Source of the DNA: Leptolyngbyales cyanobacterium
GTDB taxonomy: Bacteria > Cyanobacteriota > Cyanobacteriia > Leptolyngbyales > Leptolyngbyaceae
Length of the DNA stretch: 59,099 nucleotides
Direction: 5' to 3'
NCBI GenBank assembly: GCA_038208945.1
Contig: JBBQYE010000001.1
Coordinates: 1 to 59,099, forward strand
Shown here: positions 1 to 59,099 of the stretch, piece after piece
Position numbering within the stretch: the first letter of the stretch is position 1
Layout: each line of letters opens with the position of its first letter
Notes under the pieces: model-generated
Database searches by the model: none
Seen by the model: only the letters and a program-made list of their open reading frames with translations
What the model was told of the DNA's origin: nothing
Program-made: the position numbers and the translations under genes

Positions 1-666
1 AAAGTCTTGGATCTCGCAGGCGCTGTGGTCAGTATTGATGCCATGGGATGCCAAACCGCAATAGCCGCGCAAATCGTTGCCCAGCAAGGAGACTATGTAT
101 TGGCGCTGAAAGGGAATCAGGGGAATTTACATCAAGATGTCAGACAACTGTTTAACCATGCTCAAACTCAGAATTTTCGAGACATCGAACATGACTTTCA
201 TGAAACGCAAGAGAAAGGACATGGACGACAGGAAAATCGTCGCTACTGGGTGATGGGACAAACAGAATTTTTGGTCGGTGCCGAGAACTGGGCGAAGTTA
301 ACGACGATTGGCTGTGTCGAATCCCAACGACAAATCGGGCACAAAATCACGAGCGAGAGGCGCTATTACTTGCTGAGTTTACCGCTGGATGCGAGACGAT
401 TCGCGGAGGCTGTGCGGGGTCACTGGGGGATTGAAAATCAACTGCATTGGATTCTCGATGTCGGCTTTCGAGAAGACGACTCGCGCGCCACGCAGGGCTA
501 TAGTGCGGAAAACTTAGCTGTCATTCGCCATCTGGTCGTTAATTTATTGACTCACGAGAAGACAGCGAAAGGGGGCACCCATGCCAAGCGGCTGAAGTCA
601 GGGTGGGATGATCACTACCTCACCAAGGTTTTGTCTCAAACCTCTGCACCTGCCCGCAAATTGTGA
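1..666 (+). mobile_element. ISAs1-family transposase, 5'-truncated by the window edge
   Basis: Motifs IDAMGCQ, DYVLALKGNQ, EKGHGR.E.R and RGHWGIENQLHW.LDV.FRED are typical of ISAs1 DDE transposases. Confidence 0.95.
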
Positions 667-667
667 A

Positions 668-890
668 GAATAGCCTGAAGAGTCAGACGAGCAGGAGGCT
701 GGTAAGTCGTTGCCTCTGCTTCAAAAGGGACAAGTTGAGCGCCCCCTTGCGGGTTACTCGAAGAGATCGCCGGATCAGTCGTCAGTCGCACAGTAGGCTG
801 AGGAGTTTGGGAGAATCCTACAGATCCATAAACAATCATACTCATCAAGCAAATCACGCTGATGGGTACAGAAATCTTCAATTTGGGCAT
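668..890 (-). pseudogene. Secreted/periplasmic protein of the B12-riboswitch unit, 3' part cut by the ISAs1 element
   Basis: ATG followed by a signal-peptide-like N-terminus (MPKLKISVPISVICLMSMIVYG); the frame runs into IS sequence after ...RLTLQAI. Confidence 0.6.
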
Positions 891-925
891 TTCTACTTCA
901 CTCTGTTAAGTTTGGGCTGTCGCCT

Positions 926-1117
926 CTAGTGACAAGAAACCGTCAGTGTGTGGTGACGGAGAGAATGCACTTTGTCATGCACAGCCGGATAGGTAGTGAA
1001 GTAAATAGTCCACAAAATGAGAGCGCAGAGCGAAACGTAAAGTGTGGCTTGCACAGGCGTAGATAGCGTGAAGCGAACCGCCTGTTGCTGAATAGAAGCA
1101 GTCGATCGAGTAATCAT
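926..1117 (-). CDS. cbtB: CbtB-domain small protein (cobalt transporter subunit-like)
   Basis: 63 aa, one TM helix, C-terminal HD..H..RH.....CH motif; lies directly behind a cobalamin riboswitch. Confidence 0.85.
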   Translation of the reverse strand: MITRSTASIQQQAVRFTLSTPVQATLYVSLCALILWTIYFTTYPAVHDKVHSLRHHTLTVSCH

Positions 1118-1193
1118 TCTGTACCTCGCAGATGAATCAAGAACGGATTCCGTTCAGGTTAATAGGCGCAATTCTTGCATTGCGCTGTGCGCG

Positions 1194-1335
1194 GATCGGC
1201 GGGCATCCTGGCTCCTCAAGCTGGATTTTGAGCACTCTCAACCCATTCTTGAATGACAGTTGCGGGACAGCGTTGGACTCACACCAAACTTTCCCCTTTA
1301 CGTCTGATGACTGGTCTTCATCAGAACCGATCGAG
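1194..1335 (-). promoter_or_regulatory. Cobalamin (B12) riboswitch
   Basis: Minus strand has AAAGGGGAAAGTTTGGTGTGAGTCCAACGCTGTCCCGCAACTGT and the B12 box GAGCCAGGATGCCCGCC. Confidence 0.93.
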
Positions 1336-1524
1336 CATTCAAACTATGTCACCTTAAGGCAGAACTAGCAATGGATATGAAGCCTTGATTATTCTCTAAG
1401 CACCGCTTTGCTTGAGCCGCAAGCTATGCTGGGCGTTCTTGCGTTTAGAGATCCTTAAGGCAAGCTGGCAACCGCTTCAATCAGATTAAGGTTAGAGTAG
1501 GGCGATACAGAGCGATCGAGATTT

Positions 1525-2721
1525 ATGATTCTCTCCTTTAAGCAATTAGCGATCGGCACTTCACTGCTAGCGATTGGGGGAGGTGCTGCCCTGATTAGTA
1601 GTCACTACAACGATCGACTCAGCAGCAGTTCGCCGTCTGGGTTGCCCCTTCTTGCCAACCAATCGACCAAGATTGCCGTCTCAGATAGCGCGACCAACAA
1701 CTCAAACTTCATTGCGGTCGCCGTCGAAAAAGTTGGACCTGCTGTCGTCAGAATTGACTCTGCCCGACGAGTCAACAGTCAGGTTCCTGATGCTTTACGC
1801 AACCCCTTATTTAAGCGGTTTTTTGGCGACCAACTTCCTGCCCCTGAAGATCGGGTCGAACGGGGCACGGGGTCAGGGTTTATTGTCAGCGCAGATGGTC
1901 GTCTCGTCACGAACGCCCATGTGGTTTCGGGATCAGATACCGTTGAGGTCAAGCTCAAAGATGGGCGCACCTTTGAAGGAAAAGTGGTGGGGATCGATCC
2001 GGTGACAGATGTTGCAGCCGTGAAAATCAACGCCACTAATCTGCCTAGCGTCCAGTTAGGAAACTCCTCGACGTTGCTGCCGGGGCAGTGGGCGATCGCC
2101 ATTGGCAACCCGTTTGGACTCGATAACACCGTGACAGCAGGCATCATTAGCGCCCTCGATCGCTCCAGTTCTCAAGTGGGCGTGCCTGATAAGCGGGTCA
2201 GCTTTATTCAAACCGATGCAGCGATTAATCCGGGCAACTCTGGCGGACCATTGTTGAACGATCGCGGCGAGGTGATCGGCATCAACACCGCAATTCGGGC
2301 AGATGCTCAGGGGTTGGGGTTTGCCATTCCGATCGAGACCGCGAGACGAGTCGTTGAGCAGCTATTTAGCAAAGGTCGAGTTGAGCATCCGTTTTTAGGA
2401 ATTCAGATGGTCGATTTGACTCCAACAATCAGAGATGAGATCAATAAAGACCAAGGAACTCAGGTTAACGTCAGTCAAGATCGAGGGGTCTATGTTGCAC
2501 GGGTGTTAGACAATTCTCCTGCCGCTCAGGGTGGAATGCAGCAGGGAGATGTGATTCAGAAAATCAACGGCGCTCAGGTCAAGGTCGCTTCTGATGTGCA
2601 AGCTCAAGTAGAATCTAGCTCGATCGGCACGCCGCTAGAAGTTGAAGTTATTCGCGGCAATCAAACTAAGACGATTCGTGTACGTCCAGGCGCGTTTCCA
2701 ACTAATCGGGCTGACCAGTAA
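1525..2721 (+). CDS. HtrA/HhoA/HhoB-family serine protease with PDZ domain
   Basis: TNAHVV, TDVA and INPGNSGGPL triad motifs; C-terminal PDZ. Confidence 0.95.
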   Translation: MILSFKQLAIGTSLLAIGGGAALISSHYNDRLSSSSPSGLPLLANQSTKIAVSDSATNNSNFIAVAVEKVGPAVVRIDSARRVNSQVPDALRNPLFKRFFGDQLPAPEDRVERGTGSGFIVSADGRLVTNAHVVSGSDTVEVKLKDGRTFEGKVVGIDPVTDVAAVKINATNLPSVQLGNSSTLLPGQWAIAIGNPFGLDNTVTAGIISALDRSSSQVGVPDKRVSFIQTDAAINPGNSGGPLLNDRGEVIGINTAIRADAQGLGFAIPIETARRVVEQLFSKGRVEHPFLGIQMVDLTPTIRDEINKDQGTQVNVSQDRGVYVARVLDNSPAAQGGMQQGDVIQKINGAQVKVASDVQAQVESSSIGTPLEVEVIRGNQTKTIRVRPGAFPTNRADQ

Positions 2722-2736
2722 CAGCATCAAGACTGC

Positions 2737-3072
2737 TTACTCGATTTCTTCTTGGATTCCTGATAGGTCTTCTAGCTCCATACGTTGCTCCATCTGCCGC
2801 AAAAAGTAGCCCGTTAGCATCGCAGACCCTAGCAACCCAGCTAAGCTCTCTCGATCGGTGGCAATCTTCACTCCAAACCCTTCAGAGGGTAAAGCTCCTA
2901 GCAACCCCTGCACGTTGTGGGAAATAATCTGCTTGACTCTGGGGCTGACCGATCGAGCCACTCGGTCTAAGACTTCTGGCGGCTGGTGCTGAAGATAGTT
3001 GAGAAGTGCCTCTACATCATCCGCCTCGTCATCAGTTTGGAGGAAATTCGCGCCGTCAGGGTTAAATACCAT
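2737..3072 (-). CDS. DUF760-domain protein
   Basis: LLNYLQHQPPEVL...NVQGLLG.LP...LAGLL.SAM.TGYFLRQME.R pattern; start placed at MVFNPD. Confidence 0.85.
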   Translation of the reverse strand: MVFNPDGANFLQTDDEADDVEALLNYLQHQPPEVLDRVARSVSPRVKQIISHNVQGLLGALPSEGFGVKIATDRESLAGLLGSAMLTGYFLRQMEQRMELEDLSGIQEEIE

Positions 3073-3171
3073 AGAGTTGTATAGATACTGATTGCACCAT
3101 TCTGACATTTCTTTTTTAAGGTGTACCTACCTCCTTTTAGAGAGAGATTTATTCTTCAGCAAGTAGATGGA

Positions 3172-3280
3172 ATGAACGGTCAGACGTGTTTCGGCTCTGC
3201 TCAACGCTCAACACTAGAATTTCCAGCAGCTTGAGCGGAGCCGAAACCCATCCCCACAAGTTGACTTTGATTGCGTCTTG
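3172..3280 (+). repeat. Dispersed palindromic repeat / MITE-like family, copy 1
   Basis: GTTTCGGCTCTGCTCAA...TTGAGCGGAGCCGAAAC stem; similar to 51538-51690 (inverted) and 54820-54920. Confidence 0.85.
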
Positions 3281-3281
3281 T

Positions 3282-4571
3282 TTACTGACCCAAAAGATCA
3301 ATCGCAGCGGCAGGACCCAAAACAGAGACGTAAGGTTCAACAAAGCAACGGGTTGCTGCTTCTTGAGCCATCTCTGAGGTCACCGCCGCGACTTCTTGCT
3401 GAAAGCGCGTGTCAAACTCGACCCCTAACCCGATCGTTTCATACCAGCCAAAAATTTGAGCAAGCTGAGAGTTAGTTTGCTTGCCTAACGCATATTGCCC
3501 CAGCATCTTGTTTTGAGACGACTGCAATTCTTCAGGGTTAAGCGGGGTCGATCGGAGTCGATCGACTTCAGTTTGCAGACCGTCTAGAGCGATCGTGGTG
3601 TTTTCAGGAGCCGTGCCCATATAAACGACGAACTGCGACGCATCTAGTCGCGTTGGATAGAAGGCGGACACTTCATAGGCGAGTCCTCGCTTTTCTCGCA
3701 GTTCGACAAAGAGACGACTGGAAAGCCCGTTGCCGAGATAGGTATTGAGCAACTTCAGCGCTGTGTAGTCCGATAAATCAAGAGCGTTAGCATTCACCGA
3801 CGGAGCCAGATAGCCCAACATCACGATCGACTGCTGCGTCTCTTGAGTCTTGATCACCCTGTGGGGATTTGACGAAATTGCAGCCAAGTTTAAAGTCGGC
3901 AGAGGATTTGACAGAGCTTGCCAATCGCCCAAAACGTTCTCGATTTGAGCCACTGCTTCGTCTGGAGCAATTCGACCCGCCACACTAATTACCAGATTGT
4001 CAGGGCGGAAATAGGTTTGATGATAGTGCTGTAAATCGTGCCGAGACAACTGAGCGACCGTTTCTGCGGTGCCCAACCCCGAAAAGGCGTAAGGATGCTG
4101 CCCATACATGGCAGAGCGTAGACCATCGAGTGCCACGGTGAAGGGCTGCTCTTGCTGAGAACGAATCGCTTGCAGCGTCAGACGACGTTCTAACTCGACT
4201 TCATCTTCGGGAAAGGTAGGCGATCGCAGCACGTCACCTGCCAGCGCCAATATCTCTGGAAAGTCAGCCGAGACGCTTTTTAAGCTCAACAAAAAGTAGT
4301 AAGAAGCCGAATTTGTACCGAGACCTGCCCCCACTGACTCGACGCGCTCGGCAATGTCTAGAGACGAAAAACGCTCCGTTCCTTTAGGCAAAACGGCAGA
4401 AACCAGATGCGATAACCCTGCCTGGTGCGAAGGTTCCCATCGACTTCCTGCTCGAATGAAGAGACGCGCCGCAATGATGTCAGCCGAAGGATTTTCAACC
4501 ACCAGAACCACGATGCCATTCTTTAAAACGGTGCGGTGGATCTGACGATTTTGGATTGTATTAGAAGTCAC
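3282..4571 (-). CDS. M16 (pitrilysin) peptidase, non-catalytic subunit
   Basis: M16 family motifs, lacks HXXEH (has HLVSA), SSRLFVELREKRGLAY motif. Confidence 0.9.
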   Translation of the reverse strand: MTSNTIQNRQIHRTVLKNGIVVLVVENPSADIIAARLFIRAGSRWEPSHQAGLSHLVSAVLPKGTERFSSLDIAERVESVGAGLGTNSASYYFLLSLKSVSADFPEILALAGDVLRSPTFPEDEVELERRLTLQAIRSQQEQPFTVALDGLRSAMYGQHPYAFSGLGTAETVAQLSRHDLQHYHQTYFRPDNLVISVAGRIAPDEAVAQIENVLGDWQALSNPLPTLNLAAISSNPHRVIKTQETQQSIVMLGYLAPSVNANALDLSDYTALKLLNTYLGNGLSSRLFVELREKRGLAYEVSAFYPTRLDASQFVVYMGTAPENTTIALDGLQTEVDRLRSTPLNPEELQSSQNKMLGQYALGKQTNSQLAQIFGWYETIGLGVEFDTRFQQEVAAVTSEMAQEAATRCFVEPYVSVLGPAAAIDLLGQ

Positions 4572-4603
4572 AAGAGGGAGTCCTTAACAGGGGTGGGGTC
4601 TTT

Positions 4604-5887
4604 TTAGAGCGGCTTCATCACGATCGCCGCATAGTGATAGGGCGAAAGATATTGACTCGCCAAGTTTCGCAGGTCTTCAGCGCTGAAGGCTTGAATGCGC
4701 TGAGGATAGGCGACCGATAGCTCTGCCTGGGCGATCGTGTGATAGTAGCCATAAAGCCCCGCCAGTTGACCTGGTGTTTCGGTCGAGAAGGCATAATCGT
4801 TGCACAAAAGGCGTTTGCTGCGCGCTAGTTCGACTTCACTGACGAGAGTCGTCATCAAGGCAGAGAGGCGATCGCAGATCAGTGCTTCCACTCGCTCGAT
4901 ATTTTCTGGCTCTAGCCACGCGGTGATGGTAAACAGACTCGATTCTCGCTGCATTGAAAAGCTGCTGCCGACTGCCTGCACCAGTTGCCGATCTTCCCGC
5001 AGTTCTTGCACGAGTCGAGCCGATTGACTTTCTGCCAACAGCACCGAGATCAGATCCAATCCGTAGGCGTTTTGCAGCGGGTCGTCATCCACTCCTGGAG
5101 CCAGCCACGCCATCATCAGTCGAGCTTGCTCGAGGCGAGGCAACCGTAGTTCTTGGCGACGAATGCCCACGATCGGCGGTTCGGCTTCTGGCTCTAAACG
5201 GGGACAAATGCTCGGAGATGGAAACGCGGGGAACGATCGCTCAACCCACTTCACCGCGTCATCGTGATCGACATCTCCAACAATCACCACGGTCATATTG
5301 TGGGGTTGATAGTGAGCGCGATGGAAGCGGCGCATCTCGTCGGGAGATCGCGGCATCAAACTGTCTTCGGTGCCTAAAATCGGTCGTCCATAAGGATGAC
5401 GTTGATAAACGCTCTCTGCCAATGCCTGAAATGCGATGCAGTCTGGATCGTCGTAAGATTGCCGAATCTCTTCGAGGACAACATCGCGCTCTCGATCGAA
5501 CTCATCATCAGGAATTGCCGCATTTAACAGCAATTCTCCCAAATAGGGCAGAGTGTCACCGAGATATTGAGAGGCTGTCGTCATGAAAAAGTGGGCATAG
5601 TCATAGCTGGTTGCAGCATTGGTCACGCCTCCCCGATTTTCAATCACTTTGTCAAAGCTGCCCGGAGGAAGCCGATCGGTGCCCTTAAAAATCATGTGTT
5701 CTAAAAAGTGCGCCATGCCTGACCACTCATCAGGCTCAACGATCGCACCCGCTTTGACCCACACATCAACTGCTGCAACTCCAGTAGCAGGAACCTGTTG
5801 ATGAATGAACGTCAACCCACTCTCTAGCTTGAGGATCTTGGCTGGAAAGGGAACGATGGCAGACCGTGATAACTGATTTAAGTTCAA
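4604..5887 (-). CDS. M16 (pitrilysin) zinc peptidase, catalytic subunit
   Basis: HFLEHMIFKGT inverted zinc-binding motif. Confidence 0.93.
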   Translation of the reverse strand: MNLNQLSRSAIVPFPAKILKLESGLTFIHQQVPATGVAAVDVWVKAGAIVEPDEWSGMAHFLEHMIFKGTDRLPPGSFDKVIENRGGVTNAATSYDYAHFFMTTASQYLGDTLPYLGELLLNAAIPDDEFDRERDVVLEEIRQSYDDPDCIAFQALAESVYQRHPYGRPILGTEDSLMPRSPDEMRRFHRAHYQPHNMTVVIVGDVDHDDAVKWVERSFPAFPSPSICPRLEPEAEPPIVGIRRQELRLPRLEQARLMMAWLAPGVDDDPLQNAYGLDLISVLLAESQSARLVQELREDRQLVQAVGSSFSMQRESSLFTITAWLEPENIERVEALICDRLSALMTTLVSEVELARSKRLLCNDYAFSTETPGQLAGLYGYYHTIAQAELSVAYPQRIQAFSAEDLRNLASQYLSPYHYAAIVMKPL

Positions 5888-6125
5888 GATTCAGTTCCGA
5901 CCCAGTGGATTGTTTAACTAAATAAAAATAATGCTGACTCTGTTGTGCTATTTCTTGATAGAAAAAAGAACACAAACTGTCAATTTGCTGACACTTCAGC
6001 CTCTGTATTCTAGACCAATTAGCTCAAGAGTTAAGCGGCTCTCTCTCACGTCAAATAAAGGCAAGTACCAAGTGTTATAAAATTATCACATTAATAGTTC
6101 TAGGATTTTGCTGAAAGCTTTCAAC

Positions 6126-6154
6126 AAAAATTCCCCGCTAATTTAGCAAGGGAA
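6126..6154 (-). terminator. Intrinsic terminator of the 6S RNA
   Basis: Minus strand reads TTCCCTTGCTAAATTAGCGGGGAA followed by TTTTT. Confidence 0.7.
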
Positions 6155-6166
6155 GCCATTCGATAG

Positions 6167-6352
6167 AAGTTCACCGCAACGCCGTTTTACCTCAGTTTTT
6201 GACCTGGTGCGAGACCAGGTGGGAGTCGATCGTCGGACTTAAAGTTTCCGGGTACAAGCCCGGTCTACTGCTGCCAGACGTAATTAGATTCCCTTATTGA
6301 AAAGCAAGATCATAAAACATTATTGGCAGTCACCAACGCCGCAGTGAACTTT
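6167..6352 (-). ncRNA. ssrS: 6S RNA (SsaA/SsrS)
   Basis: About 186-nt rod with complementary ends (AAGTTCACTGCGGCG...GGCGTTGCGGTGAACTT); cyanobacterial 6S-like motifs GACCGGGCTTGTACCCGGAA and CTCCCACCTGGT...ACCAGGT; TACAAT -10 box just upstream. Confidence 0.9.
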
Positions 6353-6448
6353 CCTCATTGTAATGGCTGGGGGAGTGAATGGGCATCAAACAGCCAATTT
6401 ATCGCTGTAGCCGACTGGATTAGAACATGGCTGCACGTGAACCCGCCG

Positions 6449-6478
6449 CCTGAACAAGGGGCTTAAGCCCCTTGTTCT
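6449..6478. repeat. REP-like perfect palindrome AACAAGGGGCTTAAGCCCCTTGTT
   Basis: 24-bp perfect palindrome inside a small element bounded by TTAGAACA / TGTTCTAA. Confidence 0.75.
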
Positions 6479-6569
6479 AACCTGACTAGCGATCGCCATA
6501 ATAGAGTCGTTGGGACGTTCTCTTTCTCAACACAGTGCAGAGTTGCCTTGACAGAAGGGTGAGAGATTC

Positions 6570-7253
6570 TTACTCGCCGCCCCCAAATCGATAGCCTTTG
6601 CCATATACGGTTGAGATTAAAGGGGGTTCTCCTTCAGACTCAATCTTGCGACGCAGTAAGCGAATCTGAGCGGCGAGTGCATTACTCAATGGCTTTTCGC
6701 CATCGCTCCAGAGATGTTGAAAAATCTGATCGTGGGTCAGCAGTTGATTGGGCTGGCGCATGAAATGTTCCAGCAGTTGACTTTCTTTTTCAGAAAGCTC
6801 GATCGCCCGTCCTTTGCGATAAGCGATTTGATTTTGAGAATCTAGCTCTAGATCATCGACGCGGAGCCGCAAATCAGGAGCAGATTCTAACGTCGCAGGA
6901 CGACGCAGTAAGGCTCTGACTCGTGCCAATAATTCTCTTAGCTCAAAGGGCTTGATTAGATAGTCGTCGGCTCCAGCGTCGAGTCCCTGCACGCGATCGT
7001 CGATCGTGTCTTTAGCGGTCAAAAACAAAACTGGGGTGGTGTCACCGTGCGATCGCAGCCGTTGACAAAGATCGAGTCCTGACTCGTGGGGCAACATCCA
7101 ATCTAAAATGAGCAAGTCATAGCGATTTTGCTCGACCAGCAGCGCCCCTTGACGACCATCATGCGCTACATCCACGACGTAACCCTCTCGCATCAATAAG
7201 CGACTGAGCGGGTCAGCCATTTCGATTTCGTCATCGACCAAGAGAATCTGCAT
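6570..7253 (-). CDS. rppA: OmpR-family response regulator (RppA-like)
   Basis: REC domain (LLVDDE, LDWMLP, KPF) plus wHTH (TVYGKGYRF); divergent from hisG; the symbol is a tentative recall. Confidence 0.75.
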   Translation of the reverse strand: MQILLVDDEIEMADPLSRLLMREGYVVDVAHDGRQGALLVEQNRYDLLILDWMLPHESGLDLCQRLRSHGDTTPVLFLTAKDTIDDRVQGLDAGADDYLIKPFELRELLARVRALLRRPATLESAPDLRLRVDDLELDSQNQIAYRKGRAIELSEKESQLLEHFMRQPNQLLTHDQIFQHLWSDGEKPLSNALAAQIRLLRRKIESEGEPPLISTVYGKGYRFGGGE

Positions 7254-7354
7254 AAGAGGTGAAAGATGAGGGATGAATTAGGCTGTGAGTCGCTCAACCT
7301 TCTATTCTTTATATTTAAGACTGATTTCAATCCTTTTCGTCACCTATCCTTCCC

Positions 7355-8008
7355 ATGATCACCGTCGCATTACCCAAAGGTGCTTTGCTCAAAGACAGCA
7401 TTCGACTGCTGCAAGCGATCGGGCTTGACTTTAGCGCATTTCTAGAGCCGGGCAACCGTCAACTGCAAATCACCGATCCCACAAACACCGCAAAAGCACT
7501 GCTGGTTAGAAACTCTGATGTATCGGTCTACGTCGAATATGGACAGGCGCAGTTGGGCGTAGTCGGCTATGATGTGCTGCGCGAGAAAAGTGCCAATGTT
7601 GCTCAATTAGTCGATTTGGGGTTTGGGCATTGCCGCATGTCAGTCGCAGTCAAGGCATCAAGTCCTTATCGATCGAGCCTCGAACTTCCGCTCAACGGTC
7701 GAGTCGCCTCTAAATGTGGTCGCTGTGCTTACGATTATTGTCAGAGTTTAGATCTGCCTGTGGAGATTATTCCGCTCGCTGGCTCGGTGGAGTTGGGTCC
7801 GATCACAGGGATGTCTGAAGCGATCGTCGATTTAGTCGCCACGGGCAATACGCTGCGCGAAAACGGTCTGATTGAAATCGATGTGCTGTTTCAAAGTACG
7901 GCTCGGTTGATCGCGCACCCTCTCAGCTATCGCCTTGACACCGACGGGCTGTACAACTGCGTTAAGCAGATTCGTCAGCAGGTGAGTCAACCCGTGTCGA
8001 ATGTCTGA
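7355..8008 (+). CDS. hisG: ATP phosphoribosyltransferase, short form
   Basis: ALPKG and GSVELGP..G..EAIVDLV.TG.TLRENGL motifs; 217 aa. Confidence 0.97.
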
Positions 8009-8079
8009 TTTTCGTTAAGCTTAAGCAACTGTCTTCCCTGGGCTTGTGCGATCGTGCCGCAAGCTTTTATCCAACCATC

Positions 8080-9930
8080 ATGACTCACTCTCTCGCTGAT
8101 CGCCCCGATCGCCGCCCTAAAGAAACCGATTGGCGACTTTTTTTGCGGCTGGTTCCCTACGCTAAAAAGAATATGCGGCTGCTGCTGCTGTCGATGGTGT
8201 TTTTGGTGCCATCGGCGATCGCTAACGCCCTTCAGCCGATTTTGATCGGTCAGACCGTCTCGCTGCTCAAACGTGAGTCTACTAGCCTGGGCTTTTTTGG
8301 CGTTCAGCTTGACTTTCTCAAAGGTCGATCGCTGACCGACGGACTCAATTTTGTGGCGAGTTTGCTGTTAGCCACGATTTTGACTCGACTGATTTTAGAC
8401 GGCACTCAGAGCTATCTCGTGCAAAAAGTCGGGCAACGCATTACCGCAGGCATCCGCAGCGATTTGTTTGATCATGTCACGTCGTTGGCGGTTCGGTTTT
8501 TCGATCGCACTCCCGTAGGACGCTTGATCACTCGCCTCACTAGCGATGTCGAAGCGCTGGGAGAAGTCTTCTCGACAGGCGCGATCGGGGTCGTCAATGA
8601 CTTGTTTTCGATCCTTGTGATCGCGGTGATTATGTTTGCTCGGCAGTGGCAACTGGCAACTCTGCTCGTGCTGATGCTGTTACCCGTGACGGGGCTGATT
8701 ATTTATTTTCAGCAGCAATATCGCAAAGCGAACTATAAAGCGAGAGAAGAATTATCTTCGCTCAACTCGATGTTACAAGAGAATATTACGGGGATCGGAG
8801 TCGTTCAGCTATTTCGACGTGAGCAATTTAATGGCGAATTATTTCGCACAGTGAACAAGCGCTACATTCACGAGGTCGATCGGACGATTTTTCACGATTC
8901 TGCGGTGTCCGCCACCCTGGAATGGATTTCTCTCGTCGCGATTTCGGGGGTTTTGGGCGTTGGCGGCTGGCTCGTGATGAATCGACAACTCGATTTTGGG
9001 CTGCTGTCTACGTTCATTTTGTTTGCTCAACGTTTGTTTGATCCGCTGCGTCAGTTTGCTGAGAAATTCACCGCAATTCAAGCTGGGTTCACGGCAGTCG
9101 AGCGGGTCAGCGACATTATGAACGAACCGATCGAGATCCGCGATCCCGAAAAAGCGCACGAGAGTAAGGGAGCTAACTTAATGCTCAAAACGCCTGATGC
9201 TCCCGGCGAGATTCGATTTGAGCACGTTTGGTTTGCCTACAAGCAAGATGACTATGTTCTCAAAGATTTAGATTTCACGATTCGCCCTGGTGAGAAAGTC
9301 GCTTTGGTTGGACCCACCGGAGCCGGAAAAAGCTCGATCATTCGCCTGTTAAGTCGCCTCTATGAGCCAACCAACGGGCGAATTTTACTTGATGGTATTG
9401 ATATCCGCCAACTGCCCCAAGCAGAACTGCGGCGACGGATGGCAATCGTTTTGCAAGACGGGTTCTTATTTGCTGGAGATGTCAAGAGCAACATCACCCT
9501 GGGGGAAACCTATACCTTTGATGAGATTCGAGCGGCGGCTGAAAACACCAACGTGGCAAGTTTGATCGAGCAGTTGCCCCAAGGCTACAACACGCTGCTG
9601 CGTGAGCGGGGCACCAACCTGTCTGGCGGACAAAAACAACTGCTGGCGTTTGCCCGCGCTGCAATTCGCGATCCCCAGATCTTAGTCCTTGATGAAGCGA
9701 CAGCCAACCTAGATGTAGGCACTGAATCGCTGATTCAAGAAGCCCTAGAACGGTTGTTAGAAGCCCGTACCGCGATTATTATTGCTCACCGACTGTCGAC
9801 GATTCGGAATGTCGATCGCATCTTAGTTCTCAAGCGAGGGCAGCTTGTCGAGTCAGGCAGTCACGACGCGTTACTAAGCCAAGGCGGACTTTACGCGAGT
9901 CTCTACCAACTACAAATGTTAGAAGGCTAG
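8080..9930 (+). CDS. ABC exporter, fused permease/ATPase (MsbA/MdlB-like)
   Basis: TM domain plus GPTGAGKS, LSGGQKQ and ILVLDEATA. Confidence 0.95.
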   Translation: MTHSLADRPDRRPKETDWRLFLRLVPYAKKNMRLLLLSMVFLVPSAIANALQPILIGQTVSLLKRESTSLGFFGVQLDFLKGRSLTDGLNFVASLLLATILTRLILDGTQSYLVQKVGQRITAGIRSDLFDHVTSLAVRFFDRTPVGRLITRLTSDVEALGEVFSTGAIGVVNDLFSILVIAVIMFARQWQLATLLVLMLLPVTGLIIYFQQQYRKANYKAREELSSLNSMLQENITGIGVVQLFRREQFNGELFRTVNKRYIHEVDRTIFHDSAVSATLEWISLVAISGVLGVGGWLVMNRQLDFGLLSTFILFAQRLFDPLRQFAEKFTAIQAGFTAVERVSDIMNEPIEIRDPEKAHESKGANLMLKTPDAPGEIRFEHVWFAYKQDDYVLKDLDFTIRPGEKVALVGPTGAGKSSIIRLLSRLYEPTNGRILLDGIDIRQLPQAELRRRMAIVLQDGFLFAGDVKSNITLGETYTFDEIRAAAENTNVASLIEQLPQGYNTLLRERGTNLSGGQKQLLAFARAAIRDPQILVLDEATANLDVGTESLIQEALERLLEARTAIIIAHRLSTIRNVDRILVLKRGQLVESGSHDALLSQGGLYASLYQLQMLEG

Positions 9931-9948
9931 TTCTTTTTTGGATCATTT

Positions 9949-10206
9949 CTAACCCTGCTCTTTTGCCTGCATGAATTGCTCAATATCTGCCACGGCTTGC
10001 TCTAACGTGTCGAGAGTGATGACTACGGGAGCCTCAGCGGGCTTATCAACCACCGCTTCAATGACTTCCGACGCAGGAGGTGCGGCGTGACCTGCTTCAG
10101 AGCAGAGGGTTTCTTGCAGTTTATCAAGTGACTCAATAAATGCTCTCGCTGCGGCACGTCGCGCGTCTTGCTGTTGCAGATCCATCATGCTTGACTCCAA
10201 ATTCAA
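9949..10206 (-). CDS. Hypothetical cyanobacterial protein
   Basis: RRAAARAFIESL.KL...LEQAVADIEQF pattern; real start may be the ATG near 10188. Confidence 0.7.
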   Translation of the reverse strand: MNLESSMMDLQQQDARRAAARAFIESLDKLQETLCSEAGHAAPPASEVIEAVVDKPAEAPVVITLDTLEQAVADIEQFMQAKEQG

Positions 10207-10502
10207 GGATCAAAACCCTAGACTGTTTGGGCTTCAAAGATAGTCAGCTATCACAAAGCGATCGCCGACTCAGCCTTCAGGTTTTGTTGATCACGGTTTC
10301 ATCGGGCATCTATCCAGATCAGAATGCCCAATCTAAACTAAATCGTTTCATTACGATTCAGACTTCGCTGTTGATAATAACTTCATACCGCTTCGTTGTC
10401 TTCAAAACTGACTTCTTTCGAGCACTCTCGTTTGAAAGGTTGTCTGATCCACCCTCAGCAGACGAAAATAAATAAAGCAACCACCAGCACCGGGAGGCAG
10501 AT

Positions 10503-11933
10503 GTGACGGACGGATTTGATTACGATTTGGTAATTATCGGCGCGGGCGTTGGCGGACATGGTGCAGCTCTCCATGCGGTTGACTGTGGATTAAAGACCGC
10601 CATCATTGAGGCGGCAGATATGGGCGGCACCTGCGTCAATCGGGGCTGCATTCCGTCTAAGGCGCTGTTGGCGGCGGCGGGTCGCGTGCGAGAACTCCGC
10701 AACGCCCACCACTTAAAGTCATTGGGCATTCAGGTTGGCAATGTCTCGTTCGATCGAGGCGCGATTGCCACTCATGCAGGCAACATGGTTGCTAAACAAC
10801 AAGACGGGCTAGTCAACAGCCTTAAGCGGGTCGGAGTCGAGGTGATTCACGGTTGGGGTCGCATGGCTGGATCGCAAAAAGTGTCCGTCACCACTGACGC
10901 AGGCGAGAAGATCATCACCGCAAAAGACATCATTCTCGCGCCCGGATCGGTGCCCTTTGTGCCTCCTGGCGCGCAGATCGACGGCAAAACCGTGTTTACG
11001 AGCGACGACGCGATCAAGCTAGAGACGTTGCCCCCGTGGATCGCGATCGTTGGCAGCGGCTACATCGGACTCGAATTTGCCGATGTCTACACCGCTCTCG
11101 GCTGCGAGGTGACGATGATCGAAGCGCTCGACCAGCTCATGCCCGGATTCGATCCCGATATTGCCAAACTCGCGCAGCGCATTCTGATTGCCCCTCGCGA
11201 TATCGAGACCAAAGTTGGAATGCTGGCGATGAAAGTCACTCCTGGTTCGCCTGTGGTGATTGAGCTTGCCGATGCCAAAACCAAGGAGATCGTCGAAGTT
11301 CTCGAAGTCGATGCGTGTTTAATCGCGACGGGTCGGATTCCGGTTGCCAAAGACATGGGGTTAGAATCGGTCAGCGTCGAGTTAGATCGGCGAGGCTATA
11401 TTCCCGTTAACGATCGCTTAGAAGTCCTTTCAGCCGGAGAATCTGTTCCGCATCTCTGGGCGATCGGAGACGCAACGGGCAAGATGATGCTGGCTCATGC
11501 GGCTTCTGCTCAGGGCGTGATCGCGGTTGAGAATATGTGCGGACGCGATCGCGAGGTAGACTATCGCAGCATTCCAGCCGCCGCCTTTACTCATCCTGAA
11601 ATTAGCTTTGTGGGCATGACCGAACCTGCGGCTCAAGAATTGGGCAAAGCCGAGGGATTTGAAGTGTCTGCGGTGCGGACTTACTTCAAAGGCAACGCCA
11701 AAGCGCTGGCTGAGGGAGAAGTTGACGGAATTGCCAAACTGATCTATAGATCGGACACTGGAGAAGTTTTAGGCGTTCATATTATTGGGCTTCATGCCGC
11801 AGACTTGATTCAGGAAGCGGCAAACGCGATCGCCAACCGTCAATCGGTGCGATCGCTGGCGTTCTTAGTCCACACTCATCCCACGCTCTCCGAGATTCTA
11901 GACGAAGCCTATAAACGAGCCGCCATCCACTGA
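10503..11933 (+). CDS. lpdA: Dihydrolipoamide dehydrogenase
   Basis: [19 protein letters not shown] and HTHPTLSE motifs; GGAGG RBS with GTG start. Confidence 0.97.
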
Positions 11934-12135
11934 TGTAAAGAAAATGGCTAGAGAATATCCTGATGCAGTTCAAACATTCTCTAGCACTACCGTTCAAAAC
12001 TCAGAACTCTCAAGGAATTGCGTTACTCTACTAAATAAGAGTTTGTGTCGGTCAACTCTGGTCAAAACGGCTAGAATTTGATTCGGCTCAAATCCCATTG
12101 ACTTCAAGTTTCTTTTGCGTTTCCTGGCTACCCTA

Positions 12136-13020
12136 ATGGAGATTCGTCGTCGTCAGCCCAATCCCGCCATCACGATTCCTCAAATTCGATATCAGACAAC
12201 GGTTCCTGATTCTGCTCCGCGTCATATTTTAGAGGAGATCGTTTGGGAAAAAGAAGTCGAAGTCACTAAGATGCGCGATCGCCTCCCTCTAATGGAGTTG
12301 CAGAAAAAAATGCAGACGACCGCGCCAACCCGCGACTTTGTGGCGGCTCTGCGTCAGGGAAAAACAAACCCAGCGGTGATCGCAGAGGTGAAGAAGGCAT
12401 CGCCCAGCAAAGGAGTGATTCGAGAAGATTTTGATGCGGTGGCGATCGCCCAATCTTATGTGAAAGGTGGGGCATCGTGTCTGTCTGTCCTCACCGATCA
12501 GAAGTTTTTTCAAGGCAGCTTTGAGAATCTTTCCTGCATTCGTGAAGTAGTCGATTTGCCGCTGTTGTGTAAAGATTTTATCATTTACCCTTATCAAATG
12601 TATTGGGCACGGTTGCAAGGAGCCGACGCGGTTTTGCTGATTGCGGCGATATTGCCTGATAAGGACTTGCGGTATTTCCTGAAAATCGTCAAAGCGTTGG
12701 GCATGGTGGCTCTAATTGAGGTGCATACGCTTGAAGAACTCGATCGCGTTCTCTCTCTCGACGGGGTGGTGATGGTAGGCATCAATAATCGCAACCTTAA
12801 AGACTTCTCAGTAGACCTTGACACCACTTGCCAACTGCTGGCGGCGAGAGGAAATCAACTGACAGAAAAGGAAATTTTGGTCGTCAGCGAATCAGGGCTA
12901 CACACTCCTGCCGACCTCGATTTGGTAGTTAACGCGGGTGCTCAGGCAGTTCTCGTGGGAGAATCCTTAATCAGACAGCCCGATCCGGGTCAAGCGCTTG
13001 TGCGGTTGGTGACTCGCTAG
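12136..13020 (+). CDS. trpC: Indole-3-glycerol phosphate synthase
   Basis: [22 protein letters not shown] and SESG motifs. Confidence 0.97.
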
Positions 13021-13068
13021 GCTAATGTTTCTCGTCGATCGTTTTTTCTTTAACCAGGTTAGCGTTAC

Positions 13069-13350
13069 ATGGAGCCGATTCCTCTTCCTTCGCACATTCA
13101 TTACGAGTTGTTGCTGCAACTCTTAGAGCGACAGACAATGTTCGCCGTTACTCAGCAAAAACATCAGCGAGACCAAGTTCACCAGTTAATTATTACGCTG
13201 CGAAAAGCCTATTCTCAACAAAAACATCTAGAAGAAGACTGTCAGCGCAGTCAATTAGAGGTTGAATATCGCTGGTCGCTGAATAGCCTCGAAGCCCCTC
13301 CTAACGTCGAAAAGGCTGCAAAAACCTCACAGGAGCCTAAAATCTCCTGA
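13069..13350 (+). CDS. Conserved small cyanobacterial protein (DUF5340-like)
   Basis: PLPSHIHYELLLQLLERQT N-terminus. Confidence 0.75.
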   Translation: MEPIPLPSHIHYELLLQLLERQTMFAVTQQKHQRDQVHQLIITLRKAYSQQKHLEEDCQRSQLEVEYRWSLNSLEAPPNVEKAAKTSQEPKIS

Positions 13351-13425
13351 CCTCGCGCGATCGCCGATTTGTCCCGTCGCTAATATTTCTGATTTTGCGT
13401 CTACTATAAAAGCTAATTCTCCTAA

Positions 13426-14649
13426 GTGGGATCGGGTTTTGGGAGGCTCCGAGTGTCTGAACCGAACGCTGATCAAGGTAAAAAATTGTCGGATCAGGTA
13501 TCCGATCGCTCCGATACGCCAGAAATATCTGCAAATTCTGACGAGTTAGAGTCACAGTTAGACTACATGCAAGCCAAAATCCGCAACCAAATCGAGCGGA
13601 TTCAGGATCTAGAGCTGGCGTTAGACCAATCGATTGATAACCTTAACGAGCTGAGGCTGCAAATCGTTAATCAGCAGTTTCTAGAAGAGCATCTTGCTTC
13701 GACTGAAGAGATTGCCAACGTTCAGCAGCAGGCAATCAACCAGCTAAAGCGACAATTTGCTGAGAAACAAGCCGCTTTTGAGCAGCAAATTCATCAGGCG
13801 CAGGAGCGAGAGCAAGACTATCAGAAGTTGCTCGAAGCCGCAGAACTCTTTGCCCAAAGTCAACACGCCGAATTGCAGCGATTGAGAGCGCAGGTGATGA
13901 TCGATCGCCCCAATGCACCTGATCAAACGCGGCTAACTTCCCAAATCGATGAGCTGCAAGTGGCGATGCAAACCCAGCAGCAACAGGTCTTAGAGCTAGA
14001 ATCGCAAGAATTAACGGCGCGTAGTTTATCAGCTAATTTAGAACTGCAACTGCAAGAAGCGCAAAAACAAATTCGACGACTCTATCGAGAACTCAACGAT
14101 CGACACACCGCAATTAACGAGCTAGAAGCCCGACTAGAGGGAGATTTCTCCGACCAGTCTCTAAGTTCTGCTGCTCTGAGCCATTCAGATGCCCAAGATT
14201 CGCCGCAAAAAGTCGAGGAATTAGAGTCACAACTCGTTAAACAAATGGCAACTCAGGCACTTTTGCAGCAAGCCTGTCAAGAGCTAGAACTCGATCGTGA
14301 ACAAAATCAGACTCGCATTGCCGAATTAGAGCGACAAGCTGCCGAAATGCAGGAGCAGATTCTCAGTCAGGCGCAGCAAGCCAGTGAATATGAAACCGCT
14401 GTCCAGCACTGGAAAGACCGTTTCTACACGACCCAAGATAAAGTGGCGCAGCTCAAAGATCTCTTGGAGAATGACTCTTCCGATCGGTCACTAGAGTTAG
14501 CAGAATTGTTTGCAGACATTCAAGCCACTTCGACGATCGGTGGCGAACCTCTACGATCAACTAGCAGAGCCGATGCTTTTAACGAAGACCTCAAGATTGA
14601 TTTACCCGACTTTTTGACCCGCCGCCGCACCTATCGGAATCGCTCCTAG
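13426..14649 (+). CDS. Long coiled-coil protein
   Basis: Q/E/L-rich heptad pattern, C-terminal DLPDFL.RR; start codon uncertain. Confidence 0.8.
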   Translation: MGSGFGRLRVSEPNADQGKKLSDQVSDRSDTPEISANSDELESQLDYMQAKIRNQIERIQDLELALDQSIDNLNELRLQIVNQQFLEEHLASTEEIANVQQQAINQLKRQFAEKQAAFEQQIHQAQEREQDYQKLLEAAELFAQSQHAELQRLRAQVMIDRPNAPDQTRLTSQIDELQVAMQTQQQQVLELESQELTARSLSANLELQLQEAQKQIRRLYRELNDRHTAINELEARLEGDFSDQSLSSAALSHSDAQDSPQKVEELESQLVKQMATQALLQQACQELELDREQNQTRIAELERQAAEMQEQILSQAQQASEYETAVQHWKDRFYTTQDKVAQLKDLLENDSSDRSLELAELFADIQATSTIGGEPLRSTSRADAFNEDLKIDLPDFLTRRRTYRNRS

Positions 14650-14772
14650 AATCTTTTTTCCTCATCGACTCCAAAAGTAATTTCCAGTTAGATTAAACCC
14701 GATCGTGGATCAGGTGTGTAATCCTGGATCATGCACGAAAAACTGCATCCTCACCCCTAAAAGGACACTCTC

Positions 14773-15921
14773 ATGGACGACAAGTTAATGCTGATGATTC
14801 CGGGTCCGACTCCCGTGCCGGAGCAGGTTTTGCTAGCGATGGCGAAGCATCCGATCGGGCATCGCAGCGCTGACTTTGGCAAAATTATGGCAGAAGTCAC
14901 CGCCAATTTAAAATGGCTTCACCAAACGCAAAATGATGTGCTGATTCTCACCGCTAGCGGCACGGGCGTAATGGAAGCCGGGATTATTAACTTTCTCAGT
15001 CCGGGCGATCGGGTGTTGGTCGGGTCAAATGGCAAGTTTGGCGAGCGTTGGGCAGAAGTCACCGATGCCTATGGGCTGAAAACCGAGCGCATCACCGCTG
15101 AGTGGGGCAAACCTCTCGATCCTGAGCAGTTCCGGGTGGCGTTAGAGACAGACACTGAGAAGCAAATCAAAGCCGTCGTCATTACCCACAGCGAAACTTC
15201 GACAGGGGTGATCAACGACCTCGAAACGATTAATCGCCACGTCAAAGCCCACGGCAAAGCGCTGATTATTGTCGATACCGTGACGAGTTTGGGAGCGACC
15301 AACGTTCCAGTCGATACTTGGGCTTTGGATGTGGTGGCATCTGGTTCGCAAAAGGGCTATATGATTCCGCCAGGGTTGGGATTTGTGGCGGTCAGTGACA
15401 AAGCTTGGGATGCGTACAAAACGGCAAAACTGCCTCGTTATTACCTGGATTTGGGCAAATACCGCAAAGATGCTGCCAAAAATACGACTCCTTTCACGCC
15501 TCCGATTAACCTATTCTTTGCTCTGCAAGCGGCGTTAAGAATGATGCAGGCAGAAGGTCTAGAGAACATTTTTGCGCGTCACCATCGGCTGCTAGCAGCA
15601 ACCCGCGCCGCCATGAAAGCGATGGGAATGCCTTTATTTGCCGCAGAGGAGTGTGCAAGTCCGGCAATCACGGCGGTGATGCCAAGCGGTGTCGATGCCG
15701 AGCAAATTCGATCGGTGATGAAAAAGCGATTCGATATCGTGCTAGCAGGCGGACAAGATCACGTCAAGGGCAAGATTTTTCGGATTGGTCACTTGGGCTT
15801 TGTCAGCGATCGAGATGTGCTAACCGCGATCGCGTCTCTAGAAGCCACACTGCAAGAACTAGGTCATAAATTTACGCCAGGTGCCGGGGTTGCAGCGGCG
15901 GTGAAAGTGTTCGCGTCGTAG
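14773..15921 (+). CDS. Class V aminotransferase (alanine-glyoxylate / phosphoserine aminotransferase, DhsS-like)
   Basis: MIPGPTPVP, HSETSTG, SGSQKG (PLP lysine) and FRIGHLG. Confidence 0.93.
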   Translation: MDDKLMLMIPGPTPVPEQVLLAMAKHPIGHRSADFGKIMAEVTANLKWLHQTQNDVLILTASGTGVMEAGIINFLSPGDRVLVGSNGKFGERWAEVTDAYGLKTERITAEWGKPLDPEQFRVALETDTEKQIKAVVITHSETSTGVINDLETINRHVKAHGKALIIVDTVTSLGATNVPVDTWALDVVASGSQKGYMIPPGLGFVAVSDKAWDAYKTAKLPRYYLDLGKYRKDAAKNTTPFTPPINLFFALQAALRMMQAEGLENIFARHHRLLAATRAAMKAMGMPLFAAEECASPAITAVMPSGVDAEQIRSVMKKRFDIVLAGGQDHVKGKIFRIGHLGFVSDRDVLTAIASLEATLQELGHKFTPGAGVAAAVKVFAS

Positions 15922-15943
15922 AGGACGAATCATTCAAATCACT

Positions 15944-15981
15944 AAAAAACCGGGGGAACTGATGAGGTTTCCCCGGTTTTT
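15944..15981. terminator. Bidirectional terminator
   Basis: AAAAAACCGGGGGAAC...GTTTCCCCGGTTTTT between convergent genes. Confidence 0.85.
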
Positions 15982-16017
15982 CGATCTGTTAGGACATACC
16001 GAAATATGCCCGATTCA

Positions 16018-17289
<1,272 letters not shown>

Positions 17290-17531
17290 TCAACTTAATA
17301 TTGTGCTGCAAGGTGCCCTTTCTACCAAATTGGGCGACAAATTGCTCCTCTTATTCACTCTACAGATTTAGGGAGACTTGGCGATCGCTAAAATCATGAA
17401 TTTCCAATCAAGTTCGCCACTCTAGGGATAGAAATGTTCGCCTTGACTCTAAAGTAATAAGGATTCGCAAATTTTAGATTTACTTAAGGCTTGTGAGGGG
17501 GATCACGATTTGGTAAGATCTGCCCTAGCGA

Positions 17532-17545
17532 GTAGTCCTAAATAC
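17532..17545. promoter_or_regulatory. Possible NtcA site (GTA-N8-TAC)
   Basis: GTAGTCCTAAATAC in the petH/prk divergent spacer. Confidence 0.4.
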
Positions 17546-17692
17546 TTAACTGCAAAGCTTTGGCTTAACAAAGCTGTTGAGGTAGGCGGCGTTCATTCTT
17601 AGAATGATTGCATTTTGCTTGAGCAAGTCGTCAAAGCTCCGGCTGACTCAAGAACCCAATTAGTAGAAAACTTTTTGTTTTAGAGGAAATCT

Positions 17693-18694
17693 ATGATCAG
17701 TAAGCCAGACCGCGTGGTTTTAATTGGGGTTGCCGGAGACTCCGGGTGCGGTAAATCCACGTTTCTGCGTCGATTGACCGATCTGTTTGGGGAAGATTTC
17801 GTCACCGTTATCTGCCTCGACGATTACCACAGTCTGGATCGCAAGCAGCGCAAAGAAACCGGAATCACGGCACTAGACCCTAGAGCCAATAACTTTGACC
17901 TGATGTATGAGCAGATGAAAGCGCTCAAAAGTGGGGAAAAGATTAACAAGCCCATCTACAACCACGAGACGGGTCTTCTCGATCCTCCTGAAATTGTTGA
18001 ACCCAATCACATCATCGTGATCGAGGGGCTACACCCACTTTACGACGAACGAGTTCGCAACCTGCTAGACTTTAGCGTCTATCTCGACATCAGCGATGAA
18101 GTCAAAATCGCCTGGAAGATTCAGCGCGACATGGCAGAACGGGGTCACACCTATGAAGATGTGCTAGCTCAGATCAACGCTCGCAAACCCGACTTTGAGG
18201 CATATATTGACCCTCAGAAAGGCTTTGCTGACGTTGTAGTGCAAGTGTTGCCGACGCAGTTAATCAAGAACGACCAAGAGCGAAAAGTGCTGCGGGTGCA
18301 GATGATTCAACGGGATGAAGTGGAGGGCTTTGAGCCTGCTTACTTGTTTGACGAAGGCTCCGAGATTCATTGGACTCCTTGTGGACGGAAGCTCACTTGC
18401 TCCTATCCTGGAATCAAGATGTACTACGGTCCTGACTCTTACTACGGTCACAGTGTTTCGATTTTGGAAGTCGATGGTCAGTTCGACAAGCTTGAAGAAG
18501 TCATCTACATCGAACAACACTTGAGCAAAACTTCCGCGAAGCATAACGGTGAGTTGACCGAGCTATTGCTCAAGCACCGTGAATATCCAGGTTCTAACAA
18601 TGGGACGGGCTTATTCCAAGTGCTAGTTGGGCTAAAAATGAGAGCGACCTATGAGCGGATAATCGCTAAAGAGAAAGTTGCGGTTAGCGCTTAA
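17693..18694 (+). CDS. prk: Phosphoribulokinase
   Basis: GDSGCGKST, ICLDDYHSLDR and RKLTCSYPG. Confidence 0.98.
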   Translation: MISKPDRVVLIGVAGDSGCGKSTFLRRLTDLFGEDFVTVICLDDYHSLDRKQRKETGITALDPRANNFDLMYEQMKALKSGEKINKPIYNHETGLLDPPEIVEPNHIIVIEGLHPLYDERVRNLLDFSVYLDISDEVKIAWKIQRDMAERGHTYEDVLAQINARKPDFEAYIDPQKGFADVVVQVLPTQLIKNDQERKVLRVQMIQRDEVEGFEPAYLFDEGSEIHWTPCGRKLTCSYPGIKMYYGPDSYYGHSVSILEVDGQFDKLEEVIYIEQHLSKTSAKHNGELTELLLKHREYPGSNNGTGLFQVLVGLKMRATYERIIAKEKVAVSA

Positions 18695-18717
18695 TTCTTG
18701 AGTTGATTTTGACGATC

Positions 18718-18743
18718 GGGGATGCCATCAGCGTCCCCTTTCT
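18718..18743 (+). terminator. Terminator of prk
   Basis: GGGGATGC-catca-GCGTCCCC followed by TTTCT. Confidence 0.65.
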
Positions 18744-19011
18744 CAGTGATTTGATCTCTAAGATCAGTCTGATAAGATCTCCTAGCCAATTTGACCGAAG
18801 TTAGGGGATGCTTTGACCTTATAATTGCTTAAGATTTGAATTTAATGTTCAGCCTTCGATCGCTTCAAGCTTTCTTCTTTTAACGTCACTAAAAAAGAAC
18901 AAGTGTCAGAGATCGAAGCGTAAAACCAAATACCAAACCCGCCATCGCTATAAATGGCAAAACGAGCGACGACGTTACTCCAAACATCACCGACTCCATA
19001 AAGGAAAAACC

Positions 19012-19452
19012 ATGAGCGCAGACGTTATTGACGTGACCCCCGAAGCCGAGAAAAAAGCTGAGAAAAAAGCTGAGAAAAAAGGAGCGATCGAACTTCACAA
19101 ACAGCCCAGTCTCTCTGTTTGGAATCGCCCTACTATGTCCAGCGATATCGAAATCGCAGGCACGATTCAGGATGGGGGCATTCGACCGATCGGAGCCAGT
19201 CATCTAGAAATCGTGGGCACTCTGCTGACGAATCGCCCGATTGTGGCAAGCCACCTTCGCATTTTTGAAATGGTGGACAAGCGTCCGGTCTTTTGTGACG
19301 AAATCAAAATGCTTGAAGGTGAAGGTCTAGGTGGGAGACCTGTGATGGCAAGCGATCCAGATTTAATGAACGACAATATGGGGTTTGGGCAACGCCCGAT
19401 CGCCTCTAACAATGTCGATGATGCCCCTGCGCTGATGGGCTTTATTGACTAG
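19012..19452 (+). CDS. Hypothetical protein with six RP(I/V)xxS-type repeats
   Basis: AAGGA RBS; RPTMSS, RPIGAS, RPIVAS, RPVFCD, RPVMAS, RPIASN; terminator follows at about 19484-19514. Confidence 0.85.
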   Translation: MSADVIDVTPEAEKKAEKKAEKKGAIELHKQPSLSVWNRPTMSSDIEIAGTIQDGGIRPIGASHLEIVGTLLTNRPIVASHLRIFEMVDKRPVFCDEIKMLEGEGLGGRPVMASDPDLMNDNMGFGQRPIASNNVDDAPALMGFID

Positions 19453-19601
19453 AACAGGCTTCAAATTTAATTGACTCATTGACGGGGTGTTTCTTCTGAG
19501 AGGCACCCATTTTTGTATCCTAAAAATTCACTTCATATCCTGGGCGTATGAACGTTTATCATTGACAAATAAGCGCCCCACCTAGTCCCAACGTTTTCCC
19601 A

Positions 19602-22600
19602 ATGACTGCAACGATCGCTAATCTGCCCAGCCACTACGACTCTGCTGCCTCAGAAGCCAAGTGGCAGAAGTTTTGGGAAGAAAACCACGTCTTTAAAGCC
19701 GACCCCAATGCCCCTGGCGAACCTTACTGTGTCGTGATTCCGCCTCCCAACGTCACGGGCAGTCTTCATATGGGTCATGCCTTTGAGACAGCATTGATTG
19801 ACGCGCTTGTGCGATATCACCGTATGTGTGGCTACAACACACTCTGGCTTCCTGGAACGGATCATGCCAGCATTGCAGTGCAAACTATTCTTGAAAAGCA
19901 GCTAAAAGCTGAGGGAAAGACTCGGCAAGAGTTGGGGCGCGAGAAGTTTCTAGAACGTGCTTGGAAATGGAAAGCCGAATCGGGAGGCACGATCGTCAAT
20001 CAGCTTCGACGATTAGGCGTTTCGGTAGACTGGTCAAGAGAGCGCTTTACGATGGATGAAGGGCTGTCAAAAGCCGTGCTAGATGCCTTCGTTCAGCTTT
20101 ATGAGGAGAAGCTGATCTATCGAGGCAACTATCTGGTCAACTGGTGCCCTGCCAGTCAATCTGCTGTGTCTGACTTAGAAGTTGAAAATCAGGAAGTCAA
20201 CGGGCATTTGTGGCATTTTCGCTATCCGCTGGCGCAGAGTGATGGCTATGTGGAGGTTGCCACGACTCGCCCTGAGACGATGTTGGGAGATACTGCCGTT
20301 GCGGTCAATCCGAAGGACGATCGCTACAAGCATTTGATTGGTCAACGGGTGATTTTGCCGCTCGTAGACCGAGAGATTCCAATTATCGGCGACGAGTTTG
20401 TTGATCCCACGTTTGGGACGGGATGCGTTAAGGTGACTCCTGCTCATGATCCCAACGATTTTGAGATGGGCAAGCGGAATAACTTGCAATTCATCAACAT
20501 TATGAACAAAAACGGCACTCTCAATGAGAATGCCGGAGAGTTTCAAGGGCAAGACCGCTTTGTGGCGCGTAAAAATGTGGTCAGACGGCTTGAAGAAGAA
20601 GGAATGCTGGTCAAAATTGAGGACTATAAGCACACCGTTCCCTATAGCGATCGCGGCAAGGTTCCCGTCGAGCCTCTGCTCTCTACTCAGTGGTTCGTCA
20701 AAATCAAACCCCTGTCAGAGCCTGCTCTATCGGATCTGGATCAACAGAATTCGCCTGAGTTTGTGCCCGATCGCTGGACAAAAGTTTATCGAGATTGGCT
20801 CGTGAGCTTAAAAGATTGGTGCATCTCTCGCCAACTCTGGTGGGGACACCAAATCCCCGCCTGGTATGCTGTCAGCGAGACGGGTGGCATCATCACCGAC
20901 ACGACCCCGTTTATGGTGGCTCAAAGTGAGGCAGAGGCGAGAGAAAAGGCGATCGCTCTATTCGGCGAAAATGTTCAGCTTGAGCAAGACCCCGACGTGC
21001 TCGACACGTGGTTTTCGTCTGGCTTATGGCCCTTCTCAACCTTGGGCTGGTCTAACGAAACGCCAGACTTTAAGCGCTACTATCCGACTGCGACGCTGGT
21101 GACGGGGTTTGACATTATCTTCTTTTGGGTTGCCCGCATGACGATGATGGCAAAGCACTTTACGGGAGAAATGCCCTTCAAAACCGTCTATATTCACGGA
21201 TTGGTGCGGGATGAAAACAACAAGAAGATGTCCAAGTCGTCTAATAACGGCATTGATCCGCTGATTTTGATTGACAAATATGGTACGGATGCGCTGCGAT
21301 ACACTCTCGTGCGTGAGGTGACTGGAGCGGGGCAAGACATTCGACTGGAATATAACCGCAAAACGGATGAGTCTGCGTCGGTTGAGGCATCTCGTAATTT
21401 CACCAATAAGTTGTGGAACGCCTCTCGATTTGTGTTGATGAACCTAGATGGCAAGACCCCCGACCAGTTAGGATTGCCCGATCGAGATCAGTTGGACTTG
21501 AGCGATCGCTGGATTCTGTCCCGATTCCACCAGGTCACTCAGCAGATTCGCGATCAGATCGATCACTATGGCTTGGGCGAGTCTGCCAAACTGTTATACG
21601 AATTCATCTGGGGCGACTTCTGCGACTGGTATATTGAACTGGTCAAATCTCGTCTGCTGGGTGATGATGCCGTTTCTCGTAAGGCTGCTCAACAGACTCT
21701 CGCCTACGTTCTAGAAGGGACTTTGAAGCTACTTCACCCCTTTATGCCCCACATCACCGAAGAGATTTGGCACACGGTGACCCAGATCGATGAAACGTCA
21801 GGTCAGACACTAGCGTTACAGACCTACCCGGTTCCCGATTCTACGCTGATCAACCCTGACCTAGAGCAGCAGTTTGACCTCCTGATTGACACGATTCGCA
21901 CGATTCGGAATCTCAGAGCCGAGGCAGACATCAAGCCCGGAGTCAAAATTGAGGCAATCTTGCAAACCGATAGCGAGAAGGAAGAACACATCCTCAAGTC
22001 AGGTCAGCCTTACATTCAGGATTTAGCAAAGGTGCAAACGTTGAGGATCAATCAACCTCAGACTCAGCAAGCGCGTCCAGAAGTTACTGCGGATTCTTCT
22101 GAGACGGATCTTTTTGGCTCGATCGCCACATTCTTATCCACTCATCAGCGCGTCTTACTGACGATCGGCTTCATTCTGCTGACGTTAATCACGCTCAAAA
22201 TTTGTGCGGGTCTTCTAGAAGCCGTTCACGAAATTCTGCTTCTGCCAACCTTGTTAGAACTCGTGGGGATTGGCTACACCGTCTGGTTTATCAAGCAAAA
22301 ACTCTGGAAGGTGGGCGATCGCCAGCAGCTATTCAGCCAGATTGAGCAATTCAAAGCCGAAGTCTTCGGGGAGCCGCGTCCAGATGCACCCGACCCGATC
22401 GCGAATTCGTCATCGCTCAGCGAAGAAGACTCAGCCCAAACGATCGTCGGCGTGGTCGGAACGGTACGAGTCGCAATTCCTCTCGCGGGATTGATCGATT
22501 TAGTCGCTCTCAAGGCAAAAACCGAGAAAGATTTGAAAAAAGTAGAAGCTGAAATTCAAGCCCTCTCAGGACGGTTGAACAACGCTAAATTTGTCGATAA

Positions 22601-22697
22601 AGCCCCTCCTGATGTGGTTCAAACTGCACGAGATGCGCTGTCAGAATTTGAGACGCAAGCCGAGATTCTCCAGACACGACTCGATCGCTCGGATTGA
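19602..22697 (+). CDS. valS: Valine--tRNA ligase with inserted CAAD membrane-anchor domain
   Basis: HMGH and KMSKS motifs; two-TM insert with [17 protein letters not shown] before the C-terminal coiled coil. Confidence 0.98.
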
Positions 22698-22947
22698 GAT
22701 TCAAGAGGCATTCAGCAAAATTACTGGATTCATTCAGCCATTCCCTCAGTGTTGTTTCCATTCCCGTGCTCCTACGGGCTATCGAATCTGCTTTAGAAAC
22801 GCTATGTTATTTGTAGTAGGGCTGATCTCTTTTAAGAGCACCTAGCCCTCGCTCAGACAACTCGATAACTGGTTGCTGTCCGATTGTCAATCTAAAGAGA
22901 CTGATCCTGGCGTAATATTCAGTAGAGACAAGTAGAGAGAAACGGTT

Positions 22948-23370
22948 ATGCTGCACTTGGCTCAAGTCCATCAAAAAAGCTATGCAGGTAAAGCAGGATT
23001 GCGCCTGCTAGCGACTCAAAAAGCCGAAAACGTTTGGACAGTCGCTACTGAGGAAGAATTTGTTCTTTCTACTGAAGCCACTGACTATGGCGAGAGTGCC
23101 TTAGTTTTGGTTGAGCTATCTAGTACTCAACAAATTCTCAGCATTCGAGATGCCAAAAGCTGGGTCTTAAAGCTGGTTGAAGACTATCTAGTGAACGGTA
23201 TTACTCCCGCGTTTCTTGAGCAAGAAACCGAGCGCGCAGAGCAATGGCGGCAATCGCTAACCCTTCAAAATCAAGAACTCGATCGCCGCACGTTAGAACT
23301 AGAAGCCCGTAGAGAACAAATTCAAGCCCTTGAAGAAGACCTGAAGCGTGAAAAAAGGCAGTTCGAGTGA
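22948..23370 (+). CDS. Hypothetical protein resembling the HmpF N-terminal domain
   Basis: MLHLAQV...LRLLA...E.WRQSLTLQ.QEL.RR..ELEAR.EQ. Confidence 0.75.
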   Translation: MLHLAQVHQKSYAGKAGLRLLATQKAENVWTVATEEEFVLSTEATDYGESALVLVELSSTQQILSIRDAKSWVLKLVEDYLVNGITPAFLEQETERAEQWRQSLTLQNQELDRRTLELEARREQIQALEEDLKREKRQFE

Positions 23371-23620
23371 CACGCGTCTGAATTTGAGGCGAGAAACCAA
23401 GATCTCGATCGTCGCGCCTCAGACTAAGATGTTCTCCCTCCGCCAATTCAGTTAGACGACGGAAGATTTAGCCCTTCAACTCACGAAATAAGAGATCGCC
23501 CCCAGATGGGTGCCTGAGCAAAGATGTGACCTCACTAAAACTGTTACTGGTATGTCATGAGTGGGAACCATTGAGATACATAACTCATGACAAGTCTAGT
23601 TAGAAATCTAGGTTAACCCT

Positions 23621-24094
23621 ATGCGATACTTAGCCACCGTAGAACCGAAGCCACTCTGGGGAAAACAATTACTACGACTCCATTGTAAAGAGGTTGATAA
23701 ATTCACCTGGCTTCCCATACAAGAAGAAATCACGCTTACGCTTGAGCACAAATTTCTCCCCGGTACGTTGGTGATGGCGCACATTACAGTCGCGAATCAC
23801 CACCTCCAGCGACTTGAAGAAGCAACCCAATCTATTGTGGCAACGTTGAATGGTTTTTCAACTAGCAGTCGGCGATATAAAGATTTGTCCCGTGACATTG
23901 AAGCGTGGAAAGAATCAATGCAGTTCCAGTTGGAAGAATTGCGCCGTCGCGAAGAAGATTTGATGAGACGTGCAGAAGAATTGCAGCTAAACCTGGTTTG
24001 CTCCATTGCTAATTCAGGTCAAGGACTGACGATTCCTCAATCTCTTGAAGAATACAAAGCTGCTGATGTAGAAGTGATGACCATTCGATCGTAA
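23621..24094 (+). CDS. Hypothetical protein, divergent paralog of the preceding gene
   Basis: MRYLATV...GKQLLRL...EAWKESMQFQLEELRRREE. Confidence 0.7.
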   Translation: MRYLATVEPKPLWGKQLLRLHCKEVDKFTWLPIQEEITLTLEHKFLPGTLVMAHITVANHHLQRLEEATQSIVATLNGFSTSSRRYKDLSRDIEAWKESMQFQLEELRRREEDLMRRAEELQLNLVCSIANSGQGLTIPQSLEEYKAADVEVMTIRS

Positions 24095-24230
24095 GTGGCT
24101 TGTGGAGTCCTAATTATTTTACTGTCCCTGTTGGGAGGCATCGATCGTAGTGTTAAAGCAGTACATCAAAGATCAAAGCTGCTCTCAAAACGCGAGACTT
24201 GCATCCCCTAATTCTGTTCATTAACCTCTG

Positions 24231-24257
24231 TAGAGACGTTCTAGTAGAACGTCTCTA
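24231..24257. repeat. REP-like hairpin, possible terminator
   Basis: TAGAGACGTTCTA-G-TAGAACGTCTCTA between convergent genes. Confidence 0.7.
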
Positions 24258-24267
24258 GCTAACATTT

Positions 24268-26301
24268 CTAACCTCTTGCTGCGGGTAAAGCAGGACGCGA
24301 AATTGGGTAGACATTCTCTCCAATCTGGGGAGATGGTTGATCGGTCAACAGAAATTCTCGCAGGAGGCGAACGGCAAATTTCTGCGCTAAACCTCCGACG
24401 ATTTTTTGACCCATTTTCTGAGTTTCTGGTTTTGCGAGTAGACGCGGCAGCAACGACAGCAGCTTGCCCTGATCAAACCCGCGAGTTTCTTGCAAAATAC
24501 TCCAGATGCGCTTGACGTGCTCTAGAGTTTGCTGATTCTCGGATAGTGCTACCGGACGCTCAACCGTCCAGCCTACCTGTTCACGAAATCGGTAATTCAC
24601 GGTTTGCCAAACGCTTTGACCGAGTGAATCTAATCCTTTGATAATCTCATTCACCAGGTTGGCGCGAATAAATTCACCCCGCTCTGAAAATAAGAAATCA
24701 ACCGCCTGGTCAAGGGCTTGATCGAGATCATAGTCTTGGTTGCTGCGAGCGTTCCGCAACAAATTTTCTAAGCGATTCCATCGAAAGCTGCCGTCTTTGA
24801 ACAGCAAATCTTTGAGCGATTCTCGAAGCTCAGGAGATTGATCGGTCAGCAATCGCTTTGCAACGTAAGGATATGCCTTGCTCAACACTTTGAATTCAGG
24901 ATCGACATGGATGGCGATGCCCTCTAGGGTGACGAGCGATCGGATAATCAACGCATAGTAAGCCGGAACCGTAAACGGATATTCATACATCAAGGATGAG
25001 AGTTGATCGGTGATACTTTTGATGTTAATTTCGGCAACACTGGCTCCTAACGCATCGTTAAAAACACTCGCAAAGGCAGGAATAATTGGCGTAAGGTCTG
25101 TGTCAGGAGTCAAAAACTCTAGCTTCACATAGTCGTGTGCTAAACCGTCGAAGTCTCGGTTGACCAGGTGAACGATCGCCTCGATCAATCCATATCTCTG
25201 ATAGGGTTTGACCTCGCTCATCATGCCAAAGTCTAAATAAGCCAGTTTGCCATCTGGCATTGCCAACAGATTGCCAGGGTGGGGGTCAGCGTGAAAGAAG
25301 CCATGCTCTAGAAGCTGCCGCAGCGAACACTGCACGCCCACATCGATCAAGTGAGTTGCGTCGATGCCCTGTTCTCGAATCTTGTCGAGTTCGGTCAGCT
25401 TGGTGCCCGTAATCCACTCCATTGTCAAGACGCGCCGCCCCGTGTATCGCCAATAGATTTTAGGCACATAGATTTCGGGGAGATAGCTGTAGAGAGCGGC
25501 AAATCGCTCGGCGTTGCGTCCTTCCTGGTTATAGTCTGTCTCTTCAAAAATGCGGGTGGCGAGTTCGTCAGCGATCGCGACCAGATTGCTCCGCACTCGC
25601 TTGATGTTGTTCATCGTCCAAGCCGCAATCTTTCGCAGGATATACATATCGAGGGCGATACTTTCAGCCAAGCCGGGGCGCTGCACTTTCACCGCAACCT
25701 CTTCACCCGTCTTGAGTTTGCCTCTATAGACCTGACCGAGAGACGCGGCAGCGATCGGCATCGGACTCAGTTCTGCATACACTTCACTCGGTTCAGCACC
25801 CAATTCTTCGCGGATGAACTGGAACGCGATCTCGTTGGGAAAGGGAGGCAACTGATCCTGAAGTTTGGTCAATTCTTCTAGATAAGTCGGGGGCACTAAA
25901 TCTGGACGGGTAGAGAGCGCTTGTCCAATTTTGATGAAGGCGGGTCCCAACGTGGTCAGCATCTTGCGAAGTTGGATCGCCTGCCCCTTTTGAGCGCGAT
26001 CGCCCCCTCCAGTCACCCGATCCCACCACAGCCGAAACGCGAACCAGACAAACGGCAAGAAGATGCCCAAGGTTCTCGCAAACACCTTAAAGGGTTGTCT
26101 CTCATAGCGAGCCGCGATCTCATCGGGGTCGTAGTGAATGCTGGGAGCCGTTTGCTCAGAGGGTACGTCATCCATCAAGATTTCAGATTCATTCGCGATC
26201 GTGACGGTTGATAAGTCCGCCATTTCTCGATCGACATCCTCAGTCGTGTACCTTGAGTCAATTGTCGTAACAGAAGCAGACTTATCGTTCATGACGCTCA
26301 T
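24268..26301 (-). CDS. ABC1/AarF/UbiB-family atypical kinase
   Basis: LGPAFIKIGQ, AASLGQVY, VAVKVQRP, FFHADPHPGN and LDFGM. Confidence 0.95.
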   Translation of the reverse strand: MSVMNDKSASVTTIDSRYTTEDVDREMADLSTVTIANESEILMDDVPSEQTAPSIHYDPDEIAARYERQPFKVFARTLGIFLPFVWFAFRLWWDRVTGGGDRAQKGQAIQLRKMLTTLGPAFIKIGQALSTRPDLVPPTYLEELTKLQDQLPPFPNEIAFQFIREELGAEPSEVYAELSPMPIAAASLGQVYRGKLKTGEEVAVKVQRPGLAESIALDMYILRKIAAWTMNNIKRVRSNLVAIADELATRIFEETDYNQEGRNAERFAALYSYLPEIYVPKIYWRYTGRRVLTMEWITGTKLTELDKIREQGIDATHLIDVGVQCSLRQLLEHGFFHADPHPGNLLAMPDGKLAYLDFGMMSEVKPYQRYGLIEAIVHLVNRDFDGLAHDYVKLEFLTPDTDLTPIIPAFASVFNDALGASVAEINIKSITDQLSSLMYEYPFTVPAYYALIIRSLVTLEGIAIHVDPEFKVLSKAYPYVAKRLLTDQSPELRESLKDLLFKDGSFRWNRLENLLRNARSNQDYDLDQALDQAVDFLFSERGEFIRANLVNEIIKGLDSLGQSVWQTVNYRFREQVGWTVERPVALSENQQTLEHVKRIWSILQETRGFDQGKLLSLLPRLLAKPETQKMGQKIVGGLAQKFAVRLLREFLLTDQPSPQIGENVYPISRPALPAARG

Positions 26302-26748
26302 GCAGTGAAACCGGATTGAAACGGTATGTAAAGCATTGTAACAACAAGCTTACAGAGTTCTCCTCTTTTCAGTTAATTATTTCCTTAGAAGCCATAGATC
26401 ATGGATTTAAAGAAGGATTCACGAACTATTTTGTAGGAAACTCCTCTGGAGCAATTAGCTACTTGATTCAAAGTAGTTCTATTCGGTCAGGGGTGTCGTC
26501 AACACAAAGCATGAAAAGTTTCGCTTTTGACCATTTGACAGCTAAAATAGGACAAATTTACTACCAGGAGCGCGAAAAAGAAACCCTTATCAGTTCCCTG
26601 ACCGCTAACATTGAATTGGGAACCTTTACAGATGCTTTTTCTACTTTTCAAACCATTCAGCAGACCCAACCCTCTTGTCTGAATTGAACGATCGTCAGAC
26701 GTTTATTTCAATCAGCCAGCGTCTCATTCCTCAGCTTGAAATTTGCCC

Positions 26749-28644
26749 ATGTTGCTGTCTCTGCAAATCGAAAACTTTGCCTTAATTGATCGTCTAGAGT
26801 TAGATTTTGGCTCAGGCTTACACGTTTTGACGGGTGAAACAGGTGCAGGGAAATCGATTATTTTAGATGCGATCGATGCTGCGCTAGGGGGCAAAGTCAC
26901 GAGTCGAGCCGTTCGCACAGGGGCAGAGCGCGCCTCGGTCGAGGCAACCTTTCGGATTGATCCCGCTATGAAAAACTGGCTAGACATCGAGCAAATCGAT
27001 CCCCTAGACGGTTCTCTCTTGGTCTGCACTCGCGAAATTGTTGCCAGTGGCAGCGGACAGCGCAACCGATCGCGCGTCAACGGCGTGTTGGTCAACAAAC
27101 AGCAAATGGAGTCGCTGCGCGATCGGCTTGTAGAAATCACCGCTCAGGGGCAGACCGTGCAATTAGGGCAGCCGAGCCTTCAGCGAGATTGGCTAGACAG
27201 CTATGGTGGGGCGACCCTGCTCAAACAACGAGAGCGCGTGAGTCAGGCGTTGTCTGTTTATCAGCAAGCGTCTCAGGCACTCGAAAAGCGTCGTCACTCT
27301 GAGCAACAGCGCCTTCAGCAGCTTGACCTGTTTGAATATCAACTTCGAGAACTCAATGTCGCCAATCTTAGCGATCCCGATGAGATTGAGCAGCTAGAAC
27401 AGGAGCGAAAACGCCTCGGTCACAGCGTCGAATTGCAGCAGCAGAGCTACGAGGCATATCAGTCGCTCTATCAGAACGAAAATGGCGATGATGCGTGTTC
27501 TGACCTTTTGGGTAAAGCCCAATCGCTTTTGACGGATATGTTGCGCTATGACGAGCAGATTCAGCCGATTTTGGATCTCGTCACGTCAGCCCTCGCGCAG
27601 GTCGAAGAAGCGGGACAGGAAATCAATGCCTATGGAGACGGGCTAGAGACCGACCCTCAGCGATTGCAGGAAGTTGAAGAACGCATCATTGAACTCAAGC
27701 AGATTTGCCGCAAATATGGTCCGAGTTTGGCAGAGGCGATCGGGCTTCAACAATCGCTCCAAGCTGAACTTGAAGGACTCACTGGAGCCGGACAGTCTCT
27801 CGAAGAACTTGAACAGACCGCCCACGATCGCAAAACTGAATTGACAGACGTGTGTGCAAAATTAACTCACCTACGTCAAACTGCTGCCAAGGATTTAGAA
27901 AATCGGCTCGTGGCAGAGCTAAAACCCCTAGCGATGGAAAAAGTCCAATTTCAAGTGGGGATCACGCCCGTCTCACCGACCTCTGCGGGAGCCGATCGCA
28001 TCACTTATTTGTTCAGCCCCAACCCTGGCGAACCGCTACAATCGCTGACTGAAACTGCCTCTGGTGGTGAGATGAGCCGTTTTCTACTGGCGTTACAGGC
28101 TTGCTTTTCGCAGGTCGATTCGGTCGGGACATTGGTTTTTGACGAAATTGATGTCGGGGTCTCAGGGCGGGTTGCTCAAGCGATCGCTGAAAAACTGCAT
28201 CATCTCAGCCGTCAGCATCAAGTTCTCTGTGTGACTCACCAGCCGATCGTGGCGGCGATGGCAGATCATCATTTCCATGTCGATAAGCAGGTCATTGACT
28301 TTAACGGCAGCGGGCAGGCGACAAAGGGCAAGAAGCGCAAGGCAAAAGACGCATCGGTTGAAGAAAATGGGTCTGCGGTAGATACGCCTGAACTGCGGAC
28401 GGTGGTGCGGGTGAGTGCGCTTGACCGTCAGCAGCGACGAGAAGAATTAGCCCAACTTGCGGGGGGGCACTCCAGCGACTCGACCAATGGCTCTAGCGAA
28501 GACGCAGCCTCTGCCTTTGCAGAATCTCTTCTCGCTCAGGCAGCAAGTCTTCGAGAAAATGGATCAGTTCAAGTCGATCACTCTGCTTCTGACACCGCTC
28601 GAAAACCTCGATCGACCCGGGTAAAAGCAGCGAAAAAGACCTAA
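26749..28644 (+). CDS. recN: DNA repair protein RecN
   Basis: LTGETGAGKS, SGGEMSR, FDEID.G and CVTH motifs. Confidence 0.97.
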   Translation: MLLSLQIENFALIDRLELDFGSGLHVLTGETGAGKSIILDAIDAALGGKVTSRAVRTGAERASVEATFRIDPAMKNWLDIEQIDPLDGSLLVCTREIVASGSGQRNRSRVNGVLVNKQQMESLRDRLVEITAQGQTVQLGQPSLQRDWLDSYGGATLLKQRERVSQALSVYQQASQALEKRRHSEQQRLQQLDLFEYQLRELNVANLSDPDEIEQLEQERKRLGHSVELQQQSYEAYQSLYQNENGDDACSDLLGKAQSLLTDMLRYDEQIQPILDLVTSALAQVEEAGQEINAYGDGLETDPQRLQEVEERIIELKQICRKYGPSLAEAIGLQQSLQAELEGLTGAGQSLEELEQTAHDRKTELTDVCAKLTHLRQTAAKDLENRLVAELKPLAMEKVQFQVGITPVSPTSAGADRITYLFSPNPGEPLQSLTETASGGEMSRFLLALQACFSQVDSVGTLVFDEIDVGVSGRVAQAIAEKLHHLSRQHQVLCVTHQPIVAAMADHHFHVDKQVIDFNGSGQATKGKKRKAKDASVEENGSAVDTPELRTVVRVSALDRQQRREELAQLAGGHSSDSTNGSSEDAASAFAESLLAQAASLRENGSVQVDHSASDTARKPRSTRVKAAKKT

Positions 28645-29670
28645 GCCGCTTCAAGGCTGATAACTCACATCAGACGCTGCAATGGGTCGCCGAACGGTTG
28701 AGCAAAGCGCCTCACAAACCTGGGGGCAGTGAAGTCAACAGCAGCCATTTCAGGAGATATCGCTGAGTGACTCTATTAGAGAGAATGCGAGGATTTAGGC
28801 GAATCGCCGTCTATAGCTTTTGACCAACATTGACCTGCGCGTCACTTTTAACATCAGCTATGATTAGCCGGCTAAACTGATAAATGTTGGCTAGACTTTG
28901 GTTTTTCAGATGTTGTAGCGTTTGAGGAGCCGGTTTAAATCCTCGATCGATTACAATCACGTTATATTTCTCTGTCACGTCAACTTCGATAGAAAGAGAT
29001 CTTAAAGAGTAACGGTAGAAAATCTGAGATTTTTGTTATGAGCAGGAATCCATACAGAAACTGTCTGCATGGTGAGTTATGAAATACCTACAAATCGTGA
29101 GTGTCAGCAAAACCTCTCTAAATTTGCGCGCCCATACACAAACTTTGTATGAATCTATCTTACTTTAGACCTATTCACGTTGACCGCGCATTCGTCAGCA
29201 ATTTGCGTGAGGTTCACTGTATTTTTGTATATATCTAGAAAAAACTGTGGTTTCCCTTTATTGTCTAAGAAAGCACTCAGCAACTTTCTCACTGTCAAAT
29301 GTCGATGCAATTAGCATAAAGACTCTCAGAAGGGGGAACCATGAGAGCAGCCGATCGGTGGTCGTAAGAGCAGTCAGACTATTCCATAAATAGAAATGGC
29401 AAAAATCCTCTGTTTAAAGCGATCGAGTGTGGTGAGCACCTACAAACCCTTGATGGCAGCAAATAATCAACCCCGAAGTGCTCAAGTGACGAGGCAAGGG
29501 ATGTCAGTTAGTAGAAATTGGTACATCTAGTCTTTGGTCACCGTGTCAGAATCGTCTTAGATAGAACGTGTTTCATAAACCACGATCGTTCAGTCATGAT
29601 TCACAGCTTACCATCGCTCCGTTGCTCGTTTAGACAGAACGGATTCCTTTAGTTTCTCACTGAAATCGTT

Positions 29671-32379
29671 ATGACTCCTGCATCTCCCCATCTACCCAAC
29701 CGAAATTCTAGTGATGTCGTTACAGACGCGGCTATTACAAATAGTCCTGTCTATCTGATTAGCGATCACAATTCTGACTCCTTAACGAGCGAAACCCACT
29801 ATGGCGACGATGTGGCGACGTGGAGTAACGCGATCGTAGAACCCTCTTCGTTTGGTATTGCGACCCATGATTCGTCTGAATCAGGTCTGGCACCGAGTAA
29901 GAGTTCGCTGTCGGCACCGAAAGGTAAGTTTGCTTCCTTGCTCGCGCCTTTGACGCAAGACAAGTTTAAGGAAGTTGTTTATGAGGTTGAGCAAAAGCTA
30001 AGAATCGTCAACCAAACTCTTTCGATGCTTGATATGCAGGGGTTTGACACCATTTTAGAAGAGATGCTCACCTCGATCACAACTAAAACTGGAGAGTTGC
30101 TCAACGCCGATCGCACCACGATTTATTTGCTAGACGAAGAGAAAAACGAACTCCACACGACGGTCACCAACGATACTGATGGACGCAGCTTTGAAATTCG
30201 ATTCCCTGCCGATCAGGGCATTGCCGGAGAAGCCGCCACTTTTAAACGGGGGGTCAACATCCAATATGACTTTTTTGATGACCCTCGATCGGGGCAAGCA
30301 AAAATTCAGTATCAGAAGCTAGGATATCGCGCTTACACAATGCTGACATTGCCCCTCCTCAACGATGATGGAAATCTGGTGGCAGTGATTCAACTGCTCA
30401 ATAAGCTCAAGCCAGGGTGCGATCGCTCAACTCCTCTCAATGAGCGAATCGATCTGGGTGGCTTTACCCACTGCGACGAGCAGCTTTTTATCGAATTTGC
30501 TCCTTCGATTCAACTGATTCTAGAGTCGTCTCGATCGTTCTATATTGCAACACAACGACAGCGAGCAGCTAATGCGCTGATTAAGGCGACTCAATCGCTC
30601 AGTCAAAGCAGCTTGGATTTGGATGACACTCTGATGCGAGTCATGGATGAAGCCAAAAAGCTGATGAACGCCGATCGCAGCACTCTTTGGCTGATTGACC
30701 GAGAGCGAGACGAGATTTGGACTCGTGTGGTGATGGCAGACGGCAACCTAAAAGAGCTGCGGTTTCCGATCGGGGTTGGCTTCGCGGGTCAAGTCGCTGC
30801 CTCTGGCGAAGTCATCAATATCCCCTTCGATCTCTATGATCACGAGGGAGCCGAAACCGCCAAAAAAACCGACCAAGAAACAGGCTACCGAACCTGTAGC
30901 CTCTTGTGTATGCCGATTCGCAACGTCAATGGCGATCTGATTGGGGTGACTCAACTCGTCAACAAAAATAAACAGGGATACTTTTCCGATTACAATCCCA
31001 GCTATTGGCCCGCAGCGCCTGAATCTTGGAAAGCCAGCTTTAATCGCAGCGATCAGGAGTTTATGGCGACCTTCAACATTCAGGCGGGGGTCGCTCTGCA
31101 AAATGCCAAACTGTTTGAGACTATCAAACAGCAAGAGCAGATGCAGCGAGACATTTTGCGATCGCTCTCTAATGGCGTGATCTCCACCGATAAAGAAGGT
31201 TACATCATTGCTGCCAACGAAAGCGCCAAGAAGCTATTGGGTTTAGACAGCAATGAGTCGCTAGAAGGGCATTTAATCTCAAAGCTGGTGCAGATTGAGA
31301 AGGGAGATTTCCCGAAGTGGTTTGACATGGCGATCGGCGATAAAAACCGCCAGCAAGATTATCCTGACCAAACCCTACAGCCCGCAAAAGGAGAAGAACA
31401 GCACAGTATTAATTTATCGATCAATACGATCGCCGATGCCAACGACAGCAAAAAAATCTCTGGGGCGCTGGTCGTTATGGATGACATCAGCGATGAAAAG
31501 AGACTCAAAAGCACGATGTATCGCTACATGACTCAAGAACTGGCAGAACAGTTGTTAGAAAATCCCGACGCTGCCAAGATGGGAGGCGATCGTAAAGAAG
31601 TCTCGGTGTTGTTCTCCGACATTCGCAGCTACACGACGCTCACCGAAACCTTGGCGGCTGAAGAAGTTGTCGAACTGCTCAACCAATATTTTGAATCGAT
31701 GGTGGATGCCGTGTTCGCCCACAAAGGCATTCTCGACAAATACATCGGCGACGCGATTATGGCGGTTTTCGGCTCGCCATTACCCCTCGATGATCACGAG
31801 TGGATGTCGGTGCAAACGGCGGTTGATATGCGTCACCGCCTCACTGACTTCAACGCAAAACGTCGAGCAGACCATAAGAAAACCATCAAAATCGGCATTG
31901 GCATCAACTCCGATACGGTGATCAGTGGCAACATCGGCTGTAGCAAACGCATGGAGTTTACAGCGATCGGAGATGGGGTTAATCTCGGCGCTCGGCTAGA
32001 AGGAGCCACCAAGATCTATGGCACCGATATTGTGATTAGTGAGAGCACCTATCGCCCTGTGAGCGATCGCATTTGGACTCGTGAACTTGACTTTATTAAA
32101 GTCAAAGGCAAAAACAACCCGGTTGCTGTCTACGAATTGGTGGGGCTACGATCGGAAACCGTTTCTGACCAAAAACAGCAGGTGATCGAGCACTATGAGA
32201 AAGCCCGACGGCACTATTTAAACCGCAAGTTTGCTCTCGCGATTGCTGGATTTGCAACCGTTTTAGAAATTGACAGTCATGACAAAGCGGCGGCGCTGTA
32301 CATGGAGCGCTGTCAACATTGGCTCACAAATCCTCCGATTGGCGAGTGGGATGGGGCATGGGCGCTAACCGAAAAATAG
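29671..32379 (+). CDS. cyaB: Class III adenylate cyclase, GAF-GAF-PAS-CHD-TPR (CyaB-type)
   Basis: Two GAF domains with NK..F motifs, a PAS domain, FSDIRSYT, KYIGDAIMA, T.IGDGVNL.ARLE and a C-terminal TPR. Confidence 0.9.
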   Translation: MTPASPHLPNRNSSDVVTDAAITNSPVYLISDHNSDSLTSETHYGDDVATWSNAIVEPSSFGIATHDSSESGLAPSKSSLSAPKGKFASLLAPLTQDKFKEVVYEVEQKLRIVNQTLSMLDMQGFDTILEEMLTSITTKTGELLNADRTTIYLLDEEKNELHTTVTNDTDGRSFEIRFPADQGIAGEAATFKRGVNIQYDFFDDPRSGQAKIQYQKLGYRAYTMLTLPLLNDDGNLVAVIQLLNKLKPGCDRSTPLNERIDLGGFTHCDEQLFIEFAPSIQLILESSRSFYIATQRQRAANALIKATQSLSQSSLDLDDTLMRVMDEAKKLMNADRSTLWLIDRERDEIWTRVVMADGNLKELRFPIGVGFAGQVAASGEVINIPFDLYDHEGAETAKKTDQETGYRTCSLLCMPIRNVNGDLIGVTQLVNKNKQGYFSDYNPSYWPAAPESWKASFNRSDQEFMATFNIQAGVALQNAKLFETIKQQEQMQRDILRSLSNGVISTDKEGYIIAANESAKKLLGLDSNESLEGHLISKLVQIEKGDFPKWFDMAIGDKNRQQDYPDQTLQPAKGEEQHSINLSINTIADANDSKKISGALVVMDDISDEKRLKSTMYRYMTQELAEQLLENPDAAKMGGDRKEVSVLFSDIRSYTTLTETLAAEEVVELLNQYFESMVDAVFAHKGILDKYIGDAIMAVFGSPLPLDDHEWMSVQTAVDMRHRLTDFNAKRRADHKKTIKIGIGINSDTVISGNIGCSKRMEFTAIGDGVNLGARLEGATKIYGTDIVISESTYRPVSDRIWTRELDFIKVKGKNNPVAVYELVGLRSETVSDQKQQVIEHYEKARRHYLNRKFALAIAGFATVLEIDSHDKAAALYMERCQHWLTNPPIGEWDGAWALTEK

Positions 32380-32578
32380 AAGTCAGGGGAATGATGAAAG
32401 TTCGATGTCCTGAATTGAATCCTTGAGCAGCAGTGTTATCGTTGGTTCAAAGCAGTCGCTCGATCGGGGAATGTCTCGATTCTTGGCGATCGATTAAACT
32501 ATTTAAGTACAACTTCCTCAGCCATCTTTAGAACTCACGCCCAGCTAGATCAAAACGATTCACCACTCGTTATATTTT

Positions 32579-32761
32579 ATGTCTGACTCAAATCACCTCA
32601 CGGATAACATCACCTCAGCAGAACGCGCTGTTCCTGAACAGTCTGAGGGCACTTTGAATGACGCTCCTACTCTAAGTAGCCTCATTCCCAAAAATCTTAG
32701 CCCTAACAAAAAAGCAGTCATTGAACGGCTTATTGCGCTTCATCTCTCACAGGCGACCTGA
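32579..32761 (+). CDS. Small hypothetical protein
   Basis: ATG-started 60-aa ORF in an intergenic position; no recognisable motif. Confidence 0.4.
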   Translation: MSDSNHLTDNITSAERAVPEQSEGTLNDAPTLSSLIPKNLSPNKKAVIERLIALHLSQAT

Positions 32762-32897
32762 AATTCTTCCAGCATCTTCCGAGGTCTAACTCTGGGTCTA
32801 TCAATCTTTGAGCGCATTGCGAAATCCAGTCGCAGTGCTCTGTAGTCCTACCTAATTGCAGTACCTCGTCTCCCCATGGTCTCAGTTAGGTAAAAAG

Positions 32898-33587
32898 ATG
32901 ATGACCAAAGACAAATCCCTTCAATTTCTTCGAGAATTGATCGAGCGCGTCGAGACAGCCGATACAGACGATTTCTTTGACTTGGCGCAGATTGCAGGGC
33001 TAGATCCGCTTCAAGATTTTTCTGAAGCGAATTTAGGCGCGATCGATCTGCGGTCTAAAAATATGTCGGGTGCTGATTTAGTGAGCGCTGATTTGGCGGG
33101 TGCTCACCTGATTAACACCAATTTCACCAGCGCTAACCTAATTAACGCCAACCTCGCCCACTCAATTTTGATCAATGCCACCTTGACCGAGGCGTCGCTA
33201 ATTAGCGTAGACTTAACCTCTGCAAACCTGATGAAAGCAACGCTAGTTAGCGCCAATCTCACAGGTGCAAATTTGGTCAATGCAAATCTCAGCTATGCCG
33301 ATGTCCGTCGCAGCACTTTAACCGGAGCTAGACTGACTGGCGCAAATCTGATCGAGGCAAACTTTAGTCATGCCGATCTGCGTCGTGTCAATCTAGTTAA
33401 TAGTGATCTGAGCGGTGCCAGTCTCTATGGTGTAGACCTGAGCAGCGCTGATTTGCGGGGAGCGATTCTCATCGACACCGACTTGATTGGGGCAAGAGTC
33501 GAGAGAACTCGATTTGGGCAAACCGCAGACTTCTCTAGAGATCTGCGGCGTGATTTGAGACAGCGAGGGGCAATTTTGGAAGAGTGA
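32898..33587 (+). CDS. Pentapeptide-repeat protein
   Basis: Many A(N/D)Lxx repeats. Confidence 0.92.
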   Translation: MMTKDKSLQFLRELIERVETADTDDFFDLAQIAGLDPLQDFSEANLGAIDLRSKNMSGADLVSADLAGAHLINTNFTSANLINANLAHSILINATLTEASLISVDLTSANLMKATLVSANLTGANLVNANLSYADVRRSTLTGARLTGANLIEANFSHADLRRVNLVNSDLSGASLYGVDLSSADLRGAILIDTDLIGARVERTRFGQTADFSRDLRRDLRQRGAILEE

Positions 33588-33688
33588 GCGTCAGTCAGTT
33601 AGATAAAAGCCCAACAGAGAAAAGATTTCTTCGTTGGGCTTAACAGCACAAAATAGAAGTTAGTGTGAGTGACGTTAAAGAGCGATCG

Positions 33689-33841
33689 TTACCAATCTGA
33701 AAACCGTTTTTTACGAGACGGCTCACCCTCGTAAGGCTGAGTTCCTGTTGGTGGATAGGCATCGTCGTTAAGCCCAAAGACGCGGGTCAGGGCACCCGAA
33801 ACGTAGGTAATCACGTTATCAATTAGTTTGGGAAGGCGCAT
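33689..33841 (-). CDS. 50-aa small protein not in the ORF track
   Basis: GAGGTG RBS; MRLPKLIDNVITYVSGALTRVFGLNDDAYPPTGTQPYEGEPSRKKRFSDW; hairpin terminator at about 33606-33641. Confidence 0.8.
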   Translation of the reverse strand: MRLPKLIDNVITYVSGALTRVFGLNDDAYPPTGTQPYEGEPSRKKRFSDW

Positions 33842-34179
33842 AAAATTCACCTCTAAAATAGGTGGGTTTTGTGGAGAGCAAATGATTTACGTAGCGTGCT
33901 TGTAGCGATTTTGCCTCTAGAAAAATTATGCTGGATCTCAGTTGGTTTTGCGATCGAAAGACTTAATTGTTTAGACTTTCTCTTAACCTATTTTTAATAG
34001 TTATCAGAGCTTTCTGAGCCGATCGTTAAAAGCACCGATCGCCCTCTCACTCAAGATAGACATTTTTGATAAAAAATACTAAAAATATAACTTCATCAAA
34101 CTCTAAACGTCAGTAAATTTATGATTTTTTAGAAGATTTGCGTCTGACAGACAAAAAAACTGATTTCTTGCTTGCCTAT

Positions 34180-34200
34180 TTTTGGTTCTTTTGACTATAA
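34180..34200. promoter_or_regulatory. NrtR operator
   Basis: 21-bp TTTTGGTTCTTTTGACTATAA fits the NrtR GT-N7-AC palindrome, overlaps a TATAAT -10 box and lies upstream of an operon containing nrtR. Confidence 0.75.
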
Positions 34201-34253
34201 TTCAGAAAGTCGTCAATACAAAGGTGACGCTCAACTAATTTAAGGAGAATCGG

Positions 34254-35609
34254 GTGGAAGACGTAGAACTGACTCTAACACCAGACGATTACAGTCTTCT
34301 TACTGACCTCTATCAACTGACGATGGCAGCCTGCTATGTCGGCGAAAACATCGACCAGCGCCGTGCCAGCTTTGAGATTACCGTCCGTCGATTGCCGCCT
34401 CAGTGCGGATACTTGATTGCGATGGGGCTTGCTCAAGCGCTGGACTACTTAGAGAAATTTCGATTCAGTGCTGCTCAGGTTGAAGCGCTTCAGTCGATCG
34501 GCATTTTTGACCACGCCCCCGCTCGGTTTTGGACTCTGCTGCGAGAAGCTCAGTTTAGTGGCGATGTTTGGGCAGTGCCAGAAGGAACCGCCATCTTCGC
34601 TAACGAACCCTTGCTGCGGATAGAAGCCCCGCTCTGGCAAGCGCAACTCGTCGAAACTTATCTATTAAACACGCTGAACTATCAAACACTGGTGGCGACT
34701 CGATCGGCGCGAATGCGTGACGTAGCGGGAGCAGACGCAACTCTATTAGAGTTTGGCACTCGCAGAGCCTTTAGTCCCCAGGGTGCTTTGTGGGCGGCTC
34801 GTGCAGCCCTCGCAGCAGGATTAGATGCCACGTCTAACGTGTTAGCTGCTGTCAAACTAGGACGCGTCCCGTCTGGCACGATAGCACACGCGCTCGTGAT
34901 GGCATTGAGCGCAACAGAAGGCACTGAGGCAGAGGCATTTACGGCATTTCATCGCTACTTTCCCGGCGCGCCGCTGTTGATTGATACCTATGACACGATC
35001 GCGGCGGCTCATGCCTTATCCGACCAAATCAAAGCGGGGAATCTTCAGCTATCGGCGGTGCGAATCGATTCAGGTGATTTGGGGTCGCTATCTCAGCAGG
35101 TGCGGGCAATATTGCCAGGAGTCGCCATCATTGCAAGCGGTGACTTGGATGAATGGAGGATTGCTGAACTTAAGGCGGCAGGAGCCTGTATCGATGGGTA
35201 TGGAATTGGAACGCAGCTTGTGACAGGTTCTCCGGTAAATGGAGTCTATAAACTGGTGGAAATTGGCGACATTCCGGTGATGAAAGAGTCTCCTGGCAAG
35301 ATTACCTATCCAGGGCGGAAGCAGATTTTTCGTCGTGTTGAGAACGGAATCGTGCAGCGCGATCGTTTAGGTTTAATCCACGAAACTCCTGATCACGAAC
35401 AGCCTTTAATGCAGCTTGTTTTCAAGCAGGGGCAGCGAATGCAAGAATCAGACAGTTTGAGTACGATCGCTGAACGAACCCGCGACTCTGTTGCCAGTTT
35501 GCCTCCCTCCGTTCGAGATATCGATCAGCCCAAATCCATTCCGTTAGATCTATCTGATCATCTGTCTGCTCTAATCGAAAAAACTCGACGAAAAACAGTC
35601 GAGTCGTGA
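34254..35609 (+). CDS. pncB: Nicotinate phosphoribosyltransferase
   Basis: LLTDLYQLTM, EFGTRRA, LIDTYDT, VRIDSGD and GVYKLV. Confidence 0.95.
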   Translation: MEDVELTLTPDDYSLLTDLYQLTMAACYVGENIDQRRASFEITVRRLPPQCGYLIAMGLAQALDYLEKFRFSAAQVEALQSIGIFDHAPARFWTLLREAQFSGDVWAVPEGTAIFANEPLLRIEAPLWQAQLVETYLLNTLNYQTLVATRSARMRDVAGADATLLEFGTRRAFSPQGALWAARAALAAGLDATSNVLAAVKLGRVPSGTIAHALVMALSATEGTEAEAFTAFHRYFPGAPLLIDTYDTIAAAHALSDQIKAGNLQLSAVRIDSGDLGSLSQQVRAILPGVAIIASGDLDEWRIAELKAAGACIDGYGIGTQLVTGSPVNGVYKLVEIGDIPVMKESPGKITYPGRKQIFRRVENGIVQRDRLGLIHETPDHEQPLMQLVFKQGQRMQESDSLSTIAERTRDSVASLPPSVRDIDQPKSIPLDLSDHLSALIEKTRRKTVES

Positions 35610-35649
35610 ACGTTTTGGGATCAAAGATTCTCCTTCACCCGTCTAACTT

Positions 35650-36246
35650 ATGTTAAGAGTTGCTTTGTTTGGCACTAGCGCTGACCCACCTACAAGAGGA
35701 CATCTTGCCATCTTGTGCTGGCTCTCTCAGCACTTTGATCAGGTCGCGGTGTGGGCATCTGATAACCCATTTAAGTCTCACCAAACAGCGTTAGATCATC
35801 GGACTGAGATGTTGCGACTGCTGATCAGCGACTTGAATTTTCCCCGACAGAATATTCAGGTGTATCCAGAGTTGAGCAATTCTCGCACGGTGGTCACGGT
35901 TGAACGGGCGCAGGAACTCTGGCAGAGTGCAGAATTTACGCTGGTGGTCGGGTCTGATTTGGTGCGTCAACTGCCAAAATGGTTTCGGGCGAGAGACTTG
36001 CTCGATCGAGTCAAACTCTTAGTGGTGCCCCGACCTGGATACTCAATTTCAGACAGCGAGTTAGACCCGTTGAGGCAGATCGGAGCCGATGTAACGATCG
36101 CCGATCTCAATGCCCCAAACGTCTCATCTACCGCCTATCGTGAGCAGGGAGAAACCGAAGGAGTGACTTCTCTGATTCAGGCTTATATCGATCGGGAGCA
36201 ATTGTACAGATGTCACGCACGCAGAGAAAAATTGCCCACTTATTGA
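35650..36246 (+). CDS. nadD: Nicotinate-nucleotide adenylyltransferase
   Basis: FGTSADPPT.GH, VGSD and VSST.YR. Confidence 0.92.
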   Translation: MLRVALFGTSADPPTRGHLAILCWLSQHFDQVAVWASDNPFKSHQTALDHRTEMLRLLISDLNFPRQNIQVYPELSNSRTVVTVERAQELWQSAEFTLVVGSDLVRQLPKWFRARDLLDRVKLLVVPRPGYSISDSELDPLRQIGADVTIADLNAPNVSSTAYREQGETEGVTSLIQAYIDREQLYRCHARREKLPTY

Positions 36247-36953
36247 AGGGAGAGGCGTTAGCAGATTTTAGAGTGGGCGTTGATAACGCAATCTTCTCAG
36301 TCGATACCGCGCTGAATCGGCTGCTGGTGCTGCTGGTGATGCGCCAAGAAGAACCCTTTTTGGGACAGTGGAGTCTGCCCGGAACGCTGGTCAGACAGGG
36401 CGAATCGCTAGAGAATGCCGCCTATCGAATCTTGGCTGAAAAGATTCGGGTGCGAAATCTCTATCTAGAGCAACTCTACACGTTTGGCGGTCCAAATCGT
36501 GATCCGCGTGAGGCAGATGATAGCTATGGTGTTCGCTACTTGTCGGTTAGCTATTTTGCGCTGGTGCGCTATGCCGAAGCTGAACTGATTGCCGATGGTG
36601 TGAGCGGCATTGCCTGGTATCCGTTAGATCAGTTGCCGCAGTTGGCATTTGACCACAACACGATTTTGGAATATGGACATTGCCGACTCAAAAATAAGCT
36701 GGAATACAGTCCCGTCGCGTTTGATGTGTTGCCCGAAGTTTTTACGCTGAGTGATTTGTTCCAGCTTTATACAACGGTGCTGGGAGAAAACTTCTCAGAT
36801 TATTCAAACTTCCGATCGCGCTTGCTCAAACTCGGCTTTCTCAGAGACACGGGGATCAAAGCCTCACGGGGGGCGGGTCGTCCAGCGAGTCTCTATCGAT
36901 TTGATGCAGAAGCCTTTGCTCCTCTAAAAGACAAACCCTTGGTATTTATTTGA
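36210..36953 (+). CDS. nrtR: NUDIX-wHTH transcriptional regulator NrtR
   Basis: NUDIX-like WSLPG, EQLYTF...RDPR, LAFDH and C-terminal GRPA.LYRF. Confidence 0.9.
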   Translation: MSRTQRKIAHLLKGEALADFRVGVDNAIFSVDTALNRLLVLLVMRQEEPFLGQWSLPGTLVRQGESLENAAYRILAEKIRVRNLYLEQLYTFGGPNRDPREADDSYGVRYLSVSYFALVRYAEAELIADGVSGIAWYPLDQLPQLAFDHNTILEYGHCRLKNKLEYSPVAFDVLPEVFTLSDLFQLYTTVLGENFSDYSNFRSRLLKLGFLRDTGIKASRGAGRPASLYRFDAEAFAPLKDKPLVFI

Positions 36954-36975
36954 CGGTTAGAAAAGGAGGCTGACG

Positions 36976-38694
36976 GTGAAGATTGCGATCGCTCAACTCA
37001 ACCCGACGATCGGGGATTTAGACGGAAATGCTCAACGAATCTTAAACGCCGCGCAACGAGCCGCGAGTGAGGGAGTGCGATTGCTGCTTACGCCAGAGTT
37101 GTCGTTGTGCGGATATCCGCCGCGCGATTTGTTGCTCGATCCCAGTTTTGTCGAGATGATGACTCGAACGCTGTTAACGCTGGCTGAAACGTTGCCGACG
37201 GGCGTTGCGGTTTTAGTCGGAACCGTGGAACCGAATCCTCGATCGCACCAAAATGGTGGCAAACCTCTGTTCAATAGCGTTGCTCTCTTAGAACAGGGAA
37301 CCATTCAACAAATCTTTCACAAACGGCTGTTGCCAACCTATGACGTGTTTGATGAAGACCGCTATTTTGAACCTGGAAACGAGTCAAACCAGTTCACCTT
37401 AGAGCATTTGGGGCAGTCGGTTCGGATGGGTGTCACCATTTGCGAAGACCTTTGGAATGATGAAGAGTTTTGGGGTAAACGGACGTATACGCTGAACCCG
37501 ATCGCCGATCTTGCTCAACAAGGTGTTGATTTCACGATTAATCTGTCGGCATCTCCTTATACGGTCGGTAAACAACGGCTGCGAGAAGCGATGCTGCAAC
37601 ATGGAGCCGTCAGATTCGATCAGCCGATCGTTTATGCCAATCAAGTGGGCGGCAATGACGATCTAATTTTTGATGGTAGTAGTGTCGCCGTCGATCGTCA
37701 CGGAAATCTAGTGTGTCGTGCCCGTGCTTTTGATGAAGATTGGGTCGAGATCGACTACAATCCCGACACTCAGGATTTTCTGCCTAGCTCGATCGCGCCT
37801 GCTCCCGACTGTGACGAAGCCGAAATTTGGGCAGCGCTGGTAATGGGCGTGCGGGATTATGCTCGCAAGTGTGGCTTTTCAAAAGTTGTGTTGGGGTTAA
37901 GTGGCGGCATTGATTCGGCTCTAGTTGCTGCGATCGCTGCCTCTGCTCTCGGTGCTGAGAATGTGCTGGGTGTCTTGATGCCTTCGCCCTACAGTTCTGA
38001 TCACTCCGTTGACGATGCGTTAGAACTTGCTAGAAATATTGGGATTAAGACTCAGACATTGGCGATCGCGAATCTCATGCAAAGTTACGACCAAACCCTA
38101 GAAGACTTATTTGCCGGGACAGAGTTTGGCATCGCAGAAGAGAATCTTCAGTCTCGAATTCGGGGCACGTTGTTGATGGCAATCTCCAACAAATTTGGCT
38201 ATTTGCTCGTCTCTACGGGCAACAAATCTGAGATGGCGGTCGGCTACTGCACGCTATACGGCGACATGAACGGAGGACTGGCAGCGATCGCAGATGTCCC
38301 TAAAACCCGCGTCTACTCCATCTGCAAATGGTTGGGTTCTGACATCATTCCTGCCCACATCGTCACCAAAGCACCCAGCGCTGAGTTAAAGCCAGGGCAG
38401 GTGGATCAAGACTCGCTGCCAGCCTACGAGATTTTGGACGACATTCTCGATCGCTTGATTCATCAACACCAGTCCGCTACCGAAATCGTTGCTGCTGGAC
38501 ATGAGCAAGTTATTGTCGATCGCATCATCAAACTCGTAACCATTGCAGAATTCAAGCGTCGCCAAGCGCCACCGGGACTGAAAATCACCGATCGCGCGTT
38601 TGGTACGGGCTGGAGAATGCCGATCGCCACTAAATGGATTTCTCGAACTGCGAGAGCGATCGATCCTGTGAAACAACCCTCTCAGCCTGTTTGA
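36976..38694 (+). CDS. nadE: Glutamine-dependent NAD+ synthetase
   Basis: Nitrilase domain (PE, K, ICED) plus GLSGGIDS, TGNKSE and EFKRRQAPP. Confidence 0.96.
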   Translation: MKIAIAQLNPTIGDLDGNAQRILNAAQRAASEGVRLLLTPELSLCGYPPRDLLLDPSFVEMMTRTLLTLAETLPTGVAVLVGTVEPNPRSHQNGGKPLFNSVALLEQGTIQQIFHKRLLPTYDVFDEDRYFEPGNESNQFTLEHLGQSVRMGVTICEDLWNDEEFWGKRTYTLNPIADLAQQGVDFTINLSASPYTVGKQRLREAMLQHGAVRFDQPIVYANQVGGNDDLIFDGSSVAVDRHGNLVCRARAFDEDWVEIDYNPDTQDFLPSSIAPAPDCDEAEIWAALVMGVRDYARKCGFSKVVLGLSGGIDSALVAAIAASALGAENVLGVLMPSPYSSDHSVDDALELARNIGIKTQTLAIANLMQSYDQTLEDLFAGTEFGIAEENLQSRIRGTLLMAISNKFGYLLVSTGNKSEMAVGYCTLYGDMNGGLAAIADVPKTRVYSICKWLGSDIIPAHIVTKAPSAELKPGQVDQDSLPAYEILDDILDRLIHQHQSATEIVAAGHEQVIVDRIIKLVTIAEFKRRQAPPGLKITDRAFGTGWRMPIATKWISRTARAIDPVKQPSQPV

Positions 38695-38762
38695 CTTGGA
38701 GACTATTCAAGGATTGCTTCACATCCCAAGCGGTAATCGGCGGCTCCCTAAAGCCCGACTTC

Positions 38763-39134
38763 CTAGAGTTGAATGGTGATTTTGTTGTGCAATTCCTCCA
38801 CTCGAATCAGTGAACCGTTACCCAGGACAATGTTGAACTTCACTAGCGATCGTTCAACTTGATATCCCGGCAACACTCGAACAATCTGATACTCCGTCGT
38901 CAAATCACTCGTGCCGTCCCATTTAAGGAATGCCAGTTGATTGGACGCAACCTCACTCAGTTGCGAAACAAAGTCTTCAATCACATCGCTAACATTCGGA
39001 ATAATGCCAGACGATAGGAAGATATAACGCTCTTGCAAATCTAACGTAATGCTAACTCGATAACGTTTTTCGGTTGAGCATCGCAACTCAACCGTGAACG
39101 AAATCGAGCTAGGAATCACAGTCCTAACTCCCAT
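38763..39134 (-). CDS. Hypothetical protein, 123 aa, no recognisable family
   Basis: ATG with a GAGAGG RBS that is embedded in a 13-bp perfect inverted repeat. Confidence 0.65.
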   Translation of the reverse strand: MGVRTVIPSSISFTVELRCSTEKRYRVSITLDLQERYIFLSSGIIPNVSDVIEDFVSQLSEVASNQLAFLKWDGTSDLTTEYQIVRVLPGYQVERSLVKFNIVLGNGSLIRVEELHNKITIQL

Positions 39135-39151
39135 AGTTTTTGTCCTCTCGG

Positions 39152-39271
39152 TTAATTCAAAGAGGACAAAAACACTGATTTCTCAGACGGTCTGTAGGGG
39201 AGAAAAATGGTTGCAGGATCTTGATTCCAGCCTTTCAAGATCCCATAGCAAAGCTGACGGTGTACAATCAT
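39152..39271 (-). CDS. Putative 39-aa leader peptide
   Basis: GGAGG RBS; MIVHRQLCYGILKGWNQDPATIFLPYRPSEKSVFLSSLN; stop codon lies in the loop of the RBS-sequestering hairpin. Confidence 0.45.
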   Translation of the reverse strand: MIVHRQLCYGILKGWNQDPATIFLPYRPSEKSVFLSSLN

Positions 39272-39274
39272 GAA

Positions 39275-39392
39275 CGCCTCCTGAGTTAATGCTAGTAACT
39301 AGGGATGGAAGTCCTCGGAGTCTGATCGGCAAATCAGATTTCGGGGCATAACTTCATCACTGCGATGTATTCTACAAGAGTTTTTGGTTTTT
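39275..39392 (+). ncRNA. Candidate antisense RNA
   Basis: TACAAT -10-like box at 39263-39268; hairpin 39304-39358 whose mismatches are G-U pairs on the plus strand only; T-tracts downstream. Confidence 0.35.
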
Positions 39393-39571
39393 TGGAATGC
39401 TGAATTTTTGAGGCGCGTTGCCTTCGGCTCTTGCAAAGCCGATCGTTGTTTTGGGAAAGTGCGAGGCGATTAGCCGATCGGGGAACTGCGAAGCGATCGT
39501 TTCTCTAGGATCTCTGATGAAAAGTGAAGGCAGATATAAAGTTTCGGGGTATCTGCCCAAATCAGGGCGAT

Positions 39572-39605
39572 ATACGGAAACTTTTCGTATAATCAATAGT
39601 TAGCC
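39572..39605 (+). mobile_element. attI-like integron recombination site
   Basis: GTATAAT-caata-GTTAGCC has the 7-5-7 simple-site spacing and sits at the 5' boundary of the first cassette. Confidence 0.6.
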
Positions 39606-39772
39606 ATCTTCTTCCTCCGGTTAAGGCAGTAGCTTGAAGGTTAACTGTGGGGCATTATCTTCTGTAATGTGTTCAGGATATTCCTGAAATGGGCACTCTA
39701 GTACTGATAGGTATAAGAAGCATTCGGAACCATTATCTAAAAGTTCAATTAAACCGCATAGGAAGAAGTGAA

Positions 39773-42700
39773 ATGGACATCGCTCGACAGCTAGCTGAGA
39801 AATACCCTAATCTTTTTGATCCATTGGTTAATTCATACTGGGAAGCTGAACCAGCTAGTAAAGAGTATCGAAAGCTAAGTAAAGTAATCAAGCAATTACT
39901 CGGTCAAGACGATCATCACGCAGAAATGATACAAATGCGTCTTGGCAACCAAACTTTACAAGCTATTGGTGATCAGTTCAACTTAACCCGTGAACGTGTC
40001 CGTCAAATAATCATTAAGTATGACAGTTATATAACCAATATTGATGTTGGTTCAAAAGAATGGTGTATTAGATTAGTCAACCAGCTACTTAGATCCCAAG
40101 CTGATCCCAAAAAACTTCCCTCAAATGAAGAGTTAGAAAATCTTCATTTGAAGCTCACAGGTGCTCTTAGAGAGCATTTCACATCAGCAAAGAAGTATGG
40201 CAAGCTAAATGAAAAAAATCGGTTAGAGCTTGTCAAATTATTTGAACTTGATGTTGATTCTGAAGTTAAAAATCACCGATCTTGGTCTCTAGAACGATTG
40301 ATTTACGACGTTCGAGAGTTTGCAAAGCAAATTGGTAAGCCTGATTTTATGCCCATGCAGCTAGAAATGGCTGAGTATGGACGAAGTGATTTAAGGGGTG
40401 TGATTCAGCGATTTGGTGGTCAATCCAAAGTTGCAGAACTTTCTGGACTCAGGTATCAAGGGCAAACCGTTGCACCTGACGGTTCACGTACTTATTGGAC
40501 TGAAGAGCGCATTCGGGCTTTTCTTTATGAAGTTGCTGAAAAAGAAGGGCATCCCGGTTATATGCCTACTCAAGCAGACTGCGTCAAATATTCACAGAAG
40601 CAGAACGCAAGCATACTTTCTATTTTTACTCGTGCGTTCACACCAAAAGAACCTACTCTGAGTTGGCTTGATGTCGCTCAAAAATATGGACTTAAATATG
40701 ACTCTGAATACCATAGAGTTACTATTGCCTACATTCGTTCATTTGTTAAGTCATTAGGTGATGCTCTCTATAACCTTACACCTGCTGAAATTTATGTCTT
40801 ATTTGAGCAGCAAGGAATAAACAAAGCTGGTGGAAATACGAATATAAGAACGTTTGATAATCTTGTCCACGCAATTCAAACCGGAAATTTGCCTAGAGAG
40901 GAGATAGAAAAGTGGGCAAACGGCGGCAGCAGTCATATTACACAAGCGCTTCTTGATCCTGAGAACAAAACGGTTGAAGAAGCATTTTCAAAAGCTGATA
41001 ATTTCTTAAATAAGGTTAGCCATAAAAACAAGAAAGACAACCTTAATGATGAGTCTTATAAAGAAGATCTAACTCAAGATTTACCTATAACAAGAGTTTC
41101 AGACACTTTAAGTTCTCTTGCTAAAATTACAGATATCCTAATTGACGGATCTAGCGATGAAGAGGCTATTAAATTCCTGATTTCTAAGGCAATAGCAAAA
41201 CTTTGGAAGCGTTGCTTCTATGAGGAAGAAAAGGCTTTAATAGAAGCGAAGCAGCATAAAGGAAATATTTATAGCGAGGCAGTGCGAGATACTTTCATTG
41301 ATGAATACACACGTTGCAAGCAGTTACCTCTGCCTGAAGGTTACTCGTTTATAGATTTGAGTGGAATCAGGCGTGAGCCTAAACTCATGCAAAGACTAAT
41401 TTCTTACCGTGTCTTGAAAGATGGTCGTGTTCTTAACCTCAGCGGTACTGGTACGGGTAAGACTTTATCAGCAGTTCTTGCGAGTCGTGTGATTGGTTCT
41501 CAACTAACAGTCATCGCTTGTCCTAACGCTACAATTGATGGCTGGGCTACAACGATTAGAAGTGCTTTCGCAAAGTCCGAAATTGCTTCAAAAAGTTGGA
41601 CTCCTATTTGGTCAACTGAAGGATTACCGCGTTATTTACTGATAAATCATGAGATGTTTCAGAATCGCTTTGAAGGTTTAATTAAGCGATTTATTAACAA
41701 CAATGCTATAGATTTTGTTGTTATAGATGAATTACATCAGGTAAAACAAAGGGATGAAGATCTTGAAACTCAGCGTCGTAGATTGATAAATGGTTTAATT
41801 ACCGATGTTCCAGAGGATAGACCAAAACCTCGTGTACTAGGAATGTCTGCGACACCAGTTGTTAACAATCTGTATGAAGGTAAATCTTTAGTTGAGTTGG
41901 TAAGTAGTCTGCGTCATGATGATATTGGTACGGCAACAAATATTCATAATTGCATGAAGCTCTATCAGAAGTTCACTACAATGGGCTTCCGAATGGTGCC
42001 TCAAAATCAAATTTCTCGCACCCCACAAATTCATCCGGTTGACTGTACTCCCTATCTCGAAGATTTATTTGCGCTAGGACACCATCCCCATCCTCAGCAA
42101 GTAGAAGCAATCCTAGTTCGCGCTCGTTGGTCTATCATTCGACAGCATCTTCGGACAAAAACAGTCATTTTTACTGAGTATGTAAAAGATATTGTCCCGT
42201 ACCTGGTTCAGCAGATCAAGCAAGCAGGAATGTCTGTTGGTGTCTATACAGGTAACGACAAATATGCCACGGAAGCAGGCTATAAGGATATGCTGGAGCA
42301 GTTTCTGAAAGGCGATGTTGAGATTTTAGTGGCATCAATTAAGTGTCTTGGTACTGGTGTCGATGGGCTTCAGCTTGTTTCTAATAATATAATTTTTGCT
42401 ACTTTGCCCTGGACTAGCACTGACTATGAGCAGGCAATCGGTCGTTTTGATCGCGAAGGGTTTGTGTTCGATAAGCTTGATATCCATATTCCTAAAACTT
42501 ATGCGATTCTAAGTGATGGTAAGGAATGGAGTTGGTGCGAGTCTAAACTACTCCGGCTTGAAAATAAGCGAGATATTGCAAAAGCGGCCGTCGATGGAGA
42601 AATACCCGATAGTAATAGCCAGTTGACCCCAGCAAAAGCTACTCAATATTTGTTGGGATGGCTGAGAAGGTTAAGTGAAGAAGGGCTGAATGAAATTGAA

Positions 42701-43363
42701 CGCAAACAAATTCGAGTTCCTCTAGATGAAGCAAGCGATGCTGAAGTTTCTCACCGCTATGCATCTTACGGTGATTTTGCAACACTGAATGCTCGTTGGA
42801 ATAACTCTCATTCTAGTGTTACTTATGAACGGCTTAGTAAAAACTCAGAAGAATGGTGTTATTACCACACTCGAATGGATGAACTTGAGGCTTCTTGGCA
42901 AGTAGTTCCGCGTGAACAGTGTGTTCAACATCTCACGGAAAATTTACCTTCAGGTTCCGTTATTGGAGACTTTGGCTGTGGTCAAGCAAAATTAGCTGAA
43001 GCCTTGAGGGAGGTTCACACTGTTCACTCCTTTGATCATGTTGCAATAACTCGAAGCGTAGTTGCCAGTGATATGGCTAATACGCCCCTAGATGATGCAA
43101 CACTAGATGCTGCTGTCTTCAGCCTCTCTTTAATGGGAGCCAACATCAAAGACTATATTGCAGAAGCATACCGTACCCTAAAGCCTGGTGGTCAATTGCT
43201 CATCTATCATCCCGCTAAACATCATGACAGGCTTAAATTTGTCGAAGGATTAAACCATTTAGGTTTGGCTATAGTTCAGCATGACGAAATCTACAAGTGG
43301 CATTATATTTGGGCAATTAAACAAGGTCGTCAAGAGAATCCATCTGCTGATGTGAGTTTTTAA
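39773..43363 (+). CDS. Sigma70-r4-like HTH + helical repeats + SF2 helicase + Rrp8-like SAM methyltransferase fusion
   Basis: TLQAIGDQFNLTRERVRQI; GTGTGKT, IDELHQ, GMSATP, TGVDG, QAIGRFDR; IGDFGCGQAKLA, AVFSLSLMG, RTLKPGG. The ORF opens at 39689 but ATG 39773 has the better RBS. Confidence 0.88.
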   Translation: MDIARQLAEKYPNLFDPLVNSYWEAEPASKEYRKLSKVIKQLLGQDDHHAEMIQMRLGNQTLQAIGDQFNLTRERVRQIIIKYDSYITNIDVGSKEWCIRLVNQLLRSQADPKKLPSNEELENLHLKLTGALREHFTSAKKYGKLNEKNRLELVKLFELDVDSEVKNHRSWSLERLIYDVREFAKQIGKPDFMPMQLEMAEYGRSDLRGVIQRFGGQSKVAELSGLRYQGQTVAPDGSRTYWTEERIRAFLYEVAEKEGHPGYMPTQADCVKYSQKQNASILSIFTRAFTPKEPTLSWLDVAQKYGLKYDSEYHRVTIAYIRSFVKSLGDALYNLTPAEIYVLFEQQGINKAGGNTNIRTFDNLVHAIQTGNLPREEIEKWANGGSSHITQALLDPENKTVEEAFSKADNFLNKVSHKNKKDNLNDESYKEDLTQDLPITRVSDTLSSLAKITDILIDGSSDEEAIKFLISKAIAKLWKRCFYEEEKALIEAKQHKGNIYSEAVRDTFIDEYTRCKQLPLPEGYSFIDLSGIRREPKLMQRLISYRVLKDGRVLNLSGTGTGKTLSAVLASRVIGSQLTVIACPNATIDGWATTIRSAFAKSEIASKSWTPIWSTEGLPRYLLINHEMFQNRFEGLIKRFINNNAIDFVVIDELHQVKQRDEDLETQRRRLINGLITDVPEDRPKPRVLGMSATPVVNNLYEGKSLVELVSSLRHDDIGTATNIHNCMKLYQKFTTMGFRMVPQNQISRTPQIHPVDCTPYLEDLFALGHHPHPQQVEAILVRARWSIIRQHLRTKTVIFTEYVKDIVPYLVQQIKQAGMSVGVYTGNDKYATEAGYKDMLEQFLKGDVEILVASIKCLGTGVDGLQLVSNNIIFATLPWTSTDYEQAIGRFDREGFVFDKLDIHIPKTYAILSDGKEWSWCESKLLRLENKRDIAKAAVDGEIPDSNSQLTPAKATQYLLGWLRRLSEEGLNEIERKQIRVPLDEASDAEVSHRYASYGDFATLNARWNNSHSSVTYERLSKNSEEWCYYHTRMDELEASWQVVPREQCVQHLTENLPSGSVIGDFGCGQAKLAEALREVHTVHSFDHVAITRSVVASDMANTPLDDATLDAAVFSLSLMGANIKDYIAEAYRTLKPGGQLLIYHPAKHHDRLKFVEGLNHLGLAIVQHDEIYKWHYIWAIKQGRQENPSADVSF

Positions 43364-43399
43364 CCATAAGCGAGTAGTTTGCGCTAGAGTACGCCAGAT

Positions 43400-43485
43400 G
43401 GCTAACACTGCGTTGGTGCGGACGGAACGAAGGCTATCTGTGGGAGTTCAAGGTTGTCTGCCGCCGCACAACTTCACCGTTGGGT
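43400..43485 (+). mobile_element. attC site 1 (86 bp)
   Basis: R'' GGCTAAC, 5-nt spacer, L'' GTTGGTGC ... L' GCACAAC, 6-nt spacer, R' GTTGGGT; two extrahelical bases at the expected positions. Confidence 0.85.
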
Positions 43486-43595
43486 TGCCTCTATCAAAGG
43501 GCGCAAAGTGTTGGTGTTTCCTAGCTGTTTGCGTTTTTTCGATCGCGACCTCCCGATCGTTCATCAAACTTTGGATTTGATCAAAATCAGGTGAG
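43479..43595 (+). repeat. 117-bp direct repeat, copy 1
   Basis: Near-identical to 44984-45100. Confidence 0.93.
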
Positions 43596-43735
43596 TGCGA
43601 TCGCCGATCTTGTAGGTTGGATTGACCCAGAAAACCAAACCACTTCTCGTTTGCTCCCCATCATTGCTTCGATAACTGCCCACTACATTGCTCAGGTTAA
43701 AATGTAGGGGCTAAAGTTGAAACGAGGTCAAACTC

Positions 43736-44008
43736 ATGACAGTTCGACAGCCCCGCTACAGCAAAGAAGAATTCGCTCGACGGGGTGATGAGATTTATGA
43801 ATCTCAGGTGCGTTCCCAAGTCGAAGAAAGCAATTATGGCAAGATTGTGGAGATCGACATTGAGACAGGCGCTTTTGAGGTAGCTGATACGCCTATGGTC
43901 GCAGTCGATCGACTTTATGAACGTGAACCCGATGCTCAACCCTGGGTGATTCGGATTGGACATCGCGCCTTTTACCACTTCGGTTCGTGGAGTCTGAAGC
44001 AGAATTAA
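43736..44008 (+). CDS. Small conserved protein (DUF5678-like; usually partnered with a clan AA aspartyl protease)
   Basis: GAGG RBS; EEFARRGDEIYE...GKIV.IDIETG.FEV. Confidence 0.8.
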   Translation: MTVRQPRYSKEEFARRGDEIYESQVRSQVEESNYGKIVEIDIETGAFEVADTPMVAVDRLYEREPDAQPWVIRIGHRAFYHFGSWSLKQN

Positions 44009-44023
44009 GGAATCGGTGGGGCA

Positions 44024-44050
44024 TGGTCTAATCAATGGTTAGAACCGCGA
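44024..44050 (+). mobile_element. Collapsed/degenerate attC remnant
   Basis: GGTCTAAT-caatg-GTTTAGAACCG shortly after a stop codon; the first part equals the R'' of the attC at 44904. Confidence 0.45.
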
Positions 44051-44224
44051 TGAGAGTCCTAGCACTTCGATCTCTTAGAGTAAAATCGCTGCTACAGGGA
44101 TTAGAAGTTCCTGAACTAACCCATTAGGCTAATTGGTAGAATAAGTGGACGCTAGCGGTCGCCCCCATGCGACAAGCCAGCATCCGCAGCCTTTTCACCT
44201 AATCTCGGAAAAGGAGATTCTCAG

Positions 44225-44443
44225 ATGCCATTAGCTGAACTCATGTCACAAATCCAGAATCTTCCAAAAATTGACAAGCTTCGGCTGATGCAGTTCCTTG
44301 CAACAGAACTGGTCAAAGAAGAAGATGCAAACTTCTTTGTTGCCAACCAAGAATATCCTGTCTGGTCGCCCTACAATTGCTCTGAGGCTGCCAATGTTCT
44401 AATGAATCTTCTGGATACAAAGCGACAAGAGCAGAATGGTTGA
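44225..44443 (+). CDS. Small antitoxin-like hypothetical protein
   Basis: AGGAGA RBS; 72 aa (DKLRLMQFL..EL, YPVWSPY); stop overlaps the next start. Confidence 0.8.
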   Translation: MPLAELMSQIQNLPKIDKLRLMQFLATELVKEEDANFFVANQEYPVWSPYNCSEAANVLMNLLDTKRQEQNG

Positions 44444-44855
44444 CACTCGAATATTTCCCTACAAAATCATTGACAGAAGTCTTGGCATGGTCGATCGAAT
44501 GCCTTATCTGCCTTTGACACTCAGTCTTAATGGTCAATTCCTGAACGCTGAAGGCTTATTAGATACAGGCGCAAGCGTCAACGTTTTGCCCTATGAGTTG
44601 GGGCTACAACTGGGTTTAATCTGGGAGGATGAGACGCTTTCGGTTCTATTGGCAGGAAACTTGGCTCGATTTGAAGCTCGCGCAGTCATTGTTGATGCTC
44701 AAATTAGTTCATTCCCAACGGTTAACCTAGCATTTGCCTGGACACAAGCGGTCGATGTGCCGATGATCTTGGGGCAAGCCAATTTCTTCTTTGAGTTTGA
44801 TGTCTGTTTCTTTCGTGCGCGTTCTGAATTTGAAGTCTGCCCTAAAGCAGGTTGA
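44436..44855 (+). CDS. Retropepsin-like (clan AA) aspartyl protease
   Basis: LLDTGAS catalytic motif and ILGQ..FF motif. Confidence 0.85.
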   Translation: MVDTRIFPYKIIDRSLGMVDRMPYLPLTLSLNGQFLNAEGLLDTGASVNVLPYELGLQLGLIWEDETLSVLLAGNLARFEARAVIVDAQISSFPTVNLAFAWTQAVDVPMILGQANFFFEFDVCFFRARSEFEVCPKAG

Positions 44856-44903
44856 ATAGAAATAAAGGCAAGAAGGTCAGTTGGACGCGCTCGGTGAGGC
44901 ACG

Positions 44904-44990
44904 GTCTAATAATTCAAATGCAGCGGACGCATGAGAGCCGCTAGTGCTGAGTCTGAGTTTGTCTGCTGCCGCTGATTTGAGCCGTTGGGC
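44904..44990 (+). mobile_element. attC site 2 (87 bp; R'' ends in AAT instead of AAC)
   Basis: R'' GTCTAAT, 5-nt spacer, L'' AAATGCAG ... L' CTGATTT, 5-nt spacer, R' GTTGGGC. Confidence 0.8.
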
Positions 44991-45100
44991 TGCATCTCGC
45001 AAGGGGCGCACAGTGTTGGTGTTTCCTAGCTGTTTGCGTTTTTTCGATCGCAGCCTCCCGATCGTTCATCAAACTTTGAATCTGATCAAAATCAGGTGAG
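44984..45100 (+). repeat. 117-bp direct repeat, copy 2
   Basis: Near-identical to 43479-43595. Confidence 0.93.
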
Positions 45101-45124
45101 CATCACAAGTCGTACAATCCCTTC

Positions 45125-45457
45125 ATGTACGATGACACTTGCCGATTCCTTGCCGAACACTTCTCCGCCGACTTTGCCAGTTGGCTGTTGGGATCGATCG
45201 CCCTGACCAAAATCAAACCGTCTGAGCTTTCCCTCGAACCAATTCGCGCCGATGCCCTAATTCTGCTTCAGTGCGATGAGTCTGTTTTGCACCTGGAATT
45301 TCAAACTCGTCCTGACCCAGAGATTCCCTTCCGCATGGTAGATTACCGCACACGAGTGTACAGACACGATCGCTTTAACACAACCCCTCAGCCACTCCAC
45401 ACGAAGGCTAAGACAGATGCTGAAGAAGCCACTAGAGCTGTTCGTCGAGAGATTTAG
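45125..45457 (+). pseudogene. Truncated Rpn / PD-(D/E)XK putative transposase (DUF4351-type) fragment
   Basis: YDDTCRFLAE, ELSLEPIRAD, LHLEFQT and FRMVDY; similarity is lost after about residue 80. Confidence 0.8.
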
Positions 45458-45665
45458 ACCGATCGTCACATTAAAACATTTCAGAGTCACCAAGATTTCC
45501 GACTGATTGGCTCCTAGAATGAAGATAATACGATGGGACTATCATCGTAATTCCGACCGACTTACTAGGAATAAAAAGTTCTCCCGGTTTTTGTCATCTG
45601 TTATTTGCACTGCAAACAAGATGACTGACGGCTTATACCTCTTTACCGATCGCAGCAGCAGTCTA

Positions 45666-47642
45666 ATGGTTATATCTTCGACACCCGACTCCACCACCCG
45701 CAAGCTTTCTAAAGTCGAAGGACTCAAAGATCGCAGTGACTTTTTACGAGAACCCGTCGCGTCAGAGCTTTTAGAAGACACGACGCACTTTACTGAAGAT
45801 GCGATTCAAATTCTCAAGTTTCACGGGTCTTATCAGCAAGACAACCGAGACAACCGCGCCAAAGGTCAAGAAAAAGACTATCAGATGATGCTGCGAACGC
45901 GCAGTCCGGGTGGGTTTATTCCACCTGAGCTTTATTTGGCGCTCGATCGCATTTCTGATGACTATGGCAATCACACGATTCGAGCCACAACGCGACAAGG
46001 CTTTCAGCTACACGGCATTCTCAAGAAGAATCTGAAAGCATCACTGGCAGCGATCGTTCGCAATATGGGCAACACGCTGGGCGCTTGCGGCGATGTCAAC
46101 CGAAATGTGATGGCTCCTCCGGCTCCCTTTCGCAACCGCACCGATTATCAATACGCCTACGAATATTCGCACACGATTGCCGATCTGCTGACTCCTCAAA
46201 CGGGTGCTTACTACGAGATTTGGCTGGATGGCGAGAAATTCATTTCGGCGGAAGAGAATCCCGAAGTGGTTGCGGCTCGTCAGAAAAATGGCACGGGCAC
46301 GATCGTCCATGACAACCCAGAACCGATTTACGGCACGCACTATATGCCCCGTAAGTTCAAAATCAGCGTCACGGTTCCGGGCGACAACTCCGTCGATCTT
46401 TATTCGCAGGATGTCAGCTTAGTCGTTTTGACTAATGAGCAAGGTGAGTTAGAAGGCTTCAACGTGTTTGCGGGCGGCGGTTTGGGACGCACTCACAACA
46501 AAGAAGAAACCTTTCCTCGATTGGCAGATGAGATCGGCTACGTCGCTAAAGATGATGTCTATAGTTTGGTGAAAGCGATCGTGGCAACTCAGCGCGATTA
46601 TGGCGATCGCACCGATCGTCGTCATGCCCGAATGAAATATCTGATCGAAGACTGGGGTGTTGACAGATTCCGCGCCAAGGTCGAAGAGTATTTTGGTCAG
46701 TCGATTGAACCCTTCAAGCCGTTACCTGAATTCAAATATTTAGATTTTTTGGGGTGGCATGAGCAAGGAGACGGCAAACTGTTTGTCGGGATTTCGGTCG
46801 AAAACGGTCGCGTCAAAAACGAAGGTGCTTTTCAACTTAAAACTGCCCTGCGTGAAATCGTCGAGACCTACCGCTTGCCGATGTTGGTTACACCTAGCCA
46901 AAATTTGATTCTCTACGAAATTGAACCCGCTCAAAAGTCCGAGATTCAGCAAATTCTGACTCGCTGCGGCATCAAGCGCGAAGACGAAATCGATACGCTG
47001 TTGCGCTACTCGATGGCATGTCCAGCTTTGCCCACTTGCGGGTTAGCCACTGCCGAATCTGAGCGAGTCATTCCGTCCATTCTGGAGAGAATTCGAGCGC
47101 TGTTGATCAAAGCCGGGCTACCCGATGAATCGTTCATCATCCGCATGACAGGATGCCCGAACGGATGCGCCCGTCCTTATTTGGCGGAACTCGGCTTTGT
47201 CGGCAACGGACCGGACACCTATCAAATGTGGCTGGGCGCTTGCCCCAATCAAACCCGACTGTCTCGCGCCTACGTTGAGAAGCTGCACATTGATGATTTA
47301 GAGATTTTTCTAGAGCCGCTCTTTGTTTACTTCAAACAGTCGCGCACCGATGGCGAAAGCTTTGGCGATTTCTGCGATCGGGTCGGTTTTGATGCGCTGC
47401 GGCAATTTGTCAGCGACTATCAACCTGATGGTTTCGATGAGGTCGTGACGGTCTCGACCAATGACTTTGAAGAGGTCGAATCGGCTGAATCGGACACAGT
47501 GACGCTCCGATCTCGGCATCGAGTGGGCGTTCGTCGTGAGATTTACACGCGTCTTCAGCAAGCGTCAAAAACTCAAGGCAAACCGATTACCGAACTCGTG
47601 GCAGACGCGCTAGAAACCTATCTCACCAACACAGATCCTTAG
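45666..47642 (+). CDS. sir: Ferredoxin-dependent sulfite reductase
   Basis: [27 protein letters not shown] and TGCPNGC siroheme/4Fe-4S motifs; start placed at MVISST. Confidence 0.96.
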
Positions 47643-47724
47643 AGCTGCGATCGGACTGTCTGCTGTTTGGGTAGGAGGGAGTTAAACGCTCCTACTTTTT
47701 TATTGAAATTCTGAGAGACTTCCA

Positions 47725-48459
47725 ATGACTCAGCTACAAAGGCTTGTGATCACGGATGCTCAAATTGATCAGCAGCAGATTTTGTTGACGATCGAGCAAC
47801 AGCATTATTTGAGTCGAGTGCTGAGACTGCGATCGGGCGATCAGTTCATCGCGATGAATGGACACGGACAAGGCTGGATAGCGTCTTTAACCTCCGATCG
47901 GGCACATATTCTAGAATCTATTCACGCTCAGTCTGAGCTGCCGATTTCCGTCACATTAGTTTTGGCACTCCCGAAAGGAAACGGGTTGGATGAGGTGGTG
48001 CGACAGACTACAGAATTGGGCGTGACTTGCATTGCGCCTATGATCAGTAAGAGAACCCTTCTCAATCCGAGTGCCAACAAGTTAGAACGCTGGCGACGCA
48101 TTGCCCAAGAAGCCGCAGAGCAGTGCGAACGTCAAATCGTTCCTGAGATTTTAGATCCCGTTTCCTGGAGCGATCGACTAAAAATAGAATCATCTAACTC
48201 CGATAGCTGCCGCCTAATCTGCCTCGCACGGGGCAACTCGCCGCACTTATTGGACTACTTAGATCCATTGGCTTGTCCTTCAATCACACTGGCGATCGGA
48301 CCGGAAGGCGGCTGGACAAATGGTGAAATTGAAGGCGCGATCTCAGCCCGTTATCAGCCGATTTCTCTCGGTCGTCGGGTGCTTCGAGCCGTCACTGCTC
48401 CGATCGTGGCGCTCTCGCTAGTTGCAGGAGTTGTTGAAAGAAATAAGAATGGAGAGTGA
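47725..48459 (+). CDS. rsmE: 16S rRNA m3U1498 methyltransferase
   Basis: HYL.RVLR, EAAEQC, IGPEGG and LG.RVLRA.TA. Confidence 0.95.
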   Translation: MTQLQRLVITDAQIDQQQILLTIEQQHYLSRVLRLRSGDQFIAMNGHGQGWIASLTSDRAHILESIHAQSELPISVTLVLALPKGNGLDEVVRQTTELGVTCIAPMISKRTLLNPSANKLERWRRIAQEAAEQCERQIVPEILDPVSWSDRLKIESSNSDSCRLICLARGNSPHLLDYLDPLACPSITLAIGPEGGWTNGEIEGAISARYQPISLGRRVLRAVTAPIVALSLVAGVVERNKNGE

Positions 48460-48502
48460 AGACTGAAGAGAAGAAAAAATAATCCTTCAGGCTGAGTCAA
48501 TC

Positions 48503-49588
48503 ATGCTAGATCACATCGCTGCCGCCTTCGATCGCCAAGACTATCGCACTGCCGCGACGTTGCTCAAAGAATTCTTGCGTGAATCACCTCAAAATCCGTT
48601 TGGGCAATTTTATAAAGGGCGGCTCTATGAAGTGTCTGGCAAACTAGAGGCAGCCGAAGAGATTTATCGGCAACTGATTCGCGATGTCGTCAACCCCAAA
48701 ATCGCGAATCAGGCACGACAAGGCATTCAGCGGCTCAAAGCCTTGGCTCAAACTCGCCAACAAACCGCGATCGCCCAAGCCACCGCAGATCCTCAAAATG
48801 CCGAAATAGGAATGTTAGTGTTAGAAGCCATTAGCAGCGACATCCGCACAACACTGGCTCAAAACTTTGCTCGAATTATGAAGCTAGATGCCTACACCGC
48901 GCGGTTACAGATTCCGCATCGGGGCTGGCGACTTTATCGAACGGGCGCGATCGGAGAACTTCGACACTATGGGCAGCAGCTTAGAGAGGCTGAAATCCCC
49001 GCGTTTTGGGCACCGTTAAATGCGATCCAGAGCCTACAAGTTTTTCAAGTTCAACATTTTCAAAGCTATCAGCCTAACGCGATTGCCATTTGCCAAAATG
49101 AGCACGATCAATTGGGTTCTCTCAGTTTCGATTGGGCAGAAGTGACCCAGCGCGTTGAAGGACGATTGCCAATTTTTGAGCAAGTTGTCGATACCGATGC
49201 TCGACAAAGAACGCAGCGACAGCGCAAAGAACAAACTCAAGACTATGCTCATGTTTGTGATTTGCATCTTCCGAAAAGATGCTGCATTTTGCGACTCTGC
49301 GACTTAAATTATCAGTTTCATCAAGGAGTTGCGTTTTCAACTTCAGTGGACGCGATCGGACAAACCACTAATCGCATTCACTGGAATAATCTACTCGCGT
49401 TTCTCAGCTATCAACTCCCTGAGCAACCTGTTTGGTCAGAATTTATGCCCTTTGCAGAGACCGCGATCGAGTTTCCTAACCTGCTCAAGCGTCTTAAATC
49501 TCACGTTCATCTCTTTGGTCAAGACACTAGCTTGTGGAATCCTGCGTTTCATCTTTATAGTGGGTTAGCGTTCTCAAAAGATCTCTAA
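48503..49588 (+). CDS. TPR-containing conserved cyanobacterial protein
   Basis: N-terminal TPR-like helices. Confidence 0.8.
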   Translation: MLDHIAAAFDRQDYRTAATLLKEFLRESPQNPFGQFYKGRLYEVSGKLEAAEEIYRQLIRDVVNPKIANQARQGIQRLKALAQTRQQTAIAQATADPQNAEIGMLVLEAISSDIRTTLAQNFARIMKLDAYTARLQIPHRGWRLYRTGAIGELRHYGQQLREAEIPAFWAPLNAIQSLQVFQVQHFQSYQPNAIAICQNEHDQLGSLSFDWAEVTQRVEGRLPIFEQVVDTDARQRTQRQRKEQTQDYAHVCDLHLPKRCCILRLCDLNYQFHQGVAFSTSVDAIGQTTNRIHWNNLLAFLSYQLPEQPVWSEFMPFAETAIEFPNLLKRLKSHVHLFGQDTSLWNPAFHLYSGLAFSKDL

Positions 49589-49679
49589 AGTTTAATCCCT
49601 GAGATGGAGGCTTAAACCCGATCCAATTAACGACAATGCTATTGAAACAATTAAAGAATAGCTGGGCTAGAAAAATACT

Positions 49680-49862
49680 ATGAAAATTGCTCGTTTTCTG
49701 TTGGCGATCGTCTTGCCGCCTCTGGCTGTTTTTCTAAATAGTGGCATCAGCTCAGCACTGCTGATCAACGTCTTGCTGACTTTACTGGGCTGGGTTCCTG
49801 GCATCATTCACGCGGTTTGGGTGCTCCAAAAAACAGAAGAGCGTCAAACTGAGGTTTACTAA
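49680..49862 (+). CDS. YqaE/Pmp3-family membrane proteolipid
   Basis: LAIVLPPLAVF...INVLLTLLGWVPGIIHA. Confidence 0.92.
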   Translation: MKIARFLLAIVLPPLAVFLNSGISSALLINVLLTLLGWVPGIIHAVWVLQKTEERQTEVY

Positions 49863-49867
49863 CGATT

Positions 49868-49903
49868 AAAAAACATCCCGGTCTAGCGATCGGGATGTTT
49901 TTT
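49868..49903. terminator. Bidirectional terminator
   Basis: AAAAAACATCCCG...CGGGATGTTTTTT. Confidence 0.85.
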
Positions 49904-49925
49904 AGGATTGTATAGAAGCTCGAGT

Positions 49926-50399
49926 TTAGTTCGACTTCATGCCGCGTGCCATGTCTAAGTAAGAGTTCATGTTTGCGCCGGGGCGACGGCGACTGCTGTT
50001 GCTGGTAGGCACCAAATATTTGGTTGCAAACTCAACAGTCGCTTCAGGTTTTGAAGCGACTATCACTGCGGCGGGTGCCTTTTCGACAGACTTTTGAACA
50101 GTGGTCGCACCATTGCTAGCAGCCGCAGCCGCTAGTTGCTCCGATCGCTTAGACGATGGTTTTGAGGTCTGTGTCGCGTCACTGGTCACGGTAACAGATC
50201 TAGGGCTAGCTGCAACTTCGGGTGTGCTGACGACAGGCTTTTTGGCAGCTTCAGCACCGTCCCATTCTAGAAAGTAGCCAGAGCTTTTTCGAGGTTTGGG
50301 AGCGCTGCCTTCGATAGATTTTTTGCCACCGACGAGACCGCCCAAAAAAGAAAAGATACTGCTAAAGAAATTTTTGATAAGTTTGATAAGACCGCCCAT
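49926..50399 (-). CDS. Conserved low-complexity cyanobacterial protein
   Basis: Amphipathic N-terminus, GYFLE, C-terminal RRRPGANM..YLDMAR. Confidence 0.8.
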   Translation of the reverse strand: MGGLIKLIKNFFSSIFSFLGGLVGGKKSIEGSAPKPRKSSGYFLEWDGAEAAKKPVVSTPEVAASPRSVTVTSDATQTSKPSSKRSEQLAAAAASNGATTVQKSVEKAPAAVIVASKPEATVEFATKYLVPTSNSSRRRPGANMNSYLDMARGMKSN

Positions 50400-50692
50400 G
50401 TGTCACTGCTCCTGGGATGTTAGCGGATGATAAGGTGCGTCGGAAATTTGCATTCACGCGATCGCTGAGGCAAACCACTGACCTAAGCCGGAAAAATGAG
50501 GTGCCTTGCTGATCATATAGCGTCTAGGTAGCGCCTCGATCAGACTTGCGACAACTGTTAACTGATTCAGTTAGTCTGATCAAACTGAAAGCGCAGCAAA
50601 GTTTAAAGATTCCTCTTTGATTATGAGTCTTGTTGAGATAGTCTTGCAAGACTCTGCGATGCGTTTTTGAACCAAATTTGCTCATTTACAGC

Positions 50693-50723
50693 AAAAAGGG
50701 GCTTCGATCGAAGCCCCTTTTTT
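50693..50723. terminator. Terminator (perfect palindrome) after the rhomboid gene
   Basis: AAAAAGGGGCTTCGATCGAAGCCCCTTTTT. Confidence 0.8.
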
Positions 50724-50754
50724 AGAGTAATAGCGTTCGATCGCACGATCAGCT

Positions 50755-51468
50755 TCAAGAAGATTGCGCCTTGGAATCATCTGAGAACAAACCTAGCAAC
50801 GGTCCCAGCACTGCGCCAAACACAAATCCTCCAGCGTGTGCCCAATAGGCAACCCCGCCTTGTTGCATCCCAATATTGGTTTTTACTCCCAAACTGGCGA
50901 CTCCATAGAGTGCCTGCTGCAAAAACCAGATTCCCAAATAAAAGATTGCTGGAATTCGCACGGGCAAGAAAATAAAGCCAAGCGGAATGATCGTCAGCAC
51001 TCTCACTTGCGGGAATCGCAGAATATAAGCGCCCATTACCCCTGCGATCGCGCCACTTGCCCCTAGCGAAGGCACATCAGAACCTGCCGAGAAGAACCAT
51101 TGACTTAGGGCAGCTAAGACTCCGCACGCGATGTAGAAGATCAAAAACTTGATGTGCCCTAACCGATCTTCAACGTTGTTGCCAAAAATCCACAAAAACA
51201 GCATATTGCCTGCAATGTGCAAAAAGCCACCGTGCAGAAACTGAGAGGTGATGAGCGTAACCCATTCAGGGAAGCCAGAACTGCTTGCAGCGCCCCCAAA
51301 ACTTTGGCTCAACTCTTTAGGAATGACCGCCCAAGTGAAGAAAAACGACTCTAGCTGCTGCGGAGTCAGGCTCAACTGATAGATAAACACTAAGACGTTG
51401 GCGGCGATCAGGCCATACGTGACGTAGGGGGTAATGCGCGTTGGGTTGTCATCGCTGATCGGAAACAC
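50755..51468 (-). CDS. Rhomboid intramembrane serine protease
   Basis: FLHGG..HI.GNM, GASGA and AHAGG. Confidence 0.95.
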   Translation of the reverse strand: MFPISDDNPTRITPYVTYGLIAANVLVFIYQLSLTPQQLESFFFTWAVIPKELSQSFGGAASSSGFPEWVTLITSQFLHGGFLHIAGNMLFLWIFGNNVEDRLGHIKFLIFYIACGVLAALSQWFFSAGSDVPSLGASGAIAGVMGAYILRFPQVRVLTIIPLGFIFLPVRIPAIFYLGIWFLQQALYGVASLGVKTNIGMQQGGVAYWAHAGGFVFGAVLGPLLGLFSDDSKAQSS

Positions 51469-51537
51469 GAGGATCTTTCCTTGACTATCATTTAGCAGGA
51501 AGATAACCGATTTCTAATGACTTGTCTGTTTATCTAG

Positions 51538-51690
51538 AGACAGATTTGCAGAACTGAGCAAGGAGGCGCAACTAAAGTCAACTTGTTTGGGTCGGTTTTG
51601 GCTTCGCTCAACCCGCTAGGAGTGCTGGCTTTCAGAGTTGAGCAGAGCCGAAACGCGTCTTACCGTTCACTAAACTTCTTGCAGAGGTCT
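51538..51690 (-). repeat. Dispersed repeat / MITE-like family, copy 2
   Basis: Reverse complement matches 3172-3280; imperfect terminal inverted repeats AGAC...TGCA.GAA. Confidence 0.8.
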
Positions 51691-51729
51691 GAAGATGCTC
51701 TCATCCCCCAACTCCTTGTCATGCCTGCG

Positions 51730-51900
51730 CTCCCCGACCCAGATCTCGCTAGCAACCCCGATCGGGACTAAGTTGTGATCCCCGTCATCAAGGCGTAGAC
51801 TGACGTTATTAAAGGGTTTTCCAACTCGACTTTTGGTGATGACGTAGCCTCTAAGAACCGGATAAGTTGCACCTAGTGAAGTGACTTCGCTGCCTACTGT
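51730..51900 (-). pseudogene. Remnant of an NRPS-type adenylation domain
   Basis: VGKPFNNVSLRLDDGDHNLVPIGVASEIWVG resembles the A5-A6 stretch IG.P..N....LD....VPIGV.GE..IGG. Confidence 0.5.
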
Positions 51901-51935
51901 ACACACAAGTCGATCGGTCATTGCCGAATCTTTCG

Positions 51936-52020
51936 CCCCCTAGATCCTCCGCGTCACTTGCTTTAAGTCGGGGAACCCGCCCAACGCAGTGACTCATCAA
52001 AATTGGGGGACTTTGAACCG
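51936..52020. repeat. Nested small dispersed repeats
   Basis: CCCCTAGATCCTC...AAAATTGGGGGACTT element interrupted by the hairpin GCGTCACTTGC...GCAGTGACTC. Confidence 0.55.
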
Positions 52021-52168
52021 GAGCGATGGCTGAACTTTGAACCAGAAGGTATGTTTGACCTCTATGCTGTCAGAGTTTTACGCATTCACAGAAGCGATAA
52101 CTATTATGTCTGTTACTGAATGCAACGCCCTATTCTGAATTTTTGTGGTTCAGGTTTTAGGGCGGCGA

Positions 52169-52942
52169 TCAATATCCGCCCAGTCTGCCTCTGCGCTTAG
52201 TCTCACGTTCAGCAAATCGAAACAGAGCCAGTCCTAGCCCAAAGTAAACACATCCATTGAGCAAAGCCAAACCCAACTGAGGGAAATTGAGGGGCTGTTG
52301 TCGTGCCATCATGTCTCGCAAAAGTCCCGCTCCGGCGGTCATCGGCAGCAGCAGCCCTACTATTTTTGACGAACCTGTCCAGCTCTCAGTCGGAACCGAT
52401 AGCAAAAAGAGCAACGCAAACTGAAAGATTCCTAATAGCTGCTGGATGCGTTTTAGCAATAGCGCTAGAGACCCGATCGCGAATGATAATCCGTATGCGC
52501 CTAATATCACAGTGACTAATGGAAAAATTAAGGTAGGTGGAAATGATAGCCATCGTCCTGTGAGTGACATGATGATCAGCAAAATTGTGGTGACCAGAAC
52601 AAACTGAATCATCAAGTTAGCGATCGCGCGAGTCAAAAAAACGCGAGGTGCCCCAAAGGGTGAAATAAATAGTTGCTCCAACGTTCCCGTCTGTGCCTCG
52701 TTTTGCAGCGTTCCGGCAATGTCAAACAGCACGAATGTTACCAGCGTCCACAGCATATAGCCAACGATAATCGAGTCGAGCCGATCGCCCAATTTAATGC
52801 TTGACCCTGCTACATAGCTAGCTCCGAGAAACAATCCATAAAACAGCGCACTGATGATAAAGATGCCCCCGATCGCTTCGGCTGGGTAGCGAATAAACTG
52901 AATCCAACTGCGTTTAACTTCTGCTAAAAATAATTTCAACAC
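52169..52942 (-). CDS. ABC-2 type permease
   Basis: Six TM segments and E..TGTLEQL motif; overlaps the ATPase stop. Confidence 0.9.
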   Translation of the reverse strand: MLKLFLAEVKRSWIQFIRYPAEAIGGIFIISALFYGLFLGASYVAGSSIKLGDRLDSIIVGYMLWTLVTFVLFDIAGTLQNEAQTGTLEQLFISPFGAPRVFLTRAIANLMIQFVLVTTILLIIMSLTGRWLSFPPTLIFPLVTVILGAYGLSFAIGSLALLLKRIQQLLGIFQFALLFLLSVPTESWTGSSKIVGLLLPMTAGAGLLRDMMARQQPLNFPQLGLALLNGCVYFGLGLALFRFAERETKRRGRLGGY

Positions 52943-53865
52943 GGTGTTTTTGATTGGGTTTGAATAAGCTGAAGAAAAACTTCGGTTAGGTTAGCTTGCT
53001 CTTTTTCGACTCGGATTAGAGGAAGCGGCTGGAGAATGTGCAAAACCTCGTACAAGATCTCTGTTTCTCGGATCAGGATCGTTTTTTCGGTGACAATCGC
53101 GCCCGAATTCTGAATTTTGCTAGTGCGATCGCGATCTAGTTCGTGCTCTAGTTCCACCACATAAGCGTTGCCCGAAAATCGTCGAATTAGTTCCCCGGTC
53201 GATTCTTCAGCCACGATCGCGCCCTGGTTGATGATCGCGACACGATCGGAGAGTTCTTCTGCAATATCTAATTGATGAGTCGTCAACAGAATGGCTCGTC
53301 CTTCGCTGGCAATCTCTCGAATCAGGCGCTTTACTGTTTGAGTGGCTTCAACATCTAACCCCAGCGTTGGCTCATCGAGAAGTAATAGCTGTGGCTCGTG
53401 AATCAGGGCAACGGCGATCGCCAGTTTTTGGTGCATTCCTCGCGATAAAGTCAGAACCGGAGCGTTGCGTTTATCAGATAGCTCAAATCGCTCTAGCAGG
53501 TCTCGTCCGCGCTGTCGCGCCACTTTGGGACTCAAGCCTCGCAGTACGCCGAAATATTCTAAATTCTCGATCGGGGTCAGTCGCCAATAGAGATTGCGGT
53601 TGCCTTCTAAAACGGCTCCGAGCGATCGCAGCGCCTCAGCGTCTCGGTGAGGATTGCGCCCATTGATTTTGACATCGCCACGATCGGGCAAAATCAGCCC
53701 CGCAATCATCTTAATCGTGGTTGTTTTTCCGGCTCCGTTGGGTCCTAAAAACGCCAGCACTTCTTGCCCAGCGATGTTTAACGACACATCTCTCACTGCT
53801 TGGGCAATCTTTTTGCGGGACGATCGATAGGTTTTTTGAAGGTGTTGCACCTCAAGTATCTGCAT
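52936..53865 (-). CDS. ABC transporter ATP-binding protein
   Basis: GPNGAGKTT, LSRGM and LLLDEPT; start placed at MQILEV. Confidence 0.93.
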   Translation of the reverse strand: MQILEVQHLQKTYRSSRKKIAQAVRDVSLNIAGQEVLAFLGPNGAGKTTTIKMIAGLILPDRGDVKINGRNPHRDAEALRSLGAVLEGNRNLYWRLTPIENLEYFGVLRGLSPKVARQRGRDLLERFELSDKRNAPVLTLSRGMHQKLAIAVALIHEPQLLLLDEPTLGLDVEATQTVKRLIREIASEGRAILLTTHQLDIAEELSDRVAIINQGAIVAEESTGELIRRFSGNAYVVELEHELDRDRTSKIQNSGAIVTEKTILIRETEILYEVLHILQPLPLIRVEKEQANLTEVFLQLIQTQSKTPC

Positions 53866-53921
53866 AAATTTAAGTGTAGATGAGTGATATGGATAAAAAT
53901 GCAGTGAGTCATCAAGAAAAT

Positions 53922-54060
53922 CTGGCGTTGCTGAATGCAGATATGAAATGCCCTCTCCCAAAGGGAGAAGGGACCAGAGTTCTGGCTCCCTTCTCCCTTT
54001 GGGAGAGGGCTAGGGTGAGGGTAAAATCTGTGCTTCTTATAGATCGATTTAGCAATGCCG
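53922..54060. repeat. REP-type palindrome within a MITE-like element
   Basis: GCCCTCTCCCAAAGGGAGAAGGGA...TCCCTTCTCCCTTTGGGAGAGGGC (53950-54010), flanked by the imperfect IR GGCGTTGCTGAAT / ATTTAGCAATGCC. Confidence 0.8.
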
Positions 54061-54263
54061 CAAATCTCTTACTTTGTCTTTTCCCCAAAAAGACCAAGGC
54101 AAAATCCTTCTCTAAGGGGAAACGCCAACCAGATTTGTGTAGTATATTAAAAATTGTAACAGGGCAAGTGCAGTTTTACCTAAAAGTGCTCCTAGAAGCG
54201 CTGCCCAAAACCGATGAATGGTTAGCTTACTGACCACCACCTACTCCTGCGAGGAGCACTCTC

Positions 54264-54803
54264 ATGACAACATCTTTACAGTTTCAATCGACGACAAGCG
54301 AAGCCCTGATTGCAGCCTTCTTTCAACGATCGGAGGGCGAATGGCGCTCTGAGCGGCGTTATTACACCTTGCCCGACGGCGAATCTAAAGAAATGGTCAG
54401 CTTGGTCAAGATTCGCTTTTTAGAGTCAGGATGTTTAGAACTGCGAGACCTGGCTCGACTTCACCAATTAACCGACGAAACTATCATGACCTGCGGAGCC
54501 GCTGTCACTTGGGATAGTGAAAATTCGGTTTCGGGTAAGAAAGAGTCTAAAGGCTCGACGTTATTTGGCGTGTTGGGAACAACCCTATATCGCGATCGTG
54601 GGTTTGCTACTCCTAAACCCGTGACGGCTGAATTTTACTTCACCAACCCTGAGACTCTGTGTCTGAAAACCGAATATAAAGACTCAGTGTTTGAGGAAGA
54701 GTTAAAGCTGGTGGGTCATAAATATCGAACCCGACAGACGATCATTTCTCGTGCAGGTGAGCAGCAAATGATTGGTCAATATTTAGAGAAGCGCATTTGC
54801 TAA
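54264..54803 (+). CDS. CpcS/CpeS-family phycobiliprotein lyase (CpcV-like)
   Basis: FF..S.G.W.SERRYY, RDRGF, FEEE...G..YRTR. Confidence 0.85.
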   Translation: MTTSLQFQSTTSEALIAAFFQRSEGEWRSERRYYTLPDGESKEMVSLVKIRFLESGCLELRDLARLHQLTDETIMTCGAAVTWDSENSVSGKKESKGSTLFGVLGTTLYRDRGFATPKPVTAEFYFTNPETLCLKTEYKDSVFEEELKLVGHKYRTRQTIISRAGEQQMIGQYLEKRIC

Positions 54804-54819
54804 GTCTGAAAACGGGATT

Positions 54820-54920
54820 GATGGTAAGACGCGTTTCGGCTCCGCTCAAAACCAGAATCTCCAGCGAGCTGAACGAAGTCGAAACCCACAAACTAACTTT
54901 AACTGAGCCTGCCTACTTAA
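54820..54920 (+). repeat. Dispersed repeat family, copy 3 (diverged)
   Basis: GGTAAGACGCGTTTCGGCTCCGCTCAA...TGAACGAAGTCGAAACCC matches copies 1 and 2. Confidence 0.75.
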
Positions 54921-54944
54921 CACTCAATCTAACCCTCCTGATGA

Positions 54945-55301
54945 TCACCAAGCCCCTCTAACCACCGGAGCCGAAGGGGCAGGAGAGTTTGCGTTAGGGT
55001 CAGAATTAATAGGAGCCGTTCCATCAACTCCTTTATTGGGTTGATTGGTCGTGTTGGGTAGCTGTGCTGTGTTGCTGCTGCCCTGATTACCTGTCCCGTA
55101 GTTTTGGGTGCTTGCCCCGTTACTTTGAGTGCCTTGACCGTTTTGCTGATTGTTAGTGGAGGTCGGCGGATTAGTTGCACCGTCGCTAGCAAGTTGATTA
55201 TTGCTGCGACTGTTGAAGGGAAACACGCCAGCGATATTTAAAATCCATGCCATGGCGATCGCAACCAACGTGCCCCCAATAATTCTGCCAGGAAAATTCA
55301 T
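54945..55301 (-). CDS. Hypothetical protein: N-terminal TM/signal, N/Q/S/T-rich, C-terminal VRGAW
   Basis: ATG start, hydrophobic N-terminus, low-complexity body. Confidence 0.7.
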   Translation of the reverse strand: MNFPGRIIGGTLVAIAMAWILNIAGVFPFNSRSNNQLASDGATNPPTSTNNQQNGQGTQSNGASTQNYGTGNQGSSNTAQLPNTTNQPNKGVDGTAPINSDPNANSPAPSAPVVRGAW

Positions 55302-55398
55302 AATCTCTTGCCAACAGTTTAGTTATCTGTAACTTACCTAAGTTTCTATTAAAACACTTGGCACAGAGGATAGAGTCTAATCTCTACCCTGCGATTTT

Positions 55399-55722
55399 CT
55401 AAACGGGCTGGTTGCCCTGCCCCCAAAAGCCATCAAACTTAGTGACTTGCAGATCGCCCATCACCTGAACCTGACAGGCAAGCCGTCGAGTCGTTCCTGC
55501 ACCGTGAGGCGGCAAAGATAATCTGGCTTTCTCACGCCAGCCGATCGGAGACACGTTTCCCTGAATCTCAACTGCGCAGGTGCCACACGTACCCAAACCA
55601 TGACAATTGATAACAGTCGCGCTTCCGTTGTAGAGGTCAATCTTGTTCTGGAGAAGCACCTGACGGAGGTTATCTCCGACCGCGCACTCAATGGTTTTTC
55701 CTTGAACACTGATTTTAGGCAT
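55399..55722 (-). CDS. 2Fe-2S ferredoxin-like protein
   Basis: C.G.G.CGTC and RLACQ; AGGTG RBS before MPKISV. Confidence 0.92.
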   Translation of the reverse strand: MPKISVQGKTIECAVGDNLRQVLLQNKIDLYNGSATVINCHGLGTCGTCAVEIQGNVSPIGWREKARLSLPPHGAGTTRRLACQVQVMGDLQVTKFDGFWGQGNQPV

Positions 55723-56085
55723 ATCACCTGCACCTTTTCTAAAGTAGCTACTACATTGTCCCAGTTTTGAGAAGTTCTCGGTGAACAATCGTCAATTAAC
55801 GCGAGAAATGGCTCTCAGCGCTGAACAACGTGGGCACAGGCAACATCGAAGCGTCTTATCACGCTGTGGTAGAAGGATGAAGTGTAGTTGGGTGTTGCAA
55901 AACCAAGCAAAAGCCGCATTAGTGTCTTAAAAGGAGAACGATCGCAGCCTTTTGGCGTGTTCCAAAGTTCAAAAAGCACGATAACATGAGAAGTTGAAAA
56001 GAAGTTTCCTGACACAGCAACCATCTACGTCTTGCTAGGAAGCCACCCCAGAAATCACCACAATTTGATCATGATTAAGGAAGGA

Positions 56086-56307
56086 ATGAACACACAAGTT
56101 GCTCACCCAATGGTGAAGCTACAGCGTCAGGTGCGATCGCTCATCGACTCAAAGCTGCTTAAACCCAGCGACAGTCTCTGGAAGATTGCACTCCTCTACG
56201 GCGATGAGTGGGCTTATTGGAAACAAGAGCTACTCTCATTTGATTTCACGATGCAAGATCCCGTTAGCGAGCTACTCTCGGTAGACGCATGGGACGAAGA
56301 AGATTAG
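56086..56307 (+). CDS. DUF4327-family protein
   Basis: HPMVKLQRQVRSL...W..WKQEL..FDF. Confidence 0.82.
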   Translation: MNTQVAHPMVKLQRQVRSLIDSKLLKPSDSLWKIALLYGDEWAYWKQELLSFDFTMQDPVSELLSVDAWDEED

Positions 56308-56324
56308 GAGGCTTGAGTCTACCG

Positions 56325-57932
56325 TCACCACAACTGGTCTAGATTAGGTCTGACTTTCGCTCGAATCACGATCGCCGTGATGTTGTCGTGACCATTATAT
56401 TGATTGGCAAGCTCGACGAGTTGACTGACTCCTTGCTCAAGGTTAGTCAGTGAGCTGATCAGGGGGTCAATGTGAGTCTCGCGGTGCGTCTCGAGCAAAT
56501 CATTGTCGGTCAAGCCGTCCGACGCGAGAATCAGCACCATATCTTCGTTAATTTCAAAAAACTGAATATCGGGACTGATAAAGCTTTCGTCGCGGGGTCC
56601 TAGCGCTTGAGTCAACTGGTAGGCATCGGGGCGACTATAGGCAGCCGTGGCTTCTGTGCCGCGCTGAATTTCTCGCTGACCGACTTCATGGTCGATCGTC
56701 ACCTGCTTTAAGCCTCCTTTGCGGCTGTAGCGATAGAGGCGACTGTCTCCGACATGGGCGACCGCCGCCTCGGTGTCTTGAATCAGCAGCATCACCATCG
56801 TGGTGCCCATTCTGCCGCTGCCCGATCGAGCGTTTTGCTGGTTGACATCATAGATGGCTGTGTTGGCTAGCTGCACGGCTTCACGAATCACGTTTAAGGG
56901 AGGAAGCCCAGTGGCATTAACGCCTGCATTCTGCCAATAGTCTCGAAAATAGTGACGCAGGGTGTCTACTGCTAACTGGCTGGCGACTTCACCACTGGCA
57001 TGTCCGCCCATGCCATCGCAAAGAATATAGAGTGCCTGTGCTCGAACCGTTTTGCCAAACGGAATTTGAATTTTTGCAATCTTGGTGTCAATGCCGAAAC
57101 AGTCTTCGTTGTGATCGCGAGTCCGTCCGATGTCAGTTCTGCCTGCGTCTTCGAGGCTAAATAGCTGCATGGGCAAGACGATCGTCGGCATGTCGTCTCC
57201 GTCTTCTTCGGGTTGTAGGGTGACGGCTTCGGCTTCTAAGTCTTCGTCCTCAAACCTTTCGAGCGGAACATTGCTGGGGTCGGGGGCTGGCAGATCTTGA
57301 GAGTTGGGCATGATCTCGATTTCAGTAAAACTTGCTTGCATTTCGTGCGCGATCGCTTCAAGGCGCAATTTGATCTCATCGGTTGTGATTAGTTTACCCA
57401 CTTGCAGATCAGCAATCAGCAAATGTAGGGCTGCCAGTCGAGTTTGAGAAAGTTGGTTGAGTAGAAACTGCCAGGTTTCACCTAGATCTTGCAGCGATGG
57501 CGCGGGGGTTTCTTCCAGAAACAATTTCTGTAGGCACAATATCTGATCTTCATCAACTCGCAGGTTTTTGGGGTCTAGCAAGCTTTGCCGACAGTGCAAG
57601 GGTTCTAATGCTTCCCAAATCGCGACCATTTCATAAAACCAGTACAGGACTTGGAGTATGGATAGGTCGCGATCGCTTGCAAAGCGATCAACTAATAAAG
57701 GGAGGTGCGATCGATCTTCTAGCAAGAGAGCGTCTTCGCCCGACCCCCAGGCATCGTGAACCTGGGGAATGACTTGGTGAAGCTGCGATCGCAGCGTTAA
57801 ATAAATTTGCATATCGACCTCGCCCTGAGTGTCACAACTCAGACAAGCTTCTTCGGTCAAAGAGATGCCACACTCTTGACAAAATTTATTTACATCAGGG
57901 TTCTCAAACTGACACTGTGGGCAGACAAGCAT
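56325..57932 (-). CDS. PP2C-type Ser/Thr phosphatase with N-terminal zinc ribbon
   Basis: CPQC...FCQECG; NED, CDGMGGH, HVGDSR, SDGL and DNIT. Confidence 0.93.
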   Translation of the reverse strand: MLVCPQCQFENPDVNKFCQECGISLTEEACLSCDTQGEVDMQIYLTLRSQLHQVIPQVHDAWGSGEDALLLEDRSHLPLLVDRFASDRDLSILQVLYWFYEMVAIWEALEPLHCRQSLLDPKNLRVDEDQILCLQKLFLEETPAPSLQDLGETWQFLLNQLSQTRLAALHLLIADLQVGKLITTDEIKLRLEAIAHEMQASFTEIEIMPNSQDLPAPDPSNVPLERFEDEDLEAEAVTLQPEEDGDDMPTIVLPMQLFSLEDAGRTDIGRTRDHNEDCFGIDTKIAKIQIPFGKTVRAQALYILCDGMGGHASGEVASQLAVDTLRHYFRDYWQNAGVNATGLPPLNVIREAVQLANTAIYDVNQQNARSGSGRMGTTMVMLLIQDTEAAVAHVGDSRLYRYSRKGGLKQVTIDHEVGQREIQRGTEATAAYSRPDAYQLTQALGPRDESFISPDIQFFEINEDMVLILASDGLTDNDLLETHRETHIDPLISSLTNLEQGVSQLVELANQYNGHDNITAIVIRAKVRPNLDQLW

Positions 57933-58113
57933 TTGGGTCTTTCTAAACATTCTGGGTGGAGCGTTCTACCAATCTTACGCAAAATTTCTCTGAGTCACAG
58001 GTCTGTAAAGATTCACTGAAGGTTTCGGGGAGTTAGGGGTCTGATGTTAGAGAAGTGAGGTTCCGGTTCCCGCTAGAATAGGGGAGTATGCCCCGCTATA
58101 ATTCTGAAATTTT

Positions 58114-59099
58114 ATGACGACTGCTGCGCCAGCCAAAACCCAGTATGAAGCGATTATCGGGCTAGAAACTCACTGTCAGTTAAGCACCGAAACGAAAATC
58201 TTTTCTGACAGTTCTGCCAAGTTTACGACTGAGCCAAACACTCACATTGACCCGATTTGTATGGGAATGCCGGGGGTGTTGCCTGTGCTCAACCAAAAAG
58301 TTTTGGAGTATGCGGTCAAAGCAGGACTGGCGCTCAACTGTCAGATTGCGCCTTATAGCAAGTTCGATCGCAAACAATATTTTTATCCTGATCTGCCCAA
58401 AAACTATCAGATTTCTCAATTTGATCTCCCGATCGCTGAACACGGTTGGGTTGAAATCGAGCTTCTGGATGCAGAAAACAATCCGGTGCGTAAACGGATC
58501 GGAGTGACTCGTCTGCACATGGAAGAAGATGCCGGAAAACTTGTGCACGGCGGCAGCGACCGGCTCTCAGGTTCGACTTACTCGCTGGTGGACTATAACC
58601 GAGCAGGCGTTCCGCTCGTTGAGATTGTCTCAGAGCCGGATTTGCGATCGGGGCAAGAAGCCGCCGAATATGCTCAAGAGGTGCGGCGAATTATGCGCTA
58701 TTTAGGAGTCAGCGATGGCAATATGCAAGAGGGTTCGCTGCGCTGTGATGTGAATATCTCGGTGCGTCCGATCGGGCGAAAAGAGTTTGGCACCAAAGTC
58801 GAAATCAAAAATATGAACTCTTTCAACGCCATTCAACGGGCGATCGAGCATGAGATTGAGCGGCAAATTGCAGCGATCGAATCGGGCGAACGCATTCTGC
58901 AAGAAACGCGCTTGTGGGAGGAAGGATCGCAGCGCACGATTAGTATGCGAATCAAAGAAGGCTCCAGTGATTATCGCTATTTCCCTGAGCCAGATTTAGG
59001 TGCGATCGAAGTCCCGTCTGAGCAGTTAGACCACTGGCGCAGTGAATTGCCCGAACTGCCCTATCAAAAGCGTCCTCGCTACGAAGCCGATTTTGGACT
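58114..59099 (+). CDS. gatB: Asp-tRNA(Asn)/Glu-tRNA(Gln) amidotransferase subunit B, 3'-truncated by the window edge; not in the ORF track
   Basis: Manual translation gives [23 protein letters not shown]...[19 protein letters not shown]...HMEEDAGK. Confidence 0.97.

What the first reader, a model, noticed from the sequence alone, without database searches (positions are those of the whole stretch)
39572..45100. Integron-like cassette array (attI plus attC sites) with no integrase in the window
Seen: two 86-87-bp imperfect palindromes (43400-43485, 44904-44990) with full attC anatomy (R''-spacer-L''...L'-spacer-GTTRRRY, extrahelical bases), each a short distance after a stop codon. There is also a collapsed third site at about 44024-44050 and a 7-5-7 site GTATAAT-caata-GTTAGCC at the start of the array. 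All genes in the array are co-oriented. Established: this is the layout of integron gene cassettes, and arrays without intI are called CALINs. Inference: a cyanobacterial CALIN between nadE and sir that seems to have kept its attI, so an integrase encoded elsewhere could still act on it.
Basis: partly seen in the sequence, partly recalled or inferred. Interest (0 to 1): 0.85.

Follow-up and report, generated by a model that had tools for sequence, protein, structure and literature searches.

The report
Integrase-less integron copied across cyanobacterial genomes
This is a real gene-cassette array (integron) that has lost its integrase gene but kept its insertion site, and it is one of many such platforms per genome in this cyanobacterial genus, which carry the same two-gene tail of unknown function, so these cells likely serve many cassette-capture sites from a few shared integrases.

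Summary
Confirmed. An attC model built only from relatives scores both palindromes at 54 and 67 bits; nothing else in the window is significant. The attI matches attI sites of intact integrons up to the crossover, and cassette 1 has perfectly complementary ends. A congener has a full intI at this same nadE–sir site with other cassettes, so this is an integron that lost intI. The third site is a truncated attI (ΔattI) rather than a collapsed attC. The only intI in this 65%-complete genome is truncated.

New: where intI would end lies a ~730-bp tail with a 39-aa and a 123-aa ORF (dN/dS 0.13, no family or fold match). It is largely genus-restricted, with 4–21 matches per genome. 21 of 28 copies in two near-complete genomes head a correctly oriented attC array, and 53 of 63 copies lack intI. 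The window's deletion junction recurs at 11 loci in 7 genomes. Likely a dispersed set of integron landing pads served in trans; how they spread is not shown. CALINs and cyanobacterial integrons are known.

The parts
38724..39455 (-). Multicopy tail module that lies directly behind the intI 3' end in intact platforms of the genus
   Evidence: 3 further copies in this genome at 84-89%; 4-21 matches per genome in 8 of 8 genus genomes, 0 of 33 others; abuts intI in G001, G002, G003, G004, G005, G007
38763..39134 (-). 123-aa ORF of unknown function, under purifying selection
   Evidence: dN/dS 0.13 over 54 copies, 1 with an internal stop; no Pfam, NCBIfam or PADLOC hit; model pLDDT 87 without a clear fold match
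39152..39271 (-). 39-aa ORF with a GGAGG ribosome-binding site; a hairpin just after it covers the start region of the 123-aa ORF
   Evidence: 39 aa long in 62 of 65 copies that keep the RBS-ATG, of 72 upstream regions examined; coordinates; hairpin I13
39456..39527 (+). Scar where intI is deleted (HIP1-like GCGATCG, then a GATC junction into the old intI promoter region)
   Evidence: Comparison with intI-bearing platforms L068 and L104; same junction at 11 loci in 7 genomes
39528..39605 (+). attI region; simple site 39587-39605, inferred crossover between 39599 and 39600
   Evidence: 86-88% to the attI of intI-bearing platforms, homology ends at GTT; different cassettes follow the same site in relatives
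39600..43479 (+). Cassette 1 (3,880 bp): SF2 helicase-methyltransferase fusion, ORF 39773-43363 (1,196 aa; 1,224 aa from the upstream ATG 39689)
   Evidence: First and last 11 bases perfectly complementary; Pfam Sigma70_r4, DEAD/ResIII, Helicase_C, Methyltransf_8; GC 0.38-0.43 against about 0.49
43400..43485 (+). attC1
   Evidence: 54.3 bits, model R1
43480..44038 (+). Cassette 2: 116-bp leader, 90-aa ORF 43736-44008, ends in a truncated attI
   Evidence: 94% to a cassette of G001 that has an extra gene and a normal attC
44026..44044 (+). Third site: attI-core remnant (ΔattI type) behind a normal cassette end
   Evidence: 15 of 17 bases equal the attI core, 3 matches in 6.0 Mb; spanned by contigs of runs X1 and X3
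44039..44984 (+). Cassette 3: 72-aa ORF 44225-44443 and 139-aa aspartyl-protease-like ORF 44436-44855 (PADLOC candidate PDC-M52A/B)
   Evidence: PADLOC E 8e-12 and 4e-53; Pfam Asp_protease_2; 85% to a cassette earlier in the G001 array
44904..44990 (+). attC2 (R'' ends AAT)
   Evidence: 67.2 bits, model R1
44985..45373 (+). Truncated last cassette: second copy of the 116-bp leader and the start of an Rpn-family ORF, joined to sir upstream DNA at CGATCGC (45367-45373)
   Evidence: Leader 91% to the first copy; TIGR01784 over residues 3-81 only; homology to G003, G005, G006 resumes at 45361-45368

Best explanation
The locus is a chromosomal integron whose intI gene is deleted but whose attI and cassette array remain, and it is one of many sister platforms in the genus that carry the same two-ORF tail and are likely served in trans by the few platforms that keep intI. 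Shown: attC sites, attI, deletion scar, full intI at the same site in G005, cassette turnover among relatives, and the tail-attI-array layout at many loci. Inferred: a cognate IntI made elsewhere would excise cassettes at attC1 or attC2 and insert new ones at the G|TT of this attI, which is how the 3.9-kb helicase cassette would have come first. Inferred: the near-identical tails act as homology arms, so attI/intI types are swapped between existing loci by recombination. Not explained: how new loci are seeded and what the two small proteins do; the most likely role is an independently selected two-gene unit (leader peptide or antitoxin plus protein) that keeps the platform from being lost.
For: attC and attI tests. 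G005: nadE, tail, full intI, other cassettes, sir. G001 shares two cassettes in reverse order. Tail heads a right-strand attC within 6 kb in 21 of 28 copies in G005 and G007 (13 of 28 counting only attC not used to train the model), far side 1 of 28, wrong strand 0, chance about 1-2%; held-out loci 11 of 19 and 13 of 19 distinct metagenome loci. Of 63 tail ends 6 lead into full-length intI (one frameshifted), 4 into pieces, 53 into none. Same deletion junction at 11 loci in 7 genomes; a second junction at 8 loci of G007. At nadE, four genomes carry different platform types. Tail copies group by genome, not by locus. Runs X1 and X3 hold near-identical nadE, cassette 3 and sir pieces and a contig with about 1.2 kb between tail and this attI type, whose attI-side end matches the intI promoter region.
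Against: No intact intI found in this assembly. No recombination was measured; the changed cassette order could come from homologous recombination, and the M52 cassette has a different attC body in G001. attI is said to be recognised only by its cognate integrase (PMC2095811, abstract start in listing), and tail-linked IntI proteins are only 61-97% identical to the G005 one, so not every integrase need serve this site. 7 of 28 tails have no attC nearby, one intI of G007 has no tail, and 13 of 24 and 9 of 18 attC clusters lack a tail. attC sites are found in 41 of 41 family genomes, most of them in genera where the tail was not found, so dispersal does not need it. No promoter-like site found near attI.
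Confidence: 0.68

Rival explanations
1. A dead remnant: the array is a frozen CALIN left after intI loss, one of many decaying integrons, and nothing acts on it now.
For: Only a truncated intI in the assembly; attC2 has a mismatch in the conserved triplet; last cassette truncated; 53 of 63 tails lack intI and 25 of 63 lack an attI-type motif.
Against: The attI core is unchanged across 7 genomes and followed by different cassettes; cassette 1 ends are perfectly complementary; the assembly is 65% complete; related populations likely hold an intI-bearing platform of this attI type.
Confidence: 0.2
2. The tail-attI unit is a non-autonomous mobile element: the intI-less platform is copied to new chromosomal sites as a unit, by IntI in trans or with help from the 123-aa protein.
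For: One deletion junction at 7 or more different flanks across 7 genomes and another at 8 loci of one genome; 16 copies from relatives lie at 13 sites where G000 has no tail; tail ends in a short hairpin after which homology stops.
Against: No transposase, terminal repeats or target duplication seen; junctions are ragged. Gene conversion between tails explains the shared junctions without new insertions. All four G000 sites are shared with other species. The one distant homologue seen in context (G119) stands alone, with no intI or attC near it.
Confidence: 0.25
3. The tail is an independent repeated two-gene unit that became linked to one ancestral integron by chance and has no bearing on cassette capture.
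For: It stays under selection where intI is gone; a stand-alone homologue with a similar upstream small ORF exists in G119; other genera have many attC without it.
Against: It abuts IntI proteins as far apart as 61-67% identity, which needs repeated coupling or exchange; spacing and orientation to intI are fixed.
Confidence: 0.35

Closest known systems
CALIN (cluster of attC sites lacking integron-integrase), Cury et al. 2016, PMC4889954 (passages read)
   Same: Two or more attC on one strand, no neighbouring intI; loss of intI is one of the four origins the paper lists, and it discusses action of an integrase elsewhere.
   Different: The origin is demonstrated here by the orthologous full integron; attI is identified and kept (the paper notes attI is unknown for most integrons); the same deletion recurs at many loci with a conserved tail.
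Sedentary chromosomal integrons of Xanthomonas, bioRxiv 10.1101/2025.06.18.660453 (passages read)
   Same: Genus-wide integron, short arrays, CALINs at other loci.
   Different: There intI sits at one locus (ilvD) and CALINs at seven loci across species; here intI-bearing and intI-less platforms occur at many loci per genome, 38 different flanks among 54 copies.
Cyanobacterial attC sites, Ghaly et al. 2021, PMC8352920 and PMC9176274 (passages read)
   Same: Cyanobacteria are one of 11 taxa with a modelled chromosomal attC family.
   Different: Their model could not be run here; the passages seen say nothing on attI, platform number or a tail module.
Unusual ΔattI-type gene cassettes of class 1 and 2 integrons, PMC12901181 (abstract, section 5 and passages read)
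   Same: attC-ORF-ΔattI architecture with only the attI core before the crossover; shown there to be IntI1 substrates.
   Different: Described from clinical mobile integrons; here in a chromosomal cyanobacterial array, with two mismatches to the cognate attI and no activity test.

Membership tests
CALIN | At least two attC sites, same strand, within 4 kb | tested here: met
   Two hits, 54 and 67 bits, 1.4 kb apart, genus-built model; IntegronFinder's own model was not available
CALIN | No intI nearby | tested here: met
   TIGR02249 and tblastn find only contig C85
Complete integron | intI in cis | tested here: not met
   Deleted; scar at 39456-39527
Complete integron | attI site | tested here: met
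   Matches attI of intI-bearing platforms up to the GTT
Complete integron | Cassette promoter Pc | tested here: inconclusive
   0 sigma-70-type sites in 38650-39800; the scan does not cover other promoter types
Complete integron | IntI-mediated excision and insertion | not testable with these tools
   Only indirect: cassette content and order differ in relatives
attC site | Bottom-strand hairpin with covarying stems and extrahelical bases | tested here: met
   94.6% of 520 cells paired, 12 of 18 pairs with two-sided changes, slid controls 21-41% (structure drawn from these sequences); window sites fit the model
attC site | Third site has L boxes and a stem | tested here: not met
   Not hit by R1; fold z -0.29
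ΔattI-type cassette | attC-ORF-truncated attI architecture | tested here: met
   15 of 17 bases equal the attI core, preceded by a cassette-end motif
ΔattI-type cassette | Substrate for the integrase | not testable with these tools
   Needs a recombination assay
Transposon, IS or MITE (for the tail-attI unit) | Transposase, terminal inverted repeats, target duplication | tested here: inconclusive
   None recognised in family scans or junction listings; no close empty-site pairs were available
Transposon, IS or MITE (for the tail-attI unit) | Present at some sites and absent at the same sites in relatives | tested here: met
   16 of 22 testable copies at sites without a tail in G000; the filter misses shared sites
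PADLOC candidate system PDC-M52 | Adjacent M52A and M52B genes | tested here: met
   E 8e-12 and 4e-53
PADLOC candidate system PDC-M52 | Anti-phage activity | not testable with these tools
   A candidate label only

The most novel reading that the evidence does not exclude
This genus has turned the integron platform into a self-spreading, non-autonomous element: a tail-attI landing pad without integrase is copied to 10-20 chromosomal sites and fed by a few integrase-bearing copies, and the 39-aa and 123-aa proteins (no known family or clear fold match) are a previously unknown integron accessory that moves or stabilises the platform.
Probability: 0.22. Interest if true: 0.82.

Novelty: new variant of a known kind. 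Interest (0 to 1): 0.55.

Why it matters
How CALINs arise and whether they stay usable is open (PMC4889954 lists four possible origins). Here the origin of one CALIN is read directly from relatives, a cyanobacterial attI is defined, and the genus offers dozens of natural variants of one platform with and without intI. That makes action in trans, attI-integrase specificity and platform spread testable in culturable cyanobacteria. A conserved unstudied gene pair fixed behind intI would be a new integron-associated part. If the tail proves a bystander, what remains is a well-documented but ordinary CALIN.

Tried and rejected
Folding energy as proof of attC: not significant. Rfam: no match. A hand-made hairpin scan also picked terminators, so a covariance model was used. 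The 116-bp duplicated leader as a chromosomal array end: rejected, it follows attI directly in G003 and attC sites elsewhere. Cassette leaders as decayed attC halves: weak (mean score 21.0 against 19.9 shuffled, 41 of 63 higher). Helicase gene as a general cassette family: 4 full-length and 1 partial homologue loci had no attC or intI hit (the model is genus-tuned). Function of the 123-aa protein: nothing clear from Pfam, NCBIfam, PADLOC, PHROGs (best E 0.033), PDB sequences, Foldseek, VIA (best Z 4.4) or the Atlas via a homologue; this does not show a new fold. Not found in plasmids or viral contigs; no metagenome loci for the distant homologue. Complex prediction of the two small proteins gave no answer. 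RNA run X19 held only scattered contigs, no expression evidence. Lack of cover over cassette 1 in X1 and X3 is not itself evidence. Earlier-findings look-ups returned nothing.
Full report
Observation. Their folding energies are unremarkable (z -0.75 and -1.36), so I built a covariance model from 29 attC-like sites of three congeneric genomes, none from the window. In that alignment 94.6% of 520 cells pair and 12 of 18 pairs show two-sided changes, against 21-41% for slid controls (I drew the structure from these sequences, so the controls flatter it). The model scores attC1 at 54.3 and attC2 at 67.2 bits, with nothing else significant in the window, and finds 10 sites in the assembly at E 0.1 or less (150 of 839 candidates scored).

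attI. Window 39500-39602 matches 8 of 8 genus genomes, among them the site beside an intact intI in G007, and most matches stop at the GTT; different cassettes follow the same core in different loci. The first 11 bases of cassette 1 are the exact reverse complement of the 11 bases ending in R'' of attC1, as expected for an inserted circular cassette (established integron anatomy, recalled). The third site (44026-44044) is not an attC. It equals the attI core at 15 of 17 bases, a pattern found 3 times in 6.0 Mb, follows a normal cassette end, and is spanned by near-identical contigs of runs X1 and X3, so it is no assembly error. It fits the attC-ORF-ΔattI cassettes described for class 1 and 2 integrons (PMC12901181; abstract, section 5 and passages read). 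A deletion from R'' to R' of an attC that happens to mimic attI cannot be excluded.

Origin. In G005 a full intI lies between nadE and sir, followed by different cassettes. G001 has an array before sir that shares two cassettes with the window in reverse order, one with an extra gene and one with another attC body; homologous recombination could also have produced this. The window has lost intI between the tail and the old intI promoter region. The assembly holds only a truncated intI, on C85, itself before an array, but it is 65% complete, and 24 of 41 genomes searched have a match over the family cut-off. In runs X1 and X3, which hold near-identical nadE, cassette 3 and sir pieces, a 1,273-base contig runs from the tail through about 1.2 kb of other DNA to this attI type, and its attI-side end matches the intI promoter region. 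It likely carries intI; I could not read those letters or place the contig at nadE.

The tail. It has 4-21 matches per genome in 8 of 8 genus genomes and none in 33 others. In 401 class-wide genomes, the only clear match outside the genus was one stand-alone copy in G119, with no intI or attC near it. Sources label homologues as Phormidesmis, so that is likely the genus. The 123-aa ORF is under purifying selection (dN/dS 0.13, 54 copies); the 39-aa ORF keeps its length in 62 of 65 copies with the RBS. A confident model (pLDDT 87) gave no clear fold match.

Link to integrons. In G005 and G007, 21 of 28 tail copies have a right-strand attC within 6 kb on the array side; 13 of 28 counting only sites not used for training; 1 of 28 on the far side; chance about 1-2% (I merged two pieces of one G007 copy, dropped one 25-residue G005 fragment and one reverse-strand duplicate hit; attC lists are lower bounds). 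Held-out tests gave 11 of 19 genome loci (one had only 1.1 kb of array side, two had far-side hits) and 13 of 19 distinct metagenome loci with 1.5 kb or more (17 of 36 dropped as duplicates or short, three of the short ones running into an intI 3' end). Of 63 tail ends, 6 lead into full-length intI, 4 into pieces, 53 into none, and 38 have an attI-type motif (motifs defined from the same sequences; 3 of 2,000 random stretches have one). The window's deletion junction occurs at 11 loci in 7 genomes, with at least 7 different flanks, and a second junction at 8 loci, all in G007. Tail copies group by genome (15 of 16 G007 copies in one clade; 18 label changes against 33 shuffled), and the nadE copies of G002 and G007 sit with their own genome's copies. 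Sixteen of 22 testable copies lie at 13 sites where G000 has no tail (67 examined; the filter misses shared sites, three of the 16 are the C85 site, and all four G000 sites are shared with other species).

Against over-reading. attC sites of this family occur in 41 of 41 family genomes, 3-91 each, mostly in genera where the tail was not found, so scattered arrays are not special to this genus. About half of the attC clusters in G005 and G007 have no tail and one intI has none. No transposase, terminal repeat or target duplication was seen. No recombination or expression was measured.

Mechanism. Best reading (0.68): an intI-deleted integron that keeps a usable attI and is one of many landing pads served by a cognate IntI in trans; tails likely serve as homology arms for swapping platform types between loci. 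Cassette insertion at G|TT and excision at attC follow from established integron biology; action in trans, swapping, and any role of the two small proteins are inference. Rivals are a dead remnant (0.2), a mobile non-autonomous unit (0.25) and a bystander tail (0.35); the last two concern the tail and are not exclusive of the main reading.

Cargo. Cassette 1 is unusually long (3,880 bp) and encodes a helicase-methyltransferase fusion with many homologues (1,101 at E 0.001 or less among 7,986 scored); five homologue loci elsewhere were not in a cassette by my model. Cassette 3 matches the PADLOC candidate PDC-M52A/B. A defence role for both is a guess.

Literature. CALINs, their possible origins and cyanobacterial integrons are in print: PMC4889954, PMC8618304, PMC8352920, PMC9176274 and bioRxiv 10.1101/2025.06.18.660453 (passages read). 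Ten searches showed no paper on integrons of this genus, a cyanobacterial attI, or a conserved tail behind intI; the library lacks most subscription journals, and I read no supplements, where genome-wide CALIN tables may list these loci. Verdict: real, a new variant of a known kind, interest 0.55.

Noticed in passing
L001:2198-2370 (G000 C85); also L005, L032, L068, L074, L078, L080: A gene-less cassette of about 70 bp whose body is itself a hairpin, followed by a long attC, sits in first position right after attI in many platforms of the genus.
   Followed up: no
L010-L028, between intI start and attI: Cyanobacterial attI regions carry tandem dyad units of about 30 bp in variable number (a few to many), possibly extra integrase binding sites.
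   Followed up: no
window 45367-45373 and 39493-39499: Both the array end and the intI deletion scar lie at HIP1-like CGATCG sites; the array end is at the same place in G001, G003, G005, G006. No control for HIP1 abundance was run.
   Followed up: partly
L029, L030, L032, L034, L099-L101: nadE and sir are adjacent across the array only in the window and G005; in G001, G002, G003 and G007 other genes follow the nadE-side tail or array, which suggests rearrangements at tails or arrays.
   Followed up: partly
L002:7867-9415 (G000 C85): Second platform in this genome: truncated intI with no tail, gene-less cassette and a 152-aa cassette; at the same site G003, G004 and G005 have the tail with the intI deletion.
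   Followed up: partly
all attC in alignment A2 and the window: The first extrahelical base is usually a C on the bottom strand, not the G I recall from Vibrio and class 1 sites.
   Followed up: no
G023 contigs C8, C17, C31, C65: In another genus, five C-terminal intI remnants (about residues 271-314) beside one full intI suggest the same multi-platform, intI-loss pattern without this tail.
   Followed up: no
L114:1150-1500 (G119): The stand-alone distant homologue also has a short upstream ORF with a similar start and a shared GAGGACTTCC motif, so the two-ORF unit is older than its link to intI.
   Followed up: partly
window 34254-38694: NAD salvage cluster pncB-nadD-nrtR-nadE, ordinary.
   Followed up: no

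Follow-up and report, generated by a model that had tools for sequence, protein, structure and literature searches.

The locus raises the question of how a whole helicase-methyltransferase gene came to stand at the head of a short array of gene cassettes, when no integron integrase gene (intI) lies within the window, that is, the whole stretch of 59,099 nucleotides analysed here. The answer that we hold with high confidence is that the gene is carried by a real, single cassette of 3,880 bp seated at a genuine attI without an intI of its own, most likely by ordinary attC x attI recombination and probably with an integrase from elsewhere.

Cassette 1 and its ends

The array consists of the following features.

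39600 to 43479, plus strand: gene cassette 1, 3,880 bp, array position 1, delimited by end complementarity, by ends shared with the metagenome loci L062 and L063, and by GC contrast
39773 to 43363, plus strand: gene for a 1,196-aa protein with a sigma70-r4-like HTH, helical repeats, an SF2 (SNF2-like) ATPase and a C-terminal Methyltransf_8 domain
43400 to 43485, plus strand: attC1, crossover G/TT at 43479/43480, R'' box GGCTAAC; the attC is also carried by L063
43480 to 44038, plus strand: cassette 2, with a 90-aa ORF (43736-44008), ending in an attC remnant at 44025-44040; a homologue is a separate attC-ended cassette in genome G001 (L051)
44039 to 44984, plus strand: remnant of cassette 3, encoding PDC-M52A/B, a PADLOC candidate pair, and terminated by attC2 (44904-44990); the 5' boundary is putative
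44984 to 45100, plus strand: 116 bp that follow the last attC, present again at 43479-43595 and found directly after attI in empty platforms

Reverse complementation of 39599-39609 gives exactly 43396-43406, as the preliminary description had stated; the match covers 11 bases with no extension on either side, the 11-mer has only these two occurrences in the window and in the 3.0-Mb assembly, and none of 100 shuffles of the window reproduced the two matches. The anatomy of attC1 is complete, with R'', L'', L' and R' boxes, an L arm with two unpaired bases, and the crossover G at 43479. Its match to the attC RNA model holds by construction, because attC1 belonged to the training set. The R'' box can pair with the 5' end of its own cassette over 11 bases, but with the R' currently attached over only 3. 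The folding energy of the bottom strand is -11.7 kcal/mol as integrated and -22.1 kcal/mol for the excised circle that is predicted. Both results agree with the earlier claims that the attached R' pairs less well and that excision restores a paired attC. The end pairing and the crossover G together set the cassette unit at 39600-43479. The unit proposed earlier is thereby upheld with a corrected 3' end, 43479 and not 43485, the bases 43480-43485 being part of the next cassette. The GC content of cassette 1, 0.375-0.435, differs from the 0.49-0.52 of the flanking nadE and sir genes, and a scan with the attC model found no further attC inside the helicase-methyltransferase gene.

Complementary ends are ordinary and no surprise in this genus, since exact end matches of at least 7 bases were present in 14 of 29 other attC-to-attC intervals at congeneric loci (at least 11 bases in 2/29). 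They do not mark the cassette out, but its description as unusually large agrees with the same comparison: the 29 intervals measured 585-2,735 bp, where an interval could cover two cassettes if an attC was missed, and the 3,880 bp of cassette 1 are the largest seen here. In other respects it resembles integron gene cassettes as outlined in the relevant parts of PMC5027507 and PMC8618304: one ORF is followed by an attC, the crossover lies within GTT, circularisation brings back the pairing of R'' with R', the L arm contains unpaired bases, and the place taken is the first behind attI. The first unpaired base of attC1 is a C on the bottom strand, where these parts (PMC5027507/PMC8618304) give 'usually a G'; as a top-strand G it is invariant in 11 of 11 aligned attC sites. 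Cassette 1 alone is textbook integron biology, ordinary in mechanism and near the top of the known sizes.

Relatives of the gene are encoded at nine metagenome loci, and the closest of them allow the boundaries to be compared. L063 (87% identity) begins at the same GTT, there behind a different attI that adjoins a remnant of an intI start, and ends at the same GTT (43479-81) before unrelated DNA. L062 (92% identity) has the same 5' GTT behind an attC, and because its gene and contig end early it informs on the 5' end only, while L063 informs on both. These two loci support the claim that the whole gene was integrated as one cassette at G/TT 39599/39600. At L064 and L065 (86-88% identity) the match ends at 43390 without an attC match, which shows that intact cassette ends do not accompany the gene everywhere. 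The other ten homologue loci (five metagenome, five GTDB; 57-73% identity) have no matching ends, and the attC model gave a best E of 0.76 in the eight of these that were scanned. A search with this query found no relative in any of the seven congeneric genomes. The ends shared with L062 and L063, and the distant loci without them, show that one lineage of the gene became a cassette and changed position.

This is natural evidence for the relocation of a cassette of about 3.9 kb. Recombination declines as cassettes lengthen, according to part of 10.1101/2024.07.02.601686, and a Vibrio cholerae cassette whose attC sites are separated by 4 kb yielded 0 reads from the capture library described in part of 10.64898/2026.03.17.712381; that 4-kb cassette went unrecovered in the laboratory screen.

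Full attC sites number only two in the window, and the 1.5 kb that separate them are two fused cassettes, of which G001 has both parts in separate cassettes; at 44025-44040 the attC is reduced to R'', five bases and GTT, and the cassette 2 junction is present in an independent contig.

The attI site and the missing integrase

The platform on which the array is built is more unusual than cassette 1 and matters more. Two features lie directly in front of the cassette.

39413 to 39506, no strand: linker, at the position where other platform copies carry intI; G-rich, with HIP1-like words
39507 to 39601, plus strand: attI of type A, two dyad units of about 40 bp (the first without 4 bases), L box at 39587-39593, a 5-bp spacer, and G/TT at 39599/39600

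Scored against the attI that adjoins an intact intI in G007 (L060), the 48 bases ending in this GTT reach 42 of 48, the shuffled maximum being 8, and the homology extends back to about 39507. In congeners, seven long BLAST matches break off at 39601-39605 of the window. The search for copies, whose pattern itself required the TT, found 19 others of this attI, in 7/7 congeners, and the 18 informative ones run into 12 different sequences. Homology past the boundary, which would have spoken against a cassette, was looked for on both sides: homologues of the attI stop at the GTT, and homologues of the cassette start there behind unrelated sites. Judged by sequence, the landing site is a true attI.

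An empty site had been predicted as well. Its exact predicted form, at this locus, was not among the joints listed from four runs, but the attI does occur at other loci joined to the sequence that follows the window's last attC. Two attI copies in G003 run straight into it, which makes them empty platforms, and contigs from two sequencing runs join 39591 to 44985 (two-run contig joints, assigned to no particular locus). The predicted circle junction was likewise absent from the joints listed for those four runs.

Of the elements of a complete integron, attI is present and an adjacent intI is absent. The 65%-complete assembly contains no intact intI, only a stop-broken fragment on contig C85. 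That cassette 1 is the most recent insertion, as was first suggested from its position, is unproven, since the locus lacks an intI and this assembly yielded no intact copy. With regard to a Pc promoter, a consensus scan of 38690-39800 found no sigma-70 promoters; a TATAAT hexamer overlaps the L box.

With two intact attC sites, no intI nearby and no pseudogene at the locus, the array classes as a CALIN in the sense given in part of PMC4889954. It differs from a CALIN in being headed by an intact, typed attI, and in that the platform without intI is itself multicopy. According to the same part of PMC4889954, most integrons have no known attI, and a search for the site was not possible there. 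Sites of this kind are rarely identifiable, yet here several types are defined to the base, most of them without intI. The sedentary chromosomal integrons with defence cassettes treated in part of 10.1101/2024.07.02.601686 are similar in having a chromosomal array, as here at the conserved nadE-sir locus with variable content, and the PADLOC candidate pair in cassette 3 is a further likeness. The difference is that arrays in the host genus are short and spread over many loci, not one. Defence genes in those integrons are, in the same part of that source, shorter than average; the cargo in the window has 1,196 aa.

The ORF123 module

The linker and attI are preceded by a module of about 690 bp (38725-39412), made up of ORF123 on the minus strand and its leader.

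38763 to 39134, minus strand: ORF123, a conserved 123-aa orphan protein, multicopy in the genus
39135 to 39412, minus strand: putative ORF123 leader, near-invariant, with predicted stem-loops and two hypervariable loops of 6-7 nt

All eight genomes of the genus have the module, with 4-21 matches per genome and 101 in total. There was one match among 82 other genomes of the family, none in 33 other genomes, and none in 400 cyanobacteria sampled from the phylum. Named homologues of ORF123 are Phormidesmis proteins. A search of 1.84 billion representatives gave 14 matches, two long ones of which look spurious; viral contigs gave none, and there was no Pfam, NCBIfam or PADLOC match and no usable Atlas match. 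The predicted structure (pLDDT 37) is an unusable model. No description of the module was found in the literature searched, which was largely open-access, and nothing there was on point for Phormidesmis integrons, multicopy Phormidesmis elements, bacterial Rrp8 fusions or attI in trans.

We examined 61 distinct near-full copies out of the 101 matches. In 43 of them an attI comes next, assigned to seven types in all (two of the seven type references were cut from copies without intI), and of these 43 copies 5 come with a full intI and 1 with an intI fragment; the other 18 have no recognisable attI, one of these having too little sequence. Full-length intI gave 0-2 matches per congener. The platform at the nadE locus is of type A in the window and in G002, of type F in G007, and of type B in G005, where an intact intI occupies the linker position of the nadE-sir locus. 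The module of the window is sister to that of G005 (support 0.94), and all 17 modules of G007 fall into a single clade (0.997) in which attI types are mixed. Since the attI types at nadE differ while the modules of the window and G005 are sisters, and since the G007 clade is mixed, platforms must have been exchanged behind the module, and module copies expand or homogenise within genomes. On whether the module provides the shared homology for copying attI platforms from locus to locus and swapping them, our judgement is evenly divided.

No clean pre-insertion site or target duplication was seen in 13 flank comparisons with G000, in one further case of partial deletion, or in six flank searches. 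Many module copies start at a GTT-led hairpin, so that insertion of the module by IntI is conceivable.

The leader is more conserved than ORF123 except for the two loops. In 49 copies, 41 distinct versions of loop 1 occur, with a pairwise identity of 0.36 as compared to 0.67 at fourfold-degenerate sites. A hairpin is predicted over the ribosome-binding site, a -10-like hexamer lies at 39369-39374, and the predicted fold has a z of -3.06. Two-sided change was observed in 1 of 73 predicted pairs, in 14 copies; the structure gains no covariation support because the sequence hardly varies. No Rfam family matched, the best values being E 2.8 and 2.9. A role of the loops as target guides is disfavoured, as orthologous copies that share the nadE site do not have the same loop 1. 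Read by eye, the end positions of loop 1 look never complementary.

Origin of the array

If established integron biochemistry applies, the cassette would have been excised as a circle, restoring a fully paired attC, and the circle would then have integrated at the G/TT of the attI. The integrase may have been supplied in trans from another locus, after the platform had lost its intI. We regard such loading in trans after the loss as probable, because a linker without intI similar to that of the window is found at five loci (the window, G002:C65, G005:C2, G004:C5 and G005:C13), their left flanks mostly unrelated, with five different first cassettes. The module is genus-wide and most of the copies examined stand before an attI, only five with a full intI, which suggests a dispersed integron served in trans. 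In part of 10.1101/2025.06.18.660453 it is stated that CALINs 'can be mobilized in trans', and published work already covers CALINs, the ways in which they may arise, and their mobilisation in trans (parts of PMC4889954, PMC8618304 and 10.1101/2025.06.18.660453). With attI types defined to the base, and 43 of 61 module copies before an attI, the origin of CALINs and service in trans become directly testable within one genus.

It is also conceivable, but unlikely, that the cassette entered beside an intI that was then deleted, that the array has been inert since, and that the other first cassettes arrived by homologous exchange or stem from independent deletions. The intact intI at the orthologous locus of G005 would fit this, as would the varying deletion endpoints among type-A copies, the cut-down attC after cassette 2, and the poor recombination of long cassettes (part of 10.64898/2026.03.17.712381). 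However, the G005 integrase sits on attI type B and not on the type A of the window, so a simple deletion in the G005 platform would not give the window, and simple loss of a G005-type intI is rejected. Moreover, attI, attC1 and the gene are intact in the window, and the recurrence of the linker in front of five different first cassettes speaks for loading in trans more than for fossil arrays. The question bears on timing only and leaves the cassette itself unaffected.

Off-target insertion at a chance genomic GWT site (attG), giving a CALIN without a platform, would account for the lack of a nearby intI, and IntI does insert cassettes at 5'GWT3' sites (part of 10.1101/2022.09.11.507474), but it is ruled out for practical purposes as a very improbable event, since about 95 bp upstream of the GTT are homologous to the attI beside an intact intI and recur in 7/7 congeners. 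Equally improbable is that the complementary ends arose by chance or belong to another mobile element, the gene not being one cassette. The ten distant loci without matching ends fit this idea, and the gene family appears to travel by other routes too, one homologue locus adjoining tniQ and one lying between glmS and cas8, but for the present lineage it is refuted by two independent contigs that share the 5' end, one of them the 3' end as well, with unrelated flanks, and no further attC lies inside the gene.

Returning to loading in trans, a wider picture can be imagined in which ORF123 and its leader are a selfish or addiction module that copies attI platforms belonging to several integrase lineages to 10-20 chromosomal sites and sheds intI, one or two integrases load all of these sites in trans, the copy-specific loops give each platform its regulatory identity, and large cassettes, including a possible anti-phage RNA-modifying system, circulate among them. 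Taken together as one claim, this is speculative, and we would be rather surprised if all of it held.

The cargo protein

The longest ORF starts at 39689, but a start at 39773 is more likely, given the AGGAAG motif (39760-39765) and homologues that measure 1,193-1,197 aa. Pfam domains are a sigma70-r4-like HTH, DEAD/Helicase_C and Methyltransf_8 (E 7.5e-34). The C-terminal part matches human nucleomethylin (PDB 2zfu; phmmer E 1.6e-27), the sole solved sequence match found. The predicted structure (pLDDT 79.6) matches SNF2-family ATPases and, with its C-terminal domain, nucleomethylin, the latter at a TM-score of 0.86 on the target and an rmsd of 2.3 Å. Domain sequence and predicted fold both fit membership of Methyltransf_8 (Rrp8/NML), a family that makes m1A in rRNA. 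Unlike nucleomethylin and Rrp8, the protein is bacterial and has the methyltransferase fused behind an SF2 ATPase and HTH repeats.

The fusion is widespread and uncharacterised: there were 1,181 homologue matches at E <=0.001, about 100 of the 120 listed have both domains, and those listed span cyanobacteria, Acidobacteriota and proteobacteria. A description of an SF2 ATPase-Methyltransf_8 fusion was found nowhere in the mostly open-access literature searched. PADLOC and NCBIfam gave no full-length match to a defence component, only short matches to the helicase domain, which in NCBIfam were far below the curated cut-offs. Our tentative suggestion, on which we lean slightly towards doubt, is that a DNA-tracking ATPase triggers an m1A-type RNA methyltransferase in conflict or against phages; a defence role as such is a guess. 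The 40 neighbouring ORFs at 11 homologue loci include tniQ, cas8 beside glmS, PIN, WYL and TIR, mixed with housekeeping genes, which is what patchy mobile cargo would look like and is weakly consistent with a role in conflict.

The module is an observed feature of a single genus, with many copies per genome, and 61 copies were collected (loci L042-L140). In 43 of these an attI follows the module.

Window 38725-39412: module, a 123-aa orphan ORF and a near-invariant leader carrying two hypervariable loops

The only copy found beyond the genus (L145, on contig G495:C451) adjoins the 3' end of an intI, and its presence there can be due to either horizontal transfer or mis-binning. In the window's own assembly, the 5' half of an intI, broken by a stop, was found on contig G000:C85 (L001:1500-2000), preceded by a LexA-box-like motif. 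The same locus in the two congeners G004 and G005 has the module with a type-A attI in place of the intI fragment.

At many attI sites, of differing types, the first position is held by the same conserved element of about 65 bp, with an inverted repeat inside and a long attC, which is possibly a promoter or RNA cassette.

L001:2190-2372, also L009, L020, L057, L060, L079, L084, L110 and L115: mini-cassette without ORF

At four other loci (L058, L126, L127 and L130) the first element starts directly behind attI with a 7-base att core followed by GTGCG, and in this it resembles a group II intron that has entered the attI site.

Two further features concern cassette 2 and the end of the array.

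Window 44025-44040: truncated attC, R''-spacer-GTT, similar to an attI simple site
Window 43479-43595 and 44984-45100: two occurrences of a 116-bp sequence

The truncated attC recurs in an independent contig and resembles an attI*-like fusion, such as that of Tn1331. At several loci the 116-bp sequence was found behind the last attC or behind an empty attI. It also forms the start of cassette 2, which hints at a route by which a flank may turn into a cassette leader.

Distant homologues of the SF2 ATPase-methyltransferase cargo were observed between glmS and cas8 (L005:3881-11367) and adjoining tniQ (L068:7846-8499), neighbours which suggest that they were carried by Tn7-like elements. Elsewhere in the window, an inverted repeat brackets 3.2 kb holding ABC-transporter genes.

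Window 51638-51664 and 54823-54849: 27-nt inverted repeat, 96% complementary

What the first reader, a model, noticed from the sequence alone, without database searches (positions are those of the whole stretch)
39773..43363. HTH/repeat-SF2 helicase-Rrp8-like methyltransferase fusion: candidate single-gene defence or nucleic-acid modification system
Seen: a protein of about 1200 aa with a sigma70 region-4-like HTH and two roughly 60-aa repeats (WSLERLIYDVREFAKQIGKPDFMP... and WTEERIRAFLYEVAEKEGHPGYMP...). It has intact SF2 motifs (GTGTGKT, DELH, SAT, QAIGRFDR) and a C-terminal SAM domain (W..YH...W...P, DFGCG.A.LA, HSFD, FSLSLMG). I found no nuclease motif and no NPPY/DPPY/PC DNA-methylase motif. 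The gene is visibly AT-richer than its neighbours and I saw no GCGATCGC in it. Established: this methyltransferase signature resembles eukaryotic Rrp8/nucleomethylin (m1A rRNA methyltransferase), and integron cassettes often carry anti-phage genes. Inference: a horizontally acquired, apparently uncharacterised sensor-helicase-methyltransferase that may act on RNA or DNA, for example in abortive infection.
Basis: partly seen in the sequence, partly recalled or inferred. Interest (0 to 1): 0.85.

Follow-up and report, generated by a model that had tools for sequence, protein, structure and literature searches.

The report
Integron-borne DNA motor with Rrp8 methyltransferase
A cyanobacterium carries, as the first cassette of an integron, one large gene that joins repeats predicted to bind DNA, a chromatin-remodeller-type motor and a methyltransferase otherwise known from eukaryotic ribosomal RNA; it is likely an unstudied defence enzyme, and its target is untested.

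Summary
The 1196-aa protein has a sigma-4-like HTH, two homing-endonuclease-associated repeats, a conserved helical core, an intact SF2 motor and an Rrp8/nucleomethylin-type methyltransferase (Z 27 to 2zfu). The motor is SWI2/SNF2-type, so likely a dsDNA translocase rather than an RNA helicase.

The gene is a 3,880-bp integron cassette in first position behind an attI-like site. A congener keeps intI at this locus; 0 of 7 congeners carry the gene.

It belongs to a large, patchy family (bacteria, plasmids, large viral contigs) with a constant core and swappable N-terminal repeat arrays. I found no paper on it, but this scan noted it in at least 8 other genomes.

New here: the sister clade has lost the methyltransferase and sits among DISARM genes in 3 of 9 loci. 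This subfamily has His where 51 of 51 other members have Glu beside the predicted active site.

Best reading: a defence enzyme that tracks DNA and likely methylates an adenine ring nitrogen (0.35). Main rival: the motor is the working part and the methyltransferase is accessory (0.25). No function was tested.

The parts
39565..39601 (+). attI-like integration site; crossover between G39599 and T39600
   Evidence: Shared with congeners G401 and G402, whose sequence diverges right after GTT; congener G405 has a full intI in the same nadE-sir interval
39600..43479 (+). Gene cassette, 3,880 bp, first in an array that lacks intI
   Evidence: GTTAGCCATCT at 39599 is the exact reverse complement of AGATGGCTAAC at 43396; the same cassette follows an attC in L006; contigs in runs X2 and X4 begin to match at 39599
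39773..43363 (+). Gene for the 1196-aa HTH/repeat-SNF2-Rrp8-like fusion
   Evidence: dN/dS 0.04-0.29 in the 15 of 20 domain comparisons that could be computed
39917..40012 (+). Sigma70 region-4-like HTH (aa 49-80)
   Evidence: Pfam PF04545, 24.9 bits, cut-off 24.1
40274..40696 (+). Two helical repeats of the homing-endonuclease-associated type (aa 168-229 and 239-308)
   Evidence: Pfam PF18780 weak; repeat HMM from L041; both modelled as the same helix-strand-helix unit
40721..41362 (+). Family-wide conserved helical core (aa 317-530), function unknown
   Evidence: Alignments of distant homologs begin at about aa 317; invariant residues are mostly hydrophobic or structural
41363..42676 (+). 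SWI2/SNF2-type ATPase (aa 531-968) with Walker A GTGTGKT, DELH, SATP and QAIGRFDR intact
   Evidence: Foldseek top hits Mot1, SMARCAD1, Rad54; VIA Z 19.1 Ino80, 18.3 archaeal SNF2-dsDNA complex, 17.6 ZorD; motifs
42743..43360 (+). Rrp8/nucleomethylin-type class I SAM methyltransferase (aa 991-1196)
   Evidence: PF05148 E 7e-34; 2zfu E 2e-26; Z 27.1, rmsd 2.0 over 200 residues, next methyltransferase Z 16.1
43208..43210 (+). His1146, in place of the Glu of the ExxSRF motif at the end of strand 5
   Evidence: Glu in 51 of 51 other family members and 12 of 13 eukaryote-type RRP8; His in 10 of 11 of this subfamily
43400..43485 (+). attC site closing the cassette
   Evidence: Bottom-strand hairpin; member of a set of 16 attC-like sites from this genus; varied loose ends after 43481 in 3 of 4 runs
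43736..44993 (+). Rest of the array: a 90-aa ORF, a weaker attC-like site at about 44026-44105, a 72-aa ORF, a 139-aa aspartyl-protease-like ORF, and attC 44902-44993
   Evidence: the middle site was not recovered by the attC HMM

Best explanation
This is a mobile single-gene enzyme, carried as the first cassette of an integron, that likely defends against invading DNA: its HTH and repeats are predicted to bind DNA, its SNF2 motor would track and distort the duplex, and its Rrp8-type domain would methylate an exposed adenine ring nitrogen (m1A-type), a mark that would block replication or transcription. Shown: the domains, the intact ATPase and SAM-binding motifs, purifying selection, cassette mobility, swapping of N-terminal arrays in the family, and the RM/DISARM context of relatives. 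Inferred: DNA binding, translocation, the substrate, the methyl position and the defence role. The logic is that N1 of adenine is buried in a base pair (general knowledge), so a DNA-acting m1A enzyme would need a motor, and the domain is usually found with one.
For: The motor is SWI2/SNF2-type, a class described as translocating on dsDNA without strand separation and as widely coupled to adenine methylases in mobile elements (PMC5512222, passages). The methyltransferase is far closer to nucleomethylin than to any other solved one (Z 27.1 against 16.1), and Rrp8/NML make rRNA m1A (10.1101/313874, passages). Of the 150 best methyltransferase relatives, 81 carry both motor lobes and 13 the second lobe; three more pair it with a different SF2 helicase in another domain order. 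N-terminal arrays differ on one core: DUF4379 in 38 of 50 regions scanned, INT_rpt in 3, Sigma70_r4 in 5, alpha-CTD in 4 (50 of 70 candidates given), with at least 6 label changes on the tree. RM, DISARM, CRISPR, CBASS-effector, Abi or HEPN/SIR2 genes lie within two ORFs in 17 of 54 non-viral locus groups that have neighbours; 6 of the 17 belong to one clade coupled to a Type IIG RM gene. First-position cassettes can be expressed and integrons are enriched 2.2-fold in defence systems (10.1101/2024.07.02.601686, passages). Distribution is patchy: 12 of 401 genomes of the phylum, 0 of 7 congeners.
Against: No activity was measured. The solved homolog and the characterised homologs act on rRNA, not DNA. 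This subfamily lacks an otherwise invariant Glu and the SRF loop, so its methyltransferase may be altered or dead. The sister clade persists without the domain. 37 of 54 locus groups have no strict defence neighbour, and some copies sit among housekeeping genes (L002, L019, L020). The only background control is weak: 0 of 42 other ORFs of this window. No way to spare self DNA is evident: no AlkB-like family appeared among 140 neighbours scanned. The domain's net charge is -8, which does not suggest unaided nucleic-acid binding. At 3.9 kb the cassette is long for an integron defence cassette.
Confidence: 0.35

Rival explanations
1. The targeting repeats and SNF2 motor are the working defence part (for example stalling or stripping polymerases on invader DNA, or assisting RM/DISARM). 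In this subfamily the methyltransferase domain is accessory: a SAM-binding regulator or a weakened enzyme.
For: The sister clade (support 100) ends at about aa 970 with intact motor motifs. Five genomes carrying such a form have no PF05148 match (0 of 5; control 4 of 4 gene-bearing genomes). It lies inside DISARM operons: G525 drmD-HEPN-methylase-[gene]-two ORFs-drmA-drmB and G462 [gene]-drmA-drmB-drmC-like; L071 has a full DrmMI 26 bp upstream. Glu to His at 1146. SAMTOR, a SAM sensor, has the same fold at Z 15.9.
Against: The SAM pocket (D1066-G1070, D1088, D1100) and YH, W, P and L-x-L-M-G residues match RRP8; the domain has dN/dS 0.04-0.14. His can serve as a base. 6 of 9 methyltransferase-less loci show no DISARM gene in the stretch held. 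The role of this Glu in NML is not established in anything I read.
Confidence: 0.25
2. It keeps the Rrp8 substrate class and methylates RNA (rRNA, tRNA or nascent transcripts), possibly recruited to transcribing polymerase through the sigma-4 and alpha-CTD-like domains, and causes growth arrest on infection.
For: About 45 of the 65 positions conserved in eukaryote-type RRP8 have the same majority residue in the bacterial groups; 41% identity to a eukaryotic RRP8-like protein over 147 aa. The subfamily and its sister carry RNA-polymerase-like sigma-4 and alpha-CTD domains.
Against: The motor is SNF2-type, with DEAD-box helicases far down the lists. The first helix differs (FR.LNE.LY in eukaryotes against F..LN..WN here). 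Most of the family uses zinc or integrase repeats, not polymerase domains.
Confidence: 0.2
3. It writes a protective self mark on DNA (RM-like, or anti-restriction like DarB on phages and plasmids), with changed chemistry such as an exocyclic N-methyl.
For: SNF2 plus adenine methylase is a known anti-restriction dyad (PMC5512222). Family members occur on large viral contigs (L086-L102) and 3 plasmids, and one clade is coupled to Type IIG RM genes.
Against: No (N/D/S)PP(Y/F/W) or PC motif. An m1A mark would be harmful as a heritable self mark. No partner nuclease lies in the cassette.
Confidence: 0.1
4. It is a selfish or non-defence accessory gene that spreads like a homing element and has no anti-phage role.
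For: The repeats are of types linked to homing endonucleases (Pfam names). Copies interrupt or adjoin housekeeping operons (L002, L020).
Against: No nuclease motif to drive homing; purifying selection; first cassette position.
Confidence: 0.1

Closest known systems
Rrp8 / nucleomethylin (Pfam PF05148, PDB 2zfu), eukaryotic 25S/28S rRNA m1A methyltransferase
   Same: Same fold over the whole domain (Z 27.1, rmsd 2.0, 200 residues) and the same SAM pocket and YH/W/P/LxLMG residues
   Different: Fused to an SNF2 motor and repeats; bacterial and mobile; different first helix; His for the ExxSRF Glu; substrate unknown
SWI2/SNF2 plus adenine methylase dyad of phages and conjugative elements (DarB-like; PMC5512222)
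   Same: An SNF2-type motor and a SAM methyltransferase in one chain on mobile DNA
   Different: The methylase here is Rrp8-type with no N6-adenine motif; variable repeat arrays at the N-terminus
Type ISP restriction-modification enzymes (LlaGI/LlaBIII; recalled, from no call)
   Same: Single chain with SF2 motor followed by a methyltransferase
   Different: No Mrr nuclease, no gamma-class N6-adenine methylase, no C-terminal target recognition domain
DISARM class I (DrmD SNF2 helicase, DrmMI methylase, DrmABC)
   Same: SNF2 motor in a methylation-linked defence; methyltransferase-less sister forms lie within DISARM operons
   Different: The protein is not DrmD (28 bits against a cut-off of 610); no drm gene lies in this window's cassette array
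Integron-encoded single-gene anti-phage cassettes (10.1101/2024.07.02.601686)
   Same: One-gene cassette with attC, first position behind attI
   Different: Much longer than typical; the word 'helicase' does not occur in that paper's main text; the array has lost intI

Membership tests
Rrp8/nucleomethylin methyltransferases | Methyltransf_8 domain above cut-off and NML fold | tested here: met
   118 bits against 27; Z 27.1 to 2zfu
Rrp8/nucleomethylin methyltransferases | Intact SAM-binding motifs (DFGCG, strand-2 Asp, strand-3 Asp) | tested here: met
   D1066-G1070, D1088 and D1100 conserved in all groups
Rrp8/nucleomethylin methyltransferases | ExxSRF motif after strand 5 and FRxLNExLY first helix | tested here: not met
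   YHPAKHH and FATLNARWN here; the motifs were defined from 13 eukaryote-type sequences in my own alignment
Rrp8/nucleomethylin methyltransferases | Falls in the eukaryotic RRP8 clade | tested here: not met
   13 eukaryote-type rows form their own group (support 96) apart from the query; labels assigned by motif, tree unrooted
Rrp8/nucleomethylin methyltransferases | Makes m1A in large-subunit rRNA helix 25.1 | not testable with these tools
   Needs an assay
SWI2/SNF2 ATPases | Two RecA lobes with SNF2-type motifs and fold | tested here: met
   Top structural hits for the motor are SNF2 proteins; motifs intact; Pfam SNF2-rel_dom is below its cut-off (17.5 against 24.9)
SWI2/SNF2 ATPases | dsDNA-stimulated ATPase and translocation | not testable with these tools
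   Needs an assay
Type ISP / Type III / Type IIG restriction-modification | N6-adenine, N4- or C5-cytosine methylase catalytic motif | tested here: not met
   0 pattern hits; no RM model among PADLOC hits at E 0.01
Type ISP / Type III / Type IIG restriction-modification | Nuclease domain or partner | tested here: inconclusive
   No motif hit; aa 160-535 gave no clear fold match, so a cryptic nuclease is not excluded
DISARM DrmD | Score above the DrmD model cut-off, with drmABC and drmMI alongside | tested here: not met
   28.3 bits against 610; no drm gene among the window ORFs scanned
Integron gene cassette | ORF closed by an attC whose inverse core matches the upstream core site | tested here: met
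   11 of 11 bases complementary; hairpin on the bottom strand
Integron gene cassette | Found in other array positions with boundaries at G|TT | tested here: met
   L006, L009; runs X2, X4
Complete integron | Adjacent intI gene | tested here: not met
   None at this locus; a broken half copy on contig C85; genome 65% complete. The array fits the CALIN definition of PMC4889954

The most novel reading that the evidence does not exclude
Bacteria and large phages use a widespread family of motor-driven, repeat-aimed enzymes that damage rival DNA with N1-methyladenine (restriction by alkylation), and the eukaryotic rRNA enzyme Rrp8/nucleomethylin was recruited from this conflict family.
Probability: 0.2. 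Interest if true: 0.9.

Novelty: new variant of a known kind. Interest (0 to 1): 0.63.

Why it matters
None of my ten literature searches found an Rrp8-type methyltransferase joined to a DNA motor. If it methylates DNA at adenine N1, that would be a new defence chemistry and a modular, retargetable alkylating enzyme. If the motor alone works, it adds a new accessory component to DISARM and RM loci. Either way this copy is a good test case: one gene, naturally packaged as a cassette, with a natural methyltransferase-less sister and a natural Glu-to-His variant as built-in controls. The family may also bear on the origin of eukaryotic Rrp8. The family itself is not new to this scan (at least 8 earlier genomes).

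Tried and rejected
Known defence systems: PADLOC and NCBIfam gave only generic helicase or sigma matches far below cut-offs.

Fold of aa 160-535: no clear match (best Z 7.3, generic helical bundles; Foldseek none at E 0.001). The ESM Atlas gave no usable hit. These blanks show nothing about novelty.

HIP1 avoidance as a sign of sequence specificity: rejected. Zero copies is what 40% GC predicts, and older residents such as L182 and L185 hold 9 and 5 CGATCG.

Link to the neighbouring NAD operon: rejected as functional. The gene is a cassette at a variable integron, and congeners hold other DNA there.

Cultured phages: no match among 50,697 records.

Expression: no RNA holder listed. No sigma-70 consensus promoter was found at 39100-39800.

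The joint 43478 to 39599 in run X4 (one contig) could be an excised circle, but only 82 of the 141 letters before it fit, so I read it as another cassette's attC, as in L006.

attC sites beside homologs: my genus-specific model found them for L006 and L009, plus one weak partial hit in L007, among 111 loci. It cannot see other genera's sites, so I make no claim about how often the family is cassette-borne.

Stand-alone bacterial methyltransferases: short hits are mostly fragments that start in the linker; a true stand-alone form is not excluded.

Literature: searches listed no paper on this fusion. A 2026 review (PMC13434031) has none of the five terms tried. Supplements were not read, so large defence-prediction tables may list the family.
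Full report
Observation. The ORF is real and intact: 1196 aa from ATG 39773 to the stop at 43363. Pfam finds a sigma-4 HTH, a weak HNH_repeat, both SF2 lobes and Methyltransf_8 at E 7e-34. The only solved sequence relative is nucleomethylin, 2zfu. The two repeats are real, and homolog L041 carries a longer array of the same unit. No nuclease or DNA-methylase motif was found by pattern. The gene is the most AT-rich stretch of its size in the assembly and has 0 CGATCG against 15.8 expected. The host is a cyanobacterium by gene content and by its relatives.

It is an integron cassette. An attC site at 43400-43485 closes the gene, and its inverse core is the exact 11-base reverse complement of the junction at 39599. 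The 37 bases up to that junction are shared with congeners G401 and G402, which diverge right after GTT. Congener G405 has a complete intI between nadE and sir, the same interval. In L006 the same cassette follows another cassette's attC, and in L009 the same attC is followed by other DNA. Contigs of two public runs start matching at 39599. So this is a 3,880-bp cassette in first position of an array that has lost intI. The gene was not found in 7 congeners or 36 family members searched and occurs in 12 of 401 genomes of the phylum. The literature says first-position cassettes can be expressed and that integrons hold 2.2 times more defence systems than expected (10.1101/2024.07.02.601686, passages only). 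Expression here is untested.

Anatomy. The AlphaFold model (mean pLDDT 79) matches SWI2/SNF2 ATPases for aa 514-940: Mot1, SMARCAD1, Rad54, Ino80, an archaeal SNF2 on dsDNA and ZorD. The C-terminal domain matches nucleomethylin at Z 27.1, rmsd 2.0 over 200 residues; the next methyltransferase scores 16.1. Residues 160-535 have no clear fold match. All domains are under purifying selection where it could be computed (dN/dS 0.04-0.29, 15 of 20 comparisons; the rest were saturated).

The family. A search gave 1101 proteins at E 0.001, with more than 80 near-full-length relatives above 45% identity among the 120 listed. Across 111 loci in 73 groups the core from about aa 317 is constant, while the N-terminus varies from a few to 990 extra residues. 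Of 50 N-terminal regions scanned (of 70 candidates), 38 hit DUF4379 zinc modules, 3 INT_rpt, 5 Sigma70_r4 and 4 RNA polymerase alpha-CTD. The three main types need at least 6 changes on the motor tree (FastTree, 71 rows). Members occur on large IMG/VR contigs up to 501 kb and 3 plasmids, but in none of 50,697 cultured phage records. Of the 150 best methyltransferase relatives, 94 carry part or all of the motor; 56 do not, and these include fragments and eukaryote-type RRP8. The 13 eukaryote-type rows form one group (support 96) lying among motor-fused rows; the tree is unrooted, so direction is not shown.

Neighbours. By my tally, 17 of 54 non-viral groups with neighbours have an RM, DISARM, CRISPR, CBASS-effector, Abi, HEPN or SIR2 gene within two ORFs. 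I left out 15 viral groups and 4 groups with no neighbour. Six of the 17 are one clade coupled to a Type IIG RM gene, so about 12 are independent. Six more groups have PIN, YfbU or nuclease-like neighbours. The remaining 31 have neither, and several sit among housekeeping genes. The control is weak (0 of 42 other window ORFs), so this is a lean, not a measured enrichment.

Two results specific to this subfamily. First, its sister clade (support 100) stops at about aa 970 with motor motifs intact. In a family of small-genome cyanobacteria 5 of 301 genomes carry this form and none of the 5 has PF05148 (control). In G525 it lies between the methylase and drmA of a DISARM operon with DrmD, DrmA and DrmB above their cut-offs. 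In G462 it precedes drmA-drmB and a drmC-like gene below cut-off, and is itself split by an insertion sequence. L071 has a full DrmMI directly upstream. That is 3 of 9 such loci, and L071 and G525 are 74% identical, so not independent. G525, G462 and G669 were placed in the clade by identity, not by tree. Second, the query's subfamily has His (10 of 11) where 51 of 51 other members and 12 of 13 eukaryote-type RRP8 have Glu, at the end of strand 5. By class I fold topology this lines the substrate side; that placement is inference, and I did not measure it on the model. The SAM pocket itself is intact.

Mechanism. I commit to a DNA-tracking defence methyltransferase: repeats aim, the motor translocates and distorts the duplex, and the Rrp8 domain methylates an exposed adenine ring nitrogen (0.35). 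A motor-only defence with an accessory SAM-binding domain comes next (0.25), then RNA methylation (0.2), a protective mark (0.1) and no defence role (0.1). Some conflict or defence role overall is about 0.75 to 0.8 by these odds. SNF2 plus adenine methylase is a known pairing in mobile elements (PMC5512222, passages), but that methylase is of the N6 type. Rrp8 and NML make rRNA m1A (10.1101/313874, passages). Type ISP architecture, AlkB repair and m1A blocking base pairing are recalled knowledge.

Novelty. Ten searches listed no paper on the fusion; supplements and subscription papers were not seen. Sources name members only by domain, such as DEAD/DEAH box helicase or zinc-ribbon protein. This scan's own notes hold 10 findings of the family in at least 8 genomes; these are unchecked AI notes and not independent support. 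What this window adds is the proven cassette form, the sigma-4/repeat subfamily, the Glu-to-His change and the DISARM-embedded sister without a methyltransferase. Verdict: real, not a member of any characterised system tested, a new variant of motor-methylase conflict enzymes, with unproven chemistry.

Noticed in passing
G000:C85:7879-9415: A broken intI half gene (two TGA stops) lies about 1 kb from an attC site on another contig; attC-like sites also occur on C38, C68, C196, C27 and C8.
   Followed up: partly
window 43451-43595 and 44956-45100: The attC 3' half plus about 110 downstream bases is repeated at 87% identity, and again twice in congener G401, suggesting a shared cassette leader.
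   Followed up: no
window 39151-39470: A non-coding stretch upstream of attI recurs on contigs C267, C57 and C7 at 88-90% identity; the adjacent 123-aa ORF 38763-39134 has no Pfam match.
   Followed up: no
window 34254-38694: NAD salvage operon pncB-nadD-nrtR-nadE, ordinary; it flanks the integron in congeners too.
   Followed up: partly
L002:2789-13300 and L020:1-6106: One homolog sits inside a speD-DUF4178-speE-amine oxidase operon and another between aldolase-II and mtnA-like genes, both linked to SAM recycling; two cases only.
   Followed up: no
L004:8001-13373: A split homolog lies two ORFs upstream of a type I-B cas8 gene.
   Followed up: partly
P0170, P0186, P0227: A second architecture: a ResIII-like SF2 helicase first and the same Rrp8-type domain last, with a different motor from this family.
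   Followed up: partly
window 39773-43360 against L007 and L009: Synonymous distance is mosaic by domain (motor 0.36 and methyltransferase 0.87 to L007; 0.74 and 0.31 to L009), a hint of recombination between alleles.
   Followed up: no
L070, L079, L080, L081, L084, L085: One clade with three DUF4379 modules is tightly coupled downstream of a Type IIG REase-MTase gene, a candidate two-gene system.
   Followed up: partly
window 45125-45457: A short ORF with no Pfam hit whose start recalls cyanobacterial Rpn-type proteins (recalled); it looks truncated and has relatives on C236 and C12.
   Followed up: no
window 19602-22697: Valyl-tRNA synthetase with a CAAD membrane domain, a known cyanobacterial feature.
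   Followed up: no
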